From: Escherichia phage vB_EcoM_DE15
DNA length: 53,998 nt
Reading direction: 5' to 3' (one strand)
Sequence record: NC_079184.1
Shown here: positions 1 through 53,998 of the stretch, in pieces
How the letters are laid out: the number at the start of each line of letters is the position of its first letter
Position numbering within the stretch: position 1 is the first letter of the stretch
The notes under the pieces: model-generated
What the model saw: the letters and a program-made list of their open reading frames with translations, nothing else
Told to the model about the DNA's origin: nothing
Databases searched by the model: none
Program-made: the position numbers and the translations under genes

Positions 1-92
1 CGATTATATGCGAGAAGAGATTCGATGCGTTAGCGTCGTTTCTCTTTGAGCTAGAATAAGACAAGTAAATTAAATATTTATTTATTCCCAAT

Positions 93-390
93 ATTGCTAC
101 AATATTAAGAGTAATATTAGGAATGCGTAAAGTTAAAACCAAATGGTACATGGTCGGTCAACTGTATCTCCTTCGGAGAAGGTACTTGGACCAATCTTCG
201 TTCACGGTCGGTCAGCTGTATCTCGCCGAAATTTGTTCGAACAGAAGTCCGACTATGAAATAATTTTTTTATAATTTTTTTTTTATTTTTCAATATTGCT
301 ACAGAATTAATGAGACTAGAATTCGTAACAAAGCTACGAGACTCGAATTGTTTCAATATTAACGAGACTCAATCTGTGACAATATTATAA
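93..390. repeat. Repeat-rich non-coding leader: direct repeats GGTCGGTCA(A/G)CTGTATCTC at 152-170 and 206-224; three GAGACT(A/C)(G/A)AAT copies at 312, 338, 364 with 26-nt spacing; poly-A/T tract 250-290; palindromic CAATATTG octamers
   Basis: Read directly from sequence; no + strand ORF in 1-651. Confidence 0.6.
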
Positions 391-567
391 TTTTATTTTT
401 GGGACGGCGAGGAGGGGAAGCCCAACGTCCTATCGGACTTAAAATACGGTCCCTACCCCAACTTTTTCCTACAGCCTATCGGCTTTCAAACAACACCAAG
501 TTAGGCGCTTCGCTTATGGGTCAAGGTCAAAGTCTCCGTGCTGTTGTAACAATGGCACAGGTTTGTG

Positions 568-588
568 ATATTAGTTGGACGTGAATTG
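568..588 (+). promoter_or_regulatory. Phage promoter-like motif (ATTAGTTGG core) upstream of the RNA polymerase gene
   Basis: Copy of the recurring 20-nt motif ACATTAGTTGGAT(A/T)TGAA; here ATATTAGTTGGACGTGAATTG. Confidence 0.4.
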
Positions 589-651
589 TGTAATGGCTAC
601 GCTATTATAATCCGTTTCAGTTAAATCATACACAATCTTGGAGACTTACAA

Positions 652-2592
652 ATGACTACTATCACCACTCAAACTATCAAATCCGTTGTTCCTGCTATCA
701 CTGCTCTGGTATACCGTGCCAAAGAGAAACAGAACTATATGCAGCCTCAGACTTGTGCTATTGCTGCCTTAGCCATCTTCAAGATGATGACGTCTTTCAC
801 TCGTGATGACGTTGTCCCTGCCATCGCGATGGTTGAACTGGCTTCTGCTTCTATTGCTGATGCCAACCGTTATAACAACGATTTGAAAGCAATGCACTAT
901 GTTGACCCAGCTATCAACCTCATTGGTCTGGCTAAGCACTTTGGCTTCATCACCATGAACGAAGACAAGTCATTCCAACAGACTGACACATGGGTTGAAC
1001 TGGTTACAACCAAAGACACCGCAGTGCCATTCACTGAGCGTGTTACATCTGAATCTCGTCGCAAGCCTTTCGTTAAAGGTGGCAAAGTTAAGCCATCCAA
1101 AACTCTGAAAGCTGCAATCGAATTCCTGCAAGATACTGAGTACCATGTGGAGACTGAGATGGTTCGCATCATCCAGTCCATGCTTGAGCAACGTACTTAT
1201 GGTGGCTTGCAGATGCCAGAAGCAATCCAGACTGAACTTCATGTTTGGAACAATGCTGTAGCAATGATGAATCAGGACACACTGTATTCTGACTACTTTG
1301 CTGACAACCGTGGTCGCCTGTATCATGTAGCATGTGCTGGTCCTAACCCACAATCTTCTGACTTTGCTCGTTGCTTGTATTCTCACAATGTTGAGAACAT
1401 CGTTAAGAAGTTTAACGAAGATGGTTCTACTACCATTGCATACAATATGTTCATGGCAGAACTGGAAGACATTTCCGGTGGTGAATGGTGCACTGCCAAG
1501 CGTTTGACTTATGTTGCTCAGAATCCAGCTGGTTCACTTGCTCGCATGATGAACATGCCTAAAGCTGAACGTCCTTCCAAGCCATTCACTTATGTTCGTC
1601 TGGCTCTGGATTGGTTCAAGTTTGAGACTACAGGTGAATGCGATTCTCGTGTAGGCTTTGGCTTAGATGCTAAATGTTCTGGTACTCAATATCTGGCATT
1701 CATTGCTGGCAATATGGAAATGGCTCGTGCAACAGGTCTGGTTGATTCTGAGACTAAAGCATCTGACCCATACCAGTTGAGTCTTCGTGAACTGTTGAAG
1801 CTGTTGGACAAGTCTTCAATGAAACCATCTCCTGAAATCATGGATGAATTCTTGAATCCGAAAGCTGGTCGTAAGTTTATCAAAACTCCGTACATGGCTA
1901 TTCAATATGGTGGTGGTAAAGCTGCACTAACTGGTTCATCTGACTTCATCAGCTACATGACGGAAGCTCTCCAGATTCCTATGGAGAAAGCTGAGGCATT
2001 TGCTGAACTGTGTGTAGAAGCAATCCATAACGCATTGGGTGCTAAGATTAACATGTTCATTGAGAAAGCTGCTGAGGCTGCATACAACCGTTGTGTTGAA
2101 CTCAACAAAGAGTACATCACATATCGTCACACTGATGGTCAGGTTGTAATGAAGCCTTGCTTCCCATCTCGTGAAATCTGTGAGGCATTCAGCATTCGTG
2201 TTGACAGCCAAACTCGTGTTATCTTTGGTCAGATTCAGGAGAATAAGCCTTGGACCATTCGTGAATCCAACCCAACTAAAGAAGAATTCAAGCGTACTTT
2301 CGTTGTTAACTACATTCAAGGTATTGACGCATTGGTTGCTCGTACTGTTGCAGTTAAAGCTAAAGAAGCTGGTCTTCGTGGTTTCACTTCAATCCACGAT
2401 TGTTTCCGTTGCTGTTTGGCAGATGCTCCACGTATGATGGAAGTTATTCGTGCAGCATATGTTGAAATCTTTGTAACCAACAATCAATTCGAGAATCTGT
2501 CTAAGCAACTTGGTGGCATTCAGATGTATCATGAGAACATCGTAACTGAAGAACTCCTGATGTCTGAACACGCTTACTACTTCTGTCAATAA
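652..2592 (+). CDS. Single-subunit (T7-type) DNA-dependent RNA polymerase, compact 646-aa form
   Basis: Motif A GLDAKCSGTQY (T7 DGSCSGIQH), motif B RKFIKTPYMAIQYGG (T7 RxxxKxxxxxxYG), motif C IHDCF (T7 HDSFG); only ~130 aa precede the palm region. Confidence 0.8.
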   Translation: MTTITTQTIKSVVPAITALVYRAKEKQNYMQPQTCAIAALAIFKMMTSFTRDDVVPAIAMVELASASIADANRYNNDLKAMHYVDPAINLIGLAKHFGFITMNEDKSFQQTDTWVELVTTKDTAVPFTERVTSESRRKPFVKGGKVKPSKTLKAAIEFLQDTEYHVETEMVRIIQSMLEQRTYGGLQMPEAIQTELHVWNNAVAMMNQDTLYSDYFADNRGRLYHVACAGPNPQSSDFARCLYSHNVENIVKKFNEDGSTTIAYNMFMAELEDISGGEWCTAKRLTYVAQNPAGSLARMMNMPKAERPSKPFTYVRLALDWFKFETTGECDSRVGFGLDAKCSGTQYLAFIAGNMEMARATGLVDSETKASDPYQLSLRELLKLLDKSSMKPSPEIMDEFLNPKAGRKFIKTPYMAIQYGGGKAALTGSSDFISYMTEALQIPMEKAEAFAELCVEAIHNALGAKINMFIEKAAEAAYNRCVELNKEYITYRHTDGQVVMKPCFPSREICEAFSIRVDSQTRVIFGQIQENKPWTIRESNPTKEEFKRTFVVNYIQGIDALVARTVAVKAKEAGLRGFTSIHDCFRCCLADAPRMMEVIRAAYVEIFVTNNQFENLSKQLGGIQMYHENIVTEELLMSEHAYYFCQ

Positions 2593-2600
2593 GAGAAACA

Positions 2601-2630
2601 GGGCTGGCAATAGCTGGCCCTATTCTTGTT
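2601..2630 (+). terminator. Hairpin (8-bp stem incl. 2 GU, AATA loop) followed by T-rich run after the RNAP gene
   Basis: GGGCTGGC-AATA-GCTGGCCC then TATTCTTGTT. Confidence 0.4.
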
Positions 2631-2693
2631 CATCAACAACTAAATCCCAATATTCAAGCAATATTGCTGCATGTAATATTGCTCCGATATTCG

Positions 2694-2714
2694 ACATTAG
2701 TTGGATATGAAGTA
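2694..2714 (+). promoter_or_regulatory. Phage promoter-like motif ACATTAGTTGGATATGAAG
   Basis: Member of recurring 20-nt motif family. Confidence 0.4.
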
Positions 2715-3670
2715 AAAGAATACGGAGAAATATTCCGCATGTCATGTTGAATCATTCTAGAAACATTCAGCATGTCAGCTTTGAGTTACAGCGTTGTAAT
2801 GATGTGGCAATCATTGAACTCCCTGGGAAGGCCACCTATAGTTCCAGCAACCATGACTTAGAGTAGGAATATCTATCCGAAACTTGGACTTCATTGTAGT
2901 TTGGTGTGCTTCATCGTGAGAAAGGTTGTGATAACTTTCGTAAGCAGGTGTTGAACTAACAACAGAACATCGTGTTAGCCATCTTGATTAAGTTACAAGA
3001 AAGTCAACAAATCAGCATGTCTATTAGTAACAATCTTGTTCCTTCTCCTATTATCAAGGCCCACCCACAAGCCGGGAGATAACTTTGACAAGACTGGAAC
3101 TTTTGGACATGCTTCTTTCTTTCTACAAGAATTCGAAAGAAGAGAAGAGTCGGAGCAAAGCCGCGAAACTAATCCCGTAGCCCGCCCCCGATTTTGAGCA
3201 ACAAATATTGTGACAATTGCGTCGCAGTATGGCATGTAAATATTGCTACAAATTGGCATGTTGGAATGTGGCAGAATTGTTAGAGGACTAATCACCTCGA
3301 AGATACAATCGTCTACCAATCTGGCATGTTAATTTTGTAACAGTATTTGTGCCAATTTCGCATGTAATAGTTGTATCAGTATTGACCCAATATTCTTGCA
3401 ACCCGCATGAATACTGGCTTCCAGCCAAGCGAAGGCTTTATCATCGCATGTAATATTGTGACAATATTGGGATAAAACCCTTTATTTAAATCATTTAGTT
3501 TATTAATTAAATGGTCGGTTTTCTGTACATAGGTATTCAACTGTTTGTGCCAAATACAAACAAGTTGGCTGCTTCTACAGAACTCCAGTGCTACAAATGT
3601 TCGTGCCAATCTGCTGCAATTTATCTCATTTGGCGGGGTAATATTGTATTAGGTTGGTACGTCATTATTT

Positions 3671-3692
3671 CGATTAGTTGCATGTGAATAAG
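3671..3692 (+). promoter_or_regulatory. Phage promoter-like motif variant GATTAGTTGCATGTGAATAAG
   Basis: Member of recurring motif family, one core substitution. Confidence 0.3.
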
Positions 3693-3964
3693 ACCAAATC
3701 TCTGTAAATTCTGTGACAGATTTTAGAGAGATTATGTCTCCAAGCTAATCATTGTAGTTCTTCGGCACTTAATGTGTCACATATATAGCCTGTGAAAAAC
3801 GTGTGGTTTATTGCTGGATTGCAACGCGCCCACCAGACTAGGGAGTCCGTGATGGCGGCACACAGGAATACTATATAACTCCCTACAACTTTAAGGTGGA
3901 TTGAGGTAAGACAAGACCTCCACAATCGTTCTGTAGGGAGTTTTCTTTAACTTGGGAGAATAAA

Positions 3965-4213
3965 ATGGATACTGTGACTAAAGCTGCTTACTTTAAAGAC
4001 TTGTCAGATGGTCAAATATTTTCTATTCGCTCTGTAAAGTGGATTAAAGTAAATGAATCAGACAAGTACAATGCTGTAAAGTTCTTTGATTCAAGCAAGG
4101 CATGTACTTTTAGTGACAATATTGTTGTAAATATTGAAGTCGAATTAGAGCCAGATGATTCAAATGATGAAATCATTCTGCGTAAAACTGTTGGATACAC
4201 TAAAGGATTCTGA
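3965..4213 (+). CDS. Hypothetical early protein (82 aa)
   Basis: ORF with GGGAG RBS upstream of ATG. Confidence 0.5.
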   Translation: MDTVTKAAYFKDLSDGQIFSIRSVKWIKVNESDKYNAVKFFDSSKACTFSDNIVVNIEVELEPDDSNDEIILRKTVGYTKGF

Positions 4214-4214
4214 A

Positions 4215-4445
4215 ATGGATTATGCACTGTATCACTATATAAGCAGGACTGGGCTTGTTCGTCACGCTTTGGTCAACATTAAAACCAAAGACATACTGTT
4301 GGCTGGCTTGTCAATTTACGAAAACAATTTAGTATGGAAACGTGCTGTACATCCTGGACATGTTTGGGATGTAATTCAGTCTGACAAATACCACAAAATT
4401 GTTGCAATGGCTAACCGACCAGAGCACATCAAGCCGAGGAAATAA
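4215..4445 (+). CDS. Hypothetical early protein (76 aa; ORF track gives 4155 start)
   Basis: ATG at 4215 directly after upstream stop; tight gene packing. Confidence 0.4.
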   Translation: MDYALYHYISRTGLVRHALVNIKTKDILLAGLSIYENNLVWKRAVHPGHVWDVIQSDKYHKIVAMANRPEHIKPRK

Positions 4446-4447
4446 TC

Positions 4448-4636
4448 ATGGACTTCATCGTCTACTTTAAGTTAAATGGTGTAGAGCAAAGTTTGTACTT
4501 CAATTCTTTACTTCGTTTGCAACAGTGGGCGGAGAAGTTTGTTGGTTACGACTTTGATTACATCAATGCATGTACAACTGACGAACATGAGGAAATCGTG
4601 TTCAGTTCTTTAAATCAAATTCTGGAGGCCAAGTGA
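4448..4636 (+). CDS. Hypothetical early protein (62 aa)
   Basis: ORF, ATG start, packed with neighbours. Confidence 0.45.
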   Translation: MDFIVYFKLNGVEQSLYFNSLLRLQQWAEKFVGYDFDYINACTTDEHEEIVFSSLNQILEAK

Positions 4637-4824
4637 AGAGCAAGATTCTTAAGTCAGCAATGTATAATCTGCATTTCGGACTCAGCTACCCTACAGTAAA
4701 GCGTCAAGAGAAACGATTTTCACGACTACCTGCACGGACTGTTGCCAAAGAGGTTAAGAAGGCGAGCGAGATTCTAAAGTTCGTTATGTGGAAACGTGTT
4801 GTATTAACTCCGGAGACCAAATGA
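4633..4824 (+). CDS. Hypothetical early protein (63 aa, GTG start)
   Basis: ORF in track; start uncertain. Confidence 0.35.
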   Translation: MKSKILKSAMYNLHFGLSYPTVKRQEKRFSRLPARTVAKEVKKASEILKFVMWKRVVLTPETK

Positions 4825-5087
4825 GCCAGTTTAAGTTAAAAGCAGATTTAATCGAGTTGGCCTCTTATGAAGAGAAAATCGAATTCATCCAAGAACGTTT
4901 GGTTGTCAACTACGGTGGTTGGATTGATGTTTCTACAAATGAGTTGGTGGTTCGTATCAAGGAAGAGTTTGGTATTGAAATCACTAACAAACAGTTTTAT
5001 GAAGATGTTCTCACAGATAAAGTTATTCGAGGCATCACAAACAATTTCATGTCCAGCTTTATGGAAGGTGGGCCACGTTTAAAATGA
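4821..5087 (+). CDS. Hypothetical early protein (88 aa; ORF track gives 4788 start)
   Basis: ATG 4821 in frame of ORF 4788..5087. Confidence 0.4.
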   Translation: MSQFKLKADLIELASYEEKIEFIQERLVVNYGGWIDVSTNELVVRIKEEFGIEITNKQFYEDVLTDKVIRGITNNFMSSFMEGGPRLK

Positions 5088-5248
5088 AGAAGCTCAAATA
5101 TATGACCAAAACGGTTACATATATGGCTATGTATGGTGCTTCAAAGCGTAAGGCTAAGAAATTGGCAAGAGCTGCAAATCCTCGTATGCCAGCACGTAAA
5201 GTGGCCAAAATCGTTAATCTGGTATTTGGCAATTGGAGTATTAAGTGA
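5084..5248 (+). CDS. Small basic protein (54 aa)
   Basis: ATGA overlap with upstream stop; translation MKKLKYMTKTVTYMAMYGASKRKAKKLARAANPRMPARKVAKIVNLVFGNWSIK. Confidence 0.3.
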   Translation: MKKLKYMTKTVTYMAMYGASKRKAKKLARAANPRMPARKVAKIVNLVFGNWSIK

Positions 5249-5427
5249 ATTATGAGAATCTGCTATTAAGAACTAGTGGTGGGATGCTCATACTGACCAC
5301 ACCTGAGTTTCATTTCACAAGGGTATACTCCGAAGAATTTAAATCCTGGTTCCCAGCAAATCTAAAAACACGATGGCTTAAAGATTGTGTGCCTGTTGGG
5401 AAGAATGTAAAGCTAAGGAGTAAATAA
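5245..5427 (+). CDS. Hypothetical protein (60 aa, GTG start)
   Basis: ORF in track only. Confidence 0.25.
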   Translation: MNYENLLLRTSGGMLILTTPEFHFTRVYSEEFKSWFPANLKTRWLKDCVPVGKNVKLRSK

Positions 5428-5600
5428 TGAACGACCAGCAATTCAACACATTCATGCAGCAAATTAATCATCAAGAACTGATGGATGCCATTAAAGGCAA
5501 GAAGCCAGTCGAACGTCAATATCGTAAAATTGATAATTATATGCCAACAATCATTGCATGTGTTGGTGTTGCTATTGTTCTCTACTTCCTGGTGAAATAA
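5427..5600 (+). CDS. Small protein with C-terminal transmembrane segment (57 aa)
   Basis: AAGGAG RBS 5415-5420; hydrophobic C-terminus TIIACVGVAIVLYFLV. Confidence 0.4.
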   Translation: MNDQQFNTFMQQINHQELMDAIKGKKPVERQYRKIDNYMPTIIACVGVAIVLYFLVK

Positions 5601-5686
5601 TGTCGATTGCTAAGAAACTGTTATTCTGTATCGTAATGTTCCCTATGGTGCTGCTCGTTGTGGGCAGCTTCATGTACTTAAACTAA
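5600..5686 (+). CDS. Very small membrane peptide (28 aa)
   Basis: TAATG overlap; MSIAKKLLFCIVMFPMVLLVVGSFMYLN. Confidence 0.3.
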   Translation: MSIAKKLLFCIVMFPMVLLVVGSFMYLN

Positions 5687-5695
5687 GGTAATTAA

Positions 5696-6004
5696 ATGGC
5701 TTCTTTACTCGAATTCTCAAATATTGCAAATGTTGCTAAGAATTCTATTCCGGAAAATCCGGACGTAATTGCGTACATGCGTGTTGATGTAAGTTTGTTA
5801 GCTTTTGTAATGGACCACATCAACCTTGTTGAAGCGCAGTTATCTCAGTCTTACGAAACAGTTGACACTCTTCGTGGACTTCGTACAGCAGAGCAACAGG
5901 CTTATGCTGACCTCATGGAGCAAAAGAACAAGCTCCAAGAACAACTGGCAGACGCACTTCAACAAATTGAAGACATGAAGCCACCAGCAGAATCAACCAA
6001 ATAA
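5696..6004 (+). CDS. Hypothetical protein with coiled-coil C-terminus (102 aa)
   Basis: ORF with RBS. Confidence 0.5.
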   Translation: MASLLEFSNIANVAKNSIPENPDVIAYMRVDVSLLAFVMDHINLVEAQLSQSYETVDTLRGLRTAEQQAYADLMEQKNKLQEQLADALQQIEDMKPPAESTK

Positions 6005-6022
6005 TCAAACTTAGGAGTTGTT

Positions 6023-6283
6023 ATGGCTACCAAAACAGGCATGATGATTGTCCCAAGCCGTAATAACTCTTTAAGCGGCTTTACACCATATAAAATCTAC
6101 GAAGTGATTTCTGGCACTGGTGAAGCAAACCTGTCAGAAGTTGCTTTGAAGTTGGGCCGTATGGTCCACTCCGAAATCTCCTGTAACGTAGTTGATGATG
6201 AAGGTAAAATCCGTTTTGTAACAATGGATTTCTTTCGTGAATTTAACCTCAAATCTGAATTAGGAGTCCTGTATCATGAATGA
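6023..6283 (+). CDS. Hypothetical protein (86 aa)
   Basis: ORF with GGAG RBS. Confidence 0.5.
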   Translation: MATKTGMMIVPSRNNSLSGFTPYKIYEVISGTGEANLSEVALKLGRMVHSEISCNVVDDEGKIRFVTMDFFREFNLKSELGVLYHE

Positions 6284-6464
6284 GGATGATGATGATGTTG
6301 TTTGCCCGAAGTGTGGCAGCAATAACGTAGACCATGTAGCACACGAAGCAGTGGGAATGTATGGTCCCGTAGTTCTGGACAGTGCATTCTGTGTAGATTG
6401 TGGTTTAAACATTTATCATGGAAAACTTATAGACAATAGTGGGAATATCCCGCCAAAAGGATAA
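6276..6464 (+). CDS. Small zinc-ribbon protein (CPKCG...CVDCG)
   Basis: Two CxxC pairs. Confidence 0.45.
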   Translation: MNEDDDDVVCPKCGSNNVDHVAHEAVGMYGPVVLDSAFCVDCGLNIYHGKLIDNSGNIPPKG

Positions 6465-6466
6465 TC

Positions 6467-6694
6467 ATGAAATTTAAATGTGTTGCTTCAACCAAAGATT
6501 ATGTTCCAGTTGGCTTCATCGTTGAAGGTGAAGCTATCTCACCTTTGGAATTTAAAGTGACCAAATCGGCTGAGAGTGTTTCTCCAGCATTTCGTAAAGG
6601 TGCTGTAGTGCCTATGAATGGTACATTCTGGACATGGCAGCGCGACCATGAAGCAGAATTTGCAGACATTTGTGAACAAGGTTTATTGCAATGA
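6467..6694 (+). CDS. Hypothetical protein, paralog A (75 aa)
   Basis: N-terminus MKFKCVASTK..., shares KFKCV.ST and W.W pattern with next gene. Confidence 0.5.
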   Translation: MKFKCVASTKDYVPVGFIVEGEAISPLEFKVTKSAESVSPAFRKGAVVPMNGTFWTWQRDHEAEFADICEQGLLQ

Positions 6695-6921
6695 CAAAGT
6701 TTAAATGTGTGAAATCAACCTCTTCATCTGAACATACTCCGAAAGTTGGGGATGTGATTGAGGGAGAACTTATCCACATACAGAGAAGACACGGAACAGA
6801 CACTCGAATAGTTATTTCGAATGTTGGAAACCGAATGGCTGCAAACGGAAGGCCATATTGGAACATTGGTGAAAAGGTTCCGCTAAAAGGTAGTGTCTGG
6901 TCCTGGGAAGAAGTTAAATAA
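6691..6921 (+). CDS. Hypothetical protein, paralog B (76 aa)
   Basis: N-terminus MTKFKCVKST...; tandem duplicate of previous gene. Confidence 0.5.
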   Translation: MTKFKCVKSTSSSEHTPKVGDVIEGELIHIQRRHGTDTRIVISNVGNRMAANGRPYWNIGEKVPLKGSVWSWEEVK

Positions 6922-6984
6922 TTTCCTCAACCACTTTTGTAATGAGAGTGGTTGCTGAATATTATTAATTAACTTGGAGCATTT

Positions 6985-7275
6985 ATGAAACAACGTACTC
7001 GTTTACAACGTGACCCAGCCACAGGTCGCATGTTGCCAGCATACTTGAAAGTTGGTGACTTGGTTTACACTCGCGACTTTGCTTTTGACATTTGCCCAAG
7101 CAAAGCATATGAAGTTCTTGCCACCAGCTTGTCTGGTCCTAAAGTAATATTTGGTGCACTTGAGCCAATCCAGTTAACCGGAACTCAGTTTGTCATTAAA
7201 GACGAATCTGGTTGCAACCGAATCTTCAATCTTGAAGGAGGTTTATCCAAATGGGAGAAGGTGAAGCGTGGGTAA
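6985..7275 (+). CDS. Hypothetical protein (96 aa)
   Basis: ORF with RBS. Confidence 0.5.
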   Translation: MKQRTRLQRDPATGRMLPAYLKVGDLVYTRDFAFDICPSKAYEVLATSLSGPKVIFGALEPIQLTGTQFVIKDESGCNRIFNLEGGLSKWEKVKRG

Positions 7276-7501
7276 GAATTATATCGAAATGTTTAAGCGA
7301 TTGTCTGTAAATGGGCAGGAGTTCTTGTTAAACGATGCAAGACAAGATATTGAATTGTCTGACAAGTATTCTTATTTTGCCCAAAAGACAATTGTGAAGT
7401 GGACATTCTCTTACATGTCCGCCAGTATTCCAGGAGAAACGCTCGTAATTAGCGGTTCTGGAGATTCAGTTTTAGCAGCTTTGGAGAAACTAAAGCAATG
7501 A
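7268..7501 (+). CDS. Hypothetical protein (77 aa)
   Basis: ORF. Confidence 0.4.
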   Translation: MGKNYIEMFKRLSVNGQEFLLNDARQDIELSDKYSYFAQKTIVKWTFSYMSASIPGETLVISGSGDSVLAALEKLKQ

Positions 7502-7785
7502 ACAAGAATTCAATTTTGCGTTATGTTGGTAAAACAAACTACAACTTTACCAACGGTAAGAAATACAAAATCGTCGCAGGTCGTGGTGACGGGGTTCCTC
7601 GCAACAACGGTACACTCGGTGCGTATATTCAATCTCCTTTGGGTTTTGTCGTTAATGATGATAACAGCAATTTATGTTATCGTACATTCTCCGATAATTG
7701 GGAACTTGTGAAAGATTCTGGTGAAGTTAGTTGGTATAAACCTGAATCAACAATCGACCCAATTCCTATTTCAAAATCTATGTGA
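7498..7785 (+). CDS. Hypothetical protein (95 aa)
   Basis: ORF. Confidence 0.45.
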   Translation: MNKNSILRYVGKTNYNFTNGKKYKIVAGRGDGVPRNNGTLGAYIQSPLGFVVNDDNSNLCYRTFSDNWELVKDSGEVSWYKPESTIDPIPISKSM

Positions 7786-7826
7786 TTAACAATGGGCATC
7801 TTCTGTAGGTGTCCATGATTAATCCA

Positions 7827-7848
7827 ACATTAGTTGAATGTGAATAAC
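7827..7848 (+). promoter_or_regulatory. Phage promoter-like motif ACATTAGTTGAATGTGAATAAC
   Basis: Motif family member 18 nt upstream of next gene. Confidence 0.45.
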
Positions 7849-7865
7849 AACTACTGGAGCAGATT

Positions 7866-8306
7866 ATGCCAATCGTATTCGAAGGTAAGGCCAACGTATT
7901 TACTGTGGATGCACAAACTGTAACTTGTACTGTGAATGTTGTTGGTGTAATGGGTGCTGGTGTTGCAAAAGAGTACAAACGTCGCTACCCAGAGGCATTT
8001 AAGAACTACAGAACTGCGTGTAATCGTGGGTTCAAAACTGGACAATTGTTGCTGCAACGTCTTAATGATGGGCGTCTTGGACTATGTTTCCCAACAAAGC
8101 AACATTGGCAAAATCCTTCTCAACTTGAATGGATTGAGCAAGGTCTTATTAAGCTGGTGGAAACTTACAAGCGGTGTGGAATCACTTCACTTGCAATAAC
8201 CCCACTTGGTTGTGCAAATGGGCAGTTGGATTATGCTACTCAAGTTCGTCCACTTATGCTTAAATATTTAAATCAGTTGGATATTCCAGTATTCATCTGC
8301 AAATGA
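7866..8306 (+). CDS. Macro-domain protein (ADP-ribose binding/hydrolase-like)
   Basis: NVVGVMGAGVAKEY resembles the macro N-x(5)-G-G-G-V loop; SLAITPLGCANGQLD resembles the second glycine loop. Confidence 0.55.
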   Translation: MPIVFEGKANVFTVDAQTVTCTVNVVGVMGAGVAKEYKRRYPEAFKNYRTACNRGFKTGQLLLQRLNDGRLGLCFPTKQHWQNPSQLEWIEQGLIKLVETYKRCGITSLAITPLGCANGQLDYATQVRPLMLKYLNQLDIPVFICK

Positions 8307-8342
8307 TTATCAGGGTGCATTTACGAGTGTACCCGAATAATC

Positions 8343-8363
8343 CAATTAGTTGGATTTGAAGAG
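8343..8363 (+). promoter_or_regulatory. Phage promoter-like motif CAATTAGTTGGATTTGAAGAG
   Basis: Motif family member. Confidence 0.45.
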
Positions 8364-8432
8364 ACAAAGCTATTCCGTGGTTAGCAATGTCACTGAAACT
8401 TAAACTGTAATTAACTTAAGAGAATCTTAATC

Positions 8433-8810
8433 ATGGCACAATATTCAGATGTAAACACTGGCATTATCGGTCCTAACGGCTTCAAGAAAGACCCAAAACA
8501 TCCTGACATTCGTGGACGTATTAACGTTGACGGAATCTGGTATTGGGTATCTGGCTGGAATAAGCAAGCAAATGGTAATGAGTTTACCTCACTTGCATTG
8601 ACCATCATGACTCAGGAACAGGTTGATGAAATGATGCGTAAGCGTGAAGAGAAAGCTAAAGCCAAAGCTCAACCTCAAGCCGCTGCACAACAGCAACAGC
8701 AACGTCAGCAACCTTCTGCTGCACAGCAACAGCAAGCTCCTGCTCAACAACAGCAGGGTAATTACAATCCGAACGAGCCGAAAGGCTTCGACGACGACAT
8801 TCCATTCTAA
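8433..8810 (+). CDS. Small protein with Q/A-rich linker and C-terminal DDDIPF (host SSB acidic tip); SSB-like or SSB-tail mimic
   Basis: C-terminus NEPKGFDDDIPF matches the E. coli SSB tail; preceding low-complexity Gln-rich linker. Confidence 0.55.
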   Translation: MAQYSDVNTGIIGPNGFKKDPKHPDIRGRINVDGIWYWVSGWNKQANGNEFTSLALTIMTQEQVDEMMRKREEKAKAKAQPQAAAQQQQQRQQPSAAQQQQAPAQQQQGNYNPNEPKGFDDDIPF

Positions 8811-8932
8811 TTGGGGATGCCCTATGAAAATTCTATGTTTTATAGGGCTACATAATTGGGAAATTTCACATGAAAACGATTATGTAACCTTTTGGGTTTG
8901 TAGGCATTGTTCAGCAATGCGTGAGGAATATC

Positions 8933-9829
8933 ATGGCAACTAACGTTATTGAAATACCTGCCAACTTAGTCAAAACTGGCGACGTTGTAATTCATGAAGG
9001 TAAAGAGTATCTGATTGGGTATGTCTTCAGAATGGGTGTAGTTCAACTGCAATATTCTGGTGGATGTTTCAATTTTGAGTGGGACCAGGCAGTCAAAATC
9101 TTGGATAAACGTCCTACTACAGACTCCTTTGCAAAACCGGGCGCAACAACACGCGCAGTATTGGCAAGTCAAGTTCGACCCGGCAACACTTTATCTTATG
9201 GAATCAGGCTCTTTAAGATAAAGGAAGTTAAAGACCTGGGGGAAAGTGAGGTTCGCTTAATCCACGAAACAGGCTACTTTGACTTTTTACACAACCGCGT
9301 AGTCCATATTGTTAACGAGCCACCAGCTTTGGAAACTCCAACAATGGCATTCAACACCGAGATAAAGCCAGTGTTCCTTCCTTACGAGGGAGCAGTGAAA
9401 CCATTCTCAGATGAAGAAGATGTTAAAGGTGCTGATGTTGAAGTTGGCGATGTTATCCGGTATAAAGGTGATTGGGCAACTGTCACAAATGCGTACAAAC
9501 ACCCAAATTCACCATACAATAAAATCAATATTAACTACGGCGACGTAAAAGGTTTGCAAGTACGTCTGATATTAACTGGAACTTATTCGAGAAAGGTAAG
9601 AGCAGTAATGGAAACATTAAATATTCAAAATGCAATCGAAGCACAACGTATTCTTCTGCAAAAGCTGGAGCAAATGCTTGATTTAACCCAGCTTCCTCCA
9701 ACAGAAGATGGCAAGATGGCAATTGGCAATGCATCAATTCGTGTGGACAAGGCAACAGTTGTTAAAGCCGCACGCGATGAAATGAAAGCTGCCGCAAACA
9801 AATCAGCAGAGCTTATCAAGAAGCTGTAA
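8933..9829 (+). CDS. Hypothetical protein (~298 aa; ORF track gives GTG 8921)
   Basis: ATG 8933 with GAGGA RBS. Confidence 0.5.
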   Translation: MATNVIEIPANLVKTGDVVIHEGKEYLIGYVFRMGVVQLQYSGGCFNFEWDQAVKILDKRPTTDSFAKPGATTRAVLASQVRPGNTLSYGIRLFKIKEVKDLGESEVRLIHETGYFDFLHNRVVHIVNEPPALETPTMAFNTEIKPVFLPYEGAVKPFSDEEDVKGADVEVGDVIRYKGDWATVTNAYKHPNSPYNKININYGDVKGLQVRLILTGTYSRKVRAVMETLNIQNAIEAQRILLQKLEQMLDLTQLPPTEDGKMAIGNASIRVDKATVVKAARDEMKAAANKSAELIKKL

Positions 9830-9881
9830 TTAACAGAGGTCATTCCACTTCGAGTGGCCTCGATTAATTATCGGAGGAATT

Positions 9882-10091
9882 ATGGAAATACATATGTCTG
9901 GAGGTTTCTCCGGAGCAAAGATGCAAGGTGTAGTTTGTCCTGATTGTGGTCATGGTGGTGGCTCAAGCTACCCATGTTGGTGCAGTAGATGCTACGACAA
10001 AGGTAATAAAGTTTTAATGCTACCTTCCGTAAACAAATTCACTTATGTTTGCAGTTGGTCTGAATCCTTAAAATTCCAACAGAGTAAATAG
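9882..10091 (+). CDS. Small Cys-rich zinc-binding protein
   Basis: CPDCGHGGGSSYPCWCSRC; GGAGG RBS. Confidence 0.45.
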   Translation: MEIHMSGGFSGAKMQGVVCPDCGHGGGSSYPCWCSRCYDKGNKVLMLPSVNKFTYVCSWSESLKFQQSK

Positions 10092-10227
10092 TATATGTGG
10101 GATATTTATCTTGAAGGTGTTGACGAGCCAATTTCAACACTTAACACACAATTTGTTACGGTTGGGTGTGCAATCCTCTACAAAGGTAAGCTGTACACCG
10201 TATCTAAAATCGTTCAGAGGTTTTAAT

Positions 10228-10578
10228 GTGAAAACTTTATACATTGCACTAACAATCTTATTCGGAGTATTCGCATTCAAATCGGAAGCGTCTGTTCGTA
10301 ACTTCCAATGTGGCGGATACAAAATGTCCGTTGAAACAATTACAATGAACCAGCCACTCATTGCAACAATTTCTTTGCACGAAGGTACTTGGATTGAGAT
10401 TCCAGATAACGGAAATCCTAACCCAATGTCCACAGTGTTCTATAACACACAGAGCAGTAAGCTGGCTTTAGTTGGTGTTGACGCTGAGGAACGTTTAGTG
10501 CTACAGATTTATCGTGACATTGACTTCTTTCATGCCAAATTTCCACTGTTATCCACATATTGTAAGGAAGTTAAATGA
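10228..10578 (+). CDS. Putative secreted protein with N-terminal signal peptide (GTG start)
   Basis: MKTLYIALTILFGVFAFKSEA signal-like N-terminus; ORF track starts it at TTG 10111. Confidence 0.35.
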   Translation: MKTLYIALTILFGVFAFKSEASVRNFQCGGYKMSVETITMNQPLIATISLHEGTWIEIPDNGNPNPMSTVFYNTQSSKLALVGVDAEERLVLQIYRDIDFFHAKFPLLSTYCKEVK

Positions 10579-10808
10579 CGTCATCCGAATTTACCATTGA
10601 TGGAGTACCGTACTTACTTGAATCCAGTTGCGAATATCGTCACTGGTCAGTAATTCGCGACCGAGTAGTCAAATTCTTGGAGCGAGTAGGGAAAGATGCA
10701 GCTATTCTGACTACAGCCACAGTAGAAGGGACAACCGAAATCAATCGGGAGCTTGTATCTTTTAAATTAACCATCAACCCAACAGGGAATCCATTCCGTG
10801 AAAGTTGA
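10575..10808 (+). CDS. Hypothetical protein (77 aa)
   Basis: ORF. Confidence 0.4.
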   Translation: MTSSEFTIDGVPYLLESSCEYRHWSVIRDRVVKFLERVGKDAAILTTATVEGTTEINRELVSFKLTINPTGNPFRES

Positions 10809-11067
10809 AGAACTGGCTGACCAACTTAAGGCAGCAAAACGAGAGTCTGCAAATCAATCAGAACGCGTTGCAAAACTGAAAGGGCAAGGCTCAACGTCTG
10901 AAGAAATCCAGTTATTTACAGATAATGTCTGGTTTTCAATGAATCGTGCACAATTTATCGAGATTCAGGAAGAACGTCTTACTGAACTGGAGAAGCGTGT
11001 AGAAACACTTGAGAGCTTGCTTGTAACACTGCAAGAAACTCTGGACCAGGAACTGAAAAATGTCTAA
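10798..11067 (+). CDS. Hypothetical coiled-coil protein (89 aa, GTG start)
   Basis: ORF. Confidence 0.4.
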   Translation: MKVEELADQLKAAKRESANQSERVAKLKGQGSTSEEIQLFTDNVWFSMNRAQFIEIQEERLTELEKRVETLESLLVTLQETLDQELKNV

Positions 11068-11476
11068 CGTTAAGCTGGGCCAACGCTCCCTTGACCGACT
11101 CAAGGGTGTAAATCCTTCATTGGTGGCAGTTTTCAAGCGTGCATGTGAAACAATGCCGTTTGATGTAACTGTTCTTGAAGGATTGCGTACTTATGAGCGT
11201 CAACAAGAGCTTTTAAAGCAAGGTGCAACCAAAGTTTCAGTTAGCCGACACATGTCAGGCAACGCCTTAGACCTTGCACCATATCCGATTGACTGGAATG
11301 ACCTCGAACGATTTAAAGTTCTAGCTCATCACATGTTCAAAGCTGCAAAAGAGCTTGGAATTACCATTCGTTGGGGTGGAAACTGGAGCCGTATTGATGA
11401 AAATCAGCCGTATCCACCACTTGCACCAGGTAAGAAGAAGCTGATTGATATGCCGCACTTCGAACTTCCAGCATAA
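11060..11476 (+). CDS. Peptidase M15 family (L-alanyl-D-glutamate / D-Ala-D-Ala peptidase-like) peptidoglycan hydrolase
   Basis: SRHMSGNALDL (SxHxxGxAxD) and DMPHFE zinc-ligand motifs. Confidence 0.7.
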   Translation: MSNVKLGQRSLDRLKGVNPSLVAVFKRACETMPFDVTVLEGLRTYERQQELLKQGATKVSVSRHMSGNALDLAPYPIDWNDLERFKVLAHHMFKAAKELGITIRWGGNWSRIDENQPYPPLAPGKKKLIDMPHFELPA

Positions 11477-11484
11477 CTTCATCA

Positions 11485-12042
11485 ATGGAGAATCCGATGG
11501 AAAACCAAATTACTCAAGCAGTAGAACAACTTAAGTCCTGGCGTAGAGACGAAACCTTATTGGTTCGTTTCTACACAGGCGAAACTAATTCTGAATTTGT
11601 AGATGCGTGGATTGATGGCCTGTCTTGGCGTCACTATGATTTCGACATGCGGGAGTATTTGCATGAAGAATACGGCATTGAATACCCAGAAGCCGGTGCA
11701 TATGACGTAATTGAATCAAATGAAGAGGATGTTACCGAAGTTTGCTTTGCCAATGGACTGTTCAGCATTCGCAGATACGACAAATTCAACGAACTGCTTG
11801 TTGATACTGATTTGGATGTAATTCTTGCAGCATTCCGCAGTGGTGAGATTGATATTTTCACTGTGGATGATTTGAACGACATGTTTATTGCACGTTGCGA
11901 CTCAATTACAGAATATTTGAAGCAAAGTGAGGCACTGGATATTCCAGACCGACTTGCACCATATATTGATTGGGATGCAATCACCAGAGATTATGGAAGT
12001 GACTACATTTTCTCTGAGGGAATATTATTCTTAAATGCGTGA
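11485..12042 (+). CDS. Highly acidic protein, possible ArdA-like anti-restriction DNA mimic
   Basis: VRFYTGETNSEFVDAWIDGLSW resembles the ArdA N-terminal pattern as I recall it; strongly D/E-rich throughout. Confidence 0.35.
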   Translation: MENPMENQITQAVEQLKSWRRDETLLVRFYTGETNSEFVDAWIDGLSWRHYDFDMREYLHEEYGIEYPEAGAYDVIESNEEDVTEVCFANGLFSIRRYDKFNELLVDTDLDVILAAFRSGEIDIFTVDDLNDMFIARCDSITEYLKQSEALDIPDRLAPYIDWDAITRDYGSDYIFSEGILFLNA

Positions 12043-12274
12043 TTTAAATATTGCTGAACTTGAGGCTGGATTGATTGTTCACCACCAGCCTCGAAACACT
12101 TTCTATCGTATTCTTGGGCCTACAAAGATTAAAACTCACTGCGGAAGTTGGGTGGATGGGTTTGCTTACCAAGAAGTGAAGAAGTACGGGGACCATACTT
12201 TCTTAAGTATTGATTCCTCTACTATCTACACACGACCGAAAGAGCTATTTGACTCAGACTGGAAAACACTATAG
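12035..12274 (+). CDS. Hypothetical protein (79 aa)
   Basis: ORF. Confidence 0.4.
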   Translation: MRDLNIAELEAGLIVHHQPRNTFYRILGPTKIKTHCGSWVDGFAYQEVKKYGDHTFLSIDSSTIYTRPKELFDSDWKTL

Positions 12275-12343
12275 TTCCAGGCGGGTTTCTTCGAAGTGCC
12301 AAGCGGGTTTTGTACTCGCATTGGCCTTCGGCTTTAGTCTGAA

Positions 12344-12364
12344 ACATTAGTGGGATTTGATTCT
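12344..12364 (+). promoter_or_regulatory. Phage promoter-like motif (first of three in tandem)
   Basis: ACATTAGTGGGATTTGATTC. Confidence 0.4.
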
Positions 12365-12494
12365 GACCACTTAGGGAAGAAAGGCATTATACACTTATCG
12401 CCAAATGGGTGTCAAGCACTTTCTTCATTTATTTTAATTTATTCTTATTATTCTTTTTGTTTGGAATATTGGAATAATTCTGAAACATTAATTG

Positions 12495-12516
12495 GAATTG
12501 AATTAGTGTAATTCTG
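12495..12516 (+). promoter_or_regulatory. Phage promoter-like motif (second of three)
   Basis: ACATTAATTGGAATTGAATTAG, preceded by a 70-nt AT-rich tract. Confidence 0.4.
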
Positions 12517-12621
12517 TCTGTACTCTTTTCCACTAGCAATTGTAGAGGAAGTCCACTGCAATAAGCGCAGCCTCAAACAACCAAGTCTGGACAACTTGGG
12601 AAGAGAGTACAGCACAAAATC

Positions 12622-12642
12622 ACATTAGTTTGAATTGAAACA
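12622..12642 (+). promoter_or_regulatory. Phage promoter-like motif (third of three)
   Basis: ACATTAGTTTGAATTGAAAC. Confidence 0.4.
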
Positions 12643-12651
12643 ACATCAGAT

Positions 12652-12724
12652 AAGAGCTTTGTAACTAGGTAGTCCGTCTGGTACCAAGACGTGTGAGAAC
12701 GTTCGATTCGTTCTACAAAGCTCT
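12652..12724 (+). other. Structured element: perfect 12-bp stem (AAGAGCTTTGTA / TACAAAGCTCTT) closing two internal hairpins, one T-arm-like (GAACG-TTCGATT-CGTTC)
   Basis: Inverted repeats read directly; located just downstream of third tandem promoter. Confidence 0.35.
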
Positions 12725-13273
12725 TTTCGATGGAATGTTTCCATCATATACATTTATCTTTTAACATAGGCCAAAGGGCCGGAATACTTATCCACAGAAA
12801 GCTATTCACTTGTTATAGGCGATGTATTGGGATGAATTGGAACTAAATAAGCAAGCTGTTAGGGCTGAATAATTAGAGGGTAATGCCTCATGCTTATGTT
12901 AGTCATTCGAAAATAGGTTTGTGCCACAAGCTGCTGGTGCTCCGAGGAAGTCGGACAAACAGGGCTTAGAGTGGCATAATCCGCACAAAACCGCGCCACC
13001 AGCTATGCCAAAGCGGGTGGTTTGGGTGAATGTATTGGGAAGGGTTGCAAAGCCTCTGTGACACGCCTGAGCCGCAAGGCGACGACACTCATGTGATTAG
13101 CGTATCGCACCCTAACGGGAGTAACCCTTCGCCAATGCAGTTATCCAGAATTGACACAAACGGTAGGCAGTGGCCCGATTTTCGGCCTTCCTGCGCTACT
13201 CTGTGGCCTGTTTCCTGGGCCAAAAGATGAGAAGAGAAGTCACAAACACTGAATCGAAAATTGGAGAGTTCCT

Positions 13274-13588
13274 ATGATTCGCAAGCATTCTGCTAAAGTT
13301 TTGACGTTAAGAAGGGTAAGGGTCGGTCTTACAGGTAATGAAGAGGAAACAATACACTTCGTCCTGGTTGGAGGTCTTTGGTACTACAATGGTACTAATG
13401 CCTTTTCCGTGAGAATCTCAGAAAAAGATGGGTTCTGGAAGCACACTTTCGAAGAGATACTAGGCACCAGTGCCAAATACACCCTTGCAGAAATTAAGAA
13501 ATATTTCTATATAGGCCCAAACAAGTCCATGCAAATAGCAATCCGCAAATGGACAACAAACCAACCGATTTACGGAGTTCCATTTTGA
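13274..13588 (+). CDS. Hypothetical protein (104 aa)
   Basis: GGAGAG RBS, ATG start. Confidence 0.45.
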   Translation: MIRKHSAKVLTLRRVRVGLTGNEEETIHFVLVGGLWYYNGTNAFSVRISEKDGFWKHTFEEILGTSAKYTLAEIKKYFYIGPNKSMQIAIRKWTTNQPIYGVPF

Positions 13589-13875
13589 ACTTACAAGACA
13601 AATCTAAAGAAGAGTTGATTGAGATTATCCAGAAAGAGCACGAACTCGCTGGCATCACAATTAACTTTGAACTCCAGGCAATGCAAGCTGTTGCTTTGGG
13701 TCATGGTCTAATGGCTACACTCATTCATGCCAAGAATGTGTTAGGCGTTGACAACGAAAAATACCAAATTCTGGAGAAAGCTGCGCAAGAGCGGATTTCG
13801 CAGTGCTTGGTGACATTAGTTGATTTGGGAATCGACGCAGAAACTGCGAACAAACGTATCCTACAAGGCCACTAA
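13549..13875 (+). CDS. Hypothetical protein (108 aa)
   Basis: ORF; overlaps upstream gene by 40 nt, start uncertain. Confidence 0.35.
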   Translation: MDNKPTDLRSSILNLQDKSKEELIEIIQKEHELAGITINFELQAMQAVALGHGLMATLIHAKNVLGVDNEKYQILEKAAQERISQCLVTLVDLGIDAETANKRILQGH

Positions 13876-13876
13876 A

Positions 13877-14551
13877 ATGTCTTATCATGATGATGACAAA
13901 GAGATTGCACTATCAACGTGTAAGCAATGGCTCAATGATAATGATGCCGTCTATCTTGCCAAGGAAGATGTTATCATTATGTGGGTCCATTTTAATCCAG
14001 AATCGAAGCGCGGTGAGTGGCAACGCTACAAGATGAAAGAGGCTTGTCGCATAATTAAAGCCACACGCGCTGGCTTCTCTGCTATGAAGTATATTAAGCC
14101 AGAGATGCTGATGCTTGCTGCACAGGAAGAAGAACGTGCATATAAGCAAGCTGTTAAATCTCGTTCAACTGTTCCTCCAGAGTTCTTTAATTTGGAGCGC
14201 GCTGGACACTTCAACAATTTAGAAATGTTGACACTGTGCCTGTTGCAAGAATTAGTTGGAAGAGGACAAAACATTGAAGCTGTTTGTCTTGGGGAACTCA
14301 TGAAAGAGTTGTTCTCGGCAAAGGGCTTTGCTGTGCCAAATCGAACTTTACGCTGGAAATTGTTGCGAGCAGTCGCGCAAGAAGCTGGTGTAGTTGTTCG
14401 TGACAGAACAAACCGACTCACTGTAACTGGAGTTGGGCGTTTTGTAGCAATCCAGATTGAGGGTTATGACGAATCAATCATCACTGAACTCACTGTCGCT
14501 GAGACAAAGGATTTAGTAAATAAAACATTAGAACGATTCAATAGATATTGA
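13877..14551 (+). CDS. Hypothetical protein (224 aa; ORF track gives 13820)
   Basis: ATG 13877 immediately after upstream stop. Confidence 0.45.
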   Translation: MSYHDDDKEIALSTCKQWLNDNDAVYLAKEDVIIMWVHFNPESKRGEWQRYKMKEACRIIKATRAGFSAMKYIKPEMLMLAAQEEERAYKQAVKSRSTVPPEFFNLERAGHFNNLEMLTLCLLQELVGRGQNIEAVCLGELMKELFSAKGFAVPNRTLRWKLLRAVAQEAGVVVRDRTNRLTVTGVGRFVAIQIEGYDESIITELTVAETKDLVNKTLERFNRY

Positions 14552-14580
14552 GTCGTTTGTCGAATCAGAGCAGTTCTGAA

Positions 14581-14601
14581 ACATTAGTTGGATGTGGAAA
14601 G
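14581..14601 (+). promoter_or_regulatory. Phage promoter-like motif ACATTAGTTGGATGTGGAAAG
   Basis: Motif family member. Confidence 0.45.
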
Positions 14602-14675
14602 AGAAAGGCTCTTTAATTTTTATCTAAGTCACGTCACCGTGGCGTGCAAAACTATTCAATATAAGGTATATACAA

Positions 14676-15014
14676 ATGGCTAAGATTGTAACCGTAACTC
14701 AGTACGAAGCTAACGATGGTTCCCTGTTCCTGACCGAAGCAGAGTGTAATGCACATGACTTCAAACTGGAAAACGGTGCTAAAATTGAGAAAGCTGCCGA
14801 AGCGTACCTGAACACCGTTGGCGCTATCGACCGTTCTCGCTCCATGCAGAAGAACACCATCGAGCAGTTCCTGGCATTCTACCTGCCGTGGGTTGAAGCT
14901 GGTGAGCCGGAAGTTGAGCGTACTAAGTTCGATACTCCGAAAGAAGCTAAAGTTGCTGACGCAAGTGTTGCCGAAGCTGCCGAAGCTGCTGTTGAAGAAG
15001 CTCCGGTATTCTAA
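14676..15014 (+). CDS. Acidic protein (112 aa) with host-like high-expression codon usage
   Basis: CTG/CCG/CGT-rich codons unlike neighbours; Ala/Glu-rich C-terminus. Confidence 0.5.
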   Translation: MAKIVTVTQYEANDGSLFLTEAECNAHDFKLENGAKIEKAAEAYLNTVGAIDRSRSMQKNTIEQFLAFYLPWVEAGEPEVERTKFDTPKEAKVADASVAEAAEAAVEEAPVF

Positions 15015-16104
15015 GTTGCCGATGGCAAACTTGAGAGACTAAGCTAAATCGATCTGGCATGCACTGGAAGATTTCCGGTGCTGCCTTGAACCCATTCTGA
15101 AAGGAAGAGTGGGCTTCAATGAGCATTCTTGTGATTAGAGTTGGGAGGTAGGCCGATGCCCAAGCTCATGGCCCAGACAAGAGTGTTCATTGAAGTTACT
15201 TCAATATGGATTGTCGCCAAGTTGTGGAAGGACGTGCACACAGATTTAACGAAGAAAAGTAACAGCCTGAGAACTGTGAAAATTTCCCGTTATGTCGTGG
15301 GGAAGTGCACCATAGCTTGGGTTCTTCACGTAGATATTACTCAGATATTTGCGGCTCGCTGAATGTGAGCATCCATATTGAAGTAGTTTTCTGAGTCTTA
15401 CGACGGGCCTAAACTGCCTGAAGTTATTGCGACTGTTTTATTCATTTAAAATAAATGCAAATGATTCTGAAATGCGAGTTGCGGCTTAATTAAATTTAAG
15501 TCCTCTCCGTGGTCTTCCAATCCCACGTAACCAAATTTGGCGCATTGTGGCTTCGAGATGTGATTAATAAATCGGAGCAATAATTAATTTGTATTCTGCG
15601 ATGCAATGCAGGCTTAAGTCCCTCAGTGCGCGTGGGGATGTGACAGAGTACAAACTTAATTATGCAGTTGGATATTTCTAGAGGACGGACGAGCACACTG
15701 GAATGTCTTCAATTGGTTTAGTGTGAGAAGCTATGCCAATATGAAACGTAACTCCTTGGGGAAGTGCTCCTCTGGATTTCCCTCCACACAGGAATCTCAA
15801 GCCTGTGGCAGCGACTTCGAAGCTGCACTGCGTAACCTAAATTCACCCTAAAGTGAGTTGCCCTGAGTATGGAAATAAACTGCTCATAACCGATGGTATC
15901 TACAAAGGTAGATTAAATCAGGTTGCCTGTTGGTACTTGGGTTCAACACCTGCTTGCACTCGCAAAGTAGTGCCTCGTACCTGAGATGAAGTGAGTCGGG
16001 ACCATCAATCCCACGTTATGTCAAAACACAGTAGGCGGCTCACGGATTCTACAAGCCTCGCAGTTCGGGAAAACCTGCGTTATCAAAACCCCCCTCTTTT
16101 ATTT

Positions 16105-16196
16105 GGACGAGTAGCTCAGAAGGTTTGCATTGTGCTCAGTCAGGTAGAGCAATCTGTTCGACAGATGTGTCGTTGGTTCGAATCCAACCTCGTCCA
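16105..16196 (+). tRNA. tRNA-like gene (anticodon loop GUUCGAC, anticodon UCG, Arg) carrying a 20-nt insertion in the D-loop; possibly pseudo-tRNA
   Basis: Acceptor GGACGAG/CTCGTCC, TA at 8-9, D-stem GCTC/GAGC, T-arm GTTGG-TTCGAAT-CCAAC, discriminator A; D-loop 29 nt with duplicated GCTCAG. Confidence 0.4.
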
Positions 16197-16228
16197 CCCA
16201 CTTTAATAATAGCAATACTGGAGTCCTT

Positions 16229-16369
16229 ATGGATTTTGATGCACTTGATAATTTAGACTTCGGTGCTGCCGAAGAAGCAATTGAAGAACTTAAGAAGAAA
16301 CAGGACGAAGAAGCAATCGTTCCTGGTGAGGGCGATAACGACTGCTCAAGTGGTGCGTGCGCCATCTAA
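16229..16369 (+). CDS. Small acidic peptide (46 aa) ending CSSGACAI
   Basis: GGAG RBS; MDFDALDNLDFGAAEEAIEELKKKQDEEAIVPGEGDNDCSSGACAI. Confidence 0.3.
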   Translation: MDFDALDNLDFGAAEEAIEELKKKQDEEAIVPGEGDNDCSSGACAI

Positions 16370-16377
16370 GGTGATTC

Positions 16378-16614
16378 ATGCAACAGCTTAAGTCAATCTT
16401 TCTTGGCGTCTTGACTGCATTGGGTATTCTCCTTGCAGTGTTCCTCAAAGGCAAAAGCTCAGGCAAAGCCGAGGAGCGCCAGGAAGCCAAAGAGAAGCAA
16501 TTCGATTCCATTAAAGAATCTATCGAGATTAAAACGCATGTTCAGAAAGAAGTGTCTAGCAGTTCTGATAGCAATGTCGATAGTGAGTTGCTCTCAAAGT
16601 GGGTTCGTAAGTGA
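16378..16614 (+). CDS. Small membrane protein, i-spanin-like (N-terminal TM helix plus charged coiled-coil)
   Basis: AAGGTGA RBS; MQQLKSIFLGVLTALGILLAVFLKG then K/E-rich region. Confidence 0.35.
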   Translation: MQQLKSIFLGVLTALGILLAVFLKGKSSGKAEERQEAKEKQFDSIKESIEIKTHVQKEVSSSSDSNVDSELLSKWVRK

Positions 16615-16738
16615 TTACTGCATGATTGCACAACCAATCTATTTGGATGTTGCAGAAGTGAAAGTTTTATCACGCGAAACCAAAACACAGATTTTAGTCC
16701 ACAATGAAACGTGGGCACAAAAGTGTTCGAAACGATGA
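16538..16738 (+). CDS. Lipoprotein in alternate frame overlapping the previous gene, o-spanin-like
   Basis: MFRKKCLAVLIAMSIVSC: signal peptide with lipobox-like IVSC. Confidence 0.3.
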   Translation: MFRKKCLAVLIAMSIVSCSQSGFVSDYCMIAQPIYLDVAEVKVLSRETKTQILVHNETWAQKCSKR

Positions 16739-17181
16739 AATTATCAAAGCAGTATATTTACGACAGAGTTTCTAAGCGTCAGGAACCTACTTGGCAAGTA
16801 GACACAGATGGGTATTTATCTGCTTCGATTACTTTGCCAGAAGGCACTTTCAACGTAAGAAAACACATCTTGGTGTTCTACAAAACAAACGGATACATTC
16901 CAGATTTTGTGGACCATAAAGACAACAACAAATTAAACAATGCTCCAGACAACTTGCGAGAAGCAAGCAAGTGCCAGAATCAACAGAACTCCAAACGACC
17001 AAAGAATAACTCTTCTGGCGTTAAGGGTGTGTCACTAACCAAACACGGTAAATGGCAAGTTCGTATTATGGCAAATGGTGTGAAGCATTACGGTGGATTG
17101 TTTGACTCTCTCGAAGATGCCAAACAACACATAGAATCATTACGATTGAAATTACATAGTGATTTTGCTCGTAGTGTGTAG
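16735..17181 (+). CDS. HNH homing endonuclease with AP2-like DNA-binding domain
   Basis: DHKDNNKLNNAPDNLREASKCQNQQN (HNH) and GVKGVSLTKHGKWQVRIMANGVKHYGGLF (AP2-like). Confidence 0.65.
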   Translation: MKLSKQYIYDRVSKRQEPTWQVDTDGYLSASITLPEGTFNVRKHILVFYKTNGYIPDFVDHKDNNKLNNAPDNLREASKCQNQQNSKRPKNNSSGVKGVSLTKHGKWQVRIMANGVKHYGGLFDSLEDAKQHIESLRLKLHSDFARSV

Positions 17182-18097
17182 AGTTAGCTTACCCGACAGT
17201 GAGTGAACAAGACGGACGTCTATAACTTCCCACATGGCCTAGCTAGTTGGTGGTGTAAAAGACTGACCAAGGTGACGACAGCCAAAGTCGAGGGAGTGCG
17301 CGACTTTAAATAACGAGACTCTAGCAACTTGTTGCGATGATGGTGTAAGCCCATGCGTTTGGAAGCAGGACTCCAACTCAAACAAACCTGCAAGTTGCTC
17401 TGGGCATAACAATTGAAATTGCTGCCTCGCATTGAACGCGAGAAAGTTCAGGTAGTCACTTCCTAGAACAGTGTCCGAGAACACCCTCGCCAAAGTGCTT
17501 GAGAACGTTAGCTCTGTCTTGCCAGCATTAATGGCACGTTGGCCGCGTAAAGGCCACAGCGTCTGACCAACGTATCGGTCACCAAATTCAATGGATTCGT
17601 AGAGTTAATTAAACCTGCACGATGGGATAGGGATGAAGCATCCGAGGCCGACTGTGTAATTGTGAACTTATCGTTCGCCGAATCCGCCAATTTACCTCCA
17701 ACAGTTATGCCTCTGTTCAAAAGGCTCAAGAGAGCGTCTGGCATACCGTAGCGATACGGCTTAGTTGCGCTGATTGTGTTGTGCAGAAAGAAAGTTCAGG
17801 CTTTCGTTTGGGTTACTCCTCATCCCGAAGTTAGCTGGATTCAAAATCCAGACTATGTTCCTATACACATGAAATATGCAAGTCGAGGGTTCTTAATGTT
17901 CAAACATGATGCGAGCATTAAGCGGGTTTATACTTTTCCCCGATGGTCCCCATAAACAAGGCTGATTCACTTGGGCGGTTCGAATCAAATTTAATAAGTG
18001 TCTTGGCCGCAGTGGAAACATCATTTAAGCCAATGTTTTGTAATGTTCGTAATAGTCCACGTCAGGACACTTAATTAAATTTTAACTGGAGAGAGAC

Positions 18098-18319
18098 ATG
18101 AAAACTGCTGAAATTGCCGAAGAGATTTATAAGGCCGTAATAGCCAGCCAAATCACAAGTGAAGTCCTGCACATGGATATTGAAGAAGTTCGCAATGCCT
18201 TTGGTGGTTTTGCAATCTTGTCAATAGAAGCTGCGGAAGCACTGACAAACACGTACAATCAACGCGAATATGAAAAGCGTTCTGTACTAAATGCGTCATT
18301 ACAGGCGTCATTAAAATAA
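18098..18319 (+). CDS. Hypothetical protein (73 aa)
   Basis: GGAGAG RBS. Confidence 0.45.
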   Translation: MKTAEIAEEIYKAVIASQITSEVLHMDIEEVRNAFGGFAILSIEAAEALTNTYNQREYEKRSVLNASLQASLK

Positions 18320-18375
18320 TACCATTATCATGGTGCGGAGCTAATTAATCTCCCACCATATGAACCGGAGAGCAA

Positions 18376-19026
18376 ATGATTACTGCAACACTCGTTGACC
18401 ACATGGGCAGCGACCTCACAACTGTTAATGCTGCACGAGTTTCCTATGGTGCAGAGTCGCATGAAATATCTTTACGTGACGAGAAGCTGATTGAGTTTCT
18501 TGCAAAGCATAAGCACATTACGCCGTTTCGCCACGCACAGGTAACATTGCGTTGCAAAGCTCCAATCTTCATTGCACGTCAGCTTGGCAAACATCAAACT
18601 GGCTTTAGTTGGAATGAGGTTAGCCGTCGTTACAAAGATGGTGAAGCAATCTCTATTGAATGCTTTGTACCAGATGTTGTATTTGGTCGTCCTGAAAAGT
18701 TGATGACTCAGACTGCACAACCGTTGCCGCAAGATTTTGCTGACGATATTCATTATCGCATGGAAAGCCATAACAAGGCTTGCATCGCTGAGTATGAAAC
18801 GTTAATTGGTTTGGGGATTGCCCCAGAGCAAGCTCGCATGGTTCTTCCACAATCCATGACGACTGAATGGATTTGGACTGGCTCACTTTATGGCTGGGCA
18901 TCTATGTATAATCAACGTTCCTCCGAACATGCGCAATATGAAGTTCGCTTGTTTGCGGAAGAAGTGAATAAAATCATGTCAGAACTGTTCCCAATTTGTT
19001 GGAAGGCTCTGACCAACCAGGAATAA
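18376..19026 (+). CDS. thyX: ThyX-like flavin-dependent thymidylate synthase homolog with altered RHR motif
   Basis: AARVSYG, PFRHA, SRRY align to ThyX signature regions; canonical RHR position reads KHQ. Confidence 0.5.
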   Translation: MITATLVDHMGSDLTTVNAARVSYGAESHEISLRDEKLIEFLAKHKHITPFRHAQVTLRCKAPIFIARQLGKHQTGFSWNEVSRRYKDGEAISIECFVPDVVFGRPEKLMTQTAQPLPQDFADDIHYRMESHNKACIAEYETLIGLGIAPEQARMVLPQSMTTEWIWTGSLYGWASMYNQRSSEHAQYEVRLFAEEVNKIMSELFPICWKALTNQE

Positions 19027-19030
19027 ATAA

Positions 19031-20794
19031 ATGAACGTCAAGCAATGTGTGGCTAAGATTAAGCACGATGTACCAGACTGTAAATCCACATCTGGCAAGT
19101 CTTTACAGGTTTGGTTGAATGTCGATGAAGCTGGTAATAAGAACTTCTCTGGTTACTGCTTTGCGTGTGGCGTTCTAGTACCAAATCCTTATGGCAATAA
19201 TCCGGAGAACATTCCAGAGATTAAAGTCAAAACTCCAGAAGAAATTCAGGAAGAAGTTGATGAAATCACTGCTTGTCCTCCGTTTGATTTAACCCATCGC
19301 AGCATTGAGCCGGAGTTCTGGAAAGCTGCTGGTGTTCGACTTCTGTATTCAGAGTATGATGGTAAGACTCCAAATGCTCTGGCACATGGCTACACCAAAA
19401 ATGGTAAACTTGTTCGTTGGAAGATTAAACTTCTGAACAAGAAAGTTATGTGGTCCGTTGGCGACACCCAGGGTAACGACCCTTACAACTGGATGGCTGC
19501 AAAAGCAATTGGCGGTAAGACACTGTTCATCACAGAAGGTGAAGAAGACTGTATCGCATTGCGTCAAATCCTCAAAACCATGAACCGTGGTGGTGCATAT
19601 GAAGATTTGGATTTTGCTGTAATTAGTTTGAGTGACGGGAGTGATTCCGTACACAAATGTTTGTCACCAGTTGCAGAAGAAATTAAGCAACGTTGGGAGC
19701 AGGTTGTTATTGTATTTGATGACGATGAACCTGGACGTAAAGCTGCAAAAGAAGCATGCCGATTGTTGCCTGGTGCAATGATTGCAACTCTTCCGGCTAA
19801 CGATGCCAACGATTGTTTGAAGCGTGGCTTGCTCAAAGCTACTCAATCTGCTGTTGTATTCCGTGCTGCTCGTCCTCTACCTACAGCACTTGTCAATAAA
19901 GAACTTCTTATGGAAGAACTTGATGATGAGGTTGAACAAGGTGTGGACTATCCTTGGCCCAAGTTAACCGACTTAATGTTTGGTCAACGTCGAGCCGAAG
20001 TTATTACAATCGGTGGTGCAGAAGGTGGTGGTAAAACTACGCTGTCCCGTCAGATTGTGCATCACAACATTACCAAGCATGATTGGGGAGTGTTTACTGC
20101 ATACATGGAGGAAACTCCTACAGAAACATTGCGCCGAATGGCTGGCCTCAATGACAACTTGCCATATTGGGAGCCTGCGTTTACTCGTGAAGACCCTCGA
20201 TATGATGAAGCTAAGTTCCGTCAAACTGCTGCGAAGATGCTTCGTAACATGGAGATTTGGGACCGCAAGCAAGCTGGAGAAGACCCTTATGAAACCTGGG
20301 ATGGGTTAAAGACGATTCTTCGTCAGATTGGACCAGACATTGATATGTTTGTCCTTGATAACTTAACCTACTTATCGGAAGGGATTTCTGCCTCAGAGAA
20401 GAACGACTTCTTAGGTAAGCTGTATGCAGATATTACTAAGCTGGCAGACCAATATCAGTTCCATGTAAATATTCTGTCGCACCTTAACCCTGTGGCAAAA
20501 GGTCAACGACCTCATGAGGATGGTGGACGTATTAAGAAGTCAGACTTTACTGGCTCCCGTGCTGCTGCTAAGTATTCTCATGGTATGTTCGGCTTTGAGC
20601 GTAATAGCCAGGCAGTTGACCCAAACTGTTCTATCATTCGTTCTATTAAGGCTCGTAAGAGTGGTAAAACAGAAGGCTTCAAAACGTACTACGACACCGA
20701 ATCTGGTCGAATCATTCAACGTTCTTGGGATGACTCGCTGTTCGAAACTAAAGAGATTGTTCAACTTACCAAGAAGAACGGTCCTCATCAATAA
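19031..20794 (+). CDS. DNA primase/helicase (T7 gp4-like)
   Basis: N-terminal Cys zinc finger, TOPRIM FITEGEEDCIAL, Walker A GGAEGGGKTT. Confidence 0.85.
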   Translation: MNVKQCVAKIKHDVPDCKSTSGKSLQVWLNVDEAGNKNFSGYCFACGVLVPNPYGNNPENIPEIKVKTPEEIQEEVDEITACPPFDLTHRSIEPEFWKAAGVRLLYSEYDGKTPNALAHGYTKNGKLVRWKIKLLNKKVMWSVGDTQGNDPYNWMAAKAIGGKTLFITEGEEDCIALRQILKTMNRGGAYEDLDFAVISLSDGSDSVHKCLSPVAEEIKQRWEQVVIVFDDDEPGRKAAKEACRLLPGAMIATLPANDANDCLKRGLLKATQSAVVFRAARPLPTALVNKELLMEELDDEVEQGVDYPWPKLTDLMFGQRRAEVITIGGAEGGGKTTLSRQIVHHNITKHDWGVFTAYMEETPTETLRRMAGLNDNLPYWEPAFTREDPRYDEAKFRQTAAKMLRNMEIWDRKQAGEDPYETWDGLKTILRQIGPDIDMFVLDNLTYLSEGISASEKNDFLGKLYADITKLADQYQFHVNILSHLNPVAKGQRPHEDGGRIKKSDFTGSRAAAKYSHGMFGFERNSQAVDPNCSIIRSIKARKSGKTEGFKTYYDTESGRIIQRSWDDSLFETKEIVQLTKKNGPHQ

Positions 20795-20859
20795 CAGAGC
20801 TGCTACGCTGCATGGTTCGCCCACCAGCGTAGCCCTCACCAATCCATTGGAGCCATACT

Positions 20860-22794
20860 GTGTTGTATCCTTGGGAAAACATGTACGCCAGTGACATTGA
20901 AACAACTGGCCTGTTGGAGCAAATGCGTAAGCAAGCTGCACCACGTCTTCACAACATTGGATATATTGATGTTCTGACTCGTGAAGAAACTGTAATAGAG
21001 TGGACCGACAGAAAATCTATCCAAGCATTTCTGGATACAGGCCCAACATTAATCATGCACAACGGCGCAACCTTTGACTTTGAAGCACTGAGGTTCCTAG
21101 GCTACGACGTTTCAAAATGTACACTAATTGATACTTTGTTTATCAGTTGGTATCTGCAACCTCGTCGTGTTAAGCACGGCTTAGAAGGTTACGGCGAAGA
21201 GTTTGGTGTGCCAAAACCAGTCATTGAAGATTGGGAAAATCAAACTCAAGAAGAGTACAACCATCGTGTGATGGAAGACTGCAAGATTCAGTTGAAGCTG
21301 TGGGAACAGCAATACATTCAACTCTTGAAGATTTATAAATCTCCTAGCGAAGTTAAGCGCTTCGTTGAATATCTGATGACAAAAGCTCGTCAACAAGTTA
21401 TTCAACAACGTACTCGCTGGAAGCTGAACATTGAGAAGGCATTGGCGTTTAAGGCCAAGCTGGAGCCAATGATTAAAGAGAAGACGGACGCATTGGAAGC
21501 ATCAATGCCGCGTGTTCCGGAATACGTTATCAAAACCCGTCCAGCTAAATGCCACAAGATGAACGGGCAACTGTCTGCCACTGGAATTAAGTGGAAGGCC
21601 ATTTGTGATGCAAACGGTTTGGACTGGAAAGACCCAGACTTAGCTATCAAGGTTCTTAAAGGCTATAAGAAGCCTAATGCTGGTTCACATGTTCAAATTA
21701 AAGATTGGTTGTTCAGCTTAGGCTGGGAACCAGAAACCTTTAAGTTTGACCGTAATAAGGAAACAGGTGAAACTCGCCAGATTCCACAAATCACTGTGAA
21801 GGATGAGGATGGCAATCCTGAAATATGTCCGAGCTTGCATAAGCTGGCGGAAAGAAACCCCGACTCTGGTATTCAACATCTTATTGGGATGGGCGTGTAT
21901 AAACACCGTCTGTCTGTTGTTAATGGCTTCCTTCGCGACGTCGATGAAGATGGGTTCCTTACTGCACGATGCGGTGGCCTTACCAATACTTTACGCCTTA
22001 AACATCGCGAACTTGTTAACCTCCCTTCTATTCGTGTATTTGGCGGTGAAGAACTGCGTTCAATGTTGGAAGCGTGGCGCGAAGACTACGAACAGTTAGG
22101 CTCTGACTTGTGTTCTCTGGAAGACCGCTGTAAGCACCACTTCCAGTGGATGTATGACCCTGAATACGTTAAGAAGCAGTTGGCACCAGACTATGATGCT
22201 CACCTTGCAATTGGCGTGATTGGTGGATTCATTACTGAACAAGAATCCCAGGACCACAAGGACGGAATTAAGAAGTGTAAACAACGTCCAATGTTTAAGA
22301 CCACAAACTATGCTTGTCAGTATGGTGCTGGTGTACCAACTGTAGCTCGTTCTGCTGGCTGTGACCAGACTACTGCTGCACGACTGCATAAAGCATATTG
22401 GGACTTGAACTGGTCTATTAAAGAGATTGCTGCAAACACTAAAGTGGTAACAATTGATGGTCAGATGTGGCAACAGAATCCAGTAAACAAATTCTGGTAT
22501 TCACTGCGTACAGAGAAAGACCGCTTCTCCACATTGTGTCAGGGTACTGGTGCATATGTGTTTGATGTTTGGTGCAACAACATCATTGCAATTTGTAATG
22601 AACGTTGGGGCTGTGACCCACTTCTGTCCGGACAATTCCACGACGAATTGATTCTCCAAGTTAAGAAAGGTTTCCGTGATTTGTGGACGGACTTGCTTAA
22701 TGAGGCAATGGACCGAACCAACAAAGAACTTAAACTTAACCGTGATTGTGCATGTGATGTGCAGTTCGGTGATAACTACGCGGAGATTCACTGA
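20860..22794 (+). CDS. Family A DNA polymerase with 3'-5' exonuclease domain (644 aa)
   Basis: Exo I DIETTGL; motif B KQRPMFKTTNYACQYGAG; motif C QFHDELIL. Confidence 0.8.
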   Translation: MLYPWENMYASDIETTGLLEQMRKQAAPRLHNIGYIDVLTREETVIEWTDRKSIQAFLDTGPTLIMHNGATFDFEALRFLGYDVSKCTLIDTLFISWYLQPRRVKHGLEGYGEEFGVPKPVIEDWENQTQEEYNHRVMEDCKIQLKLWEQQYIQLLKIYKSPSEVKRFVEYLMTKARQQVIQQRTRWKLNIEKALAFKAKLEPMIKEKTDALEASMPRVPEYVIKTRPAKCHKMNGQLSATGIKWKAICDANGLDWKDPDLAIKVLKGYKKPNAGSHVQIKDWLFSLGWEPETFKFDRNKETGETRQIPQITVKDEDGNPEICPSLHKLAERNPDSGIQHLIGMGVYKHRLSVVNGFLRDVDEDGFLTARCGGLTNTLRLKHRELVNLPSIRVFGGEELRSMLEAWREDYEQLGSDLCSLEDRCKHHFQWMYDPEYVKKQLAPDYDAHLAIGVIGGFITEQESQDHKDGIKKCKQRPMFKTTNYACQYGAGVPTVARSAGCDQTTAARLHKAYWDLNWSIKEIAANTKVVTIDGQMWQQNPVNKFWYSLRTEKDRFSTLCQGTGAYVFDVWCNNIIAICNERWGCDPLLSGQFHDELILQVKKGFRDLWTDLLNEAMDRTNKELKLNRDCACDVQFGDNYAEIH

Positions 22795-23039
22795 TGCGTG
22801 TTCTGGCAGTATACGACCTTCATGGTCAACAACTTTATCAAGCGGCTGGAGATGTTCCGGCCACAGAATTGGCGTTGTCTTTAGTTGAGATGCACGCTTT
22901 GGCATTATTTGGTGATGGGTTTACAGACAACTCTGTCTATAAAGCCACAATTAAATCGTTGAAGGAATCAAAAGATTTCTCCGACACTCAATCAATCCTG
23001 TCCAGCGTGGATATGGATTCTCACATTATTGAAATTTAA
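22794..23039 (+). CDS. Hypothetical protein (81 aa)
   Basis: ORF overlapping polymerase stop (TGATG). Confidence 0.45.
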   Translation: MRVLAVYDLHGQQLYQAAGDVPATELALSLVEMHALALFGDGFTDNSVYKATIKSLKESKDFSDTQSILSSVDMDSHIIEI

Positions 23040-23050
23040 AGGTACTCAAA

Positions 23051-23917
23051 ATGGCATTTGCTGCTCCTACACTGGCCTCGAACAAGACTCCTTCTGCTGC
23101 ACCATTACTGGAAGCGGGTGGTTATCCTGCTCGTGTTTGCCGTATTATCGACCTGGGCTTACAGCCTGGTTCTGCTAAATATCCTACTCCGTCCCTGAAA
23201 CTTCTGGTGACTTTCGAACTGCTCGACGAGTACATGAAAGAAGTTGACGGTGAGGGCAAAATGGTCATGGTTCAAGACCCAGACGAAGATGACGGCATCA
23301 TGATGGCGAAGAATCTTGAAGACAAGCCGCGTTGGTTTGACTTTGAGTTTACCTATAATGCTGACGGCTTCATGGGTGAGAACTCCCACATCTACAAATT
23401 CGCTAAGGCGATTGATGCACTGGAAGTTAAACCTAACCTGGAACAAGGCATTCAGGGCCATCCTGCCAAGAACCTGCCGGACTGGTTGGGCGAACCTCTG
23501 ATTGTTGGCATTGTTCAATATACCAAGCAGTCAGGTAAGAATGCTGGTCAGGTTGCGAACAAAGTTGCTACCTTCTCCCCGATGAAGTCTAAAGAGAAGA
23601 AAGAAGCTAAAGCCCTGGTTAACCCGACTGTCTTCTTTGACATGTCCGAGCCGGACTTAGAAGTATTCAACAAACTGCCAGGTGGCGAATCTCCGTATGC
23701 AATCAAGAACCGTATTACTTCCGGTGTTGATTTCTACAAGACTAAGCTGTCTGCACTGTTAGGCGGTAAACCTGCCGATGAAGGTGCTGTACCGAATCAG
23801 GCCTCTGATGAAGAAGTTGATGCAGCTATGAAAGCTGAACTGGAAGCACAGGCTGCTGCAAAAGCACAGCGTGAAGCGGAAGGTGGTGCTGCTGGCGGTA
23901 CGGGTATGCCGTTCTAA
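23051..23917 (+). CDS. Highly expressed 288-aa protein of replication module; possible ssDNA-binding protein
   Basis: Host-like codon usage; acidic Ala-rich C-terminal region ending in Phe; position between polymerase and exonuclease. Confidence 0.3.
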   Translation: MAFAAPTLASNKTPSAAPLLEAGGYPARVCRIIDLGLQPGSAKYPTPSLKLLVTFELLDEYMKEVDGEGKMVMVQDPDEDDGIMMAKNLEDKPRWFDFEFTYNADGFMGENSHIYKFAKAIDALEVKPNLEQGIQGHPAKNLPDWLGEPLIVGIVQYTKQSGKNAGQVANKVATFSPMKSKEKKEAKALVNPTVFFDMSEPDLEVFNKLPGGESPYAIKNRITSGVDFYKTKLSALLGGKPADEGAVPNQASDEEVDAAMKAELEAQAAAKAQREAEGGAAGGTGMPF

Positions 23918-23927
23918 TTATAAATAT

Positions 23928-23951
23928 GGCTCCTTCGGGAGCCTTTAATTT
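23928..23951 (+). terminator. Perfect UUCG-tetraloop hairpin (GGCTCC-TTCG-GGAGCC) followed by TTTAATTT
   Basis: Read directly from sequence; sits 11 nt after the upstream stop. Confidence 0.55.
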
Positions 23952-23964
23952 GGAGCTTACCAAA

Positions 23965-24987
23965 GTGAGTAAGAAACGAGTTTTGTTGCTGGTTGACGGC
24001 GACATGGTTGCATTCAGTCACTGTGCTGCTGAGGAATACGGCAAAGATTCAGAAGATATTAACTTTGCTAAGATTCAAATGTCAATGGATTCCAAGATGG
24101 AATTCCTTGCGAAACGTGTAGGAGCTACAGAAGTAGTTACCTGCATTTCACCATCCAAAACATTCCGTAACGTTCTCGCCGAGAATTACAAAGGCAATCG
24201 TGATGACGTATGGCGACCAGAAAACTTGAAGAATGCGAAAGCACATCTTATGGTTGCCTGGAACGGTGTATGGATGAAAGGTCTGGAAGCAGATGACCTT
24301 CTTGCTGTATTCGCACGTCATGAATACGAAATGACAATGGGTAAACGTAATGAGATTAAGAGCCTCAAGCGCATTGGTCCTTGCACATATGATGAAGTCT
24401 GGATTGCGTCGTTGGACAAAGACTTGCGACAAATCGGGCAGAACGGTAGTGTTGGTCCAGTAATTAAACATTATCAATGGGAACGAGAAACCCAGGGTAT
24501 TGGTGAGAAGGTTGTAACTCCGAAGGATTACGGCGAACTCAAACTAATCATCAAGGACAATGGCAAGTCGAAGAAGAAAGAAGTTAAGGGCAATGGCCCT
24601 AAATTCTTCTTGCATCAATTGCTTATTGGCGACTCAACGGATAACGTTATGGGTTGCGGAGTTCTTGAAGAAAGAATTTACAAAACTGGTGCCAAAGCCG
24701 GAGAAACTTATTTCCGTCGTGATGGCATTGGTGCAGTTGCTTCATTCGAAATGCTGGATGGTACAACATCCTATGCAGAAGGTTTGAAGAAAGTTATTGG
24801 TGCATACATTATGCGCTTCGGAGATGGTTGGGAACAAGAGCTGCTCAAAGTGGGCCGTCTTGTTTACATGCACCATCAAATTGAAAAGGGTAATTGTGTT
24901 CGCTTGTGGCATTACAAGAACATTAACGAATACTTTGACCTTAAAGAGAATCGTATCCTCACTCAAGAAGAGTACCTCCAGAAATAA
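23965..24987 (+). CDS. 5'-3' exonuclease (FEN / T7 gp6-like); GTG start after hairpin (ORF track ATG 23926)
   Basis: LLLVDGDMVAF N-terminal acidic motif; GGAG RBS before GTG 23965. Confidence 0.7.
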   Translation: MSKKRVLLLVDGDMVAFSHCAAEEYGKDSEDINFAKIQMSMDSKMEFLAKRVGATEVVTCISPSKTFRNVLAENYKGNRDDVWRPENLKNAKAHLMVAWNGVWMKGLEADDLLAVFARHEYEMTMGKRNEIKSLKRIGPCTYDEVWIASLDKDLRQIGQNGSVGPVIKHYQWERETQGIGEKVVTPKDYGELKLIIKDNGKSKKKEVKGNGPKFFLHQLLIGDSTDNVMGCGVLEERIYKTGAKAGETYFRRDGIGAVASFEMLDGTTSYAEGLKKVIGAYIMRFGDGWEQELLKVGRLVYMHHQIEKGNCVRLWHYKNINEYFDLKENRILTQEEYLQK

Positions 24988-24998
24988 TTGGAGTTGGA

Positions 24999-25523
24999 AT
25001 GGCTTACGGTTATTGTGGAACGGAAGCCAAGTTTGTATCTTGGCTCCAATCTGCTATTCGAAGTGTTTGGTCTAAACACCCAAGCAAACTTGCGCTAATA
25101 CAATCTCGACGCATTGCATTGAAGGTCGGTGACTCAAAGAAACCAATCTTCCACATTCAATGTTACCATTGCAAGAAGTTGTATAAGCTCAAAGAGATTG
25201 AAGTAAACCACAAAGTTCAAGTTGGTGGCCTCCTTAAATTGGAAGACCTGCACCGCTTTGTGGACAACCTTCTACTGGTTCAGCCAGAAGATTTGGAATT
25301 GCTGTGTAAAGATTGTCACGGCATTATCACATACATGGAACGATATGGTGTATCACGTCGTGATGCAGTCATTGAGAAGAAGTGTATTGCGTTTGCCAAA
25401 TTGTCTGACGAAGAGCAAATTGCCAAGTGCAATCTTGCTAAAATAGAGCCAGTTCCTAAAACCAAAATCGGACGCAAGAATGCTGTTCGAGAATACCTGA
25501 GAAAGAATCTTAATGTCTATTAA
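24999..25523 (+). CDS. HNH endonuclease
   Basis: CYHCKK...EVNHKV...LLCKDCHG. Confidence 0.6.
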   Translation: MAYGYCGTEAKFVSWLQSAIRSVWSKHPSKLALIQSRRIALKVGDSKKPIFHIQCYHCKKLYKLKEIEVNHKVQVGGLLKLEDLHRFVDNLLLVQPEDLELLCKDCHGIITYMERYGVSRRDAVIEKKCIAFAKLSDEEQIAKCNLAKIEPVPKTKIGRKNAVREYLRKNLNVY

Positions 25524-26268
25524 GCTCCTCGATGATGGTACAAAATACACAAAGGCTCACGCACATGATTGGGAAGACCCAGACTGCCGTATCAAAGGGC
25601 GCTGTGAACTCTTCATCAAGATTGACGGAATTCGAGCTATCCGTAATAAATCAGGTAGTGTCTGGAGTCGTAATTCCAAACCCCTACCTCATTTGGACCA
25701 CTTACAGTTCAGAGATGCTGAGATATTCCGTAATAGTTGGAATGAGACTTCTAGCATCCTCGGACGTATTGACCCGCCAAGCATCCCTCTAACCCAGGAC
25801 AATGTGTATGAGCTTAGTGATGGTGCTGTTGACCCACGCTTGTACATCGGCTGGTGCAAAGACCCAAGCAATGAAAACCTTAAGGCATTGATGGATAAAT
25901 ATCTGGCGCTTGGTCATGAAGGTATCATTGTCCGTGATGCAAAAGGTAAATGGTGGAAGATTGTACCATATAAATATGCCGATGTGAAGATTACTGGCAT
26001 GAAAGAAGGTACTGGTGCTCTTAAAGGTATGTGTGGTTCTATCTCCTCGAACTACGGCAGTGCTGGCTCAATGGTGAAAGATTGTCTGGCAGACCACGGT
26101 ATTCCAGAATCTAACACATTGATTCGTAAGTGGTTGTGGGAACATCGCCACGAGCTAATTGGTTCGATTATGCAAGTTCGATATCGTGAGAAGACAGAAG
26201 CTGGCAAGTTCCGGTTCCCGTCACTCGTTCGTTTACGTGCAGACAAAAGTGAGGAAAGTTTTGATTAA
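25513..26268 (+). CDS. ATP-dependent DNA ligase (small)
   Basis: Motif I KIDGIRA (KxDGxR). Confidence 0.7.
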   Translation: MSIKLLDDGTKYTKAHAHDWEDPDCRIKGRCELFIKIDGIRAIRNKSGSVWSRNSKPLPHLDHLQFRDAEIFRNSWNETSSILGRIDPPSIPLTQDNVYELSDGAVDPRLYIGWCKDPSNENLKALMDKYLALGHEGIIVRDAKGKWWKIVPYKYADVKITGMKEGTGALKGMCGSISSNYGSAGSMVKDCLADHGIPESNTLIRKWLWEHRHELIGSIMQVRYREKTEAGKFRFPSLVRLRADKSEESFD

Positions 26269-26887
26269 GCGATTAGCTGTTATTCTCAATGGACCTCCTG
26301 GCTGCGGTAAAGACACCATTGCAAATAAGATTGTTGCTGCCGAGGAACCTTACTTTCTTGGCAGACGCAAATTCATTAAACACCAGTTTAAGGATGCACT
26401 GTATGAGCATACTGCCAAACACTTTCAAGTTGATGTGGACAAGTTTATCCACTACGCTTCGGACCGTGACCTCAAAGACTCTATCTCCCTTGCAGGTCTT
26501 GGTGGCAGAACACCTCGTCAGGCTCTTATTCACGTTAGCGAAGATGTGTATAAACCTCGCCACGGACAAGACTACTTCGGTAAGGTTGAAGCTGCTCGTG
26601 TTGAAGAACTCGCGGGGCGTATGGGTGGCATTATTAATGTCATTTATCCCGATGGCGGTTTTGGTGATGAAGTCGTTGCCATTGAGTCTGCTTATGATTT
26701 TGTCCTCATTGTGCGTTTGCATCGTGATGGTTTTGATTTCAAGGGCGATTCTCGCAGATACATCGAACTCCCAAACACACCTACCCGCGTAACAGTGGAT
26801 GAACATCTAATTGATGGTAAAGTGGGTGATTCTGTATTCAAAGTGTTCAACTGGATTGAGCGCGTAACTCATCAAGTAGAGAAATAA
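26261..26887 (+). CDS. Deoxynucleoside monophosphate kinase-like P-loop protein (TTG start)
   Basis: VILNGPPGCGKDT Walker A; FKDAL; resembles T4 gp1 as recalled; GAGGAAAG RBS. Confidence 0.55.
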   Translation: MIKRLAVILNGPPGCGKDTIANKIVAAEEPYFLGRRKFIKHQFKDALYEHTAKHFQVDVDKFIHYASDRDLKDSISLAGLGGRTPRQALIHVSEDVYKPRHGQDYFGKVEAARVEELAGRMGGIINVIYPDGGFGDEVVAIESAYDFVLIVRLHRDGFDFKGDSRRYIELPNTPTRVTVDEHLIDGKVGDSVFKVFNWIERVTHQVEK

Positions 26888-26889
26888 TC

Positions 26890-27495
26890 ATGTCTTGTAT
26901 GACTCAAGTTGTTGCTGTAAAGCGAGTGCATCCTAATGCGAAATTACCTGTGTACGCTACTGCTGGCGCTGCTGCTGCTGACGTTTGCACTATCTCCAAC
27001 AGCACTGTTGTTATCAATCCCGGCTGCTCTGCTGTTTTCGATACTGGCCTCCAGTTCGAGGTTCCAATTGGATACGAACTCAAAGTGCATAGCCGTTCTG
27101 GTCATGGCTTTAAGTCTGGTATTCGCCTGGCAAACTGTACAGGGATTCTGGACTCCGATTATCGTGGTAATCTTATGGTTAAGCTGCACAACGATTCGGA
27201 CACAGCCTTTGTGGTTCAGCCAGGTGAACGTATTTGTCAGGTGCAAGTTAGTAAAGCTACTCAACACCATTTCGTCGAAGTTGACCGCCTGAATGCAACT
27301 GGTCGTGGTGAAGGTGGATTTGGTTCTACTGGACGTGTAGAAGTTGGTGAGCATGGCAACAGTCGTGTAGCACCTGGCAGCTACGACCCAAGTATTACTG
27401 TGCCGTCGAATGGTTCACACTCACACATCATCACTGGCCCAAGTGGAGTCTACGACGTAGGAACTCCAACCCACAACCCCAACATTACCAAGTAA
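26890..27495 (+). CDS. dut: dUTPase with ~50-aa C-terminal extension
   Basis: GILDSDYRGNLMV (motif III) and RGEGGFGSTG (motif V). Confidence 0.75.
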   Translation: MSCMTQVVAVKRVHPNAKLPVYATAGAAAADVCTISNSTVVINPGCSAVFDTGLQFEVPIGYELKVHSRSGHGFKSGIRLANCTGILDSDYRGNLMVKLHNDSDTAFVVQPGERICQVQVSKATQHHFVEVDRLNATGRGEGGFGSTGRVEVGEHGNSRVAPGSYDPSITVPSNGSHSHIITGPSGVYDVGTPTHNPNITK

Positions 27496-27514
27496 TGTAC
27501 CTCATGGAGCATCC

Positions 27515-27721
27515 ATGTTAGAACAGTTGGAAGAACTTCTTTCACATCTTAATGCGGAAGATAACGAAATGGCCTTAGAGTTTAAGGCCAAGTTGAAACA
27601 ACTCCAGGATAAAGCAGACAAAGATGCCTTGTGGCGTGAGTGTCTGGTATCCGGTGGAGTTGATAATTGGTCCTGGTATTCCGAATCCCTTCAGGAGTAT
27701 TGGGACACCTACGGCTATTAA
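27515..27721 (+). CDS. Hypothetical protein (68 aa)
   Basis: ORF. Confidence 0.4.
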   Translation: MLEQLEELLSHLNAEDNEMALEFKAKLKQLQDKADKDALWRECLVSGGVDNWSWYSESLQEYWDTYGY

Positions 27722-27738
27722 TCTGGAACCTATCTGAA

Positions 27739-28068
27739 ATGAAACTGTCCTCACCTGTTGTAGTAAATAACCGCAAAGTTAAGTTTGCATATCTCAAGTC
27801 CAACGTTACCTCCACTGGTGGCGGGACTTATCTCACCCGTGCACTTGCAGTTCGCAATGAAACAGGTGCGGATGTTATCGTTTTCATGCTTCCTCATGGT
27901 GAGAACACAATCAAGAACGTCGAACGTATCAAGCGTGGGCGCGAAGATTTAATGTCGGCTGTTAAGCCGCTGATACTGCCATTTAAGATTGTGGTGGTTG
28001 TTGGTTCTACCCAAGCATATCTTGAAGATTTCTATAAAGATATGGCCTGGAGCGATATTAAATATTAA
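27739..28068 (+). CDS. Hypothetical protein (109 aa); possible small terminase subunit by position
   Basis: ATG 27739; upstream of large terminase. Confidence 0.3.
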   Translation: MKLSSPVVVNNRKVKFAYLKSNVTSTGGGTYLTRALAVRNETGADVIVFMLPHGENTIKNVERIKRGREDLMSAVKPLILPFKIVVVVGSTQAYLEDFYKDMAWSDIKY

Positions 28069-28123
28069 GCGACACGCATAATTAGGGAGGCTATCTGGCC
28101 TCCTATCTTATTCGGAGTCGCTT

Positions 28124-28309
28124 ATGCGCACAATACAATGTCCTAACTGCCATTATGAAATTGCAGAAGATGATTTCATAACGCAACAATGTCCTATCTG
28201 TGATTCATATATGCCACTAAACCGCCTGTATTTAAAGGCCGATTCTGGTTTAGGCAGCATCATTCGCATCAATCCCGTGCAAACTCAGCCATTAGTGGAT
28301 TGTGATTAA
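28124..28309 (+). CDS. Small zinc-ribbon protein
   Basis: CPNCHYEI...CPICDSYMP. Confidence 0.4.
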   Translation: MRTIQCPNCHYEIAEDDFITQQCPICDSYMPLNRLYLKADSGLGSIIRINPVQTQPLVDCD

Positions 28310-30347
28310 AAACAAAGAGAACGAATCAATGTCAAAGACTGATGACCTCGGACCGGAGTTTAATGATACAGTAGCCTCGTATCTTGCCAAGCACTACGGT
28401 GACGTATTAAAAGTCTCAAGAGAAAGATTCTGTATTCTATCTTTGCCATTGCTCCGTCGATATATTTCAGAAAATACTGCAATAGTTGACAGCTATGAAG
28501 AACAAATTCAAGCAGAGTTAGAAGGCCAGGGTCTTGAAAACGATGCTGTATTGCGTTCCGTTTTCAGAGCACAACTTGAGCGTCTTCGCTCTGGCGACAA
28601 GAAAGACTCAACTGCCTATGCAGACGAGTTGAAGAAAGGTATTCAAGCTGGTGTTACTGACCGTGTTGTGGGTTCTACTTTGGAAGAGCCAAACTCGGAA
28701 TACGATAACACCGATGAACTCGTAGACAAGATTCTGCACGACCCACATAACGTGGACCCAACTGTAATCCCTGCCAAGGTTGCAGAACGTGTTCGCAAAA
28801 TCTTGATGAAAAGTTTCGAAGCCTTTGGTAAATGGCAGTTCCATATCCAGATGGGATTTCCATTTCAAGCACAAGACTTTCACGATGTGATATTTAACGT
28901 TGGGCAAAAGGTTGTTGATGGTGAGATTGACCGCTTAATAGTGACCATTCCTCCACGACACTCTAAGACCCAGCTTATGAGTATTGCATTGCCCTTGTAT
29001 TCATTTTGCCACAATGAATCAAGTCACAACATTATCACCTCGTATGCAGAAGACGTTGTTCTTGAATCGAGTGGTTACATCCGTGCTGTAATGATGGACC
29101 CACTGTTCCAACGCATATTTCCGAAGGTGAGAATCGACCCCAACAAACGTTCACTTGAGCGTTGGGGTACAACCAAAGCTGGAGTTATGCACGCAGTACC
29201 TACTGGTGGTAAGCTAACTGGTAAAGGTGCTGGTCTTCTTGTTGCAAAATACTCCGGCTGTTTCGTGGTGGATGACGTTATCAAACCGAAAGATGCTTAC
29301 TCTGACACAGTTCGAGCAGAAATCAACGACCGATTTGATAACACCTTTATGTCCCGTCTTGCCAACGATGGTTGCATAACTGATTCATACGGAAACCAAA
29401 TTAAGTGTGCCCGTACACCAATGGTTATCATCATGCAGCGAGTTCATGACCAGGATTTAGTTGGTTACATACTCCGTGGTGGCTCTTCCGACAAATACCA
29501 TTATCTCAATATCCCAGCGATTATTGAGAAAGGTGTTGGAAGTGCTGAGTGGTATGATAAGTTAATCAAGAAGCAGAACTACACTCATGCTATTCCCATT
29601 CTGTATAATTTGAACAGGAAGGAAGAGAAGTCTGCATTATGGCCTTCACGTAAGAGTTTAGAATCTCTGGAGGCAATGAAAGAGTCTAACCCATACACAT
29701 ACAATTCACAGTATGCTGGCGACCCATCTGCACAAGGCCACGGCCTTATCAAAGAAGATTGGTGGCAAGAGTATGAACCAGACGTTTTCGACAGAAGTCG
29801 CATAGTCAGAAGTTTTATCACAGCGGATACGGCATCAACTGCCAAATCTTATTCTGATTATTCGGTCCTTAAGCATTGGGGCGTGACTAAAGAGCGTGAT
29901 GTTTATTGTTTAGATATTATGCTCGGTAAGTTTGAAACTCCAGAACTCAAGACTGCTATTATCGACTTCTGGAACAAATGCAACAAGTTGGACTTGAAAT
30001 GTGTAGGTTGTATTCCTCGTGCATTGTACATGGAAGACAAGTCTGCTGGACAATTCTTGAACCAACAATTCATTAGAGATGGGAGTGTCCGAGTTTTACC
30101 ACTGCCTCGTGATGGCATTAATGGTAATGACAAGGTAACTCGATTCCTTAACGCAATCCCATATTTCTCGCAAAAGAGAATATTCTTCCCTGCTGGTCAT
30201 GAACACATTGACCACGTTAGACGTGAAATACTTGGATTCACTTCTTTGGGTAGTGGTACTGGACACGACGATTGCGTCGATAACGTTTCAGATATGGTTG
30301 CAATCGAATTCTCTGGCCCAAGTGCCAACTACTCCGCATGGATGTAA
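28302..30347 (+). CDS. Terminase large subunit (alternative ATG start 28329)
   Basis: Size 681 aa, position before portal, ATPase/nuclease-like layout. Confidence 0.7.
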   Translation: MIKNKENESMSKTDDLGPEFNDTVASYLAKHYGDVLKVSRERFCILSLPLLRRYISENTAIVDSYEEQIQAELEGQGLENDAVLRSVFRAQLERLRSGDKKDSTAYADELKKGIQAGVTDRVVGSTLEEPNSEYDNTDELVDKILHDPHNVDPTVIPAKVAERVRKILMKSFEAFGKWQFHIQMGFPFQAQDFHDVIFNVGQKVVDGEIDRLIVTIPPRHSKTQLMSIALPLYSFCHNESSHNIITSYAEDVVLESSGYIRAVMMDPLFQRIFPKVRIDPNKRSLERWGTTKAGVMHAVPTGGKLTGKGAGLLVAKYSGCFVVDDVIKPKDAYSDTVRAEINDRFDNTFMSRLANDGCITDSYGNQIKCARTPMVIIMQRVHDQDLVGYILRGGSSDKYHYLNIPAIIEKGVGSAEWYDKLIKKQNYTHAIPILYNLNRKEEKSALWPSRKSLESLEAMKESNPYTYNSQYAGDPSAQGHGLIKEDWWQEYEPDVFDRSRIVRSFITADTASTAKSYSDYSVLKHWGVTKERDVYCLDIMLGKFETPELKTAIIDFWNKCNKLDLKCVGCIPRALYMEDKSAGQFLNQQFIRDGSVRVLPLPRDGINGNDKVTRFLNAIPYFSQKRIFFPAGHEHIDHVRREILGFTSLGSGTGHDDCVDNVSDMVAIEFSGPSANYSAWM

Positions 30348-30349
30348 AT

Positions 30350-30562
30350 ATGGCGGTTATCACTCGATTAGATGCCCGCTCACGCAAGAACAATTCCTTC
30401 CAGATTCAAGATTTGGAAGGAAACATTTTGTGTGTGATTGAGGCAGTTTCTACCACAGAGAGCGACTGTGTTAAGTTAAAGCACGAGTCAAATCTGCGAC
30501 TCCACACCTCCGACAACATTCAAATTGTTAAGGGTAATGGAACTATTCTAAGGAAGAAATAA
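30350..30562 (+). CDS. Hypothetical protein (70 aa)
   Basis: ATG after terminase stop. Confidence 0.35.
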   Translation: MAVITRLDARSRKNNSFQIQDLEGNILCVIEAVSTTESDCVKLKHESNLRLHTSDNIQIVKGNGTILRKK

Positions 30563-31878
30563 TGACTTCCAAGAAGAAAAACAATCTTTCTGTTAAAGTT
30601 GCAGATGGGTTAGAAAACCTTGTAACGGGGTTGGGCGGTCAGGCAGATAAGTCCACTTTTAACCAGTGGACTTTCTCAAACAAGAACGCGAACTATCGCG
30701 AACTTATGAACCGCTTCCGTGAGGATTGGGTGGCACAGAAAGTGTGTACCGTTATTCCTCAAGATATGACGCGTAAGTGGCGACATATTGATAGTGAAGA
30801 AGGACGCAAAGCGGATAAGAAACTTCGTATTCGTAAGCTGTTCCGTGAAGCATATCAATGGGCCAGATTGTATGGTACTTCATTTGTTCTGCTCGACCTG
30901 AAAGGTACGGGTAAACTCGATACGCCGTTGCGACTGGATAACTTGAAGACTGGATGTATTAAATCCATGAGAGTTATTGACCGCTCACGCCTATTTGCCG
31001 CAGGGACTATGGTTCTGGACCCTTTGAGTCCTCACTATGGTTTGCCAGAGTATTACACTTTGGCTGGGTATCCCGGCTATATCCATTACACTCGTTTCCT
31101 TCGGTTCGAGGGTACTGAACTACCGCTGTTCGAATTCCAACGTAACATGTGGTATTCCGATTCGGTACTTATTCCACTGCTGAAAACGATTGACCAATTC
31201 TATACAACTGCTGCTGCTGCTGCCAGCCTTGCCCAAGAAGCCACCATTGATGTGGTAACTGTTGAAGGCTTGCAATCTTTGCTTACATCACCGGAAGGTG
31301 AAGCTGCTGTGATGAAGCGCTTCAAACTTATGAAGCTGGCAAAGAGTATTTATAACGTCTTAATTCTCGATAACACTGAGAAGTATGACACCAAGTCAAT
31401 TGCACTATCTGGTGTGAAAGATTTGATTTGGGAATACTTGAAGATAGTTGCTGCCGCAGTTGGTATTCCGGCTACACGTTTCCTTTCTGCATCTCCAGAC
31501 GGTATGAATGCTACGGGCGAATCTGACCTCGTAAACTATATCGACTTGTTGACTGGCTTGCAGACTTCTGTGTTCGACCCTCGTTTAGATGTGGTAGACA
31601 AGATTGTCCAGGCGCACTTTGGCATTGAAGAATATAACTACGAATGGTTAGATATCTTCCCTGAATCCAATGTTGAGAAAGCGAAGCGAGCTAAAGATTT
31701 GGCATTTGCTGTTGACCTGCTGGTTAACAACGGTACTATCACTACCGAAGTTGCAAACGAAGTCATGTTCCATTCGGGCGTGTTCGGAACTTGTGACCTT
31801 GGCAAACCAAATCCTAATCCTCCTAACATCCAAAAGGGTAACGCAAGTGAAGCAAAACCAAAACCTGGTTCAGCTTAA
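30562..31878 (+). CDS. Portal protein (putative)
   Basis: Position after terminase, 438 aa. Confidence 0.5.
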   Translation: MTSKKKNNLSVKVADGLENLVTGLGGQADKSTFNQWTFSNKNANYRELMNRFREDWVAQKVCTVIPQDMTRKWRHIDSEEGRKADKKLRIRKLFREAYQWARLYGTSFVLLDLKGTGKLDTPLRLDNLKTGCIKSMRVIDRSRLFAAGTMVLDPLSPHYGLPEYYTLAGYPGYIHYTRFLRFEGTELPLFEFQRNMWYSDSVLIPLLKTIDQFYTTAAAAASLAQEATIDVVTVEGLQSLLTSPEGEAAVMKRFKLMKLAKSIYNVLILDNTEKYDTKSIALSGVKDLIWEYLKIVAAAVGIPATRFLSASPDGMNATGESDLVNYIDLLTGLQTSVFDPRLDVVDKIVQAHFGIEEYNYEWLDIFPESNVEKAKRAKDLAFAVDLLVNNGTITTEVANEVMFHSGVFGTCDLGKPNPNPPNIQKGNASEAKPKPGSA

Positions 31879-32911
31879 CGACGAAGATACCGTGAATGAA
31901 GTAGTTTTGTTGAACGACAAGGCTACTTTAACGACCCGTCGTTTACGTGACTCTGGCGAAATGATTGCAGAATGCACCATCGCTCGTACTGGCATTATGC
32001 TGTACAAGGCGAAAGAACTTGGTGAAATTGCAAAACATCTGGACCCAGAATCTATTTGCCGTGTTCGTACCAAGCCGGAAGTATTATTTGACGAAGCAAC
32101 CATCGAAGGCTGTCGTTCAATCCCGGTTACTATCGGCCATCCGAAAAATGATGTTAACATCAAGAACAACAAAGAACTCCAGAAAGGGTTCATCGAAGGG
32201 CGTCCAGTTGCAGACGGTTCTTTCTTAGCTGCATCAATCGTTTTGAATGACGAGCAAGCTATTCGATTAGTTGATTCTGGTGTTGACCAAATCTCCTTGG
32301 GCCATAATGCTGAACTGGCTGTATCAGAAGATGATGAAGCCGACTTCGATAAAGTTCGCATTATCCCTAACCATGCTGCAATTGTTGTTCGTGGTCGTGC
32401 TCAGACTACTCGCATTGGTGACTCTGGTGAAGAGATTGCCATTGTTGATAAGGCAACCTTTGACGTTGTTGAAGCAGAGCGTGATGCAGCGCTTGACAAG
32501 ATTAGTGTCCTTGAGCAGAAACTTGCTGATGCAGAAACTGCACGACTATCCGATGAAGCCATTCAGGCTGAGGTAGACAAACGTGTAATTGCTCGTACAG
32601 CACTGCTTGTTGATGTGGCACGTCTTGGCGACGAGTTCTCCAACCTCGATTTCTCCGGCAAAACCGATGCAGAAATTAAGTTGGCTGTAGTTAATAAATT
32701 GCATGACAAGGATTTCAGCGATAAGAGCGAAGACTATATCTCCGCCCGTTTCGATGCGGCTCTTGAAGATTGCGATTCCATTACTTTGGGAGATGCCCTG
32801 AATCAGTCTATGCAATTCTCTGCTAAGAAAGATTCAGAAGCTCGTAAACCTAAAGTTTCTATTTCCGAAGAAGCTAACAAACGTCGTTTAGAACGCTTCA
32901 ACTCTTTATAA
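31847..32911 (+). CDS. Putative prohead protease / scaffolding protein (GTG start; ORF track 31670)
   Basis: Coiled-coil acidic C-terminal half; position between portal and capsid. Confidence 0.45.
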   Translation: MKQNQNLVQLNDEDTVNEVVLLNDKATLTTRRLRDSGEMIAECTIARTGIMLYKAKELGEIAKHLDPESICRVRTKPEVLFDEATIEGCRSIPVTIGHPKNDVNIKNNKELQKGFIEGRPVADGSFLAASIVLNDEQAIRLVDSGVDQISLGHNAELAVSEDDEADFDKVRIIPNHAAIVVRGRAQTTRIGDSGEEIAIVDKATFDVVEAERDAALDKISVLEQKLADAETARLSDEAIQAEVDKRVIARTALLVDVARLGDEFSNLDFSGKTDAEIKLAVVNKLHDKDFSDKSEDYISARFDAALEDCDSITLGDALNQSMQFSAKKDSEARKPKVSISEEANKRRLERFNSL

Positions 32912-32920
32912 GGTAAGACA

Positions 32921-33394
32921 ATGCCAAAGCAAGATTGGTCTATTAATACTGGTGAAGCATATGCAGGTGAACAATATGGCCTGGCTACCACCAACTCCCA
33001 GCGCCTGACCTACGTTGCCGAAGAAGAAATGGCAAACTTTGGTCTGGCTGTTGTTCAGGGCACGGCCTCTAATCAGGTTAAACCTGGTATTGAAGCAGAC
33101 GGCACTGTTCTGGGCATTACCATGCGCCAGATTAACATCGAATCAGCCACTCGTCCTGGTGACGGTACTGTTGCTATTAAAGTTGGCTGGCCTCTGGGCG
33201 TTATGCTGTCTGGCCCAATCATGGTCAAACTGAAAACCGCAATCACCGATAAAGACATTGGCGTATCTGACACTGGTCAATTTGGTGGCGTTGGTGCTGG
33301 CTATACTAAAGCAACCAACCTGACTGCACTTCGTTATCCGGCTGCTGCTGGTGATGTTGTTCCGGTAATGATTAACGTAGTCCCAAAGCCGTAA
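32921..33394 (+). CDS. Head structural / decoration-like protein (157 aa), highly expressed
   Basis: Host-like codon usage; slippery CCCAAAG 6 codons before stop. Confidence 0.5.
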   Translation: MPKQDWSINTGEAYAGEQYGLATTNSQRLTYVAEEEMANFGLAVVQGTASNQVKPGIEADGTVLGITMRQINIESATRPGDGTVAIKVGWPLGVMLSGPIMVKLKTAITDKDIGVSDTGQFGGVGAGYTKATNLTALRYPAAAGDVVPVMINVVPKP

Positions 33395-33969
33395 CGCCAC
33401 CTCCAGCTCCTGCGGTGTCTGCTGTAGCAGGGACTGTAACTGCGGACGCATCTGCATCTGATGCCACTGTAACTGTAGACAAACTGTTTACGTTTGAGAA
33501 CTCTACAGCAACAGATTACAACTTCGCCGTTACTCCTGCTGTAGCTGGTGTTTCTGTGGCGGCAAACGGCACTGTGACTGTACTAAGTGCAACGACTACA
33601 GCCACTTCTGCGACAATCAAGGCAACGAATAAAACAGAGCCTGGTGTAACTGCATCTAAAGTGATTACGATTAAGCCTAAACCTCCTGCACCTACGGTGT
33701 CTGCTGTAGCTGGAGTTGTAACGGCTGATGCGTCTTCTACTGATGCCACTGTAACTGTAGACAAACTGTTCAAGTTTGGTAACTCTGCAGCAACAGACTA
33801 CACCTACGCTATTACGCCTCCTGTGATTGGCGTTTCTGTGGCTGCAAACGGTACTGTAACCGTCTTGAATGAGACAACTACCGATACCTCTGCCACGGTT
33901 AAGGCAACAAACAAAACAACCTCCAGCGTGACTGCAACTAAAGAAATTGCTATTACGCCGAAGTCTTAA
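33382..33969 (+). CDS. -1 frameshift extension of the previous gene adding two tandem ~95-aa Ig-like repeats
   Basis: No start codon or RBS; -1 frame opens at 33376; repeats share SAVAG..TADAS..DATVTVDKLF..GVSVAANGTVTVL..KATNKT. Confidence 0.5.
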   Translation, partial: PKAVTPPPAPAVSAVAGTVTADASASDATVTVDKLFTFENSTATDYNFAVTPAVAGVSVAANGTVTVLSATTTATSATIKATNKTEPGVTASKVITIKPKPPAPTVSAVAGVVTADASSTDATVTVDKLFKFGNSAATDYTYAITPPVIGVSVAANGTVTVLNETTTDTSATVKATNKTTSSVTATKEIAITPKS

Positions 33970-33977
33970 GTTGTGAT

Positions 33978-33998
33978 GGCGCAATTAATAGTTGCGCC
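33978..33998 (+). other. 7-bp stem-loop GGCGCAA-TTAATAG-TTGCGCC between Ig-like extension and capsid gene
   Basis: Read from sequence. Confidence 0.4.
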
Positions 33999-34024
33999 TC
34001 ACCAAACAAAACGGATTAATTTAC

Positions 34025-35032
34025 ATGCCTAAGATGATTAAACTGGCGGACGGTTCTGAATTCGAACTGAACGACGCTATCACCCGTATTCAGGATTCTG
34101 GCACTGTTGTCCTGAATGACGACGATGCAGTATTCTTTCAACGCCAGCTTGAGTACATTGAAGCTCAAACTTACGACACTCTGTATCCAGAACTGGAAGC
34201 TCGTGCTGCTTTCGGTGTGGACACTACTGGTGGTGCTGGCGTAAACACTCTGACCTACCGTTCTTACAACCATGTTGGTAAAGCTCAGGTAATTAACGCC
34301 CGTGCAACCGACCTGCCTAAATCCAGCATTTCTGGTAAAGAATACAGTATCCCTGTTAAATCTGTTGGTACTGCATTCGACTACGATATTGATGAAGTGG
34401 CATCCGCTGCTGTTACTGGCCTCCCGCTGGAAACTCGTAAAGCAAATGCTGCTATTCGTGGTTACGAACAGTATGTTAACTCTGCTGCATGGTACGGCGA
34501 TAAAGCTAACGGCTTTGTTGGCTTCTTCGAAAACCCAGACATTACCAAAGCAACTGTTGCTCAGGGTGCTGGCGGTTCTACCAAGTGGGCCGAAAAGACC
34601 CCGACCGAAGTTATTGCTGACCTGACTGCTGCTGTGTCTGCAATGTATGCTTCTACTCTGAAAATCATGCGCCCGGACGAAATCTGGATGCCTGTCGAGC
34701 ATGAGCAGTACATCTTCAACACTGCACGTTCTGAGCAGTCTGACAAGACGATTGGTCAATTCTTCATTGACAACAACCAGTTCATCAACTCCCGCGATAA
34801 AATCAAGGGTCTGAACGCAATCAAAGGCCATGGCGATTCTGGTTCTGATTGCTTCGTCGTTGTTTGCCGCAATGCAATGGGCAACCGTACTTTCCGTCTG
34901 CGTGAGCCTCTGCCGCTGACCTGGCAACCAGTACAGCTTCATGGCCTGGTTTATGAAGTTCCTGGCCGTGGTCGTTTCGCTGGCTTCCAAGCGATGTATC
35001 CGGCAGCAATCTCCATCAACTCCGGCATCTGA
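34025..35032 (+). CDS. Major capsid protein (putative)
   Basis: 335 aa, host-like codon usage, position after scaffold; ATG 34025 preferred over TTG 33992. Confidence 0.65.
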   Translation: MPKMIKLADGSEFELNDAITRIQDSGTVVLNDDDAVFFQRQLEYIEAQTYDTLYPELEARAAFGVDTTGGAGVNTLTYRSYNHVGKAQVINARATDLPKSSISGKEYSIPVKSVGTAFDYDIDEVASAAVTGLPLETRKANAAIRGYEQYVNSAAWYGDKANGFVGFFENPDITKATVAQGAGGSTKWAEKTPTEVIADLTAAVSAMYASTLKIMRPDEIWMPVEHEQYIFNTARSEQSDKTIGQFFIDNNQFINSRDKIKGLNAIKGHGDSGSDCFVVVCRNAMGNRTFRLREPLPLTWQPVQLHGLVYEVPGRGRFAGFQAMYPAAISINSGI

Positions 35033-35038
35033 TAAATA

Positions 35039-35058
35039 GGGCGGGACTATTCTCGCCC
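35039..35058 (+). terminator. Strong hairpin GGGCGGGA-CTAT-TCTCGCCC after capsid gene
   Basis: Read from sequence; no clear U-tract. Confidence 0.4.
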
Positions 35059-35078
35059 ATAACTTAAGAGAAATAGTA

Positions 35079-35519
35079 ATGCAGATTAAGAACAACGAAT
35101 CACGCAACCTTCAATTCTTCTTCTACAAGAAGGGAAAGTCTGGCAAAGCTGAACTGGACTTTGTTCACATTCCTGGTGGCGCAACTGTAGAAATCGACGA
35201 TGAAATCTACAAATCTCTTACGGCATCTCTGACGGAAGTTGAAGAACTGCGCGAAGAAGTGGTTCCGCTTGATGACGAGAATATCGGTGCTTCTGTTAAG
35301 ACCGGTAAAGAAGCTCTTGTCATTAAAGAGTATTACAGCACTGGCAAAACTCGCAAAGTCAACCTGGTTAAAGAGGCAATCAAAGCTGGCTCTCTTACCA
35401 TTGTTGAACGTGTGAAAGTTGGTATGCCTGACATTGATGCTATTCTGACTAAGAATGGTATTGATATTAAGGGTATGCCGGAAGACGTTAAACTGGCACT
35501 CTACGATAAGTTGGCGTAA
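35079..35519 (+). CDS. Virion protein (head-tail joining region)
   Basis: ORF, position. Confidence 0.4.
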   Translation: MQIKNNESRNLQFFFYKKGKSGKAELDFVHIPGGATVEIDDEIYKSLTASLTEVEELREEVVPLDDENIGASVKTGKEALVIKEYYSTGKTRKVNLVKEAIKAGSLTIVERVKVGMPDIDAILTKNGIDIKGMPEDVKLALYDKLA

Positions 35520-35909
35520 ATGATAACACTGACCGATTTGGTTAAACGTTATCCGGCAATGGCTGACATGACCTCAGAGCGTTTTGATATTCTAGTTGAA
35601 GATGCAAAACTTATCATGGGGACAATCGAATCGCGTTGGTGTGGGTTTTATGACCCAGCTATGGCATCACTTATAGCGCATTGGTCTGCAACAATTGATG
35701 ACCTAATGCCTGGTGATGCCGCAATGCCAGCTATGCCTGTTAGTCGTACCGATGTGGACGATGTTCAGGTAGAGTTTAGCGACCGAATCATTTCAACAAT
35801 TCCTTATGTTGAAGCTGATTTCATGTCTACTGTGTACGGTCAACGTTACTTGCAATGGCGGCGAATGGCATTTGCTGGGCCGAGGGTTAGCCCTGGGTCG
35901 CAGTTTTGA
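35520..35909 (+). CDS. Head-tail connector/completion protein (putative)
   Basis: ORF, position. Confidence 0.4.
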   Translation: MITLTDLVKRYPAMADMTSERFDILVEDAKLIMGTIESRWCGFYDPAMASLIAHWSATIDDLMPGDAAMPAMPVSRTDVDDVQVEFSDRIISTIPYVEADFMSTVYGQRYLQWRRMAFAGPRVSPGSQF

Positions 35910-36268
35910 TTAACCAGCGTCGGGCATTTAACCGCTACACAACCACTCGTATGTATCTTGAGGTATATCAAGAAGGTTACTACGATGACAAAAATAATTG
36001 GGTTGGTGATTCATATGCTCCAAAGAAACCCATCCGATGTACTCCCATACCTTATGGTGACAGGGATTCTGGCGTAAGCGGTCAATCGCTTAAAGCTACA
36101 GAAGTCGGAGAGCGCCAACCTGCATTCATGCAAGTACATTCCCGAACTGAAATGCCGATGAAGTCTATCCTAACTATCTACGGCCTTCGTTATAAAGTTA
36201 TTTCTGTTTCTGACTACAAGGCAGCTGGATTCTTTGAAGTCATTGCTGCAAAGGAGCTAGAGAAATGA
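35906..36268 (+). CDS. Head-tail connector/completion protein (putative)
   Basis: ORF, position. Confidence 0.4.
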   Translation: MINQRRAFNRYTTTRMYLEVYQEGYYDDKNNWVGDSYAPKKPIRCTPIPYGDRDSGVSGQSLKATEVGERQPAFMQVHSRTEMPMKSILTIYGLRYKVISVSDYKAAGFFEVIAAKELEK

Positions 36269-36777
36269 TTTATGATGAAGATATTCAGGCGATGAAGGAT
36301 ATTGTGGACGTCTGTGTTGGCGTCCCACGCTTCTCTTATGAGATGCAGATAAACGCACCTCGACCATCTGATAACTATGCCGCAATAAAATGTGTGTCGT
36401 CAGTTAATCCAGGCTTTGATGAAACTCGAATCGAAGTACGCGATGGTGAGGAGGTATTTGTTACGAGAGGGATTCGAATCTTAACCTTCTATATTCTCTT
36501 CTCACGTCGTGGGAGTGAATATGTTAAGTTTGATAATTCCTTCTTCCGTCCAGATGTTCAGGCCATGCTTAAGAGCAAGGGCTTTGCAACACTTGACAAA
36601 AATCCACTGAATCTTGCCTCGTTAACTCTTGAGACGAATTGGGAATTCCGAGAAGGAATCCAAATCAAATTCAATGTTCTACGTGAAGACGTAATGAGCA
36701 TTGGAACAATGTCTGACGCCAGTGTTGGCGGCAAATTCTACGACGGTGGTGAACCCATCCTAATTAAGGGAATCTAA
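36265..36777 (+). CDS. Tail completion protein (putative)
   Basis: ORF, position. Confidence 0.4.
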   Translation: MIYDEDIQAMKDIVDVCVGVPRFSYEMQINAPRPSDNYAAIKCVSSVNPGFDETRIEVRDGEEVFVTRGIRILTFYILFSRRGSEYVKFDNSFFRPDVQAMLKSKGFATLDKNPLNLASLTLETNWEFREGIQIKFNVLREDVMSIGTMSDASVGGKFYDGGEPILIKGI

Positions 36778-38226
36778 ATGGCAATTCCAATTTCCGACAT
36801 CATCCAGGTCAACATTGCGGTAAGTCCTAACGCTGTTGCCGTGGAAGGTTTTGGTCCTCTTCTGTTTCTGAGCAAGGAGTTTACTCCAGCCCCAGGCGAA
36901 GCTGTTCCTGTTCGTCAGTATACCAGCATGGCTGCTGTATCTGCTGATTTCCCATCTGGTGAAATTTATCAAGCTGCTCTGGCATGGTATTCTCAGAAAC
37001 CAACTCCAAAGTATTTCCTCGTAGGTGCTATCACCCATGAAGATGTTACTCTGGCAACTCCTGGTACTGTAACCGCATCTTCTGCTGCGACTCTGGAAAC
37101 CATTACTGCGTTAACTAATGGTGTTCTGTCCATTAATATTAACGGCGTTGATAAGTCTACTGCACCAATCAATTTCTCGTCCGCAGACGATTTTGCTGCT
37201 GCTGCATCAATGCTTAATGCTGCATTTGTTGCTGCCGATATTCCTGCAACTGTTACGCAGACCACAGGCACTTTCAAAATCACTACCAACGAAACTGGCG
37301 TAAATTCCATCATTGGTAACGTGTACGGTTCTGCTGCTGCGGCATTTAAACTTGATTCTGCTTCAAGCCCTGTGCATGTTCAAGGTACTGATGAAGTATC
37401 TATCGGCACCGACTTGAATGCAATCTTGAACTCTACGTTCGACTTCTTCTTTGTTGCTATTGACCGCAAATATCGTGGCAGTGCTGATGGTAATAACCAG
37501 ATGACTGTTGCCAAATGGGCAGAAGCAAACGGCAAAGTATTTGGTTGGGCTGATAGCGACCCGCAGATTCTGGTTCCTGGTGCTGAGTCTAGCTTTAAGC
37601 GTGCCAAAGAGCAGAACCTCCAACGCACTCTGTTGGTGTATGATGCGTCTGATAATGGCGACGAGTATCCAGAAGTTTCTATCCTGGGCCGTGCATCGAC
37701 TGTTAACTTCAACGTTGCAAACTCTTCGCTCGTTCTGGCATTTAAACAAGGTCCAGCTATCAAGACTGCTGACTTGTCCCCGAACCAGCTTGCTGCACTT
37801 GAGCGTGTGAATGGTAACGCATTCATCAACGTCGGCGGGAACACTATGTTCTACAACGGCAAGATGGCTGACGGTACTTGGTTCGATACCGTGCAGGGTG
37901 TTTCTTGGTTAACCTCCAAGATTCGTGCTAACGTGTTCAACCTGTTCTACACCTCCACTACCAAGATTCCTTGGACGGACACTGGTGTTGCTCTGGTGAA
38001 CCAGCAAGTAACCCTGGCTCTGGAACTGGCAGTGACCAATGGTCTGATTGCTCCAGGTTACGACAATGAAGGCAACTTCTATCCAGATGGCTACAAAGTC
38101 TTGGCTACCGACTTGGCTCTGATGCAATCTCAGAAAGGTGCTCGTATCTGGGAAGGCACTTCCTTCATTGCAATTGGCTCTGGCGCATTGCAGGGTGCAG
38201 TTATCTCTGGCAACTTCGTTCAGTAA
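36778..38226 (+). CDS. Tail sheath protein (putative)
   Basis: 482 aa followed by ~150-aa tube-like gene, chaperone and tape measure. Confidence 0.5.
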   Translation: MAIPISDIIQVNIAVSPNAVAVEGFGPLLFLSKEFTPAPGEAVPVRQYTSMAAVSADFPSGEIYQAALAWYSQKPTPKYFLVGAITHEDVTLATPGTVTASSAATLETITALTNGVLSININGVDKSTAPINFSSADDFAAAASMLNAAFVAADIPATVTQTTGTFKITTNETGVNSIIGNVYGSAAAAFKLDSASSPVHVQGTDEVSIGTDLNAILNSTFDFFFVAIDRKYRGSADGNNQMTVAKWAEANGKVFGWADSDPQILVPGAESSFKRAKEQNLQRTLLVYDASDNGDEYPEVSILGRASTVNFNVANSSLVLAFKQGPAIKTADLSPNQLAALERVNGNAFINVGGNTMFYNGKMADGTWFDTVQGVSWLTSKIRANVFNLFYTSTTKIPWTDTGVALVNQQVTLALELAVTNGLIAPGYDNEGNFYPDGYKVLATDLALMQSQKGARIWEGTSFIAIGSGALQGAVISGNFVQ

Positions 38227-38236
38227 GGTGCGATAA

Positions 38237-38692
38237 GTGAAACAATATTCTTTCTATAATACCGACCTCATTATCGACGGTGCTCGTGTAGATGGTTTTA
38301 CCTCTGGTAATTCCATCATCACTGCTCGTCGTAACGCACCTCAACACCTGCCTGTTATTGACGCGTATGGTAAGTTGGCTGTAGCTACTACGGCTGACTT
38401 ATCTGGTACTATTACTTTCCCGCTTCTGCAAACCGCAGACTGGAACGAAATCTTGTACAGCCGTGCTCAGTTAACTCAGGCAACTGGTCTGTCTGGCAAC
38501 AAATCTCTGTGGCAACCGCTCCAGATTCAGATTGTTGACAAGATGGGTGATGTGCTGGTCAATGGTGTAAACGGCGCTATCTTGCAGCAACCTGCAATTC
38601 AGCGTGGTGTGTCCTTCACGTCTAACGTGTGGTCTATCTTTGTAGAGCGCCTCCAGATTAAGACTGGTTCTTATCCGGAAATTGGCGTTTAA
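38237..38692 (+). CDS. Tail tube protein (putative)
   Basis: 151 aa, position. Confidence 0.45.
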   Translation: MKQYSFYNTDLIIDGARVDGFTSGNSIITARRNAPQHLPVIDAYGKLAVATTADLSGTITFPLLQTADWNEILYSRAQLTQATGLSGNKSLWQPLQIQIVDKMGDVLVNGVNGAILQQPAIQRGVSFTSNVWSIFVERLQIKTGSYPEIGV

Positions 38693-38703
38693 TTGGAGTA
38701 AGT

Positions 38704-39162
38704 ATGGCTTGTGAATTGCTTCAACGTGAATTCACAAACTCCAAAGGCGAAACAGTGTTAGTCGTTGTTCGACAATTGTCGGCTTCGGCTGCACTGTCTC
38801 TTCACGCGGAGTTGGTAAGCAAGTTAGGCTCACGAGTATTCCCATTCATCGAAGGTAAATATAACTTCGCTGATATTATATACTTGATGCAGCAAGTAGA
38901 GCATACCGTATTCACAGAATTGTTTAAGCGTGTTATCAGCATGCACTCGTCCATAGATGGACAAGAAATCAAACCTGCATTATATGATATGCAGTTCAAT
39001 GGCGAATTGATGTTGTCTTGCCATGTCTTTGCTTTCGTGCTCGAAGCAAACTTCCTTGATTTTTTCAAGCAAGGGCTCGAAATCAACGAACAGAGACGAT
39101 TGGAGGCGGAGGAAGCATCCAAGCTGGCAGAGCAGAAGAATTCGAGTCCGGAGACAGTTTAG
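38704..39162 (+). CDS. Tail assembly chaperone (G-like)
   Basis: Acidic C-terminus; TTTTTTC slippery site at 39060; position before tape measure. Confidence 0.55.
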   Translation: MACELLQREFTNSKGETVLVVVRQLSASAALSLHAELVSKLGSRVFPFIEGKYNFADIIYLMQQVEHTVFTELFKRVISMHSSIDGQEIKPALYDMQFNGELMLSCHVFAFVLEANFLDFFKQGLEINEQRRLEAEEASKLAEQKNSSPETV

Positions 39163-39338
39163 TATCCCTGTTCCCCGACATAAAATATTTTCTGCATCGT
39201 CCTATAATCGAAGATAGTTCTCTCTGCAAGTTACGTGAATTGCAAGATGGAACCTATTCGATTATGGACTTATTGCTATTCCACGACATTCTCGATTTGC
39301 GTAAGAAACTCGAACCAGTAGATGAAGACAATGGCTAA
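39060..39338 (+). CDS. -1 frameshift extension of tail assembly chaperone (GT-like product)
   Basis: -1 frame opens exactly at the slippery heptamer (stop TGA 39057-39059) and runs 92 codons to 39338. Confidence 0.5.
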   Translation, partial: FFQARARNQRTETIGGGGSIQAGRAEEFESGDSLVSLFPDIKYFLHRPIIEDSSLCKLRELQDGTYSIMDLLLFHDILDLRKKLEPVDEDNG

Positions 39339-42300
39339 TCAAAAAGATTTAATGAAGTTGAGCGTTAATGAGTTAATTGCATTAGGCTCTCAAAGCGGTC
39401 TGACTTTCCATGCTGGTATGAAGAAGTCGCACATGGTTCAACAACTTAGTGCGAGCGCTGCTTCGGGATGGCTGGATACAAATGCAGAATTAATGGGTGG
39501 GTCGTTCGAAGATGACAGTTTGATTACTGAATCTTTGGGTGACTCTTCCATGATTTCAGACGCTGCCCACATTGCACAAGTGCTTTCAAGTGCTGGCTAC
39601 ACAGAAGCATTTCATGCAGCAATGAATGGCCCATCACACCATGTAGAAGCTGTTCACGCATACATGGAAAGGCTTGGCGTTAGCACAGATGATGTGTGGA
39701 TGCACATGCCAAAGCCAAATCCGAACCTACCGCAAGGTAGCTTCAACATGCTTAATGCCTATATGCGAGATACTTTGCAAGGGCATCAAGATATTATGCC
39801 GGAAATCCCAGGCCATTATGCTGGGGATATTATGGCTGAATACTCCACCAACCGTGGAAACATTGCTGACTCCTACAACTACATGGCCCACATGTATGTT
39901 GACCGTGAGCAATATAGCAATCATGAACAATACGCAAGAGACATTAGTCGAGTTGCCAAACGTCTGGAACGAGAGTTACCCTCAGCCTTTAAGGAAGTTG
40001 GGTATACATCCGCATCTAATGTAGGAAATAAATCGGCCCCACATATTTCTTACATGGATGCACTCCCTCAGATTGGTTCTCCTTCGATTGTTTCTGGCAT
40101 TGCACATCCTCGTGCACCTCTTAACGCATCTGGACTTCCTCTTGGTTCTTATGGTTCTGGCATAAATCCAGAATACTCCCTCACTGCCTCGCTAACTGGT
40201 GGCACTGGTTGGAGTGAACCAAGCAAGGCTTTATATTCCTCTATTAGCGAAGCTGTTAAATCTGCTGCCAAAGTTTATTCTGGTTCCAAAGGGATGATGA
40301 ATACTCGTCACGAAGTATCTGACCGTGACATGATTATGGACAGTGCAACTCGCTACACAGATTTGGAAGAAGCCAGAAGCGGATACGAAAACCTTCGTTC
40401 TGAACTTGCAGATGAACCAGCTTATTCTGCATCAAGTGTTCGAGCTATTCTCGAAAACACTTACGATAGAATGGATGCCGAACCTGTTCGCATTCCAAAG
40501 ATGAAGGGAGCTTCACAGCGAGTCGATAAAGATTCACTGTCAACATCTACAGATTTTACAGCACAACTTGGAGAGGCCACCAATTGGAACTCTGCAAGAA
40601 TGCGTCGTGAGGAACTTGCGATTGCAAATATGGATAGTGCTGGATTCCGTGATGTATCAGACTATGGTACAGGACGTTCCGAGTCCCCCGTCCGATTCCA
40701 TGACTTAGAACAGGGCAGCCAAGAGTGGCTGGACTTCCGTAAAAATTATGACATAACTGGCTCAACTGTTGGAACTTTCTTAGGAAACAACCCATACACC
40801 CGACCTTGGGCTGGTATGATTGATAAGATTGGCTTATCTCGTAGTAAAGAGCACAGCGATTTCACCAAAAAGATGTTCGCTGATGGTCACAGGACGGAAG
40901 AAGAAGCACGCGCTCGTGTTGGTAAGGAATTTGGATTCGATATCAAACAAATTGGCGCTATAACAAATGACAACTATCCCGCCTTCATGTATTCTCCTGA
41001 TGGTCTTATTGGGGATGATGCCATTTGGGAGCACAAGAATCCGCAAAGGGCTGGTAAGTTTGCTGACCTTCTTAAAGGCGACCATCCAGACTACATGGAC
41101 CAAATTCAATTTGGTATGCACGTTTCTGGCCGTTCTCGTGCTTTGTTCTCACAAACCATCAACGACGAAACACGTTCGCAGTGGATTGAGAAGGACGAAG
41201 GATGGTACGAAAGAAACCGAAATCGCCTTGATTCTGTGCTTGGCCGTCTTGATGCTGGGCGAGAGTTTGTTAGAAACAATGCTGGATTAGAACGAGAAGA
41301 GCTGATTGCTGGTGCAAGAAGTGCAATGACTGGTGATGGAATCTGGAAAGATATTCGTCAAAGGTCTACTCGTGGCTATTCTGCTGCTGCTGGTACTCCA
41401 GAAGACCCGTTTATTGGTTCACGTTCTTCGTACAATCCAGAAGCATCCTACTCTGACTACAAGCCAAACTTTGTAATGCACGAGCAAAACTTTCCGGCAA
41501 CTACTGGAAATGGTGACACCGGAAATGACTCGATGGCATTGTCTGTTAAGAAAGGTATTCTTGCTGCTCAGGAAGAAAACAGGCAGAAAGGTATTGGTGC
41601 AGATGCAGACTTTGATGGCAAAGCCGATTCAATGGGCTGGAACCGTGAAAGATTTGATGCTGCCAATGGCGGTGGATATTCTGGCGGTGGTGGTGGTCGT
41701 GGCGGCAACTTCACAAGTGGTGGCAACTACTATGATGACTACGGTCGCATGGGTGGTTCGTTAGCTGCTGGCATTGCTGGTGGCAGTATTGGTTCAGCAA
41801 CCAACGGAGTTATGCAAGCATTGATGGCAACTCCTGCTGGACGTATGGCTGCTGTAGGCATTGGTGCTATTCAGATTGGCAATGAAGCTGCTGAATACAT
41901 GAATGACTTTATCGGCAACTCGCTTGATGCTGGTGTGATAAATCCTAATGAATATTCTTCCATGTCGCAAGGCTTGGAGATGTTAGGACTCAACTCACAA
42001 CAAGCGGCACGTCTGAATCAAACCACACATAGTGCCTATAACACCATGCTTAACGGCGACCCCAGCGCCGCTGTGAACATCGTTCGCGGCAGTAGGGGAT
42101 TGCTCACCATAGGTGATATTCGTGCGACAGGCGGCGACCCTGTGGCCCTGGCTCGCATCATGCAGGAAAGGGGCAAGGAGCGTGGCTGGAGTCAGGCCCG
42201 TATCGCAGGTGCTGCCGAAATGGCTGGCCTACAGGGTATGGCGCGAGCATACGACCGCACGGAATACAGCCATGAGCAAGCTGGCTCGGTGGTAGAAGCG

Positions 42301-43047
42301 GGTAGAAACTCCGACTTTGCCGAAGGTATGGCCCAATCGGAAATGTTGCAGGGAAGCCGCGCACGGATGCTGCCGAGCTACAACGTGCCACAAAGTGTCC
42401 TATCTAATGGCGCTTCTGTATTTGAGGCTGGCAGTGATGCACTTGACAGTGTACGCACTGGATTCAACAGGACACGAGAGTTTGCTGGAAGTGTTTACGA
42501 CTTTATTGCTCAGGAAGAATCTGGCGGTCGTGAATACAACAAAGATGGTTCTCGTGTAACAAGTCCAACTGGCGCTCGTGGGATAATGCAGATTCTCCCT
42601 TCGACTGCCCGTGACCCAGGATTTGGAATCAGGCCGTCTGATGGAACTCCAGAAGATGATGCACGAGTTGGTCGTGAATACTATGACGCAATGTACAAGC
42701 GTTATGGCGACCACGAGAAAGCAATGGCTGCTTACACCGATGGTCCTGGCACTGTTGACAAAGCTGTTGATAAGAATGGGTTGGATTGGCTTACTGCTGT
42801 TCCTGCACAGGCACAGAATCGCGTCAAAGCATTCCGTGAATGGTCCAAGTCTTCTCAATCTTTGGAAGAAGGTGCTACAGGGTTTACTCGTAATGGAATG
42901 TCATACGGTCAAACCCAAACTGTTGTTAATGTTAAGATTGATGCTAAGGTCAACAACCAGACTGCTTCTGCTACAGTTGCAATTCCTGGTGGTCAGACTG
43001 TGACTCAACAAATGAACATGAACAACGGTGCGCAACAAAGACGTTAA
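39322..43047 (+). CDS. Tape measure protein (1241 aa) with internal YqaJ-like PD-(D/E)xK nuclease domain and C-terminal lytic transglycosylase (SLT) domain
   Basis: QGSQEWLDFRKNYDITGSTVGTFLG and YSPDGLIGDDAIWEHKNP (YqaJ-like); EESGGREY...GARGIMQILPSTA (SLT); Gly-rich hydrophobic stretch. Confidence 0.65.
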   Translation: MKTMANQKDLMKLSVNELIALGSQSGLTFHAGMKKSHMVQQLSASAASGWLDTNAELMGGSFEDDSLITESLGDSSMISDAAHIAQVLSSAGYTEAFHAAMNGPSHHVEAVHAYMERLGVSTDDVWMHMPKPNPNLPQGSFNMLNAYMRDTLQGHQDIMPEIPGHYAGDIMAEYSTNRGNIADSYNYMAHMYVDREQYSNHEQYARDISRVAKRLERELPSAFKEVGYTSASNVGNKSAPHISYMDALPQIGSPSIVSGIAHPRAPLNASGLPLGSYGSGINPEYSLTASLTGGTGWSEPSKALYSSISEAVKSAAKVYSGSKGMMNTRHEVSDRDMIMDSATRYTDLEEARSGYENLRSELADEPAYSASSVRAILENTYDRMDAEPVRIPKMKGASQRVDKDSLSTSTDFTAQLGEATNWNSARMRREELAIANMDSAGFRDVSDYGTGRSESPVRFHDLEQGSQEWLDFRKNYDITGSTVGTFLGNNPYTRPWAGMIDKIGLSRSKEHSDFTKKMFADGHRTEEEARARVGKEFGFDIKQIGAITNDNYPAFMYSPDGLIGDDAIWEHKNPQRAGKFADLLKGDHPDYMDQIQFGMHVSGRSRALFSQTINDETRSQWIEKDEGWYERNRNRLDSVLGRLDAGREFVRNNAGLEREELIAGARSAMTGDGIWKDIRQRSTRGYSAAAGTPEDPFIGSRSSYNPEASYSDYKPNFVMHEQNFPATTGNGDTGNDSMALSVKKGILAAQEENRQKGIGADADFDGKADSMGWNRERFDAANGGGYSGGGGGRGGNFTSGGNYYDDYGRMGGSLAAGIAGGSIGSATNGVMQALMATPAGRMAAVGIGAIQIGNEAAEYMNDFIGNSLDAGVINPNEYSSMSQGLEMLGLNSQQAARLNQTTHSAYNTMLNGDPSAAVNIVRGSRGLLTIGDIRATGGDPVALARIMQERGKERGWSQARIAGAAEMAGLQGMARAYDRTEYSHEQAGSVVEAGRNSDFAEGMAQSEMLQGSRARMLPSYNVPQSVLSNGASVFEAGSDALDSVRTGFNRTREFAGSVYDFIAQEESGGREYNKDGSRVTSPTGARGIMQILPSTARDPGFGIRPSDGTPEDDARVGREYYDAMYKRYGDHEKAMAAYTDGPGTVDKAVDKNGLDWLTAVPAQAQNRVKAFREWSKSSQSLEEGATGFTRNGMSYGQTQTVVNVKIDAKVNNQTASATVAIPGGQTVTQQMNMNNGAQQRR

Positions 43048-43052
43048 TGAGT

Positions 43053-43068
43053 TGGGGAGAAATCCCCA
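43053..43068 (+). terminator. Hairpin TGGGGA-GAAA-TCCCCA after tape measure gene
   Basis: Read from sequence. Confidence 0.4.
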
Positions 43069-43078
43069 GCTTACTTTA

Positions 43079-43099
43079 ACATTAGTTGAATATGTATTA
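43079..43099 (+). promoter_or_regulatory. Phage promoter-like motif ACATTAGTTGAATATGTATT upstream of baseplate genes
   Basis: Motif family member. Confidence 0.45.
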
Positions 43100-43119
43100 A
43101 TTTCAATAGGTATATTGCA

Positions 43120-44229
43120 ATGCCGTGGCTACGCAGAGTTGAGGTAATAGTTTCACGTAAAGAAGACCCAAGCATTCGAACAATATTTAAATCACATCGT
43201 ATTGATTTTGAAGTTCGTTCTACTGTTGGGTGGCCCGCCGATACAGCAAACATAACTCTGTTTAACTTGTCATTAGAAGAAGTTAAGTTCCTCCAGGACA
43301 AGACCTACGGAGATATGTATATTGAAATTCGTGCAGGGTATGCAGAAGATGAACGTTCGGACTCTGGTGGTGGAACCTCTAGTGGCGGTGTTAAGAAGTT
43401 TGGTCAAAAGGCCGAACAGAGCGACCGCGTAACAGTGTCCACATCACTACCAACCATCTTCTCTGGAATTATTACAAACGCAGTTGGCTACAGAAAGCCT
43501 CCTGAACATGTAACACAATTGTTTTGTATTTCCAAGGCATATGGTGCATCCACTGATTTCAAACAGTTGACTGCAATCAAGCCTGGAACCAAGCTCATTG
43601 ATGCAATGCGCTCAATGTGTTCTGACTATGGATTCAATACCATCTCCACATTTGGTGTTGAAGATTCGGTCCTTGAAACAGTGATGCCTCGTGGGCGTGT
43701 GTTTCATGACACATTCTTAAACGAATTTCGTAACATGCTTGGCGAGTATAACTTGCTATACACTGTTACAACTGGTGAAGTGCAAATCTTCCCAGACACC
43801 TTTGGTGATAAAGATGCAGTAAACAGAATGTCCAAAGACAGAGAGCCAGTTAAGCTGGATGCCAACTCAGTCATTGGAAACCCTGTTGCTGGAATCTGCA
43901 CCTACACTTTAAACACATTCCTAAACCCATCTTTCCAACCAGGGATGATTCTTGATGTATCTCCTTTGCTTGGAGACAAGCTACTTGCCAATGGTGTGAC
44001 CTCTGTTTCAGGGGAAGGTATTGTACTCAATACAGACCAGTCCGTATTCCGGTGGGCTGTTGAAGACAAATACTTTATCATGGAAGTTGTGCATAAAGGT
44101 TCGACTCACACAACCACTTATCAAACATCAATCACTGCAATATTGGGTGGCAATACAATGATGGGTGGTAAGGAAGCTGCGTGGCAGGAAATGTATGCTA
44201 ACAGTGGAATGGCAATGGAGTCATTTTAA
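43120..44229 (+). CDS. Baseplate-proximal virion protein (Mu gp43-like by position)
   Basis: Position after tape measure. Confidence 0.35.
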   Translation: MPWLRRVEVIVSRKEDPSIRTIFKSHRIDFEVRSTVGWPADTANITLFNLSLEEVKFLQDKTYGDMYIEIRAGYAEDERSDSGGGTSSGGVKKFGQKAEQSDRVTVSTSLPTIFSGIITNAVGYRKPPEHVTQLFCISKAYGASTDFKQLTAIKPGTKLIDAMRSMCSDYGFNTISTFGVEDSVLETVMPRGRVFHDTFLNEFRNMLGEYNLLYTVTTGEVQIFPDTFGDKDAVNRMSKDREPVKLDANSVIGNPVAGICTYTLNTFLNPSFQPGMILDVSPLLGDKLLANGVTSVSGEGIVLNTDQSVFRWAVEDKYFIMEVVHKGSTHTTTYQTSITAILGGNTMMGGKEAAWQEMYANSGMAMESF

Positions 44230-45116
44230 TGTCTATCTTTGATACCGACCTCATTGGTGGTGTGTCCTCTGGCTTGAAGAATTTCAGTTACGGGCATCAT
44301 CCATCTATTGTTATGTGGTCCAATGGACCTGCATCCCAGAAAGAAGAAGAGTCAGGACTGTTTGGTGGGTTTGCGAAATCTCTTGAGAGCTTGCCTGTTG
44401 TTGGCGAATCTGCCGTCGAAAGTTTTAACTCTTTTAAATTCGATGCTATGGTCAGTGAAGAGCACGCATCGGAAACAACTGTAACCAAGTTCCCCGTTAG
44501 TTCTGGGTTCATGGTTAGCGACCATGTTATTAATCAGAACAGGGTACTTAAGTTAACCGCTGTTGCTGTCAACATGCAGAACTCCTCCATGTGGACTGCA
44601 TCTGTACAAGGTTTGTCTGTTGCTTCTGGTGCAATCTTCAATAGTCCTGTTATCCCAATTCTTGGTGGAATTGCTGGTGGCGTTGCTTCTGCATTTGAGA
44701 CAAGCAACCGAATCCAGTCCACTTATGATTTGTTTAACAGCTTCCGTGTTACGGGGCAGAAGTTATACATCTCCACCATTCTGGGACCCTATTTGAATTG
44801 TGTAGTAACCTCAATCAAAACCAAACATGATAAGATGACTTCCGCAATGTTGTCAGTTGAAATCTTGTTTGAAGAGCTGCAAACAATAGGAGAAGATGTT
44901 CTTGCTAGCGAGGCTCGCAAGGCGATGGAATCAATGTCCGACTACTCTGAATTTGCAAAGGTTGCTCAAAGTTTGGGGATGGGTGTTCTTGGAGGTGTTC
45001 CGCTTCCTGGACTTGGTGCTCTTGGCACTCTTCCGACCAAACAGTTATCTAACTTGAAAGGTAAGTTGAGTAAACTGGCTTCTCCACTTTCTTCCATCAA
45101 GGGGCGTATCCTATGA
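44229..45116 (+). CDS. Baseplate hub-like protein (by position)
   Basis: TAATG overlap with upstream gene. Confidence 0.35.
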   Translation: MSIFDTDLIGGVSSGLKNFSYGHHPSIVMWSNGPASQKEEESGLFGGFAKSLESLPVVGESAVESFNSFKFDAMVSEEHASETTVTKFPVSSGFMVSDHVINQNRVLKLTAVAVNMQNSSMWTASVQGLSVASGAIFNSPVIPILGGIAGGVASAFETSNRIQSTYDLFNSFRVTGQKLYISTILGPYLNCVVTSIKTKHDKMTSAMLSVEILFEELQTIGEDVLASEARKAMESMSDYSEFAKVAQSLGMGVLGGVPLPGLGALGTLPTKQLSNLKGKLSKLASPLSSIKGRIL

Positions 45117-45475
45117 TTGAGCAGGAACATCAAGCTCTAAAGCAAATTGCTGAACTTCTGCCAACCGGATACGTGAAGAGTGTGCCTTACAGCATAAGGA
45201 AGGATGTATCGTTTGAGTTTAATGGTGTGACAGTTAAAATGTCTGCACTGTACTTAAACGAACCTTTAAACTGTTACATGTTTGACTTAGCGTGGGGAGC
45301 CACGAATAAAATATTCGGAATCCCTATTCGATGTGGTATTGATATTCTTAAGCAATACAAGACTCCGCTTCCAAACATGTATGCAGCTAACACAGTATTC
45401 CCTGGTGAAGAAATAACAAGCTACCGACAACTCTACCTATTCATTATTGACGAGAGTGTACTCGAACGTGGCTAG
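45113..45475 (+). CDS. Baseplate assembly protein (hypothetical)
   Basis: ORF. Confidence 0.35.
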   Translation: MIEQEHQALKQIAELLPTGYVKSVPYSIRKDVSFEFNGVTVKMSALYLNEPLNCYMFDLAWGATNKIFGIPIRCGIDILKQYKTPLPNMYAANTVFPGEEITSYRQLYLFIIDESVLERG

Positions 45476-46262
45476 TCATAACAATAACCAAAATGCTCCT
45501 GACATTAACACAAGTTATCCAGGGCACATTTACAACTTCGATGCAGCAACCCAAACTTGTGAGGTCCAGCTTGCAATCGAAAACTTGTTCGTGGGTTATG
45601 CCGAAGCCTACACCTTGCAGCCAAAACAAAGGTTGCAGGGTGTTCCTGTTCAGTTTATTCAGGGTGGCGGCTGGAGTTTAACTCATCCGGTTCCAGATGG
45701 AACCCCATGCTACGTCCATTTCTCCCAGCGAGGAATAGACCATTGGTTGTCGGAGAACAAGAGTAGTGCTGGCTTAGTAAACGGGCGACCTGCCCCAGAG
45801 TTCAGCCAACTGTTCTCCCACAATGCTGCCGTATGTACTATCGGGACTCAGCCTTTGACCAAAGTTATTCCAGGATTTAATGGTGGAGTAACAGAGCTGC
45901 GTAATGCGGACAGGAGCCAAAGACTAACATTGCATGGTGATGGTTTAATTGAAATCATTACTGGTGCTGCGAAGATTCAAATCACAAAAGATTCGGAGAT
46001 TCTCGTTGAAGTTACGTCGCAAGCTACAGTTAAAGCGCCGCAGATTACATTGGATGGCGATACGACCGTTACAAAATCTTTAACAGTGTTAGGTGGCATG
46101 GCTGTATCTGGGACCAAAGATGGCTCTACTGCAACGTTCACTGGTGACTTCAAGATGGACGGCAACATGGTTCAAACTGGCTCCCTCACTCTTAATGGTA
46201 TTAAGGTTGATGGTCATACTCACACTAACCCAGAAGGCGGCGATGTTGGGCCGATGAAATAA
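45447..46262 (+). CDS. Baseplate spike-like protein (start uncertain, TTG 45447 or GTG 45468)
   Basis: ORF, position. Confidence 0.35.
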   Translation: MTRVYSNVASHNNNQNAPDINTSYPGHIYNFDAATQTCEVQLAIENLFVGYAEAYTLQPKQRLQGVPVQFIQGGGWSLTHPVPDGTPCYVHFSQRGIDHWLSENKSSAGLVNGRPAPEFSQLFSHNAAVCTIGTQPLTKVIPGFNGGVTELRNADRSQRLTLHGDGLIEIITGAAKIQITKDSEILVEVTSQATVKAPQITLDGDTTVTKSLTVLGGMAVSGTKDGSTATFTGDFKMDGNMVQTGSLTLNGIKVDGHTHTNPEGGDVGPMK

Positions 46263-46633
46263 TGGCTGGAAATTTAGCTCTTGATTCAAACCACGACATT
46301 ATTATCGGTCGTGGAACAACTCGTATTTCAGGTGCTGCTCAAGTCGCTCAATTGGTTAAGTGCAGATTGCTGACAATCTTCGGAGAATGGAAGCTCGACA
46401 ATTCGTTGGGCTTGCCTTGGTTCGAAGCAATCTTCACAAAGCAAGTGCGTCCCTCGGATATTGAGGCGGCAATAGCCAACATTATTCGTGGAACTGCTGG
46501 TGTTCAGCAACTTATATCCATAGATATTGATGCAGACTACCGAGCAAGAAGCCTTGGAATCTCCTTTACTGCATTGTCTGATTATGGCAACATCACGGAA
46601 TTCTTAACATGGCAACAATCAAATACGGCGTAA
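46262..46633 (+). CDS. Baseplate wedge protein (GPW/gp25-like)
   Basis: ~120 aa, position before J-like gene. Confidence 0.45.
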   Translation: MAGNLALDSNHDIIIGRGTTRISGAAQVAQLVKCRLLTIFGEWKLDNSLGLPWFEAIFTKQVRPSDIEAAIANIIRGTAGVQQLISIDIDADYRARSLGISFTALSDYGNITEFLTWQQSNTA

Positions 46634-47766
46634 CAGAGAACGGTTTTGTTCGCAAGCCTGTGGCCGACGTTGTATCAAGTCTTAATAACAAATTCATTGC
46701 TGCATTTGGTTCCAACTTTGATATAAGTCCGGAATCTCCTGACGGGCAATATATTGGAATTATGGCCGATGAAATCGCCTCGTGCTGGGAACAGGCTGAA
46801 CAAGTATTTAACGCATTCCGTCCAGGTGCTGTATCAGGCATTGGACTAGACAACGTTTGCGAATTAACAAATACTGTTCGATATGTTGACAAGCCTTCTC
46901 AAGCAACTGTCTTGTGCGATGGTGATATGGGAACTACTGTTCCTGCTGGTTCTATCGTAACGGATGGCACCATGCGCTTTATTCTCGACACAGATGTAAC
47001 ACTTCCAGGTGACGTAACTGTTATTGCAGAAGAGCCTGGTGAGTATTATATTGCACCGAGAACAATCAACCAAATCGTAACTCCTGTTGCCGGATGGAAT
47101 TCTGTAATTAACGAAACAGTTGGCGAGACTGGTATTAACTATGAATCAGACCCACAACTCCGAGCACGTCGAGAAAAGACTACGGCAGTCAGCAGCACAG
47201 CCACAGTCGAAGCCATCTATGCTTCACTCGCTGACCTCGATATTGATTACATTCGTGTTCGTGATAATGATACCGGCTCTCCTATTGGCAATCAGCCTTC
47301 GGGCACTGTATTTGTTGTAGTTGATGGCGGTACGAGTAATGATATTGCACGTCGAATCTACAATGCCAAAACTGGCGGAGTTCCGACATATGGCGATATC
47401 ACAATTACTGTAGCAGACTCGAAAGGCTACCCACACGATATTCATTTCAGCCGACCAACTTACACCGACATTTATGTCAAAGGTACGTTCCGTCGTCGTG
47501 CAAATGCCAACATAAGTTCGAACGATGCTATTCGTCAGCTTACAGATGCAACCATTGAATATCTCAACTCCCTGCAACCAGGGCAGAGTGTGGTATGGTC
47601 CAACATGTTTGCTCCTATCATGGCTGCAACACAGTATCTTGAGATTGATTCACTGTTTATTGGTATTGCACCAAACCCAACTGGCATAGCAACGATAGAA
47701 TTGGATATCGACAAACGTGCTCGTGGGGTTGCTGCTAACATAACTTACACTGATGTGACGGTATAA
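46609..47766 (+). CDS. Baseplate J-like protein
   Basis: 385 aa, position in P2/Mu-like order. Confidence 0.5.
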   Translation: MATIKYGVTENGFVRKPVADVVSSLNNKFIAAFGSNFDISPESPDGQYIGIMADEIASCWEQAEQVFNAFRPGAVSGIGLDNVCELTNTVRYVDKPSQATVLCDGDMGTTVPAGSIVTDGTMRFILDTDVTLPGDVTVIAEEPGEYYIAPRTINQIVTPVAGWNSVINETVGETGINYESDPQLRARREKTTAVSSTATVEAIYASLADLDIDYIRVRDNDTGSPIGNQPSGTVFVVVDGGTSNDIARRIYNAKTGGVPTYGDITITVADSKGYPHDIHFSRPTYTDIYVKGTFRRRANANISSNDAIRQLTDATIEYLNSLQPGQSVVWSNMFAPIMAATQYLEIDSLFIGIAPNPTGIATIELDIDKRARGVAANITYTDVTV

Positions 47767-47767
47767 T

Positions 47768-48409
47768 ATGGCTGGTAAACATGGCTTAGATATGCTGCTT
47801 TCACAGTATGCACTGTCGCCAAACCTTCGTAAGTATATTTCAATCTTCTTAGAAGAGTTTGCAGAAGTTAAACAGGCCATGACTGACTCAGTTAAGTACA
47901 GATACTTAGCAGATTCGTTCGGAGTCATGGTTGACGACCTTGCGTATATTGTGGGAGCTTCTCGTGTAATACAAGGTGCTGCGGCACTTGGGTATTTTGG
48001 CTTCTACGCCAACCCAGGTGCATTTCCTGCTGGTGATGACAACGACCCAGGTATTGGTGGTATTCTGAAATCAGATTACGACAAAGACTCTGGAGACTTT
48101 GTTCGAACAGATGGTCAGTTAAAGGATGCAATACGTGCCAGAATCATTAAGATAACTGGCAACTGCACCATTGAACAGCTTATCATGTATATCGAGTTGG
48201 TCGTAGGAAGGGAACTGAAACTCCAAATCGTAGAGGGGTTTCAGACAATGGACTACATTATTCATGAAGAGTTGTCTGTGGCCGAGAAAGTTCTCATGGC
48301 CTACATGCTCCCGAACTTTAAGCCTGTTGGAGTTAAGATTACCCTAAGAGATACTAAAGGTAACATCGCTCTGGTTTATGGTTCCAAAGATTATCCTCCG
48401 GAGAAATAA
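47768..48409 (+). CDS. Baseplate gpI-like protein
   Basis: Position. Confidence 0.4.
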   Translation: MAGKHGLDMLLSQYALSPNLRKYISIFLEEFAEVKQAMTDSVKYRYLADSFGVMVDDLAYIVGASRVIQGAAALGYFGFYANPGAFPAGDDNDPGIGGILKSDYDKDSGDFVRTDGQLKDAIRARIIKITGNCTIEQLIMYIELVVGRELKLQIVEGFQTMDYIIHEELSVAEKVLMAYMLPNFKPVGVKITLRDTKGNIALVYGSKDYPPEK

Positions 48410-49554
48410 TGACTCAACGTCTTAAGTTTAATTTTCCCTGGGCGCAAGATGGTGAAGTTAAAGACCCGGACTTGGATACCACTGCGCCAAGTTTTATCGA
48501 AAACAGGTACGCCAATCTGGGCTGGGAAGCTGAAAAGCCTCCCAATGAGTGGCAGAACTTCTTATCCCAAATTAGTGATTTGAAGATTATATCTCTGCTG
48601 TTCAGTGGCATTGCTGAGTTTGATTCAAGTGTGACTTATCAAGTTGGTGCAGTATCTTCTCTCAATGGTGTTGTTCGTGTATACACACCCACAGGTTGGG
48701 AAGAGGTGATGGACCTCAAGAGGGTCGACTACCTTAATGACGTCAGTAACTTGAAGTCCCTCTACGATAATCACTTGGCTGCAACCAATCCACATAAAGA
48801 AACTGTGGATACCATTACAGATAAAACTTATAGCAAAACTGATATAGATGATGCCTTTGGAAGCCCTACAGACCCAAGGACCATCGTGTATCATAAGCTA
48901 CAAACTGGCCGCGTACACCAAGAAACTCCACAACAGCTTGGAACACTTCCAACATCTGGTGGCAAGTTTTCCGGACCTGTGTCACTGTTGGGTGGTATGA
49001 AGTTTGGAACAAACATCACAATTCAAATGAACCCAGGAAATGGGAGAATTGAGATGCGAGCAGGTAATAGGATTCTATCCATTGATGCACTTGGCAATGT
49101 TCTGTGGAGCATAGTTGGTGGTGCAGAATATCCAGTGATGACAGAGCTGAATTACTCAGAATTTCAGATTCGCTGGGGAAACAGGTTTGCACTCCCTACA
49201 CCATATTTGCAAATGGACTTTGCGAGAAGCATTAATGATGGTTCATCTGTTCGTGACTGGACAATCACAACCACAGAAACACCAGTGTTTCACCCTAGCG
49301 GTGGGTTGAAGATAGATGACAACACTGTCACGTTTTCAGGATTTAATATCACTATTCCGACAACCATAGTTGCACTCACCAGAAACTCTGCTGGCGCACT
49401 TGGGAGGGGCAACTCAGATGCTCCATCTGGAGGATATACGAGCCTAAACACCCTGCTTACAAACTTGGGTGTATCAGATGCTGCATACATTGTCAGTATT
49501 ACTTGTTACCCAACACTTACCGCTTATCAGAAATCAATGTTAGTGAGGCCATAA
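48409..49554 (+). CDS. Tail fiber protein (proximal)
   Basis: Position; fiber-like composition. Confidence 0.45.
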   Translation: MTQRLKFNFPWAQDGEVKDPDLDTTAPSFIENRYANLGWEAEKPPNEWQNFLSQISDLKIISLLFSGIAEFDSSVTYQVGAVSSLNGVVRVYTPTGWEEVMDLKRVDYLNDVSNLKSLYDNHLAATNPHKETVDTITDKTYSKTDIDDAFGSPTDPRTIVYHKLQTGRVHQETPQQLGTLPTSGGKFSGPVSLLGGMKFGTNITIQMNPGNGRIEMRAGNRILSIDALGNVLWSIVGGAEYPVMTELNYSEFQIRWGNRFALPTPYLQMDFARSINDGSSVRDWTITTTETPVFHPSGGLKIDDNTVTFSGFNITIPTTIVALTRNSAGALGRGNSDAPSGGYTSLNTLLTNLGVSDAAYIVSITCYPTLTAYQKSMLVRP

Positions 49555-50939
49555 TGGCAATTCGTCCTAAACTGAACCGAGTCTGGACTTCAAACAACTC
49601 TGTCGCAAGACGTGACCCAGGGGATGAAAAATACCTCAAGGGTTGGGTTGCGGAGATTCCGACCTATCAGGTTCTTAACTACCTGCAATACAAGATTGAC
49701 ACCACAATGCTTGCACAAGCAGAGCGTGGAATCTTTGAGTGGGGAAATGATGTAAGTTATGGCGTTGGTAGTTTGGCTTGGGACGAAACAGACAAGACTA
49801 TCTATGTTTGTACTGTCACCAACCCTAACAAAACACTACGCCCAAGTGCAAACTCTGCACAGTGGAGTCCAAGCTCCATCCAAGTTCCTCGTGCAAATTA
49901 TGACTCAATTGTGGCAGCAATCAATGCACACATTGCAGACATAACCTCAAACCCGCACAAAGTAACTGCTGCACAAATTGGTGCATACAACAAGTCCGAA
50001 CTTGATTCGATTGTTGCCAACTATCGTGCAATGGTACAGGCACACGTAACGGACTACAACAACCCGCACCAACTTACTGCAACTCAGGTTGGTGCTGTTC
50101 CTGTAACTGGTGGCGCATATACTGGTGAAGTAACTTTCACAACTGTGTATCTGAATGATTCCAAAACTGCACAGATTGTAAATGACGGTGGATTGTATCT
50201 TCGTAATGGAAGCTACTACCTTGGAGTCAATGGAACCACAGGAAATCCAGAGGCAGGCACTGCTTCAAGTAAGTCGCGTATTGTAACGGAACTAAACTTC
50301 CCAGATGTTAAGGCAGCACAAGAGCCTGGGTATGCTCACCTGGAACCAACATTCCAAATGAACTTTATAAACTCACTTAACATAGTGAGGGGTTCTGGAA
50401 CAGTGTCTTCTACAGAAGGCATGGATATTCGATACGACCAAGCTAATGGTGGTGTGTTCCTGTTTGACCAGGGTGGCATTGGACATTCGATAAGCGGTAG
50501 CGACGAACTTGTAGCAACTGGTGAAAACGTGCCATTTACGATTGCATTTGACTACTACCCAAACAATCCGATAGATTCTACATCTTGGCAGTTTACCATA
50601 GGACTACTTGGGTATAAGGTACTGTTCCGAGTAAACAACAACATGTACTTGGAGATTAGAAACTCTTCTGGCTCCAATGTGCAGAGATGCGCCAACCCCT
50701 ACGTTGTAGCTCCATATACATGGAGCAGGATTGTCGCAACATACGACGGAACTACATATCGTCTATATGTAAATGGCGTACAGATTGCTGAAGAGGCTGG
50801 TGGGTTTGCAACACATAACAACTCTGCCAGTCGCAAATTCATGTTGAACCTTGCAGCAAATGTTCAGAAGGCTGTTAGATTCCGTGGATTTAGGCTCTGG
50901 CCTTACTCGCTTAATGCCAAGCAAATTTCAACTTTATAG
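49554..50939 (+). CDS. Tail fiber protein with NPH-type repeats and C-terminal concanavalin A-like lectin domain
   Basis: NPHKVTAAQIGAY / NPHQLTATQVGAV repeats; C-terminal YRLYVNGV-type jelly-roll pattern; ATG 49554 with GAGG RBS. Confidence 0.5.
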   Translation: MAIRPKLNRVWTSNNSVARRDPGDEKYLKGWVAEIPTYQVLNYLQYKIDTTMLAQAERGIFEWGNDVSYGVGSLAWDETDKTIYVCTVTNPNKTLRPSANSAQWSPSSIQVPRANYDSIVAAINAHIADITSNPHKVTAAQIGAYNKSELDSIVANYRAMVQAHVTDYNNPHQLTATQVGAVPVTGGAYTGEVTFTTVYLNDSKTAQIVNDGGLYLRNGSYYLGVNGTTGNPEAGTASSKSRIVTELNFPDVKAAQEPGYAHLEPTFQMNFINSLNIVRGSGTVSSTEGMDIRYDQANGGVFLFDQGGIGHSISGSDELVATGENVPFTIAFDYYPNNPIDSTSWQFTIGLLGYKVLFRVNNNMYLEIRNSSGSNVQRCANPYVVAPYTWSRIVATYDGTTYRLYVNGVQIAEEAGGFATHNNSASRKFMLNLAANVQKAVRFRGFRLWPYSLNAKQISTL

Positions 50940-50947
50940 GATTCAAA

Positions 50948-51976
50948 ATGGCTAAAGGTTATTCTTTAGATGCGTTGGTTAAGGAGAAGTGGTCGAGATA
51001 TGCCGAATCCTTAACCAGTGGGTTGGACTTTAATGACTTCTACGGTGTGGAAAAGTCCGGCATATACATGGTTGCTGCCAATAATATAGCCACTACACTG
51101 CTAAACATGCCAGAAAAGGTTGCTGGTGTACTCGAGGTAATGCCCTGGACATCAACGGGGCTAAGCATCCAAAGGTACACTACATACAACCTTGCCAGAC
51201 TATATGTTCGCACAAAGGAGTCCCCAAATGTGGACTGGGGTCCGTGGAAGCTTCAGATAGACGCATCAAACATATTTAATACCATATACCCAATTGGTAT
51301 TGTATTGCAGTTTGATAACGCCACCAACCCAAACAATTCATTCCCAGGCACAGTTTGGGAACAAATCCTAGACGGTCGCTCTGCTCGTTCTGCAACTTCT
51401 GCTGAAGCTGGTACAACTGCTGGTCAAATTGGTTCCACTGGTGGCTCTGATACCGCATCTCTTGCTGTGGCAAACATTCCTGGACACACTCACGGAATGC
51501 AAAACCACACGCACAGTATTGCAGCACACACCCACACGATGGCCCACACCCACTCCATCAACCACGACCACGGTGCCGTGACGTCAAGTTCCAGTGGTGC
51601 ACATACACACAGTGTGTCCGGTACTGCCGCAAGCAACGGTGCTCACACGCACACAGCCGGAACTGGTTACACTGGTGCAGGTAACTACATTGGTGCAGGT
51701 ACTGGGACTGGCCTGGGTACGATGACCACTAACTCTGCTGGTGCGCACACACACAGTGTAAGCGGAACTGCTGCGTCTGCTGGTGCACACACCCACTCTG
51801 TAGACTTACCTAACTACACAGGTACAAGTGGTGGCTCCAGTGCTGCCAATACGGGCGGTACGGCGTTAACCACTGGTGGGCCAAGCAACAATGAAACAAC
51901 CTCAACCGGAAGCGGCACAGCCTTCACTGTGACCAACGCCGTTCACTACTATGCCTTCTGGAAACGGGTGGCTTAA
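50948..51976 (+). CDS. Tail fiber / receptor-binding protein with His-x-His repeats
   Basis: GHTHGMQNHTHSIAAHTHTMAHTHS and three GAHTHSVSGTAAS-like units. Confidence 0.55.
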   Translation: MAKGYSLDALVKEKWSRYAESLTSGLDFNDFYGVEKSGIYMVAANNIATTLLNMPEKVAGVLEVMPWTSTGLSIQRYTTYNLARLYVRTKESPNVDWGPWKLQIDASNIFNTIYPIGIVLQFDNATNPNNSFPGTVWEQILDGRSARSATSAEAGTTAGQIGSTGGSDTASLAVANIPGHTHGMQNHTHSIAAHTHTMAHTHSINHDHGAVTSSSSGAHTHSVSGTAASNGAHTHTAGTGYTGAGNYIGAGTGTGLGTMTTNSAGAHTHSVSGTAASAGAHTHSVDLPNYTGTSGGSSAANTGGTALTTGGPSNNETTSTGSGTAFTVTNAVHYYAFWKRVA

Positions 51977-51984
51977 GGAAAACA

Positions 51985-52326
51985 ATGGAACGATTATCCA
52001 TTCAGATGTTTCTGGACCTCATGCACCAATATGGCGTATGGCACGGCTTGCTCGCTGGTCTGACGGCTTTAATCCGTGGGGCATATGAGAGTGAGGGTTT
52101 AAGCAAGGCGTTGCTAGATGCGACGCTGTGCAGCTTAATCGGCCTGTTTGCATTTCAGGTCGCTGGCACATTTGAGACTTTCACGACTAACGTCACTATG
52201 CAGTTAGTTTTGGCTATCGTGATTGGTGTCATCGGTGCTAACCTCATTATCACAACTGTCAGAGAAAGTTTCTCTGGCGCAATCAAACAACTTAATCCTT
52301 TGACGTGGTTCAAGAAGGCACGATGA
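51985..52326 (+). CDS. Holin (putative, 3 TM segments)
   Basis: Three hydrophobic stretches in 113 aa; directly upstream of lysin. Confidence 0.5.
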   Translation: MERLSIQMFLDLMHQYGVWHGLLAGLTALIRGAYESEGLSKALLDATLCSLIGLFAFQVAGTFETFTTNVTMQLVLAIVIGVIGANLIITTVRESFSGAIKQLNPLTWFKKAR

Positions 52327-52343
52327 AATGATAAGGAACTCGG

Positions 52344-52898
52344 ATGCTATCATTCAAAGTTCTTGCACTTCTGACAGCTTTAGTTCACATCAACGCCCCA
52401 GCTTCGGTTGGGGCAGTGAATTCTGCTATTACAGATTTTGCAAGTCATTCCTATTTAAATGGAAGTCTGAAATTATCTTCTTCACAACGCAAAGAGCTAG
52501 AATGCTACACTAAAGTAATCTGGTACGAAGCTCGCGGAGAAGACAAACATGGAAAGATTCTGGTAGCTAATGTCGTCCGTAATAGAACAGAGTTCGGGAA
52601 GCCATTCGCTAACACCGTTTGTAATGTTGTCTATCAACGCAATCAATTTGCATGGACACGAGAAGCAAAGAAGAAGAATGCTCAATGGAAGCATGTAGCA
52701 AAGATTAATTATGCCACAGAACAACAACAAGTTCTGGACACCATTAATGTTGCAATCTCTTTTGTACTATTTAATCAACCCTCTGTCACCAAAGCAACTC
52801 ACTTTTGTACAGCATCGGAGAAGTGCAACTTCAAGAATGTCAAAGGTCTGGGACGTTATGGTGGCCATAAATTCTATGAGTATCTAGGAAATCTGTAA
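52344..52898 (+). CDS. SleB-type cell wall hydrolase with N-terminal signal/SAR-like segment (endolysin candidate)
   Basis: [21 protein letters not shown] matches the SleB/Hydrolase_2 core; N-terminal [25 protein letters not shown]. Confidence 0.65.
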
Positions 52899-53998
52899 TG
52901 GCTTACACTACCTTTTCACAAACCAAGAATAACCAACTATTAGAACCAATGTTCTTTGGTCAGAACGTTAACGTTGCTCGATATGACCAACAGAAGTACA
53001 GCGTCTTCGAGAAGTTAATCGAGAAGCAGTTATCTTTCTTTTGGCGACCTGAAGAGGTTGATGTTAGCCAGGACCGAATTGACTATGCTGGTCTGCCTGA
53101 ATGCGAGAAGCACATCTTTACCAGCAATTTACGATACCAAATCCTGCTTGATTCCATTCAGGGACGTGGACCAACCACAGTTTTGCTGCCAATTGTGAGC
53201 ATTCCTGAACTGGAAACTTGGATTGAAACTTGGTCTTTCTCAGAGACAATTCACTCCCGTTCTTACACGCATATTATTCGTAATATCGTGACAGACCCAA
53301 GTGTAATTTTCGATGAAATTGTGGAGAATGAGCACATTAAAATGCGTGCAATCGGCATCTCCCAATATTATGACGAGCTTCAACATCTAACTTCCATGTG
53401 GCATCTGCATGAAGATAAAGTTTCCCTTCGTGAGCTTAAGAAGAAGCTGTATTTATGCCTCATGTCCATCAATGCACTAGAAGCAATCCGCTTTTATGTC
53501 AGCTTTGCTTGCTCATTTGCCTTCGCTGAACGCAAGTTGATGGAAGGAAATGCCAAGATTATTCGCTTAATTGCTCGTGATGAAGCACTCCATTTGACCG
53601 GAACTCAACACATGCTGAACCTTCTTGCAAGTGGTGTTGATGACCCAGAAATGGCAGAAATTGCTAAAGAATGCCGTCAAGAATGCCAACTCATGTTCGA
53701 AAATGTGGCCCAACAAGAGAAAGATTGGGCTGATTATTTGTTCAAAGATGGCTCAATGATTGGCTTAAATAAGCAAATTCTGTGCGGATATGTGGAATAT
53801 ATCACGAATATTCGTATGCAAGCAGTTGGATTGGATGCTCCATTCAAAGGTGCTACTAACCCGATTCCTTGGATTAACGCATGGTTGAATTCGGATGCTG
53901 TACAGGTTGCTCCACAAGAAACGGAGATTAGTTCGTACCTTGTCGGGCAGATTGATTCCGAAGTTGACACCAATGCTCTGGGCGGATTTGAGCTTTAA
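52898..53998 (+). CDS. nrdB: Class Ia ribonucleotide reductase beta subunit (NrdB), host-like
   Basis: [11 protein letters not shown]...[18 protein letters not shown]...[18 protein letters not shown] strongly resembles enterobacterial NrdB as recalled. Confidence 0.85.

Follow-up and report, generated by a model that had tools for sequence, protein, structure and literature searches.

A conserved repeat array straddles the homology-placed inner terminal-repeat boundary of Escherichia phage vB_EcoM_DE15

[quoted passage not shown] All genes of this genome are located on the + strand. The gene coding for a single-subunit RNA polymerase (RNAP) is the sole gene within the direct terminal repeat (DTR), and it is followed by a gene-free stretch of 1372 bp (2593-3964) that extends from the RNAP stop codon (2592) to the ATG of the first early gene (3965). 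A PHROGs search of the seven ORFs in the leader and the non-coding region matched no family, in agreement with the first-pass annotation, which had described the stretch after the RNAP gene as devoid of genes. The annotation of this region in relatives is inconsistent or absent. The features identified are listed in Table 1. A simpler hairpin is found in Faunus and phiA050 at the place of the one at 3878-3941, motifs related to TGGTCGGTTTTCTGTAC are also present in the leader (146-170 and 200-224), and the aligned genomes also include an AT-rich tract at the position of 3473-3510.

Table 1. Features of the leader, the RNAP gene and the gene-free stretch
Feature	Position	Strand	Basis or remark
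Leader B elements 90-106 (perfect), 292-308 and 344-360	90-360	+	A half-site is also present at 377-387
Left DTR end, ..CCTATCGGAC/TTAAAATACGG (slash, boundary)	435-439		Placed by homology
Weak copy of promoter-like motif, TATTAGTTGGACGTGAAT, 5' of RNAP gene	569-586	+	Conserved 5' of RNAP gene in other genera
Single-subunit RNAP gene	652-2592	+	99.7% amino acid identity to phage Bp7 RNAP
Intrinsic terminator 3' of RNAP gene	2600-2621	+	Fold z-score -3.9
First module: B (2649-2665), GCATGT (2669-2674), B (2675-2691), promoter-like motif ACATTAGTTGGATATGAAG (2694-2712)	2649-2712	+	
Two GCATGTCA boxes (2737, 2770)	2737-2775	+	Imperfect-hairpin pairing also possible, z-score -2.5
Small conserved hairpin GAACU..AGUUC	2816-2844	+	Compensatory changes in 3 of 9 base pairs
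GCATGT box	3015-3020	+	
TCCTATTATCAAGGCCCACCCACAAGCCGGGA, most conserved block of the region	3046-3077	+	95% conserved, five other genera
Sole inverted GCATGT box	3107-3112	-	35 nt inside right DTR boundary
Right (inner) DTR boundary, ..GAAAGAAGAGAAG/AGTC/GGAGC	3147-3151		Placed by homology
Main array, just outside DTR	3204-3468	+	GCATG(T) boxes and B palindromes
AT-rich tract, directly 3' of last and best repeat unit	3473-3510		About 80% A+T
Conserved TGGTCGGTTTTCTGTAC and TTGTGCCAAATAC	3512-3557	+	Repeat family and alignment
Promoter-like motif GATTAGTTGCATGTGAAT (GJ1 'putative phage promoter 2')	3672-3689	+	Contains the eleventh GCATG
Terminator-like hairpin followed by U-run, directly 5' of first early gene (ATG 3965)	3878-3941	+	z-score -3.35

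Repeats had been reported at 2640-3700, and they are present there above chance. Half of the 20 + strand copies of the hexamer GCATGT in the genome fall in 2593-3964 (binomial P = 1.6e-11), and beyond the non-coding region its density, with 10 copies in 52.6 kb, is that expected by chance. One copy in the gene-free stretch is on the - strand (3107-3112); counted as GCATG, the strand bias is 11:1 (+ versus -), in the same direction as all genes. The motif was originally described as about 13 nt long with at least eight copies. The GCATGT core is present ten times. Of the full 13-mer, GCATGTAATATTG, there are two exact copies (2669 and 3446) and four with up to two mismatches; at up to three mismatches its genome-wide count, 26 against 21 expected, is no excess over chance. 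The conserved core of the 13-mer is GCATG(T). The main-array GCATG(T) boxes start at 3232, 3256, 3324, 3360, 3405 and 3446. A logo of the units revealed a fixed spacing, GCATGT-nAnn-TTG-nn-ACA, and the spacings calculated from the box positions had no consistent helical phase.

The palindromic octamers mentioned in the first-pass annotation are also more frequent than expected. There are six exact copies of CAATATTG (at 89, 291, 2659, 3462, 4117 and 44138) against 1.4 expected, a number reached in none of 100 shuffles, and the first two are located in the leader, as had been noticed. The octamer is part of a 17-bp palindrome-like sequence, AATATTG-N3-CAATATT, referred to here as the B element. 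This element has 16 matches when up to three mismatches are allowed, a count attained in none of 100 shuffles (4.8 expected), and 10 of the 16 belong to the leader (starts 90, 292 and 344) or to the gene-free stretch (seven, with starts at 2649, 2675, 3204, 3239, 3331, 3378 and 3452). The palindrome at 3452 is perfect (AATATTGTGACAATATT). The B palindrome often starts 6-7 nt 3' of a GCATGT box; those in the leader stand without a GCATGT partner. Nowhere else in the genome do these array motifs occur above chance.

Comparison with related genomes had been set beforehand as a test, and both the GCATGT boxes and the palindrome proved to be conserved across six genera. Conservation in the five other genera was 85% for the GCATGT boxes, 68% for the palindrome arms, 53% for the spacers and 52% for the background, and the GCATGT value was reached by 1 of 5000 random hexamer sets. 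The first module (2649-2712) is conserved in six genera. The inverted box is also found in GJ1, Mangalitsa, SA91KD, PYps23T and Faunus, and 4HA13 has GCATGA. The sister subfamily, in which the RNAP is only ~35% identical, has a non-coding region of ~1.1 kb 3' of the RNAP gene with a different + strand repeat, GTATGA, which is partly tandem with a period of 12-13 nt and iteron-like. The BUCT696 record ends inside this GTATGA array at a purine-rich ..GTGACC/ that is similar to the Myduc DTR end. A k-mer enrichment analysis that does recover ACATTAGT from the window found no dispersed intergenic motif in pAh6-C. The array is annotated in none of the records examined, the publications on ST32, 4HA13, flopper, Tiny and PP101 make no mention of the repeats, and the array appears to be undescribed.

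The DTR boundaries (~435-439 and ~3147-3151) were transferred by homology from seven related records. Both repeat copies, with no mismatches, are included in three records, JL1 (2995 bp), PM1 (2665 bp) and Y2 (2608 bp); a PhageTerm-annotated DTR is found in Mangalitsa, 4HA13 and Myduc, and the Faunus record was opened at the homologous spot. The DTR is ~2.7 kb long, and the short motif TCGGR is present at both boundaries. Since the ends in relatives are at these positions, the array straddles the inner DTR boundary, and 2640-3700 is the core of a 1.37-kb untranslated junction region at that boundary. GCATGT boxes flank it, with those at 2669-3015 inside, then the inverted box (3107-3112), and those at 3232-3446 outside; they are absent at the left boundary. 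The most conserved block (3046-3077) lies 70-100 nt inside the right boundary. The leader palindromes adjoin the outer side of the left boundary, 50-350 nt away from it, in a layout repeated in Y2, PM1, Faunus and phiA050. The palindrome-type sites nearest to each boundary are at similar distances outside it: TGTGACAATATT ends 52 nt before the left DTR end and AATATTGTGACAAT starts 57 nt after the right end. Furthermore, the DTR is enclosed by the two arms of a 27-nt inverted repeat, located about -330 nt (81-107) and +304 nt (3451-3477) from its ends and 85% complementary to each other. When the right flank is reverse-complemented, the left flank aligns with it colinearly, with z-scores of 5.3 for the window and 4.0 for Faunus. 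This mirror similarity is marginal in Y2 and not significant in PM1 (z = 0.6) and phiA050 (z = 1.4), and the symmetry of the DTR flanks is partial. The first-pass annotation named promoters, operators, replication and packaging without choosing among them and missed the DTR-boundary context.

The existence, clustering, strand bias and conservation of the elements, and their position relative to the homology-mapped DTR ends, are established. We infer from them protein binding, the kind of binder and a role in packaging. The general idea of a protein-binding platform, put forward originally, fits strand-fixed elements with conserved arms and a free spacer; the early host promoters proposed with it are unsupported. 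Our preferred reading, which we hold tentatively, is that the array may be a platform with many sites at which phage DNA-binding proteins mark the DTR junction for end formation and packaging. One or more phage-encoded sequence-specific DNA-binding proteins would bind the multi-copy sites and so label, in replicating concatemers, the junctions of repeat and unique DNA. Most likely, they would serve to bring in and orient the machinery for end formation and packaging (terminase, perhaps together with an HNH nuclease), which would cut ~50-60 nt from array sites at the TCGGR-containing positions. The array would be a pac/cosB-like recognition array in such a scheme, with polarity supplied by the one-way GCATGT boxes. 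As in pac/cos-type systems, it is located at or next to the homology-placed ends, and repeated motifs flank the putative cut.

Several observations argue against this reading. The sites are spread over ~800 bp and up to 470 nt from the cut, which is wider than any terminase recognition site known to us. The TerL gene was located at 28302-30347, and no small terminase subunit was recognized by Pfam, PHROGs or fold search. The ORFs 5' of TerL code for a dUTPase, a gp5.9-like protein and two unknown proteins of 109 and 61 aa; the 61-aa protein has zinc-ribbon-like matches, all of them sub-threshold. The 109-aa protein was considered as TerS and rejected: its AlphaFold model (pLDDT 73.5) is alpha/beta, has no significant PDB match and is not TerS-like. 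A search of the ten early ORFs (3965-6283) with Pfam and PHROGs for a DNA-binding regulator returned only families of unknown function. A 2339-bp repeat with other boundaries has been described in PYps23T (PMC8762354), which counts against a role at the junction. Boundaries of the PYps23T type would place the ends of the genome studied here at 580 and 2705.

Comparison with known packaging systems shows likenesses and differences. The R-sites of lambda cosB and the pac hexamers of P1 span ~120-160 bp and are bound by the small terminase or PacA. Like the array, they consist of several short, partly palindromic sites that flank a specific cleavage position and give polarity, whereas the array occupies hundreds of bp, its two putative cut sites are 2.7 kb apart and no small terminase was recognized. 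In T7, the repeat arrays SRL and SRR reportedly flank the terminal repetition, and polymerase-related signals are involved in concatemer processing. The phage studied here resembles T7 in its T7-like RNAP and in the short repeats arrayed just inside the unique DNA at both sides of the terminal repeat. However, T7 has heptamer arrays and a repeat of 160 bp, compared to 2.7 kb with a 6-nt box and a 17-bp palindrome here, and the GCATGT boxes, unlike SRL and SRR, flank just one side and extend into the repeat itself. A pause of the T7 RNAP at the concatemer junction has been cited (PMC3276506).

The closest known analogue of the array is Repeat Region 3 of T5, a 1.2-kb untranslated region located mostly in the LTR, with a 270-bp overrun into unique DNA and many direct and inverted repeats, which is conserved among T5-like phages (10.1101/866236). 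Conservation of the T5 repeat regions among relatives reportedly exceeds that of many ORFs of the LTR (10.1101/866236). Both regions are ~1.2-1.4 kb long and untranslated, are dense in direct and inverted repeats and palindromes, and lie at the inner end of a long DTR, with an overrun of 270 bp in T5 and ~800 bp here. They differ in their motifs, the DnaA-box pairs of T5 are missing in the array, and the phage families are unrelated; moreover, the T5 LTR is 10 kb with many pre-early genes, compared to 2.7 kb with the RNAP gene only.

The GCATGT boxes are co-directional with transcription and two modules adjoin promoter-like motifs, an arrangement that fits transcription control equally well. 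According to this explanation, a possible one that we nevertheless consider rather unlikely, the GCATGT boxes would be core promoters or loading sites of the phage RNAP and the palindromes would be operators for a phage regulator. Each unit would consist of GCATGT, an A/T-rich stretch and then TTG, with the start near that G, and the array would drive and time rightward early transcription, possibly with T7-like transcription-coupled genome entry. The 11:1 bias, in the orientation expected of phage RNAP promoters, the fixed spacing within the units and the location of the array between the RNAP gene and the first early genes, with a terminator at either side (2600-2621 and 3878-3941), argue for it. 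So do the promoter-like motifs at 2694 and 3672, the second of which contains GCATGT, the core GNATGT common to the array and the dispersed motif TTGGATGTGAA, and the fact that the array motif differs in the subfamily with a divergent RNAP. Chaseviridae promoters have not yet been identified according to the ICTV (PMC12842549), which was also counted in favor. However, a phage RNAP consensus is expected to recur 5' of gene blocks throughout the genome, and GCATGT, at chance density outside the non-coding region, does not. Recurrence of this kind is seen with ACATTAGTTGGATGTGAA: its 13 copies are confined to the + strand, most of them a short distance 5' of genes, and it is a better promoter candidate than GCATGT. 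The array units score below 12 bits with the ACATTAGTTGGATGTGAA matrix. Two of the nine 'putative phage promoters' of phiEcoM-GJ1 (EF460875) are homologous to 2694-2712 and 3672-3689 of the window, whereas the GCATGT/CAATATTG array forms a motif class of its own and stays under the cutoff of the promoter matrix. A tandem row of ten promoters without intervening genes would be unusual, the units of the sister subfamily, one every 12-13 nt, are too close for independent promoters, and the unpartnered leader palindromes also count against promoter function.

A T7-type replication origin was judged unlikely. The T7 primary origin consists of two phage promoters and an AT-rich region after gene 1, and is said to lie just downstream of the RNAP gene. 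By analogy, promoter-like units would send transcripts into the AT-rich tract (3473-3510), the TGGTC motif at 3512 would be a primase site for the T7 gp4-like primase-helicase, and the repeats would organize the initiation complex. The array likewise lies just 3' of the RNAP gene, with promoter-like elements followed by the AT-rich tract, directly 3' of the best unit (3446-3468), and by the TGGTC motif; an AT-rich element beside repeated sites is a common mark of replication origins. The conserved TGGTCGGT motif includes 5'-TGGTC-3', a preferred T7 primase site, and a helicase/primase, a DNA polymerase and an SSB are encoded, according to the annotation of the phiEcoM-GJ1 record. The leader has similar parts in mirrored order (GGTCGGT, AT-rich tract, palindromes). 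Nonetheless, the T7 origin has no iteron-like palindromes, and iterons are not needed by origins of this type; the distances also differ, with the promoter-like motif at 2694 located 780 nt from the AT-rich tract, and TGGTC is only 5 nt long. DnaA and IHF boxes are absent: the search of 1-4000 found no DnaA box on the + strand, two relaxed matches on the - strand (3683 and 3791) and no IHF site.

The likeness to T5 led to consideration of an injection stop, in which the untranslated repeat region would pause the DNA so that RNAP is expressed before the remaining genome enters. The architecture closely matches that of T5 Repeat Region 3, with a long untranslated repeat-dense region at the inner DTR end overrunning into unique DNA, the DTR carries only the RNAP gene and its promoter, and latent periods in relatives are long, 80-90 min. 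Stepwise entry is, however, improbable: the DnaA-box pairs proposed for T5 by Davison are absent here, and we know of no two-step DNA entry in contractile-tail phages of this type. The genome contains a single GATC, which makes it unsuited to DNA-entry assays by the Dam/GATC method.

Host sigma-70 extended -10 promoters are a little less probable still. The TG of GCATGT would be the TGn and the later conserved A and T would be -11A and -7T. In the logo, TG at 3-4 is followed by A at +7 in 40 of 60 units, by T at +11 in 49 and by A at +18 in 42, which matches TGn-nAnnnT with a start at the A. Some units contain good extended -10 sites, namely TGTTAATTT at position 3327 of the window and TGTTAGAAT, found in Mangalitsa, Faunus and Y2. 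However, the strict TGnTAnnnT is not enriched (2 versus 1.9 expected), and neither are paired -35/-10 hexamers, 16-18 bp apart, in a scan of 1-4300 (10 versus 12.1 expected). The relaxed TGnnAnnnT alone is enriched, a pattern that GCATGT units match by construction. In addition, position -12 is a T in only 11 of 60 units, the invariant GCA before TG is left without explanation, and the motif differs in the sister subfamily, where no change in recognition by the host sigma-70 is expected. As previously noticed, the spacing does not fit sigma-54 promoters: TGGCAC-N5-TTGCW is absent from the window, and TGGCAT and TTGC are separated by 7 nt in the units rather than 5. Searches of 1-4000 for CRP, Chi and T7 class II pause (ATCTGTT) patterns gave nothing relevant.

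We consider least probable a non-coding RNA of ~1.2 kb that would start at the promoter-like motif at 2694, end at the terminator at 3941 and act as RNA through its GCAUG repeats or hairpins, for example by titrating an RNA-binding protein. The boxes are all on the transcribed strand between these two signals and one small hairpin has compensatory changes, but shuffled sequence folds as well as most of the segments tested, and the free-spacer 17-bp palindromes and the leader copies point to recognition of duplex DNA. Rfam, at gathering and permissive thresholds, found no family match in the region, with a tRNA at 16.1 kb as the only hit apart from two chance-level ones in 1-4000 (E about 0.7-0.8).

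A broader proposal, which we regard as doubtful, is that the GCATGT boxes are loading sites or promoters of the Chaseviridae RNAP in a two-stage program, in which the repeat is delivered, the polymerase is made and the array is then engaged. The polymerase on the array would pull in and transcribe the remaining genome, and would later mark the concatemer junction for end formation. If true, a contractile-tail phage would combine transcription-coupled entry and processing of the T7 kind with terminal repeats of T5-like architecture.

The Chaseviridae, myoviruses whose RNA polymerase is T7-like, are being put forward as biocontrol agents against STEC, ETEC, Erwinia and Pectobacterium. Many deposited genomes in the family were opened arbitrarily and have spurious small ORFs annotated across the array region. 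With the conserved junctions TATCGGAC/TTAAAATACGG and GAGAAG/AGTCGG, homology can be used to locate the true ends. Exact motifs and coordinates are given here for a cis-element that occurs family-wide, is not annotated and lies where terminal repeat and unique DNA meet.

A 1372-bp non-coding stretch separates the RNA polymerase (RNAP) gene (stop codon, 2592) from the first early gene (ATG at 3965). It contains two interleaved elements, a GCATGT box and a 17-bp palindrome, AATATTG-N3-CAATATT. A PHROG search with the ORFs of this stretch matched no family, and the records of relatives either leave it unannotated or show inconsistent small ORFs on both strands. The first-pass annotation had described at least eight copies of a 13-mer, GCATGTAATATTG, together with palindromic octamers. 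The presence of repeats in a gene-free stretch was confirmed, with octamer and palindrome above expectation. The 13-mer, however, has only two exact copies and a genome-wide count at 3 mismatches that is at chance level; its plus-strand clustering resides in the GCATGT core. Half of the 20 plus-strand GCATGT copies in the 54-kb window (10/20) are located in the non-coding region (binomial P = 1.6e-11). The octamer, CAATATTG (6 copies vs. 1.4 expected), is one half of the palindrome, which at ≤3 mismatches gives 16 matches vs. 4.8 expected; 10 of these 16, including all with ≤1 mismatch, lie in the non-coding region or in the leader that precedes the RNAP gene. In several units the box stands 6–7 nt ahead of the palindrome (GCATGT-a-AATATTG-N3-CAATATT), and the logo of 60 units from six genomes reads AAtty-n-GCATGT-nAwn-TTG-nn-ACAA-nn-TT.

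Features of the leader, the direct terminal repeat (DTR) and the non-coding region (window positions; B, 17-bp palindrome; slash, repeat boundary)
Feature	Position	Strand	Remarks
GCATGT boxes	2669, 2737, 2770, 3015, 3232, 3256, 3324, 3360, 3446, 3680	+	2669-3015 inside DTR
GCATGA variant	3405		non-coding region
Inverted GCATGT	3107-3112	-	only copy on that strand there; inside DTR
Palindromes	90, 292, 344		leader
Palindromes	2649, 2675, 3204, 3239, 3331, 3378, 3452		non-coding region
Promoter-like motif ACATTAGTTGGATGTGAA	566, 2692, 3669, 7825, 8341, 12342, 12483, 12620, 13811, 14247, 14579, 28287, 43077	+	matrix
Perfect palindrome	90-106		leader, outside left boundary
GGTCGGT-N4-CTGTA, two			leader, outside left boundary
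ATGGTCGGTyNNCTGTA, three copies	146-170, 200-224, 3507-3531	+	first two in leader, third after AT-rich tract
AT-rich tract	250-290		leader
Tandem ACGAGACTC..CAATATTA units			leader
TATAAT	386-391		leader
DTR left end	435-439		..CCTATCGGAC/TTAAAATACGGTCCC; by homology
Weak promoter-like motif	569-586		inside DTR
Terminator	2600-2621		inside DTR, after RNAP gene
B-GCATGT-B, then promoter-like motif ACATTAGTTGGATATGAAG	2649-2712		inside DTR
GCATGTCA boxes, two			inside DTR
Small hairpin GAACUCCCUG..AGUUC	2816-2844		inside DTR; compensatory changes in 3/9 pairs; kept in seven genomes
Most conserved non-coding block of the region, TCCTATTATCAAGGCCCACCCACAAGCCGGGA	3046-3077		95% across five other genera; 70-100 nt inside right boundary; includes -10-like TATTAT
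DTR right boundary	3147-3151		..GAAAGAAGAGAAG/AGTC/GGAGC; by homology
Main array	3204-3468		outside right boundary
AT-rich tract	3473-3510		outside right boundary
Conserved TGGTCGGTTTTCTGTAC and TTGTGCCAAATAC			outside right boundary, after AT-rich tract
Promoter-like motif GATTAGTTGCATGTGAAT	3672-3689		outside right boundary
Conserved box TTYGGCACTT-N-TGTGTCACAT	3761-3782		downstream of 3672 motif
Strong terminator-like hairpin	3878-3941		z-score -3.35; directly 5' of ribosome-binding site of first early gene

The array region straddles the inner boundary of the long DTR, as placed in the window by homology. Both repeat copies are present, with zero mismatches, in the JL1 (2995 bp), PM1 (2665 bp) and Y2 (2608 bp) records; PhageTerm annotations exist for Mangalitsa (1-3234), 4HA13 (1-3120) and Myduc (1-3202), and the Faunus record opens exactly at the same junction. 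The ends from all seven records map to homologous sequences. By this homology the DTR of the window is about 2.71 kb long; the RNAP gene, with its leader, is the only gene in it, and it takes in the initial 555 bp of the non-coding region, whose other ~815 bp are unique DNA. The sequence TCGGR is found at both boundaries, 432-439 (TATCGGAC/TT..) and 3148-3156 (GAAG/AGTCGGAGC), and likewise in JL1, PM1, Faunus and Y2; it may be the core of the cut site. The record and paper on Yersinia phage PYps23T describe a 2339-bp repeat, each end of which lies within a copy of the promoter-like motif (ATTAGTTGGA/YGTGAA), at the equivalents of window 580 and 2705, in conflict with the seven other records. 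The outlier may have arisen artefactually from the shared motif, or it may reflect a genuine alternative end.

The alignment covered eight genomes of six genera, whose hosts are Escherichia, Erwinia, Pectobacterium and, as labelled, Aeromonas. Boxes and palindromes, which had been read as a protein-binding platform in the first pass, proved to be conserved at orthologous positions in a background otherwise about half diverged. Conservation across the five other genera was 85% for boxes, 76% for promoter-like motifs, 68% for palindrome arms, 53% for palindrome spacers and 52% for the remainder, and of 5000 sets of random hexamers a single one reached the GCATGT value. Such a combination of kept arms and free spacer would be expected if a dimeric protein recognizes the duplex. 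The boxes show the same strand bias in all genomes examined (e.g., 13:1 in phiEcoM-GJ1 and 15:1 in 4HA13). Myduc (Proteus host, RNAP 66% identical) carries 13 GCATGT copies in a 1.35-kb non-coding region. Myduc also has a tandem duplication, at 2780-3200 of its genome, of the ~200 bp that adjoin the right DTR boundary on the inner side; a GCATGT box and the conserved CCTATTATAAAGCCCC..GGGA sequence are part of the duplicated unit. Nefertitivirinae, the sister subfamily (RNAP ~35% identical), likewise have a non-coding region of ~1.1 kb after the RNAP gene. Its plus-strand repeat is GTATGA, partly tandem with a 12–13 nt period; in pAh6-C, 7 of the 19 genome copies are in this region, with none on the minus strand there. 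The ends of the BUCT696 record fall in mid-array at a purine-rich ..GCGAGCGTGACC/, which resembles the Myduc DTR end ..GGCAGGTGAC/. Judged from these comparisons, the family as a whole seems to carry an array that extends to either side of the right DTR boundary. Since its sequence differs between the subfamilies, the array is more probably read by a protein of the phage than by one of the host. Two records, PP952070 (Staphylococcus phage Pel53) and PP763568 (Aeromonas phage phiA050), share ~74–84% nucleotide identity with the enterobacterial group in non-coding DNA; their stated hosts look doubtful, perhaps owing to contamination or mislabelling.

The results above are all at the level of sequence, and a function is inferred from them. 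We tentatively favor, at less than even chances, a role of the array in end formation and packaging, in which one or more phage proteins bound to it would mark the DTR junctions. This reading is preferred for several reasons. The elements are concentrated at both sites where end formation requires a cut; moving outward from these cuts, the first palindrome-type site comes after 52 nt on one side and 57 nt on the other; the DTR is enclosed by a 27-nt inverted repeat, at about -330 and +304 nt; the DTR flanks are colinear mirror images in the window (z = 5.3) and in Faunus (z = 4.0); and the sister-subfamily units are iteron-like and centered on the presumed boundary. Against it count the breadth of the array, the one-sidedness of the GCATGT boxes, the weak mirror similarity of the flanks in PM1 and phiA050, and a search for a small terminase subunit that identified none.

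Control of transcription by the phage RNAP, a possible but less probable role, would account for the polarity of the boxes and their proximity to promoter-like motifs and terminators; it leaves unexplained the absence of boxes elsewhere in the genome and the 12–13 nt tandem units. The promoter-like matrix was built from nine 'putative phage promoters' annotated, unverified, in the phiEcoM-GJ1 record. Its 13 sites in the window, none on the minus strand, are mostly just upstream of genes, and ACATTAGTTGGATGTGAA is the leading promoter candidate for the phage RNAP. The array belongs to another class than this dispersed motif: its units score below the matrix threshold and have only the GNATGT core in common with it. 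The 3672-3964 segment could be a short leader RNA or attenuator, and the 2816-2844 hairpin may act as RNA or single-stranded DNA. A 96-nt segment, 3783-3878, lies between the conserved box and the hairpin of the terminator and is an insertion/deletion polymorphism: no more than 16 records of Carltongylesvirus/Shigella phages contain it, and it is missing from phiEcoM-GJ1, Mangalitsa, 4HA13 and other genera.

A T7-type origin, which we consider unlikely, is suggested by the location of the region, by the AT-rich tract and by a TGGTC motif. TGGTC, a preferred recognition site of T7 primase, is included in ATGGTCGGTyNNCTGTA, which is conserved in other genera. The plus strand of 1-4000 has no DnaA, IHF or CRP box; two relaxed DnaA matches are on the minus strand (3683 and 3791). 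A T5-like injection-stop region, the closest analogue in architecture (10.1101/866236), seems improbable. T5 Repeat Region 3 and T7 SRL/SRR are, like this array, repeat-dense untranslated regions at terminal-repeat junctions, and are themselves poorly understood. Host extended -10 promoters are very improbable: relaxed TGnnAnnnT sites are enriched, but the units conform to this pattern by construction, and just 11 of 60 have T at position -12. Neither sigma-70 paired hexamers nor strict extended -10 sites are enriched, which rules against sigma-70 promoters; the misfit to sigma-54 promoters seen earlier holds, that pattern being absent. A long non-coding RNA is the least credible reading, and no Rfam family was matched.

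The RNAP gene (652-2592) encodes a 646-amino-acid single-subunit enzyme, which shares 99–99.7% identity with its counterparts in Escherichia phages Bp7, ST32, SA91KD and JL1 and ~92% with the one in phiEcoM-GJ1 (genus Carltongylesvirus, family Chaseviridae). The window opens within the RNAP-gene leader and ends within the nrdB-like gene, an arbitrary opening shared with the phiEcoM-GJ1 record. Its sole tRNA (16104-16200) is unusually long (97 nt) and was called tRNA-Leu(CAG) by ARAGORN; the only tRNA annotated in phiEcoM-GJ1 is a tRNA-Arg that 'may contain an intron'. GATC occurs once (15051) vs. ~204 expected by base composition, an extreme avoidance, and CTAG is also scarce (32 vs. 204 expected); phiEcoM-GJ1 has 2 GATC copies and pAh6-C 198. 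This suggests selection in the enterobacterial lineage against a GATC-targeting restriction or Dam-dependent system. A 68-amino-acid ORF (27515-27721) matches the T7 gp5.9 RecBCD inhibitor family (Pfam PF25708, E = 1.7e-9) and bears on the protection of linear genome ends.

Chaseviridae are described by the ICTV (PMC12842549) as myoviruses with long terminal repeats of ~3 kb and a T7-like RNAP; the promoters of this enzyme 'have not yet been identified'. The feature described here is not categorically new; existing records already include the terminal repeat and two promoter-like motifs of the region. The array of GCATGT boxes and palindromes is unannotated in the records examined and unmentioned in the literature searched, as are its conservation throughout the family and its placement across the DTR boundary. 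The array offers concrete, testable cis-elements for this family.

What the first reader, a model, noticed from the sequence alone, without database searches (positions are those of the whole stretch)
7866..8306. Early-region macro-domain protein (possible ADP-ribosylation countermeasure)
The sequence has macro-domain-like glycine loops. Macro domains remove or bind ADP-ribose, and host defences and toxins (for example DarT-type DNA ADP-ribosylation) use ADP-ribosylation, so an early phage macro domain is a plausible anti-defence factor. It is preceded by its own promoter-like motif 18 nt upstream.
Basis: partly seen in the sequence, partly recalled or inferred. Interest (0 to 1): 0.6.

Follow-up and report, generated by a model that had tools for sequence, protein, structure and literature searches.

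The report
Orphan DarG-like macrodomain, likely anti-DarT
This E. coli phage carries, as a self-contained gene cassette, a stand-alone copy of the ADP-ribose-removing domain of the bacterial DarG antitoxin, which most likely strips ADP-ribose that the host DarT defence toxin puts on phage DNA; it is a new member of a recently described kind of phage counter-defence, not a new kind.

Summary
Window 7866..8306 (+) is a 146-aa ORF with a good ribosome-binding site. It scores above Pfam's Macro threshold and folds with high confidence (pLDDT 96.5) into a macro domain.

It is specifically a DarG-type macro domain:
- Best solved-structure matches are the DarG macrodomains of Thermus and Mycobacterium (TM 0.92/0.89).
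- PADLOC DarG gives E=1e-44.
- The catalytic Lys (K78) and Asn (N24) and the ADP-ribose loops are conserved.
- The C-terminal DarT-binding half of DarG is missing, and the genome encodes no DarT.

The protein is 38% identical to PhiKZ gp104 (AdfM), shown in 2026 to remove DarT2 ADP-ribose from DNA and protect jumbo phages from DarTG2. Of the 80 closest cellular relatives, 67 sit next to a DarT gene.

The window is a near-complete Carltongylesvirus (Chaseviridae) genome. The gene lies between two copies of a hairpin plus phage-RNA-polymerase promoter, just upstream of the SSB gene. A sister phage carries a NADAR-like gene in the same cassette frame.

This is a new member of a known kind. Activity is inferred, not shown.

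The parts
7784..7824 (+). Intergenic hairpin after the upstream gene (7498..7785). It is the counterpart of a hairpin annotated as a terminator in related phages.
   Evidence: RNA fold -18.7 kcal/mol, z=-4.1 against shuffles. The homologous hairpin in SA91KD is annotated as a rho-independent terminator. There is no U-tract, so the simple terminator scan missed it.
7825..7844 (+). Phage-type (phiEcoM-GJ1-like) promoter motif CAACATTAGTTGAATGTGAA, dedicated to the macro gene.
   Evidence: Two mismatches from the SA91KD annotated promoter sequence. The 20-mer has 3 window matches against 0.01 expected by chance. About eight related copies exist, all on the + strand.
7856..7859 (+). Shine-Dalgarno GGAG, 6 nt before the start codon.
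   Evidence: Read directly from the sequence.
7866..8306 (+). Coding sequence of a 146-aa stand-alone DarG-type macrodomain (pI 9.3). Inferred active-site residues are N24, T77-K78, H80-W81 and G115-C-A-N118-G119.
   Evidence: Purifying selection: 37 synonymous against 6 non-synonymous codon differences versus TH37.
8305..8342 (+). Hairpin closing the cassette; it overlaps the stop codon.
   Evidence: RNA fold -18.0 kcal/mol, z=-6.2. The same sequence follows the alternative cargo gene in phage Pel53 and the macro gene in TH37.
8341..8360 (+). Second copy of the phage promoter motif (CCAATTAGTTGGATTTGAAG), serving the downstream SSB gene (8433..8810).
   Evidence: It is the positional homologue of the SA91KD promoter annotated upstream of the SSB gene.

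Best explanation
The gene encodes an orphan, macro-only relative of the DarG2 antitoxin, that is, an AdfM-type 'anti-DarT factor'.

**Proposed mechanism (inferred).**
1. Once the phage's own RNA polymerase is made, it transcribes the gene from the dedicated promoter at 7825-7844, alongside the adjacent SSB gene.
2. The basic 16-kDa enzyme binds ADP-ribose attached to thymidine in single-stranded phage DNA. A host DarT2-type toxin places that modification during infection.
3. The enzyme hydrolyses the base-ribose bond using K78, positioned by N24 and W81. This restores unmodified DNA, so replication and packaging can proceed.
4. It acts purely as an eraser. It lacks the C-terminal DarT-binding domain, so it cannot sequester the toxin as full-length DarG does.

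**Shown here:** ORF, fold, family, conserved catalytic residues, orphan status, cassette architecture and distribution.

**Inferred:** substrate, timing of expression and protection phenotype.
For: **Family and fold**
- Pfam Macro passes above its gathering score.
- PDB sequence hits: Mtb DarG macro E=2.6e-27, Thermosipho DarTG E=7.8e-25, Taq DarG macro E=4.2e-22. TARG1 reaches only E=0.04.
- The AF2 model has pLDDT 96.5.
- Foldseek top four hits are all DarG or DarTG. 5m3e gives TM 0.92 and rmsd 1.5 A; TARG1 follows at TM 0.82.
- PADLOC DarG gives E=1.2e-44. NCBIfam's only hit is antitoxin_DarG. Both match the macro part of the profile only.

**Active site**
- Residues shown to matter in TaqDarG are K80 (catalytic) and N22, with H82 and W83 nearby (PMC5179494).
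- They align to K78, N24, H80 and W81.
- N24 is invariant and K78 and W81 are at least 90% conserved in 55 homologues.

**Experimentally characterised homologue**
- The protein is 38% identical (E=5e-34) to PhiKZ gp104/AdfM.
- AdfM removes DarT2 ADP-ribose from DNA, neutralises DarT2 toxicity and is needed for plating on DarTG2 hosts (PMC13309987).
- The window protein shares AdfM's GCANG loop and its Ala in place of Taq K29.

**Cellular relatives**
- 67 of the 80 closest bacterial or archaeal loci have a DarT-family gene adjacent on the same strand.
- These assignments were checked with Pfam, PADLOC and NCBIfam.
- One of these is a bona fide DarG scoring above the equivalog cut-off, 45% identical in its macro domain.

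**Orphan status and selection**
- No DarT-like ORF exists in the window.
- The gene is under purifying selection.

**Cassette context**
- A sister phage holds a NADAR-like gene in the identical cassette frame. NADAR proteins are the other DNA-ADP-ribose erasers used by phages (PMC11825919).
- The two gene families are adjacent in an Erwinia jumbo phage.
Against: - No assay exists for this protein or for any Chaseviridae or Kuravirus homologue. No paper linking these phage groups to DarTG was found.
- Identity to the characterised enzymes is only 38-40%, so base or substrate specificity could differ.
- Taq K29, whose K29E mutant is impaired, is Ala here. AdfM, which is active, also has Ala there.
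- Most of the closest cellular relatives (53 of 67) pair with an atypical long DarT in reversed gene order. The target of that DarT is uncharacterised.
- Macro domains are functionally versatile.
Confidence: 0.7

Rival explanations
1. The enzyme reverses a different nucleic-acid ADP-ribosylation, not classical DarT2 thymidine-ADPr. Candidates are the product of the uncharacterised 'reversed-order, long DarT' systems, a different base, or RNA ADP-ribosylation by other defence transferases.
For: - 53 of the 80 closest cellular relatives sit upstream of a ~330-aa DarT-like protein. That protein passes Pfam DarT, but the one tested example (L011) gave no NCBIfam hit at all, DarT included.
- Identity to canonical DarG2 macros is no higher than identity to these variants.
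Against: - The single closest cellular relative (53%, Lyngbya) sits in the canonical order, behind a ~196-aa DarT that scores 149.8 bits against the equivalog cut-off of 150.
- W81 and H80, proposed to position the thymine, are conserved.
- The characterised phage homologue acts on DarT2 products.
Confidence: 0.15
2. The protein is a protein-ADP-ribose hydrolase or a small-molecule enzyme or binder. Possibilities include a TARG1-like Glu-ADPr eraser, ADP-ribose-1''-phosphate phosphatase or O-acetyl-ADPr deacetylase as the legacy annotations say, or a sponge or hydrolase for ADPR-derived immune signals.
For: - Database names for homologues are 'Appr-1-p processing enzyme', 'phosphatase' and 'O-acetyl-ADP-ribose deacetylase'.
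- TARG1 is the next-best structural neighbour (TM 0.82) and shares the catalytic Lys.
Against: - Those names are generic macro-domain labels, not tested functions.
- Sequence similarity to TARG1 is marginal (E=0.04) against 1e-22 to 1e-27 for DarG.
- By the alignment, TARG1's second catalytic residue Asp125 is Gly119 here, as in DarG (the TARG1 sequence was recalled from memory).
- Genomic partners of cellular relatives are DarT, not sirtuins or TIR proteins.
Confidence: 0.1
3. The protein serves the phage's own ADP-ribosylation programme as an eraser paired with a phage ADP-ribosyltransferase, or it is a decaying passenger gene with no role.
For: - Some Streptomyces phage homologues lie in genes annotated as ADP-ribosyltransferase.
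- The gene is absent from most cultured Carltongylesvirus genomes.
Against: - No DarT-like transferase was found in the window, and none is annotated in the close relative SA91KD. Other transferase families were not exhaustively searched.
- There is strong purifying selection, 37 synonymous against 6 non-synonymous codon changes versus TH37.
- The active site is intact, and the gene has its own promoter and ribosome-binding site.
- The gene is conserved in all 41 matching Kuravirus records.
Confidence: 0.05

Closest known systems
AdfM (PhiKZ gp104), anti-DarT factor macro of chimalliviruses (PMC13309987)
   Same: - Phage-encoded, stand-alone, DarG2-like macro domain of similar size.
- 38% identity, E=5e-34.
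- Same catalytic Asn (N23 in AdfM, N24 here) and Lys.
- Same GCANG loop and the same Ala in the first glycine loop.
- No adjacent DarT.
   Different: - The host phage is a 54-kb Chaseviridae myovirus, taken from its taxonomy not to build a phage nucleus (not checked in the sequence). The nuclear import and 'synergy with the nucleus' part of the AdfM story would then not apply.
- It lacks AdfM's ~9-residue insertion and its C-terminal tail.
- It has H80-W81 as in DarG, where AdfM has N-W.
- It is carried as a promoter-to-promoter cassette.
- It is untested experimentally.
DarG (DarG2) antitoxin of the DarTG2 toxin-antitoxin and defence system (PDB 5M31/5M3E/5M3I; NCBIfam NF048014)
   Same: - Macro fold, TM 0.89-0.92.
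- 39-40% identity to the solved macrodomains and up to 53% to genomic relatives.
- Catalytic K, N and HW, and the ADP-ribose loops, are conserved.
   Different: - Only the N-terminal ~145 residues are present. The C-terminal DarT-binding domain is absent: profile positions 6-144 of 338 are matched, at 142.8 bits against a cut-off of 250.
- There is no darT partner.
- It is encoded by a lytic phage, not by a bacterial TA operon.
phiEco32 gp37 and its Kuravirus orthologues ('Appr-1-p processing enzyme family protein' or 'phosphatase')
   Same: - Nearest named relatives: 79-81% amino-acid identity over the full length, and the same size.
- Both infect E. coli.
   Different: - An unrelated podovirus lineage with a different genomic context, next to the phage sigma factor gene.
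- DNA similarity is confined to the coding sequence.
- There it is found in all 41 matching Kuravirus records. In Carltongylesvirus it is a rare accessory gene.
- It is also uncharacterised.
AdfN (phage NADAR orphan antitoxins against DarTG1; PMC11825919)
   Same: - Same logic: a phage carries an orphan copy of the antitoxin's eraser domain to strip DarT-made ADP-ribose from its DNA.
- A NADAR-like gene occupies the same cassette frame in the sister phage Pel53.
   Different: - Unrelated fold (NADAR, not macro).
- Different base specificity: guanosine for NADAR, thymidine for DarG2-type macros.
Human TARG1/OARD1
   Same: - Same macro subclass.
- The catalytic Lys is at the equivalent position, K84 in TARG1 and K78 here.
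- TM 0.82.
   Different: - About 19-20% identity, with a sequence E-value of only 0.04.
- The Asp125 equivalent is Gly.
- TARG1 is a eukaryotic protein-ADPr hydrolase.

Membership tests
Macro domain superfamily (Pfam PF01661) | Sequence matches the family HMM above the curated gathering score. | tested here: met
   35 bits against a cut-off of 22, E=1.5e-8, profile positions 3-112 of 118.
Macro domain superfamily (Pfam PF01661) | Three-layer alpha/beta/alpha macro fold with a mixed beta-sheet. | tested here: met
   The AF2 model has pLDDT 96.5 and pTM 0.90. 185 PDB matches have E<=0.001; the 50 best listed are macro domains or engineered proteins built on macro-like scaffolds.
Macro domain superfamily (Pfam PF01661) | Binds ADP-ribose. 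| not testable with these tools
   The binding-loop residues are conserved, but binding needs ITC, a crystal soak or a pull-down.
DarG-type (TARG1-like) macro hydrolases | Catalytic lysine in the T-K motif (Taq K80), plus the Asn (Taq N22) needed for turnover. | tested here: met
   T77-K78 and N24 align to Taq T79-K80 and N22. N24 is invariant and K78 at least 90% conserved in 55 homologues.
DarG-type (TARG1-like) macro hydrolases | Closer to DarG than to any other macro class, by sequence and by structure. | tested here: met
   PDB sequence E-values are 1e-22 to 1e-27 for DarG against 0.04 or worse for all others. The Foldseek top four are DarG or DarTG. DarG is the only PADLOC hit and the only NCBIfam hit.
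DarG antitoxin of a DarTG2 toxin-antitoxin system (NCBIfam NF048014 equivalog) | Full-length two-domain protein: macro domain plus C-terminal DarT-binding domain, scoring above the equivalog cut-off. | tested here: not met
   The protein is 146 aa and matches profile positions 6-144 of 338 only. It scores 142.8 bits against a cut-off of 250. PADLOC matches positions 6-142 of 329.
DarG antitoxin of a DarTG2 toxin-antitoxin system (NCBIfam NF048014 equivalog) | Encoded next to a cognate darT toxin gene. | tested here: not met
   A DarT HMM built from 66 neighbours of cellular homologues finds nothing among the 282 window ORFs (best E=0.33). The neighbours are a small conserved phage gene and the SSB gene.
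AdfM-type phage orphan DarG2-like macrodomains | Phage-encoded stand-alone macro protein homologous to PhiKZ gp104, with a conserved catalytic Asn. | tested here: met
   38% identity, E=5e-34. N24 equals AdfM N23. The window is a Chaseviridae phage genome.
AdfM-type phage orphan DarG2-like macrodomains | Removes DarT2-made ADP-ribose from ssDNA and neutralises DarT2 toxicity. | not testable with these tools
   This needs an in vitro de-ADP-ribosylation assay and co-expression assays, as in PMC13309987.
AdfM-type phage orphan DarG2-like macrodomains | Required for phage growth on DarTG2-carrying hosts. | not testable with these tools
   This needs a deletion or K78A mutant plated on DarTG2+ E. 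coli. No published data were found for Chaseviridae or Kuravirus.
TARG1/OARD1 orthologues | Lys84/Asp125 catalytic pair and clear sequence orthology. | tested here: not met
   The Lys is present, but the Asp125 position is Gly119 (the TARG1 sequence was recalled from memory). Sequence E-value is only 0.04, with 18-20% identity.

The most novel reading that the evidence does not exclude
The interval between the conserved 95-aa gene and the SSB gene of Cleopatravirinae phages may be a plug-and-play slot. Duplicated hairpin-plus-promoter units would act as recombination handles. Through this slot the phages would swap base-specific DNA-ADP-ribose erasers, or unrelated small genes:
- a DarG-like macro (anti-DarT2, thymidine) in this phage and TH37;
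- a NADAR-like protein (anti-DarT1, guanosine) in Pel53.

The slot content would then tune host range against whichever DarTG type local E. coli carry. A further unexcluded twist is that the macro's real target is the product of the widespread, uncharacterised reversed-order 'long DarT' systems found next to its closest bacterial relatives.
Probability: 0.35. Interest if true: 0.6.

Novelty: new member of a known kind. Interest (0 to 1): 0.4.

Why it matters
DarTG systems are common anti-phage defences. Orphan antitoxin-like erasers are an emerging class of phage counter-defence: AdfN against DarTG1 (2025) and AdfM against DarTG2 (2026).

So far AdfM is documented only in nucleus-forming jumbo phages of Pseudomonas and Erwinia. 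This finding would extend the strategy to small, genetically tractable E. coli phages:
- a Carltongylesvirus, represented by this window;
- by 80% identity, every matching Kuravirus record, including BASEL phages Bas90 and Bas91.

In those phages the eraser must work without a phage nucleus.

The work also corrects uninformative database labels ('phosphatase', 'Appr-1-p processing enzyme'). It offers a predictor of host range on DarTG2-positive clinical or veterinary E. coli, which is relevant because these phage groups are being isolated for therapy and biocontrol.

The macro/NADAR-like cassette exchange, if real, would show how counter-defence genes move as promoter-bounded modules.

Tried and rejected
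- **Sigma-70 promoter reading.** The scan found 5 sites against 6.7 expected in 6500-9500, none upstream of the gene on the + strand. The upstream motif is the phage-polymerase type instead.
- **Intrinsic terminator scan.** It found nothing, because the flanking hairpins lack a U-tract. The hairpins are nonetheless strongly non-random.
- **'Recent transfer from Kuravirus'.** DNA similarity to phiEco32 is about 70% and confined to the coding sequence, with 66 synonymous codon differences. The relationship is not recent.
- **'One-off insertion'.** Divergent ~53-kb metagenomic contigs carry macro genes 67-74% identical. One of them has the same promoter-macro-hairpin-promoter-SSB layout.
- **Compositional foreignness.** GC is 41.5% for the gene against 40-42% for the flanks, so there is no signal.
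- **Pel53 'DUF1768' annotation.**
  - Pfam gave no hit.
  - PHROGs gave only families of unknown function.
  - The PDB sequence search gave only noise.
  - Only structure prediction plus Foldseek gave NADAR-family matches, and these are moderate, at TM 0.5-0.6.
- **Literature.**
  - A search for PDB code 7OMU returned nothing. The entry was identified from the Foldseek description instead.
  - No paper connects Chaseviridae or Kuravirus with DarTG.
- **Neighbouring genes.** The neighbours (6985..7785, 8921..9829) have no Pfam family and add no functional context.
- **Not used.** The large representative-protein search, the metagenome scan, and the third homology search were not needed.

Full report
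**1. The observation**

Window 7866..8306 (+) is an intact ATG-initiated ORF of 146 codons. GGAG lies 6 nt upstream of the start. No competing ORF on either strand has comparable support.

- The protein passes Pfam's curated Macro threshold (35 bits against 22).
- It hits PHROG 335 at 1.6e-29.
They are invariant or nearly so in an alignment of 55 homologues.

**2. The genome and its promoters**

The window is essentially a complete genome of a Chaseviridae / Cleopatravirinae / Carltongylesvirus phage, the phiEcoM-GJ1 group.

- A 4-kb probe matches E. coli phages SA91KD and ST32 at about 95% identity.
- The gene order of SA91KD maps onto the window from end to end.
- Chaseviruses encode a single-subunit RNA polymerase (PMC12842549).
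- The SA91KD record annotates phiEcoM-GJ1-type promoters.

The same motif, consensus aCATTAGTTGGATgTGAa, occurs about eight times in the window, always on the + strand. Sites are near 571, 2697, 3674, 7830, 8346, 12347, 14584 and 43082. One copy, at 7825-7844, sits just upstream of the macro gene. A sigma-70 scan shows no enrichment.

**3. What kind of macro domain it is**

Sequence comparison with all PDB chains puts three DarG or DarTG entries far ahead of everything else:

| Entry | E-value |
|---|---|
| Mtb DarG macrodomain, 5M3I | 2.6e-27 |
| Thermosipho DarTG, 7OMU | 7.8e-25 |
| Taq DarG macrodomain, 5M31 | 4.2e-22 |
| Next macro family, TARG1 | 0.04 |

- The AlphaFold model is very confident (pLDDT 96.5).
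- Its four best Foldseek matches are again DarG or DarTG. 5M3E gives TM 0.92 and rmsd 1.5 A. TARG1 follows at TM 0.82.
- PADLOC's DarG model gives E=1.2e-44. NCBIfam returns only antitoxin_DarG.
- Both profile matches stop at about position 145 of roughly 330. The NCBIfam score of 142.8 bits is below the equivalog cut-off of 250.

The protein is therefore the macro half of DarG without the DarT-binding half.

**4. The active site**

In TaqDarG, K80 is the catalytic lysine and K80A is inactive. N22A has the next strongest effect. H82 and W83 line the entrance, and W83 is proposed to stack on the thymine. G117, G119, N120 and G121 grip ADP-ribose (PMC5179494).

In the alignment these positions correspond as follows:

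| TaqDarG | Window protein | Note |
|---|---|---|
| K80 | K78 | catalytic lysine |
| N22 | N24 | |
| H82 / W83 | H80 / W81 | |
| G117-A-G119-N120-G121 | G115-C-A117-N118-G119 | |
| K29 | A31 | K29E is impaired in TaqDarG |

The Ala at position 31 and the GCANG loop are shared with PhiKZ AdfM, which is catalytically active. The protein is basic (pI 9.3), which fits nucleic-acid binding.

**5. The experimentally characterised relative**

A 2026 paper (PMC13309987) reports the following for the stand-alone macro protein gp104 of PhiKZ, named AdfM:

- It removes DarT2-made ADP-ribose from a TNTC oligonucleotide.
- Its N23A mutant is impaired.
- It rescues DarT2 toxicity.
- It is needed for PhiKZ and PhiPA3 to plate on DarTG2-expressing hosts.

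The window protein is 38% identical to AdfM (E=5e-34), with the mutated Asn conserved. tblastn over 50,697 phage records links the two through a continuum of jumbo-phage homologues at 30-47% identity.

**6. Cellular relatives**

A scan of one genome per prokaryotic species returned 585 relatives, of which the best 80 (43-53% identity) were kept. An iterated HMM search of their flanks finds a DarT-family ORF adjacent on the same strand in 67 of the 80. Several of the remaining 13 lie on short contigs.

- Fourteen have the canonical order, darT (~200 aa) followed by darG (~370 aa). One of these is a DarG above NCBIfam's equivalog cut-off (Faecalibacillus, 264 bits; its macro is 45% identical to the window protein).
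- Fifty-three have the reverse order: a ~300-aa macro protein followed by a ~330-aa DarT-like protein. Three examples of that DarT-like protein pass Pfam DarT at 42-82 bits against a cut-off of 22.5. The one example scanned against NCBIfam (L011) gave no hit.

In cells this macro lineage is almost always the partner of a DarT. In the phage it is alone. The same DarT HMM finds nothing among 282 window ORFs.

**7. Cassette anatomy and distribution**

Relative to SA91KD, the macro gene (7844-8305) is the largest window-specific segment within the 50 kb of SA91KD that was compared. Three-way alignment and the Pel53 locus give these layouts. Here g16 is the conserved 95-aa gene, T a hairpin and P the phage promoter.

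| Phage | Layout |
|---|---|
| SA91KD | g16 - g17 - g18 - T/P - SSB |
| TH37 | g18 - T/P - macro - T/P - SSB |
| Window | g16 - T/P - macro - T/P - SSB |
| Pel53 | g16 - T/P - 160-aa gene - T/P - SSB |

- The two hairpins fold at -18.7 and -18.0 kcal/mol (z -4.1 and -6.2).
- The 3' junction, TGATTATCAGGGTGCATTTACGAGTGTACCCGAATAATCCAATTAGTTGGAT, is identical after the macro gene (window, TH37) and after the Pel53 gene.
- The two cargos are therefore alternative contents of one promoter-bounded frame.

Among cultured phages the macro gene occurs in one other Chaseviridae genome (TH37, 96% amino-acid identity). It also occurs in all 41 matching Kuravirus (phiEco32-like) records at 79-81% identity, including BASEL Bas90 and Bas91.

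Metagenomic ~53-kb contigs carry versions 67-98% identical. One divergent contig repeats the P-macro-hairpin-P-SSB layout.

The gene is under purifying selection. Synonymous against non-synonymous codon differences are 37:6 versus TH37 and 66:30 versus phiEco32.

**8. The alternative cargo**

The Pel53 protein is annotated 'DUF1768 family' (DUF1768 is, from my own knowledge, the former name of the NADAR family).

- Pfam, PHROGs and the PDB sequence search do not confirm this.
- A confident model of a 98%-identical homologue (pLDDT 95.8) has only three matches better than E=0.1 in the PDB. All three are NADAR family: YbiA 2B3W, Phytophthora NADAR with ADP-ribose 8BAU, and Geobacter NADAR 8BAT. 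TM is 0.49-0.59.
- I rate the NADAR assignment as moderately supported.

NADAR proteins are the guanosine-specific DNA-ADP-ribose erasers. They form the antitoxin of DarTG1 and occur as orphan AdfN in T-even, T5-like and Vequintavirinae phages (PMC11825919).

In Erwinia jumbo phage Special G, the macro homologue gp154 is 40% identical to the window protein. It lies 30 nt upstream of gp155, whose N-terminal 150 residues are 42% identical to the Pel53 protein. The two families alternate in one slot in Chaseviridae and sit side by side in a jumbo phage. This is circumstantial support for a shared anti-DarT theme.

**9. Mechanism**

*Shown:* a real, conserved, separately promoted gene for a DarG-type macro domain, with an intact catalytic constellation, no toxin partner and no toxin-binding domain.

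*Inferred:*
- The phage RNA polymerase transcribes it from 7825-7844, with or just before the SSB gene.
- The enzyme hydrolyses thymidine-linked ADP-ribose that DarT2 deposits on single-stranded phage DNA.
- This relieves the block to replication or packaging.
- Lacking the C-terminal domain, it acts catalytically on the product rather than by binding the toxin. It could therefore work against diverse DarT2 variants, as argued for AdfN.

I put this at about 0.7. The rivals are:
- a different nucleic-acid ADP-ribosylation target, notably the uncharacterised long-DarT systems (0.15);
- a protein or small-molecule ADP-ribose function (0.10);
- a phage-internal role or no role (0.05).

**10. Comparison and novelty**

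The protein works like DarG's macro domain and like AdfM. It is not a DarG antitoxin, because two defining features were tested and not met (two-domain architecture, adjacent darT). It fits the sequence-level definition of the AdfM type; the functional criteria are untestable here.

What is new is modest:
- extension of the AdfM strategy to small E. coli phages that, going by their taxonomy, do not form a phage nucleus;
- re-annotation of a gene long labelled 'Appr-1-p processing enzyme';
- the promoter-bounded cassette with a macro/NADAR-like swap.

Verdict: new member of a known kind, interest about 0.4.

Noticed in passing
window 571, 2697, 3674, 7830, 8346, 12347, 14584, 43082 (+ strand; coordinates of the TTAGTTGGAT core): A family of about eight phage-polymerase-type promoter motifs (aCATTAGTTGGATgTGAa), all on the + strand. 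Several are preceded by a strong hairpin. They match sites annotated as phiEcoM-GJ1-like promoters in SA91KD.
   Followed up: partly
L005 (Pel53, PP952070.1) 1867-2349, with flanks 1790-1866 and 2347-2420: A sister Cleopatravirinae phage carries a 160-aa gene in exactly the same hairpin-promoter frame as the window's macro gene. Its depositors call it DUF1768, and here it is NADAR-like by fold only (TM 0.5-0.6). The 3' junction is identical.
   Followed up: yes
L009-L088 (bacterial and archaeal genome loci), e.g. L011 2983-4873, L030, L078: 53 of the 80 closest cellular relatives form a reversed-order operon. A ~300-aa macro protein, whose C-terminal half does not match DarG profiles, is followed by a ~330-aa DarT-like protein with a C-terminal extension. 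This may be an undescribed DarTG subtype.
   Followed up: partly
L089 (Erwinia phage Special G, NC_041975.1) 2243-2689 and 2719-3600: In this jumbo phage a macro (AdfM-like) gene and a gene whose N-terminal half is homologous to the Pel53 NADAR-like protein are adjacent, 30 nt apart, next to uvsX. gp155 has an extra ~140-aa C-terminal part of unknown nature.
   Followed up: partly
window 16711-17181 (+): A 156-aa ORF lies in a segment absent from SA91KD. By eye its sequence looks like an HNH/AP2-type homing endonuclease; it was not scanned against any library.
   Followed up: no
window 16104-16200 (+): The single tRNA gene is tRNA-Leu(CAG). At 97 nt it is unusually long. It lies in a stretch with few convincing ORFs (about 15.5-17.5 kb).
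   Followed up: no
window 2885-3003, 4212-4442, 5249-5425, 10093-10228, 15662-15833, 22798-23029, 27354-27716: These are further window-specific segments with no blastn match in SA91KD. They include a 68-aa ORF at 27515..27721 after the dUTPase-like gene. They are other small accessory genes of unknown function.
   Followed up: no
L005 / PP952070.1 record as a whole: 'Staphylococcus phage Pel53' (host given as Staphylococcus hyicus) is about 86% identical at the DNA level to E. coli Carltongylesvirus phages. The host label looks doubtful.
   Followed up: no
L001 3000-3197 (SA91KD gp18): One of the two small genes occupying the slot in SA91KD belongs to Pfam DUF7279 (54 bits). It is another uncharacterised occupant of this variable position.
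   Followed up: no

Follow-up and report, generated by a model that had tools for sequence, protein, structure and literature searches.

A small Chaseviridae phage protein with a host-type SSB tail and a predicted non-OB domain as a probable minimal single-strand DNA-binding protein

The 125-residue protein described here is probably the minimal, non-OB single-strand DNA-binding protein (SSB) of Escherichia phage vB_EcoM_DE15 and would use a host-type tail for partner recruitment; we put the probability of this reading at roughly 0.65. SSBs act as hubs, with a C-terminal tip around which more than a dozen proteins of genome maintenance are organised. The gene lies in a DNA stretch of 53,998 nucleotides (record NC_079184.1), which as a whole is called the window below. 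It is an intact reading frame in the ORF list, with ATG at 8433 and TAA at 8808-8810, and its product MAQYSDVNTGIIGPNGFKKDPKHPDIRGRINVDGIWYWVSGWNKQANGNEFTSLALTIMTQEQVDEMMRKREEKAKAKAQPQAAAQQQQQRQQPSAAQQQQAPAQQQQGNYNPNEPKGFDDDIPF has a C-terminal end that reads ...NEPKGFDDDIPF, also given as ...QQQGNYNPNEPKGFDDDIPF. The parts of the gene and the elements upstream of it are collected in Table 1.

In the proposed mechanism, residues 1-79 would form a four-stranded sheet and one helix, PC4-like in arrangement and belonging, by sequence, to the DUF736 superfamily as one of its divergent branches. Probably dimeric, this domain would bind ssDNA on its sheet through the aromatic residues W38, W42, F51 and Y/F37 and the basic residues K18, R27 and K44. 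A Gln/Ala linker of roughly 36 residues, predicted to be disordered, would project the FDDDIPF tip, a copy of the host SSB C-terminal tip (SSB-Ct). The protein would coat phage ssDNA, and the tip would then recruit proteins with an SSB-Ct pocket, which may be host replication, repair and recombination factors, the DNA polymerase or primase-helicase of the phage, or members of both groups. In addition, the tip probably bends back onto the DNA-binding face and regulates binding as in other SSBs. The gene would be transcribed from its own phage-type promoter, probably ahead of the replication module.

A sequence-only reading of this DNA had pointed to the host SSB tip DDDIPF at the end of the 125-residue protein, to a disordered Gln/Ala-rich linker in front of it, and to an N-terminal portion of about 60 residues that does not obviously look like an OB-fold. 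Each of these observations holds. The protein ends in the six residues of the E. coli SSB tip, the linker at residues 80-115 has 17 Gln, 7 Ala and 4 Pro among its 36 residues, and residues 81-125 have block-mean pLDDT values of 49-66 in the AlphaFold2 model, as expected of a disordered segment. The profile searches and the fold prediction that bear on the N-terminal portion are given below. The stretch after strand 4, counted to the C-terminus, is 60 to 70 residues long in close relatives.

Table 1. Features of the small SSB-like gene and its upstream region in the window
Feature	Coordinates	Strand	Basis
Hairpin GGGTGCA...TGTACCC, just upstream of the promoter motif	8312..8333	+	RNA fold of 8307-8340, -13.3 kcal/mol
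Phage-type promoter motif AATTAGTTGGATTTGA	8344..8359	+	Ends 74 nt upstream of the start codon
Complete CDS, small SSB-like protein (ST32 gp19 ortholog)	8433..8810	+	ORF, PHROG 7364, annotated orthologs
Residues 1-59, four-stranded antiparallel beta core, putative ssDNA-binding surface	8433..8609	+	
Amphipathic alpha-helix TQEQVDEMMRKREEKAKAKA (residues 60-79), possible dimerisation element by analogy with PC4-type dimers	8610..8669	+	Predicted helix 61-79
Residues 80-115, Gln/Ala/Pro-rich disordered linker	8670..8777	+	Composition, pLDDT
Residues 116-125 (EPKGFDDDIPF region) and stop codon, SSB-Ct-like acidic tip with C-terminal Ile-Pro-Phe	8778..8810	+	tblastn, conservation

The window comes from a Chaseviridae coliphage of the genus Carltongylesvirus (phiEcoM-GJ1/ST32-like), and over long stretches it shares 85-95% identity with Escherichia phages SA91KD, ST32, JL1 and phiEcoM-GJ1. 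The gene is the ortholog of ST32 gp19, which the ST32 paper lists among the putative replication genes (PMC6266442). Orthologs of this gene carry the label 'single-strand DNA-binding protein' in about 80 phage records, with annotated hosts in Escherichia, Yersinia, Erwinia, Pectobacterium, Proteus, Pantoea and Aeromonas, and orthologs 80-94% identical are labelled SSB in Escherichia and Yersinia Chaseviridae. The gene is already labelled as an SSB in public records, so its description here is not the discovery of an unfamiliar gene. In phiEcoM-GJ1, the sole stated basis for the label is similarity to YP_024430 and YP_024987, which are proteins of Vibrio phages VP2 and VP5, and the RefSeq record flags the label as 'No experimental evidence'; the label has therefore been passed on computationally from record to record. 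The 'SSB' label would likewise be computational only on thousands of database entries, and no experimental characterisation of the family was found in the literature searched. The protein matches PHROG 7364 over residues 1-91 (profile positions 1-93 of 158; E 2.4e-41, 143 bits), whose name 'single strand DNA binding protein' is an annotation and functionally putative, and it also matches PHROG 18154 (E 5.1e-17). The replication set of the phage is T7-like, with a single-subunit RNA polymerase (RNAP), a primase-helicase, a family A polymerase (PolA), a 5'-3' exonuclease and a ligase. In the window, the primase-helicase lies at 19031..20794, PolA at 20860..22794 and the exonuclease at 23926..24987. 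In relatives that have the T7-like primase-helicase, PolA, exonuclease and ligase, this gene is the only annotated SSB, and tblastn with E. coli SSB and T5 D11 SSB as queries gave no other SSB match in the window.

The resemblance of the tip to that of the host SSB is not due to chance. In a BLASTP comparison with P0AGE0, which we take to be the E. coli SSB sequence, only residues 99-125 align, to SSB 157-178, with 15 of 28 positions identical, and tblastn places E. coli SSB residues 169-178 on 8778-8807. In the NCBIfam models of bacterial ssb, it is the C-terminal end that aligns with residues 40-125, and the scores stay far under cut-off (23.3 bits for TIGR00621, against a cut-off of 53.95). 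Among open segments of at least 40 residues in all six frames of the window, three only end in [ILVM]P[FY], and just the one of this reading frame follows acidic residues. An acidic tip ending in xPF is found in 110 of 120 homologous clusters. Within the same 120, the ending is IPF in 101, DDDIPF in 62, MDFDDDIPF in 25 and EPPMDFDDDIPF in 17, the last being exactly the 12 residues with which E. coli SSB ends. Linker length and sequence differ across homologs. In 20 relatives F119, D120, I123, P124 and F125 are invariant, whereas D, S, E or N occurs at the two acidic positions in between. Of 145 more distant representatives, 104 fit an xP-aromatic tip pattern, and about ten more with APF, CPF or TPF ends are missed by it, which brings the count to roughly 115 of 145. 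Tips vary little among the cultured members, which are phages of E. coli, Vibrio, Acinetobacter, Burkholderia and Microcystis.

The 125-residue protein thus has both elements of an SSB-Ct, a disordered linker and a conserved acidic tip with Ile-Pro-Phe at its end. The site that recognises the SSB-Ct consists of a pocket and a basic ridge, and the conserved Phe, the Ile-Pro-Phe and the acidic run of the family are, as far as sequence conservation can indicate, what such a site would select. The tip is alike in phages with very different replication genes, and in many of them it copies host residues past the hexapeptide; therefore at least some of its targets are likely to be host proteins. A family A polymerase is encoded by every phage group examined and could be a common phage partner of the tip. 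In a full-length contig of 53.6 kb from run ERR4398821, an HNH endonuclease gene is inserted at the SSB stop codon, and this variant has 15 extra residues after IPF. The free C-terminal Phe may therefore be dispensable, if that phage is viable.

The family to which the protein belongs is very large. A profile search of a database of 5.8 billion proteins returned 1,188 family clusters, and an exhaustive HMM search of 1.84 billion representatives at 50% identity returned 5,737 at E <= 1e-3 and 1,885 at E <= 1e-10. Most members are 80-135 residues long and have a variable linker of low complexity between the beta core and the acidic tip, and most are metagenomic with no known host. Some members have two domains in tandem and a single tip, including the 'SSB' of Vibrio phages VP2, VP5 and phiVC8; judged from their sequences, these forms would fit a protein that works as a pair of beta modules. 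One more member is joined, as a fusion, to the C-terminal end of an SF2 helicase.

In unrelated phages, the gene has DNA polymerase, helicase or Erf recombinase genes as neighbours. In Acinetobacter phage DMU1, Klebsiella phage VLCpiS6a and Pseudomonas phage PSA28, the homolog comes directly after the helicase and DNA polymerase genes and is followed by an adenylosuccinate-synthetase gene. In Burkholderia phage Bm1, it lies between the helicase gene and the genes for DNA polymerase and '2-aminooxy adenylosuccinate synthetase'. In Microcystis phage Mae-JY35, it stands directly after the Erf recombinase gene. In Chaseviridae, the gene is found among early small genes, after the RNAP gene and about 10 kb upstream of the replication module.

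The promoter in front of the gene is of a phage type. The motif CATTAGTTGGATNTGA has 10 copies in the window, all on the plus strand, against 0.2 expected by chance. In phiEcoM-GJ1 it carries the annotation 'putative phage promoter 3' ahead of the ortholog, and SA91KD also has it annotated as a promoter; between promoter and ATG, the leader is identical to that of SA91KD. The hairpin just upstream of it is collinear with the annotated rho-independent terminator of SA91KD, which stands directly before the promoter of that phage; the terminator scan missed this hairpin because it has no T-run. A consensus scan for sigma-70 promoters and intrinsic terminators around the gene found nothing relevant.

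Another protein with a comparable tail is encoded in the replication module of the window. It has 288 residues, is encoded at 23051..23917 by a gene flanked by those for the polymerase and the exonuclease, and has a flexible C-terminal tail, ...GGAAGGTGMPF; among its relatives the ending is xPF, xPY or xPW, often behind an acidic run. It is a member of PHROG 862 and also matches phrog_2544, the tail of which weakly matched the small SSB. As a check for an SSB of the gp2.5 or D11 type, hhalign against T7 gp2.5 and T5 D11 was negative, as was a PDB profile search. In its family, DUF669 and phrog_378 give faint matches, each in one of 30 members. No member of that family was found in the DNA retrieved on either side of the small SSB gene in other phages (about 2.5-4 kb each). 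The 288-residue protein might be a second SSB or a protein of the annealase type, which would leave a more specialised role for the small SSB. The position of the gene among early genes counts against a simple replicative-SSB reading, as does this second xPF-tailed protein, which might itself be the SSB of replication.

A first alternative is a role as decoy or hijacker. In this alternative, the protein floods the cell with host-identical SSB-Ct tips and sequesters or redirects partners of the host SSB such as exonuclease I, RecQ, RecO, PriA, Pol III chi, Ung and others, and the effect is shutdown of host replication and repair or protection of phage DNA ends. The hexapeptide is indeed that of the host, as are the last 12 residues in the 17 relatives mentioned above. 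The Chaseviridae gene is located in an early block of small genes resembling those of host takeover, with its own promoter and far from the replication genes (PMC6266442), and another tail-bearing candidate SSB sits inside the replication module. However, a decoy has no need for the strongly conserved aromatic and basic residues of the beta-sheet, and it leaves unexplained the tandem duplication, the helicase fusion and the recurrent siting beside polymerase, helicase or Erf genes. Moreover, the natural variant with the masked tip speaks against a free tip as the whole function. We consider a decoy role unlikely, and less likely than a minimal SSB; the two are not exclusive, as a genuine SSB with such a tip would compete for host partners too. 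The suggestion of a minimal phage SSB in the sequence-only reading is the one favoured by PHROG 7364, the gene neighbours, the helicase fusion, the conserved sheet residues and the predicted PC4-like fold.

Fold prediction, proposed in the earlier reading as a check on the N-terminal domain, was run with AlphaFold2 on an alignment of 62 sequences and gave a beta4-alpha arrangement. The predicted strands are residues 10-14, 26-32, 35-46 and 49-58, the predicted helix is 61-79, and pLDDT exceeds 90; the domain-only model has a mean pLDDT of 91.4 and a pTM of 0.73. Four strands followed by a helix is the element order of the PC4-type topology, and the five-stranded OB barrel is absent from the predicted model. 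The family-invariant or near-invariant residues are G10, N15, K18, H23-P24-D25, G28, G34, W38, S40, W42, F51 and S53, and the beta-sheet bears conserved aromatic and basic residues. The helix is present in the Chaseviridae subfamily, and in many short-form relatives without it strand 4 runs straight into the linker. What the family conserves is therefore the four-stranded sheet, the helix belonging to a subfamily. Since this helix is a defining element of PC4-type dimers, its loss from so many short forms counts against the proposed mechanism. A fold search with the full-length model was noisy from the disordered tail and was repeated with the domain-only model, whose predicted fold we tentatively read as closer to PC4-like ssDNA binders than to the OB fold, for which it gave no structural signal.

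At the level of sequence profiles, the relation to PC4 is faint. When a domain profile of 43 sequences was aligned to human PC4 by hhalign, 32 columns were in register at a probability of only 17%; at this probability, D76-F77-K78-G79 of PC4 is placed on D25-I26-R27-G28, where the largest subgroup reads PDYKG, E87-Y88-W89 is placed on W36-Y37-W38, with Trp at position 38 in 42 of the 43 sequences, and F77 is placed on position 26, which is Tyr in 16 of 43 and Ile in the window protein. W89 of PC4 is a DNA-stacking residue (PMC4350104). The PC4 homolog of T5 is aligned in the same register at a probability of only 4%. The N-terminal domain of the window protein is matched by no Pfam model in a scan to E 10. 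In particular, Pfam PC4 (PF02229) and DUF2128 were absent from the window protein to E 10, from the 145 representatives at E <= 0.01, and from group scans at relaxed thresholds (in one of these, among the best 25 of 33 families). Within the predicted model, the domain is best read as non-OB, and PC4-like topology is the best available description of it; the PC4-like assignment itself rests on the predicted model and weak scores, and we hold it at about even odds. In a separate check, T5.115 was considered as a carrier of such a tail and rejected, as its translation is without it; the annotated SSB of T5 is the separate D11.

To our knowledge, canonical DUF736 proteins have no acidic tip. DUF736 (PF05284) is the only specific Pfam family among the matches of the 145 representatives; it matches 22 of them at E <= 0.01, the best at 3.5e-7, and two representatives, P0121 (23.1 bits) and P0143 (22.6 bits), exceed its gathering threshold of 22.1 bits. 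The matches span the strand 2-4 core (profile positions about 26-73 of 99), and the window protein itself has no DUF736 match even at E 10. At the superfamily level, the domain is therefore a divergent DUF736 relative. DUF736 is a backbone gene of Mesorhizobium ICEs and of conjugative plasmids and is often duplicated (PMC8627217).

A second alternative is that the domain is a degenerate or truncated OB-fold, a barrel minus a strand in a shrunken homolog of bacterial SSB. The NCBIfam ssb models match 35 of the 62 members, with the match starting within strand 3 (residue 40-42), and a hairpin of the form W-x-K-x(3-4)-G-x-x-F-T-S-L is, by eye, like the W88 hairpin of E. coli SSB. In addition, the sole sequence-profile match in the PDB, at a borderline E of 0.012-0.017, covers the region of strands 2-4 and is to the Shiga toxin 2 B subunit; a degenerate OB origin is kept as a minor rival because this subunit is, as we take it, an OB-fold protein. 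On the other hand, the NCBIfam scores are far under cut-off and are borne by the linker and tip, and domain-only sequences match no Pfam SSB family (PF00436 was absent from the window protein, 13 domain-only sequences and the 145 representatives). The OB domain of E. coli SSB is aligned to the domain profile by hhalign at 0.25%, the domain has no detectable similarity to a gp2.5-like OB domain, and the model has four strands and then a C-terminal helix, not the beta1-3/alpha/beta4-5 order. We regard a degenerate OB-fold as improbable.

Similarly doubtful is a role as an ssDNA-binding cofactor. It could serve transcription by the phage single-subunit RNAP, for which PC4, the T5 PC4-like protein, N4 SSB and LUZ7 Drc would be the models, or it could mediate recombination by loading an annealase or recombinase docked on the tail. 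The predicted topology is PC4-like, and proteins of this kind have roles in both transcription and recombination (PMC7549692, PMC8545432), an RNAP cofactor that binds ssDNA has precedent in a phage (PMC7145618), the Chaseviridae gene is in the early region after the RNAP gene, the homolog of Mae-JY35 directly follows Erf, and annealase stimulation in HK620 requires the SSB tail (PMC5928155), but most non-Chaseviridae relatives examined have the gene beside DNA polymerase and helicase, and the tip is a replication and repair SSB-Ct, unlike any known RNAP-binding motif.

With the minimal SSB as the preferred reading, what is new is that the 'SSB' is predicted to be a non-OB, PC4-like/DUF736-related mini-domain with a host-identical SSB-Ct, of which no description was found in the literature searched; the same is true of the very large size of the family. 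A broader proposal, which we advance tentatively and at less than even odds, is that a mobile-element family of at least 5,700 clusters (50% identity) joins the SSB hub peptide to a non-OB ssDNA module of the PC4-like/DUF736 type. If this is true, phages plug an entirely different DNA-binding fold into the host SSB interactome, and evolution has joined the tip, as a portable module, to an unrelated DNA-binding fold. A function would also be suggested for DUF736, an ICE backbone gene, the proteins of which would be ssDNA-coating proteins of ICEs and conjugative plasmids. In addition, a domain of about 60 residues would offer a minimal scaffold to study or engineer recruitment that depends on the SSB-Ct. 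Phage SSBs decide recombineering compatibility and trigger anti-phage defences including Retron-Eco8, DARNA and others, and the preprints on defence triggers concern the SSBs of T7, T5, T4 and SECphi4.

E. coli SSB (PF00436/TIGR00621) shares with the 125-residue protein a DNA-binding domain, a disordered low-complexity linker and an acidic tip in which DDDIPF is identical, and relatives of the 125-residue protein match up to the last 12-13 residues of E. coli SSB. In contrast, the domain of E. coli SSB is an OB barrel of about 115 residues, whereas about 60-80 residues in a beta4-alpha arrangement are predicted here. The linker is Gly/Gln/Pro-rich in E. coli SSB and Gln/Ala-rich here, and E. 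coli SSB is a tetramer, whereas a dimer would be expected here by analogy. 

Among phage SSBs, T7 gp2.5 and T4 gp32 have an acidic, aromatic-ended C-terminal tail that docks the phage polymerase and helicase-primase, and the replisome here is T7-like too; the roles of the gp2.5 tail are summarised in two preprints (bioRxiv 10.64898/2026.02.22.705581 and 10.1101/2025.11.11.687766). However, T7 gp2.5 is an OB-fold protein of 232 residues, its tail is no copy of the host tip, and its domain similarity to the 125-residue protein is undetectable. In HK620 SSB, the last six residues NDYPPF, similar to DDDIPF, are needed to recruit and stimulate the Sak4 annealase on ssDNA (PMC5928155). That SSB is a 21-kDa distant homolog of classical SSBs and an apparent tetramer by elution, and no annealase gene was identified beside the gene of the 125-residue protein in the window.

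The PC4-like binders, which include the human PC4 CTD, the T5 homolog 4bg7, BPSL1147 and YdbC/SP_0782, are small like the domain described here, a dimer is expected for them, and some are found in phages. The [DE]-[FY]-[KR]-G ... Y-W motif of PC4 is in register with the family, with W38 on W89, in the hhalign alignment at 17% described above. DUF736 proteins resemble the family in a further respect, as they also occur on mobile elements that handle ssDNA (PMC8627217).

The small SSB occurs in a natural variant form in which the SSB-Ct tip is masked. On a 53.6-kb contig (L012, Logan ERR4398821; 1501..2380), the stop codon of the orthologous SSB gene is the precise insertion site of a gene for an HNH-type homing endonuclease. 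The stop is lost through this insertion, and APIGLQEGRRYLHCI is added after the ...IPF end. A break at an A-run seems to disrupt the endonuclease reading frame itself. The masked-tip variant comprises the small-SSB clusters P0013 and P0014. Another form of the family is a fusion found in a metagenomic protein of 538 aa (P0265), in which an SF2 helicase (ResIII and Helicase_C) is extended at its C-terminal end by a single small-SSB domain and then by a linker that leads to a ...DSDDLPF tip.

Members of the small-SSB family also adjoin genes for a family A DNA polymerase and an adenylosuccinate synthetase (PurZ-like), as in the loci from Acinetobacter DMU1, Klebsiella VLCpiS6a, Pseudomonas PSA28, and Burkholderia Bm1 phages (L002, L003, L004, and L014) and in the P0133 cluster of the Vibrio phages phiVC8, VP2, and VP5. 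The presence of both genes beside the small SSB suggests that these phages have 2-aminoadenine (Z) genomes. phiVC8 is a known Z-genome vibriophage, and it has a tandem two-domain form of the small SSB. The family may be a regular part of DpoZ/PurZ replication clusters.

Features of the window around and beyond the small SSB gene
Feature	Window position	Strand	Annotation or counterpart
Macro-domain protein, 146 aa	7866..8306	+	PF01661, E 1.5e-8; PHROG 335 'phosphatase'
39-aa ORF (MKILCFIGLHNWEISHENDYVTFWVCRHCSAMREEYHGN)	8824..8943	+	GJ1 gp16 and SA91KD_20
288-aa protein	23051..23917	+	ST32 gp42, 'hypothetical'; PHROG 862/6599
CATTAGTTGGATNTGA copies	569, 2695, 3672, 7828, 8344, 12345, 12486, 12623, 14582, 43080	+	

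The immediate upstream neighbor of the small SSB gene encodes a macro-domain protein and is served by a separate copy of the phage promoter motif (7828-7843); it may be a gene for host takeover or anti-defence whose product processes ADP-ribose. Directly 3' of the SSB gene, the 39-aa ORF runs into the 5' end of the following gene (8921/8933..9829), and its C-x4-H ... C-x2-C pattern looks like a small zinc ribbon. With up to two mismatches allowed, the promoter motif CATTAGTTGGATNTGA has 10 copies in the window, against 0.2 expected by chance, and these agree with elements that the phiEcoM-GJ1 annotation labels 'putative phage promoters'. The first 15 kb (early/middle region) contain nine of the copies, and the remaining one precedes the gene at 43120.

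Of one 5-kb segment of this coliphage-type genome, 84% aligns with 'Staphylococcus phage Pel53' (PP952070.1) at 87.5% identity. The record names Staphylococcus hyicus as host, an assignment that looks doubtful.

The 288-aa protein, whose gene is flanked by those for the DNA polymerase and the 5'-3' exonuclease, may be a second SSB or an annealase-like protein with a docking tail of its own. Its C-terminal end is a flexible Ala/Gly tail, ...AEGGAAGGTGMPF, and in its homologs the last residues are xPF, xPY, or xPW, often preceded by an acidic run. Its N-terminus (GGYPARVCRIIDLGLQP) is reminiscent of that of SSBs of the gp2.5/DUF669 type.

Follow-up and report, generated by a model that had tools for sequence, protein, structure and literature searches.

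The window analysed here, 53,998 nucleotides of Escherichia phage vB_EcoM_DE15 (NC_079184.1), is a near-complete genome of a Carltongylesvirus (Chaseviridae; ST32/SA91KD/phiEcoM-GJ1 group). At positions 11060 to 11476 of the plus strand lies a gene with an ATG start for a protein of 138 residues, which profile, PHROG and PDB matches and an alignment place with the M15C L-alanyl-D-glutamate peptidases. A Shine-Dalgarno-like AGGAA (11048-11052, plus strand) precedes the ATG by 7 nt, with an equivalent Shine-Dalgarno sequence given for ST32 (Table 2 of that paper), and the ORF upstream (10798-11067) overlaps the start of the gene, start codon included, by 8 nt. The gene is located between those for a single-stranded DNA-binding protein (SSB) and an ArdA-like antirestriction protein, and replication genes follow downstream.

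The M15 ORF scores 34.9 bits against Pfam Peptidase_M15_4 (cut-off 25) and has an E value of 1.3e-54 against PHROG 465, 'endolysin'. Its PDB relatives have E values from 1e-23 to 3e-17, with the L-Ala-D-Glu peptidases 23ri and 8q2g at about 1e-23; further structural relatives are EndoT5 of phage T5 (2mxz/8p3a, 5.5e-20) and ChiX. When aligned with T5-like, Slopekvirus (RB49-like), GJ1 and pAh6-C enzymes, residues R43, S62, H64, D71, D130 and H133 are invariant. The zinc ligands H64, D71 and H133 form the LAS triad H-x6-D...H, and the catalytic D130 stands three residues before the last histidine. W109, within the motif GGNW, is common to the window, T5-like and Slopekvirus enzymes and aligns with the conserved active-site Trp, which is W114 in T5 and W109 in RB49 (PMC10487532); GJ1 and ST32 orthologues of the DE15 protein were included in the family alignment of that paper. 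The zinc ligands, catalytic Asp and conserved Trp thus align throughout with EndoT5 and the EndoRB49/RB43 group (M15C), and the DE15 enzyme shares 38-42% identity with the aligned T5-like and RB49-like enzymes. EndoT5 is likewise a single-domain, signal-less protein, of 137 residues against 138 in DE15, although the DE15 loop between W109 and D130 is unlike the Ca-binding loop of the T5 enzyme. The exact ORF, the profile matches and the invariant zinc and catalytic residues agree with the preliminary description, which had placed an M15 peptidase with intact zinc motifs here; judged by its sequence, the ORF is an intact T5/RB49-type M15C L-alanyl-D-glutamate peptidase. A Kyte-Doolittle scan of the protein found no hydrophobic segment, and so no signal sequence or transmembrane domain. 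The enzyme would therefore depend on a hole-forming holin, and the wall would be out of its reach before the holin fires.

The second free hydrolase is encoded at 52344-52898 on the plus strand and adjoins the holin gene. This SleB-type protein of 184 residues scores 57.3 bits against Pfam Hydrolase_2 (cut-off 27) and belongs to PHROG 938, which is classed as endolysin; the position next to the holin is as first described. Both free hydrolases had been called soluble, but the SleB-type protein is not a soluble cytoplasmic protein: it is predicted to be exported by an N-terminal signal or SAR sequence (residues 1-24), with 20 residues ahead of a predicted cleavage site before SVGA. A signal or SAR sequence also begins the SleB-type homologues of 4HA13, PM1, Myduc, pAh6-C and the T5-like DT57C, and a hydrophobic N-terminus is present in 67 of the 70 scorable phage SleB-type ORFs in an IMG/VR sample. 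The uncharged stretch from K5 to D31 in DE15, rich in Ala, Ser and Gly, is compatible with SAR; the n-h-c layout, with a hydrophobic core of 9-10 residues and then a conserved (A/V)-P-A before Ser, is compatible with a cleaved signal peptide. The Myduc, pAh6-C and T5 (T5.083) homologues have clearly short signals with charged residues directly after the predicted cleavage site. Annotators have written 'not SAR' for the Myduc homologue and 'SAR endolysin' for those of Mangalitsa and 4HA13. An N-terminal export sequence is shared with the SAR endolysins P1 Lyz and phage 21 R and with the signal-peptide endolysin Lys44 of fOg44; however, the catalytic domain in DE15 is Hydrolase_2, not a lysozyme, and the N-terminus resembles a classical cleavable signal. 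Glu62 (YEARGE) is invariant among the aligned homologues and aligns with the Glu of YGESRGE in Bacillus SleB (4F55), and is therefore taken as the Glu in the catalytic position; a catalytic glutamate is essential in SleB, its residue number not being given (PMC12331253). The two proteins have the Hydrolase_2 domain in common, but the DE15 enzyme lacks the N-terminal peptidoglycan-binding domain of SleB.

The holin gene (51985-52326, plus strand) encodes 113 residues and was assigned to the class I, lambda S family by Pfam, PHROG and BLASTP. It scores 33.5 bits against PF05106 (Phage_holin_3_1; cut-off 23.8) and 7e-18 against PHROG 126, and has two strong hydrophobic segments and a weaker one at residues 16-30; its counterparts in Mangalitsa, 4HA13 and Myduc were annotated 'holin class I' by phage-lysis specialists. 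BLASTP against lambda S gave 27% identity over 73 residues (E 7e-8). The alignment with S105 spans TMD1 to TMD3 and includes the conserved Cys, but the DE15 holin lacks the Met-Lys-Met dual start, M8 and M13 being possible alternative starts. Holins of the lambda S family can serve exported endolysins too, so that the type of holin is no proof of M15 release. The spanin genes lie in a third place, also on the plus strand: an i-spanin at 16378-16614 (78 residues, N-terminal TMD at residues 3-27; PHROG 1026, 7.6e-19), and an o-spanin at 16538-16738 (66 residues, lipobox IVSC; PHROG 1275, 5.2e-18), which overlaps the i-spanin gene in another frame, as in two-component spanins. The tape measure protein (39322-43047, plus strand; 1241 residues) contains a YqaJ-like domain at residues 468-604 and, as previously noted, a third muralytic activity, an SLT lytic transglycosylase domain at residues 1061-1152. 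The tape measure protein of 4HA13 was detected in particles of that phage, and the DE15 protein is the virion-borne muralytic activity; Pfam found no further muralytic domain in nine baseplate and tail-fibre proteins.

A promoter motif for the phage RNA polymerase, CATTAGTTGAATGTGA, at 7828-7843 on the plus strand heads the SSB-to-ArdA transcription unit that includes the M15 gene, and the motif search found a second copy at 8344-8359 on the same strand. The motif occurs 11 times, always on the plus strand, where 0.63 matches would be expected, and homologous sites are annotated in SA91KD and GJ1. Between these two promoters and the M15 gene lies a terminator-like hairpin (9836-9861, plus strand), at the equivalent of which a terminator is annotated in SA91KD; expression of M15 from either promoter would thus need read-through. 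The unit is closed by a stable hairpin (12274-12345, plus strand; -29.7 kcal/mol, z -3.8), which directly precedes the next promoter cluster (12345, 12486, 12623). The last motif (43080-43095, plus strand) heads the baseplate and tail-fibre operon, the last genes of which are those for the holin, the SleB-type enzyme and NrdB. From promoter motifs and hairpins only, we infer that M15 expression would be middle and that of the holin and SleB-type enzyme late. Scans for sigma-70 promoters and for intrinsic terminators both returned fewer matches than shuffled sequence and are uninformative by themselves.

The arrangement of two hydrolases is already published for close relatives. The DE15 M15 and SleB-type proteins are 97-99% identical to their published Carltongylesvirus counterparts, which occupy the same positions: ORF24 and ORF78 of ST32, ORF22 and ORF71 of SKA49, and the same pair in Mangalitsa. 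Both were annotated as endolysins in the ST32 paper, and the discussion of SKA49 covers its 'two distinct types of endolysins' and a recombination breakpoint at residues 81/82 of the M15 protein. There is no substantive difference between DE15 and these phages, and DE15 is another member of the genus; compared with SA91KD, it lacks a gene of 92 codons between M15 and ArdA. Publications on several relatives already annotate or discuss the two hydrolases; the finding therefore reads a familiar genome type correctly, and as stated it is of little significance without experiment. A literature search for experiments on lysis genes in Chaseviridae (timing, knock-outs) found none. The paper on phage Tiny contains no data on lysis genes and that on ST32 no virion proteomics, and two further sources were set aside, a Pantoea PA1 paper, the endolysin of which is of an unrelated lysozyme type, and an Endozoicomonas preprint, the subject of which is not a member of the Chaseviridae.

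In 79 phage records the M15 protein is matched along 80% or more of its length, and the records per genus are equal for the M15 and SleB-type proteins (Escherichia 36 and 36, Erwinia 22 and 22, Yersinia 8 and 8, Pantoea 2 and 2). Between the same phages the M15 protein is the better conserved of the two, with identities of 78% against 67% to 4HA13, 77% against 66% to Faunus, and 68% against 41-44% to the Y2-like Erwinia phages. A signal-less peptidase and an exported SleB-type enzyme occur together in all four Chaseviridae lineages examined and in the T5-like DT57C, but the peptidase is not always of the same family. The middle-region slot is held by M15C in DE15, by a CHAP/TIGR02594 protein in PM1 and PP101, encoded between a phrog_24715 homologue and ArdA and with relatives that adjoin holins or spanins in other phages, and by M15A in Myduc (a Peptidase_M15_3 protein, 105 bits, early region). 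That the slot keeps a peptidase despite these swaps points to selection for a soluble wall hydrolase and not for the M15 fold. In the Aeromonas phage pAh6-C an M15-like gene (PHROG 1768, 6e-12; H-x6-D and D-x2-H present) follows the tail-fibre genes, and the SleB-type gene comes immediately after it. We also examined 80 IMG/VR loci with a SleB-type gene, searching their 6 kb flanks with a query panel of M15C, M15A and CHAP sequences; a peptidase was adjacent in one of the 80 (L071, M15_3 beside Hydrolase_2), so that adjacency of peptidase and SleB-type genes is no general rule.

On balance we think it probable that the M15 ORF specifies a functional L-alanyl-D-glutamate endopeptidase of the T5 type, and that this is half of a two-enzyme lysis system spread over three loci. 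As far as sequence can indicate, the M15 and SleB-type enzymes most likely act together in lysis, and the comparisons suggest co-operation and not redundancy. The M15 peptidase would be made from middle transcripts and build up harmlessly in the cytoplasm. As infection ends, the class I holin, a product of the late tail operon, would open large holes in the inner membrane, and the peptidase would leave through them to cut the sacculus at its stem peptides. Transcribed with the holin and exported by Sec, the SleB-type transglycosylase would by then be in or at the periplasm, and would cut the glycan strands after membrane depolarisation, with its signal either cleaved or kept as a SAR anchor. 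The spanins would next open the outer membrane; the tape-measure SLT domain would serve entry. The M15 gene lacks one trait of the canonical endolysin, a cassette with the holin, as it lies at 11.06 kb and the holin gene at 51.99 kb, whereas the T5-like lys gene abuts a T-type holin. Such a cassette is typical but not obligatory, T7 gene 3.5 and T4 gene e being apart from their holins, and the middle-region position is therefore no argument against an endolysin role. A point against the two-enzyme reading is that an exported endolysin with its holin would suffice for lysis.

The preliminary description had proposed that either hydrolase could be the true endolysin, leaving the other to entry or superinfection, but the comparative pattern better fits joint use in lysis. 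The exported SleB-type enzyme could be the only functional endolysin with the holin, the M15 peptidase being dispensable, conditional (on hosts, temperatures or growth states) or engaged in another role. The SleB-type gene adjoins the holin gene, with which it is probably co-transcribed, in every Cleopatravirinae genome examined; the authors of related genomes describe the holin and 'SAR endolysin' as the lysis module throughout the group (PMC6989608), and a Hydrolase_2 enzyme is reported as the only endolysin of the Phapecoctavirus SKA64 (PMC10282059). We nevertheless regard this as possible but unlikely, given that every lineage examined retains a cytoplasmic peptidase, including those with a swapped fold, that M15 is the more conserved protein, and that the pAh6-C gene sits in the late cluster beside the SleB-type gene. 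The T5-like phages also speak against it: DT57C encodes both enzymes with M15 adjoining a T-type holin, and EndoT5 is described as an endolysin that releases phage progeny (PMC10487532). The same phages lend some weight to the converse, that M15 acts as the true endolysin, like its T5 counterpart, and the SleB-type protein has another periplasmic task, such as local wall remodelling for the holin or spanins, or recycling, for their signal-bearing SleB homologue (T5.083) is encoded away from the M15-holin pair. The DE15 holin, moreover, belongs to the lambda S family, whose holes are large. Bacillus SleB also requires a modified substrate, recognising muramic-delta-lactam, which the host wall lacks. 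Against this stand the tight holin-SleB gene pair conserved across the Cleopatravirinae, the invariant Glu in the catalytic position and the endolysin class of PHROG 938, and we judge the proposal rather improbable.

It is very unlikely that either free enzyme is carried in the virion or ejected from it, for use in entry or in lysis from without. Beyond the earlier suggestion of an entry role, this has in its favour that the SleB-type gene follows tail-fibre genes, but the M15 gene is among non-structural genes, and with an SLT domain in the tape measure protein an entry enzyme is already supplied. No endolysin or peptidase was among the 15 proteins (at least 50% coverage) detected in purified 4HA13 particles, although the list includes SSB as well as the tape measure protein, and on this list and the SLT domain we set the role aside. 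Least probable of all is that M15 corresponds to T7 lysozyme in mainly binding or regulating the single-subunit phage RNA polymerase, with wall cleavage secondary. The gene does stand where gene 3.5 stands in T7, within a T7-like order (RNA polymerase, SSB, lysin, primase/helicase, DNA polymerase, exonuclease), and both phages have a single-subunit RNA polymerase and a cytoplasmic wall hydrolase between SSB and primase/helicase. T7 has its 3.5 lysozyme in class II, its holin at 17.5 and its spanins at 18.5/18.7, and in DE15 the holin and spanins are likewise elsewhere, not beside the cytoplasmic hydrolase. The M15 enzyme differs, however, in fold and in the bond cleaved, its family matches being to M15/LAS peptidases only with none to the Amidase_2 fold of T7 lysozyme, and DE15 also has an exported hydrolase beside its holin. 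We rejected this role on the swap in PM1 and PP101, as a contact with the polymerase that depended on one fold would be lost on replacement by the unrelated CHAP/TIGR02594 fold; moreover, the same M15 family is a plain endolysin in T5 and RB49 (PMC10487532).

A secreted protein of 116 residues, p116, is encoded in the SSB-to-ArdA unit two genes upstream of M15 (10228-10578, plus strand). A model predicts an 8-stranded beta-barrel, for which the best structural matches are periplasmic inhibitors of peptidoglycan hydrolases of the PliC/PhiA type. There are only two close homologues in a large protein database, and the model was thus built on an alignment of three sequences; p116 has no detectable similarity to Myduc_018. 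It could be part of the lysis system. A further reading, which we consider quite improbable, is that the SleB-type transglycosylase is kept from doing damage in the periplasm until the M15 peptidase has been freed by the holin. The SleB-type enzyme may be efficient only on glycan strands with their stem peptides cut, or it may be restrained by the PliC/PhiA-like p116. If such gating were true, lysis would be a two-enzyme reaction and not the work of one endolysin with a spare. Alternatively, p116 could act like Spackle in superinfection exclusion, by blocking the SLT domain of incoming tape measure proteins. Should experiments follow, the Chaseviridae and T5-like phages would be a convenient test case for why certain phages of Gram-negative hosts keep both a cytoplasmic stem-peptide peptidase and an exported enzyme that cleaves glycan strands, and could offer insight into how an exported hydrolase is restrained from premature lysis. 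Both the M15 and the SleB-type enzyme are, in addition, candidates for use as enzybiotics, and some M15C enzymes have already been characterised biochemically.

The 5 kb around the M15 peptidase gene are 92-96% identical to the Escherichia phages vB_EcoM_SA91KD, ST32, JL1, Bp7 and EcoM1, which belong to the genus Carltongylesvirus, family Chaseviridae. All long ORFs of the window lie on the + strand, in the order found in SA91KD: single-subunit RNA polymerase, small early genes, SSB, antirestriction gene, replication genes, packaging, head, tail, tail fibres, holin, hydrolase and NrdB. The window is in effect the entire phage genome, and its lysis genes are distributed over three loci, at 11 kb, 16.4 kb and 52 kb.

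The ORF at 11060-11476 (+) encodes a 138-residue protein that is, as the preliminary description had proposed, an M15 peptidase with intact zinc motifs. It matches Pfam Peptidase_M15_4 (34.9 bits, cut-off 25), PHROG 465 'endolysin' (E 1.3e-54), two solved structures of L-alanyl-D-glutamate peptidases, 23ri and 8q2g (E about 1e-23), phage T5 EndoT5 (2mxz/8p3a, E 5.5e-20) and Serratia ChiX (3e-17). When aligned with the proteins of phiEcoM-GJ1, T5-like DT57C, Slopekvirus phT4A and pAh6-C (gp30), residues R43, S62, H64, D71, D130 and H133 are invariant, a set that corresponds to the LAS zinc ligands and the catalytic aspartate. Trp109 is the counterpart of a tryptophan that EndoT5 and EndoRB49 have been shown to depend on critically (PMC10487532). 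No hydrophobic segment was found in the protein. The gene begins within the last 8 nt of the preceding ORF, and an AGGAA Shine-Dalgarno sequence lies 7 nt upstream of its start codon. The preceding ORF (10798-11067, +) is unrelated to its GJ1 counterpart at the nucleotide level. Within the M15 gene the first ~290 nt are about 88% identical to GJ1 whereas the last ~130 nt, the 3' third, are divergent, in agreement with a published recombination breakpoint at residues 81/82 of the M15 protein (PMC10282059). Between M15 and ArdA, SA91KD carries an additional 92-aa gene that the window does not have.

The SleB-type hydrolase (52344-52898, +; Hydrolase_2 57.3 bits, cut-off 27; PHROG 938 endolysin, 5e-20) and the adjacent holin (51985-52326, +; lambda S family PF05106, 33.5 bits; PHROG 126, 7e-18) are equally real. 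The holin is 27% identical to lambda S over 73 aa (E 7e-8). Its N-terminus is MERLSIQMFLDLMHQYG in the window and MDRQFWQSVFSTMHQFG in the Myduc homologue, and an internal Met, conserved ahead of 'HQ(Y/F)G', is a candidate second start that could give a holin/antiholin pair, as for lambda S107/S105. In alignment with Bacillus SleB (4F55), the invariant Glu62 in the YEARGE motif of the SleB-type protein stands opposite the Glu of GESRGE, which we take to be the catalytic glutamate of SleB. A catalytic glutamate, not numbered by position, is essential for SleB activity (PMC12331253). The SleB-type enzyme had been described as soluble, but it is not cytoplasmic-soluble: its N-terminus begins with charge, followed by a hydrophobic core of 9 residues and a site made of small residues, and its homologues are alike, with a conserved (A/V)PA|SVG in 4HA13 and PM1, GASVHA|E in Myduc, KAMA|SK in pAh6-C and SSQA|SH in T5-like DT57C (T5.083). 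Of 70 scorable SleB-type ORFs sampled from IMG/VR phage contigs, 67 show a strongly hydrophobic segment before the catalytic motif. Some of these IMG/VR proteins carry apparent lipoprotein signals (e.g. loci L048 and L089), and others long membrane anchors followed by coiled-coil-like linkers (e.g. L035 and L049). The label chosen by annotators is 'SAR endolysin' for the Mangalitsa and 4HA13 proteins and 'not SAR' for that of Myduc. As predicted from its sequence, the N-terminus is a cleaved signal peptide or a SAR anchor, either of which would provide holin-independent export.

A lipobox scan gave one convincing candidate, at 16538-16738 (+; 66 aa, IVSC). This o-spanin overlaps an i-spanin ORF with an N-terminal TMD (16378-16614, +); both hit 'Rz-like spanin' families, PHROG 1275 and PHROG 1026 respectively, with E-values near 1e-18. 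The pair (16378-16738, +) lies among middle genes, adjoining an HNH endonuclease ORF (16711-17181) and far from the holin and both hydrolases. The third muralytic activity proposed earlier, the SLT domain of the 1241-aa tape measure protein (39322-43047, +), is present at residues 1061-1152; no additional muralytic domains were found in nine baseplate and fibre proteins. The tape measure protein, annotated as 'tail fiber' in SA91KD, also has a YqaJ-like (viral recombinase/exonuclease) domain at residues 468-604 (E 2e-13), and the same SLT and YqaJ-like pair occurs in that of PM1.

The gene order resembles that of phage T7, in which genes 1, 2.5, 3.5, 4, 5 and 6 are mirrored in the window by RNA polymerase, SSB, hydrolase, primase/helicase, DNA polymerase and exonuclease. 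A core motif for phage-RNA-polymerase promoters, CATTAGTTGGATGTGA, derived from phage-promoter sequences annotated in SA91KD, occurs with at most 3 mismatches at 11 sites in the window, all on the + strand, versus 0.63 expected (569, 2695, 3672, 7828, 8344, 12345, 12486, 12623, 14582, 28290 and 43080). Three of these sites fall close together within 12345-12638, where long ORFs are lacking. The sites at 7828 and 8344 lie upstream of the M15 gene with a terminator-like hairpin (9836-9861) in between, and a strong hairpin at 12274-12345 (-29.7 kcal/mol, z -3.8) appears to end the M15-containing unit. The last motif, at 43080, would head an operon ending in the holin and SleB-type genes, which lie 8 and 17 nt from their respective upstream neighbours. 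Judged from motifs and hairpins only, this layout would make sense, since a cytoplasmic endolysin is harmless if made early or in the middle period while an exported one must be late.

At stringent thresholds the M15 and SleB-type proteins were each found in 79 phage records, with the same counts for each main host (Escherichia 36, Erwinia 22, Yersinia 8 and Pantoea 2). Between the same phages M15 is the better conserved, at 78% versus 67% in 4HA13, 77% versus 66% in Faunus and 68% versus 41-44% in Y2-like Erwinia phages. The Pectobacterium phages PM1 and PP101 lack the M15 gene and retain the holin, SleB-type gene, spanins, ArdA and flanking small genes. In PM1 the M15 slot, between a phrog_24715 homologue and ArdA, is filled exactly by PM1_012, a CHAP-domain protein of TIGR02594 type (Pfam CHAP 28.7 bits; PHROG 1259) whose relatives in other phages adjoin holins or spanins. 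The early region of Proteus phage Myduc encodes a Peptidase_M15_3 protein (105 bits), and its right end a class I holin and a signal-bearing SleB-type enzyme. Aeromonas phage pAh6-C, of the other subfamily, has an M15-like gene right after the tail-fibre genes and immediately 5' of its SleB-type gene (gp31, 41 bits); the M15-like gp30 shows H-x6-D and D-x2-H motifs and matches PHROG 1768 (6e-12) and, slightly below the cut-off, Pfam (24.4 bits). In T5-like DT57C the M15 gene abuts a T-type holin, with a signal-bearing SleB homologue 14 kb off. Adjacency is rare: a panel peptidase lies within 6 kb of the SleB-type gene in 1 of 80 IMG/VR loci (L071, M15_3). In all lineages compared, the exported SleB-type enzyme is accompanied by a signal-less stem-peptide hydrolase, and the exchange of the latter's fold argues for selection on wall cleavage itself.

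The two-hydrolase feature is already described in close relatives: Table 2 of the ST32 paper lists both ORF24 (M15) and ORF78 (SleB-type) as 'endolysin' and ORF77 as 'holin' (PMC6266442), and 'two distinct types of endolysins' are a topic of the SKA49 account (PMC10282059). A 'holin-SAR endolysin' module is, in the PP101 paper, said to be common to all phages of the group (PMC6989608). In the literature searched we found no experiments on these genes in Chaseviridae. The preliminary description held that either enzyme could be the true endolysin, the other serving entry or superinfection, a choice between the two that finds only partial support. Both enzymes stand, but their pairing in all lineages favours joint use, and we lean towards co-operation of the two in lysis, with the holin and spanins, the SLT domain being for entry. 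The M15 peptidase would build up in the cytoplasm from middle transcripts until the late-made lambda-S-type holin opens the inner membrane and gives it access to the wall; the SleB-type transglycosylase, exported earlier, would become effective at the same moment, and the spanins would complete lysis.

That the SleB-type enzyme is the sole endolysin seems unlikely to us given this pairing, even though a Hydrolase_2 enzyme is reported to be all that one Phapecoctavirus relies on (PMC10282059). Somewhat less likely again is M15 as sole endolysin, as in T5; the same duality occurs in T5-like Salmonella phages, where M15 adjoins the holin and the primary enzyme is posed as a question (PMC11180984). 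A place in the virion is very improbable for either enzyme: the proteomics list for 4HA13 particles names 15 proteins covered to ≥50%, the tape measure protein and SSB among them, and contains neither, which is weak evidence against such a role. We give least credence to a regulatory M15 protein controlling the polymerase in the manner of T7 lysozyme, as the exchange of the partner's fold between lineages speaks against a fold-specific moonlighting role.

Some further features of the genome were noted. NrdB, the ribonucleotide reductase small subunit (Pfam E 2e-48), is encoded at the window end (52898-53998, +), overlapping the SleB-type gene by 1 nt, and has a homologue in pAh6-C; no ORF resembling a large-subunit gene was noticed in the list of those of at least 100 aa. 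The ORF at 10228-10578 encodes a 116-aa protein with a signal peptide and two cysteines (C28 and C112); PM1 encodes a homologue in the corresponding position (E 9e-14). Its model, from a three-sequence alignment, is an 8-stranded beta-barrel (pLDDT 77, pTM 0.67) for which the top Foldseek match is Brucella PliC, with non-significant E-values (0.025); small barrels of many kinds score nearly as well. This modelled likeness should be read as a lead and not as a result. Were it true, the protein could restrain the exported enzyme or serve as a Spackle-like exclusion factor. The two-hydrolase feature is of low interest unless this inhibitor lead is taken up, or the idea that the exported enzyme is held harmless until the holin releases M15. 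Among the public records (PP952070.1 and OL741059.1), the M15 gene of SKA49 is named 'imidazoleglycerol phosphate synthase', which echoes a sub-threshold His_biosynth Pfam match found here, and the genome of 'Staphylococcus phage Pel53' resembles Carltongylesvirus and has 97% identical M15 and SleB-type proteins, so that its host label looks doubtful.

Follow-up and report, generated by a model that had tools for sequence, protein, structure and literature searches.

A divergent ArdA-like candidate anti-restriction protein of Escherichia phage vB_EcoM_DE15, and a conserved gene-free region downstream of it

The described proteins closest to the one analyzed here are those of the ArdA family, for which we take the reference set to be Pfam family PF07275, the structure of Tn916 Orf18 (2W82), the EcoR124I-ArdA complexes (7BTO/7BTR), and the ArdA proteins of plasmids ColIb-P9 and pKM101. 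ArdA is typically found on a conjugative element, and plasmid ardA is transcribed from plasmid leader-region promoters. Three domains of ArdA were described by McMahon et al. (PMC2731889); the first is not needed for anti-restriction, and residues of the anti-restriction and VF motifs build the dimer interface and the core of domains 2 and 3, or are essential (PMC2731889).

Ocr (T7 gp0.3) resembles the protein considered here in being phage-encoded and highly acidic, and in its presumed job as a DNA mimic that blocks Type I restriction-modification (R-M), but it is a 116-aa, all-helical protein that mimics ~24 bp. The small ArdA proteins sArdC and sArdN share homology with ArdA domains (PMC12548430), whereas the full-length phage protein contains all three domains. 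The ArdB/KlcA proteins have the ‘anti-restriction’ label in common with it but have an unrelated fold and are not DNA mimics. Pfam and PDB fold searches with the phage protein gave no match to ArdB/KlcA and no sequence or fold similarity to Ocr.

The DNA analyzed (the window) is the whole 53,998-nucleotide stretch of Escherichia phage vB_EcoM_DE15 (NC_079184.1), a complete or near-complete genome of Carltongylesvirus (Chaseviridae, Cleopatravirinae) in which all genes are on the + strand. The open reading frame listing and translation of the window place a 185-aa ORF at exactly 11485-12042 (+), and Escherichia phages vB_EcoM_JL1, ST32, and SA91KD match the 2.5-kb stretch around it at 94-95% identity. 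Homologues of this gene, at 30-97% identity, occur in 49 phage records, and their lengths are mostly 181-182 aa, with the first residue at the equivalent of Met5. Features read at the 5' end of the gene are as follows.

11485..12042 (+): acidic ArdA-family ORF of 185 aa plus stop, which matches PHROG 14321, ‘anti-restriction protein’, at E 8e-52.
11487..11490 (+): Shine-Dalgarno sequence GGAG, 6 nt before ATG 11497, read from the sequence.
11497..12042 (+): likelier true coding sequence, 181 aa, from the second ATG.

Because GGAG precedes ATG 11497, inspection of the sequence upstream of ATG 11485 revealed nothing resembling a Shine-Dalgarno site, and most homologues have 181-182 residues, the start codon is probably ATG 11497, which would put the annotated start 12 nt too far upstream. 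The ST32 homologue has the same Shine-Dalgarno and start arrangement, GGGAGAAactcaATG. The ORF is a genuine gene under selection, since it has homologues in these phage records, a dN/dS of 0.15 relative to SA91KD (purifying selection), and a confident AF2 model (pLDDT 90.7, pTM 0.81). Residue numbers below are those of the 185-aa ORF.

The name ‘(putative) antirestriction protein’ is already given to this gene product in phiEcoM-GJ1 (gp22), ST32, SA91KD, JL1, Mangalitsa, flopper, and others, as well as in PHROGs. The anti-restriction call is correct, ordinary, and known at the level of annotation, so the present analysis contributes a firmer basis for it, in the form of profile, fold, and motif evidence, plus a probable correction of the start codon.

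An earlier note, made from the sequence alone, had described the protein as strongly Asp/Glu-rich, and the composition bears this out. The protein contains 22 Asp and 20 Glu (22.7%) and 14 Lys plus Arg, for a net charge of -28 and a pI of 4.05, close to the ~165-185 aa, pI of ~4, and net charge of ~-28 of ArdA. Of the 78 non-overlapping ORFs compared on the + strand of the window (mean D+E content 11.2%, sd 4.3%), it is the most acidic by both D+E fraction and net charge. All three of its domains are negative (net charge -12, -6, and -9). Across 34 members of the phage family the net charge ranges from -15 to -29, compared with -23 to -37 in a canonical ArdA set, and acidic character is conserved at 20 of the 42 acidic positions in the 34-member alignment. 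Acidity is thus a trait of the whole phage family, and it overlaps the canonical ArdA range.

Sequence comparisons point to ArdA as well, with a strength that depends on the depth of the query. The best Pfam match of the single protein is ArdA (PF07275; 17.7 bits, E 0.0057, residues 101-174), a score below the gathering score of 27 bits. A first homologue search returned mostly close relatives to which no Pfam family is assigned; PF07275 is assigned to two further proteins, at 37-40% identity, and these exceed the gathering score (36.1 and 30.2 bits). Iteration from an alignment brought in another 23, more divergent relatives, and almost all of them have the PF07275 mark. The Pfam ArdA search that the earlier note had proposed as a check therefore falls short of threshold for the protein by itself and succeeds for its relatives; the passes come from proteins of 30-40% identity that were scanned one by one or had a PF07275 mark computed beforehand. 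Within the 34-member alignment, 33 sequences match ArdA at E < 0.01. When the family profile was searched against 1.84 billion representative proteins, 148 matches were obtained, and ArdA was the sole Pfam family in all 10 that were sampled. These 148 matches include canonical full-length ArdA proteins (P0117 and P0150, which score 109 and 135 bits, respectively, against Pfam ArdA). In the same search, many short proteins (68-136 aa) matched no part of the family profile other than its C-terminal domain, which is consistent with their being sArdC-type proteins (PMC12548430).

Profile-profile alignment gave a similar result. When the phage family was aligned by hhalign with 20 canonical ArdA proteins, a set that itself matches PDB 2W82 at E 1.6e-13, the probability was 99.6% (E 1.1e-24, 138 columns). 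The accessory-gene screen of Silas et al. was checked for a phage ArdA of the DE15 type, and its ArdA proved to be a canonical plasmid-type protein, the E. coli plasmid ArdA WP_000129958, which is active against EcoKI and served solely as an independent comparator; the phage-family profile aligned with it at a probability of 90.8% (E 1.2e-6). Domains 2 and 3 alone gave a probability of 99.7% (E 6e-26) vs 1% (E 0.05) for domain 1 alone. Significant sequence similarity to ArdA therefore sits in the C-terminal two thirds of the protein, and the N-terminal domain matches by fold only. The proposal of the earlier note that the protein is ArdA-like is well supported by these searches, but the N-terminal ArdA motif on which it had partly relied is not significant by sequence. 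One N-terminal residue does keep its register, since the invariant W42 falls on ArdA W23 (G-A-W-F; G-x-W-[IF]) in every alignment made.

The predicted structure extends this comparison to the whole protein. In PDB fold searches ArdA (2W82) was the sole significant structural neighbour of the AF2 model, and the model has the three-domain fold of 2W82, namely a beta-rich domain 1, a helical domain 2, and a beta/alpha domain 3, in the order described for ArdA by McMahon et al. (PMC2731889). The earlier note had regarded a lack of both HMM and fold similarity as grounds for abandoning its assignment; similarity to ArdA was found at both levels. The layout of the predicted protein is as follows.

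11494..11535 (+): N-terminal alpha-helix, aa 4-17, from DSSP on the AF2 model; particular to this phage subfamily and absent from 2W82.
11545..11724 (+): domain 1, aa ~21-80, with three strands and short helices, a region that the structural alignments to 2W82 include; R28, D40, W42, and I43 are invariant, and D40-x-W42-I43 is part of a DAWID segment.
11725..11859 (+): domain 2, aa ~81-125, a helical bundle, from the AF2 model and hhalign.
11860..12039 (+): domain 3, aa ~126-185, strand/helix/strand, the best conserved part, which matches ArdA domain 3 (Pfam match at aa 101-174, C-terminal part of the hhalign alignment, WP_000129958 match).
11929..11991 (+): counterpart of the ArdA ‘anti-restriction motif’ and dimer interface, EALDIPDRLAPYIDWDAITRD, from residue mapping and alignment to 2W82.
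12019..12030 (+): G179-I-L-F182, counterpart of the ArdA ‘VF motif’ strand, from the family alignment and hhalign.

The interface pattern P..L..YID[W/Y]....RD is conserved in the phage protein, in which P154, L157, Y160, I161, D162, W163, R168, and D169 correspond to ArdA P131, L134, Y137, I138, D139, Y140, R145, and D146. The C-terminal G..VF-type strand is likewise shared with ArdA, with L181-F182 aligned on the VF motif; across the 34 family members G179 and F182 are invariant and D162 is nearly so. Against these likenesses stand several differences. The phage protein is merely ~18-20% identical to 2W82, it has the extra N-terminal helix, and its N-domain sequence is not recognizably similar to that of ArdA. 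In addition, the Carltongylesvirus clade has lost ~4 residues from the acidic helix that carries ArdA E122/E123, ahead of the motif, and has gained a 4-residue insertion, EIDI, in domain 2/3; neither change is shared with ArdA or with the more distant relatives of the clade.

Taken with the profile evidence, these features make it very probable that the protein is a divergent, phage-borne member of the ArdA family. The opposing explanation, that its acidity is incidental and that it is an unrelated protein, such as a virion or tail-fibre component or a ‘replication inhibitor’, draws on product names in GenBank and on the single-sequence PDB search, which did not find the ArdA structure and gave only weak matches to archaeal primase PriL. 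The homologue is named ‘tail fiber protein’ in MLP1, PYps23T/3T/4T/16T, and FXie-2024a; the products under the match in Pel53 list a ‘replication inhibitor protein’ and no antirestriction protein, and that name is probably attached to the ArdA-like homologue. Searches of Pfam, PHROGs, NCBIfam, and PADLOC, however, gave no match to a tail-fibre, structural, or replication family (those of NCBIfam and PADLOC returned nothing relevant), and the fold and profile evidence, which points uniquely to ArdA, contradicts both product names. The PriL matches, obtained with a single sequence or a shallow profile, are non-significant (E 0.016-1) and are attributed to chance: a deeper profile ranks 2W82 at the top in their place, and PriL does not appear in the fold searches. 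The gene is, moreover, located among early/middle genes, a long way from the structural module. We consider an unrelated acidic protein highly improbable. As a separate matter, the host given for ‘Staphylococcus phage Pel53’, S. hyicus, looks doubtful, since this phage shares ~89% identity with the coliphages described here.

If the ArdA assignment holds, the function of characterized ArdA proteins offers a model for this one, and it is fairly likely, by that analogy, that the protein works as ArdA does, as a dimeric, carboxylate-studded DNA mimic that fills the HsdS-HsdM2 groove of a Type I enzyme. As in Tn916 and plasmid ArdA, a head-to-head dimer would form through domain 3, and its ribbons of carboxylates would imitate the phosphate backbone of bent B-DNA. 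Such a dimer could occupy the DNA-binding groove of the HsdS-HsdM2 core of an EcoKI-like Type I R-M enzyme of the host, and with the groove occupied, unmodified phage DNA would escape cutting. A literature search for an experimental test of anti-restriction by any Chaseviridae homologue found none.

The position of the gene bears on when such a protein would act. The gene belongs to a group of small early/middle genes in the left arm, with the T7-like RNA polymerase gene on one side and the replication module on the other, and its immediate surroundings contain the following features.

7827..7843 (+): nearest strong upstream promoter-like site for the phage RNA polymerase (RNAP), with 1 mismatch to the phiEcoM-GJ1-type consensus; the homologous site is annotated as a promoter in SA91KD.
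11060..11476 (+): upstream neighbour, an M15 peptidase endolysin (Pfam and PHROG matches).
12035..12274 (+): downstream 79-aa ORF (PHROG 2652), a conserved partner gene whose ATG overlaps the stop codon of the ArdA-like gene (ATGCGTGA).
12293..12339 (+): hairpin region that corresponds to a rho-independent terminator annotated in SA91KD, with coordinates transferred via a gap-free alignment.

The order endolysin, 0-2 small ORFs, ArdA-like gene, 79-100-aa ORF is kept in relatives whose ArdA-like proteins are 27-35% identical to this one. An extra 92-aa ORF (~270-280 bp) lies between the endolysin and ArdA-like genes in ST32 and SA91KD and is absent from the window and JL1; its coordinates are 11,044-11,322 in ST32 and 10998-11276 in L001, and the corresponding gap in the window is between 11476 and 11485. 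In SKA49 the endolysin neighbour bears the name ‘imidazoleglycerol phosphate synthase’.

The phiEcoM-GJ1-type phage promoter consensus has 10 matches in the window vs 0.2 expected, and those nearest to the ArdA-like gene are at 7827 and 8343 upstream and at 12344, 12485, and 12622 downstream. The 7827..7843 site is the probable start, and the hairpin the probable end, of the transcription unit that contains the gene. Because promoter-like sites lie upstream and a terminator-like hairpin lies at 12293-12339, the gene is probably transcribed by the phage T7-like polymerase, in one unit with the SSB and M15 endolysin genes. A scan for sigma-70 promoters around the gene found fewer sites than in shuffled sequence and gave no evidence of early expression by host RNAP. 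This arrangement would make the ArdA-like gene a middle gene and not an immediate-early one, which we see as the main mechanistic difference from T7 ocr, a gene expressed first from the entering genome. It also separates the locus from typical ArdA genes on conjugative elements, since here the gene is in a virulent myophage, under phage-RNAP promoters. Because the gene lies ~11.5 kb from the left end, behind phage-RNAP promoters, beside the endolysin gene, and is not among the first expressed, its product may come too late for the classical protection of incoming DNA.

This timing is one reason to consider that a protein with the ArdA fold and DNA mimicry might have a target other than a Type I R-M enzyme, in the form of a different DNA-binding factor of host defence or of the host in general, for example the BREX methyltransferase PglX/BrxX, a Type III enzyme, nucleoid proteins, or a transcription factor, perhaps together with its 79-aa Tudor-like partner. 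The divergence of the subfamily, its extra N-terminal helix, and the indels near the interface helix could be read in the same way. In addition, DNA mimics are known to hit several targets: Ocr is described as an inhibitor of BREX (PMC7261183), and ArdA proteins are described as altering gene expression (PMC10746416, PMC13300388). Yet all characterized ArdA proteins tested so far inhibit Type I systems (PMC2731889, PMC3969726, PMC10149784), the domains that are sufficient for anti-restriction in ArdA, 2 and 3, are the ones best conserved here, and nothing was found that points to one specific other target, so that a target outside Type I R-M appears unlikely next to inhibition of a Type I enzyme.

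A more elaborate possibility involves the partner gene. The ArdA-like gene is translationally coupled to this conserved 79-aa ORF, whose product has an AF2 model with a Tudor/SH3-like barrel. The ArdA-like protein and its Tudor/DUF1653-like partner might constitute a conserved two-gene counter-defence module which, being expressed from phage-RNAP promoters and not first on entry, would have a target beyond, or besides, classical Type I restriction. Candidate targets of this module would be methyltransferases of the BREX type, decoy systems able to sense a DNA mimic, or, via the partner, host RNA polymerase; we find both the module and these targets doubtful, more so than a change of target for the ArdA-like protein itself.

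The restriction-site content of the window fits inhibition of Type I enzymes, circumstantially. Sites for Type I enzymes occur at roughly chance frequency (EcoKI 4, EcoBI 10, EcoAI 8, EcoR124I 21), and these bipartite sites are not depleted. GATC, in contrast, is found once (at 15051) where ~170-200 are expected. Many of the 6-bp palindromes also have no or almost no occurrences, including AGTACT, TACGTA, CACGTG, CGTACG, and GAGCTC (0 each) and AAGCTT (1 vs 16-26 expected). It is the pattern expected of a phage that escapes Type II systems by lacking their sites and Type I systems by inhibiting them.

If the protein is active, it would help explain how Carltongylesvirus phages plate across strains that differ in their Type I restriction systems, and several of these phages are being assessed as therapeutic or biocontrol agents against pathogenic E. 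coli and Yersinia. Activity would also define a phage-borne ArdA lineage with Type I inhibition, in addition to the ArdA proteins of the papers cited here, which come from plasmids, transposons, and chromosomes.

More discovery value than in the ArdA-like protein resides in the covarying candidate RNA next to it. Directly downstream of the ArdA-like operon, a gene-free stretch of ~1 kb (12275-13273) is better conserved than the flanking genes, with 94-97% identity to SA91KD; in TH23, the segment 12640-13240 is 92.7% identical vs just 60% for the ArdA-like protein. The GC-rich part, ~12640-13240, folds far better than shuffled sequences (z = -6.7 on the + strand and -3.9 on the - strand), and the promoter-like site at 12622-12638 lies just upstream of this candidate RNA of ~600 nt (12640-13240, +).

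Comparative evidence for the RNA comes from an alignment of 11 sequences, which represent four named phage lineages plus one metagenomic contig (Carltongylesvirus, Sabourvirus, Faunusvirus, an Aeromonas phage, and the contig). The alignment supports 118 base pairs in 19 helices, with 91.9% of cells paired. Compensatory double changes were found at 62 pairs; shuffled alignments gave 27 +/- 3.6, with none of 500 as high as 62, and slid controls gave 9-24. The 5' part of the RNA is tRNA-like: it has a T-arm with a covarying stem (GAACG-TTCGATT-CGTTC), and the hairpin that comes next, GATGGAATGTTTCCATC, is invariant. The 12640-13240 RNA matched no Rfam 15 family, even at E <= 1, and ARAGORN made no call on it; in GenBank relatives it is mostly unannotated. 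This region looks like an undescribed large structured RNA, or else the structured leader of the operon that starts at 13274.

Other elements of the gene-free stretch lie to the left of this RNA. Between 12340 and 12640, the three tandem promoter-like sites downstream of the ArdA-like gene flank an AT-rich stretch of 34% GC, and different genera share a conserved block at 12435-12497. The T7 primary replication origin consists of tandem promoters plus an AT-rich region, and the arrangement at 12340-12640 recalls it, by analogy. The stretch also contains a perfect sigma-70 consensus on the - strand (12415..12386; TTGACA, 18 nt, TATAAT; 12/12), with the same sequence in SA91KD; it faces left, antisense to the 3' end of the ArdA-like operon, and every gene of this genome is on the + strand. 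Further to the right, a single tRNA-Leu(CAG) gene lies at 16104-16200 (+), as called by ARAGORN and matched by the Rfam tRNA model at 45 bits.
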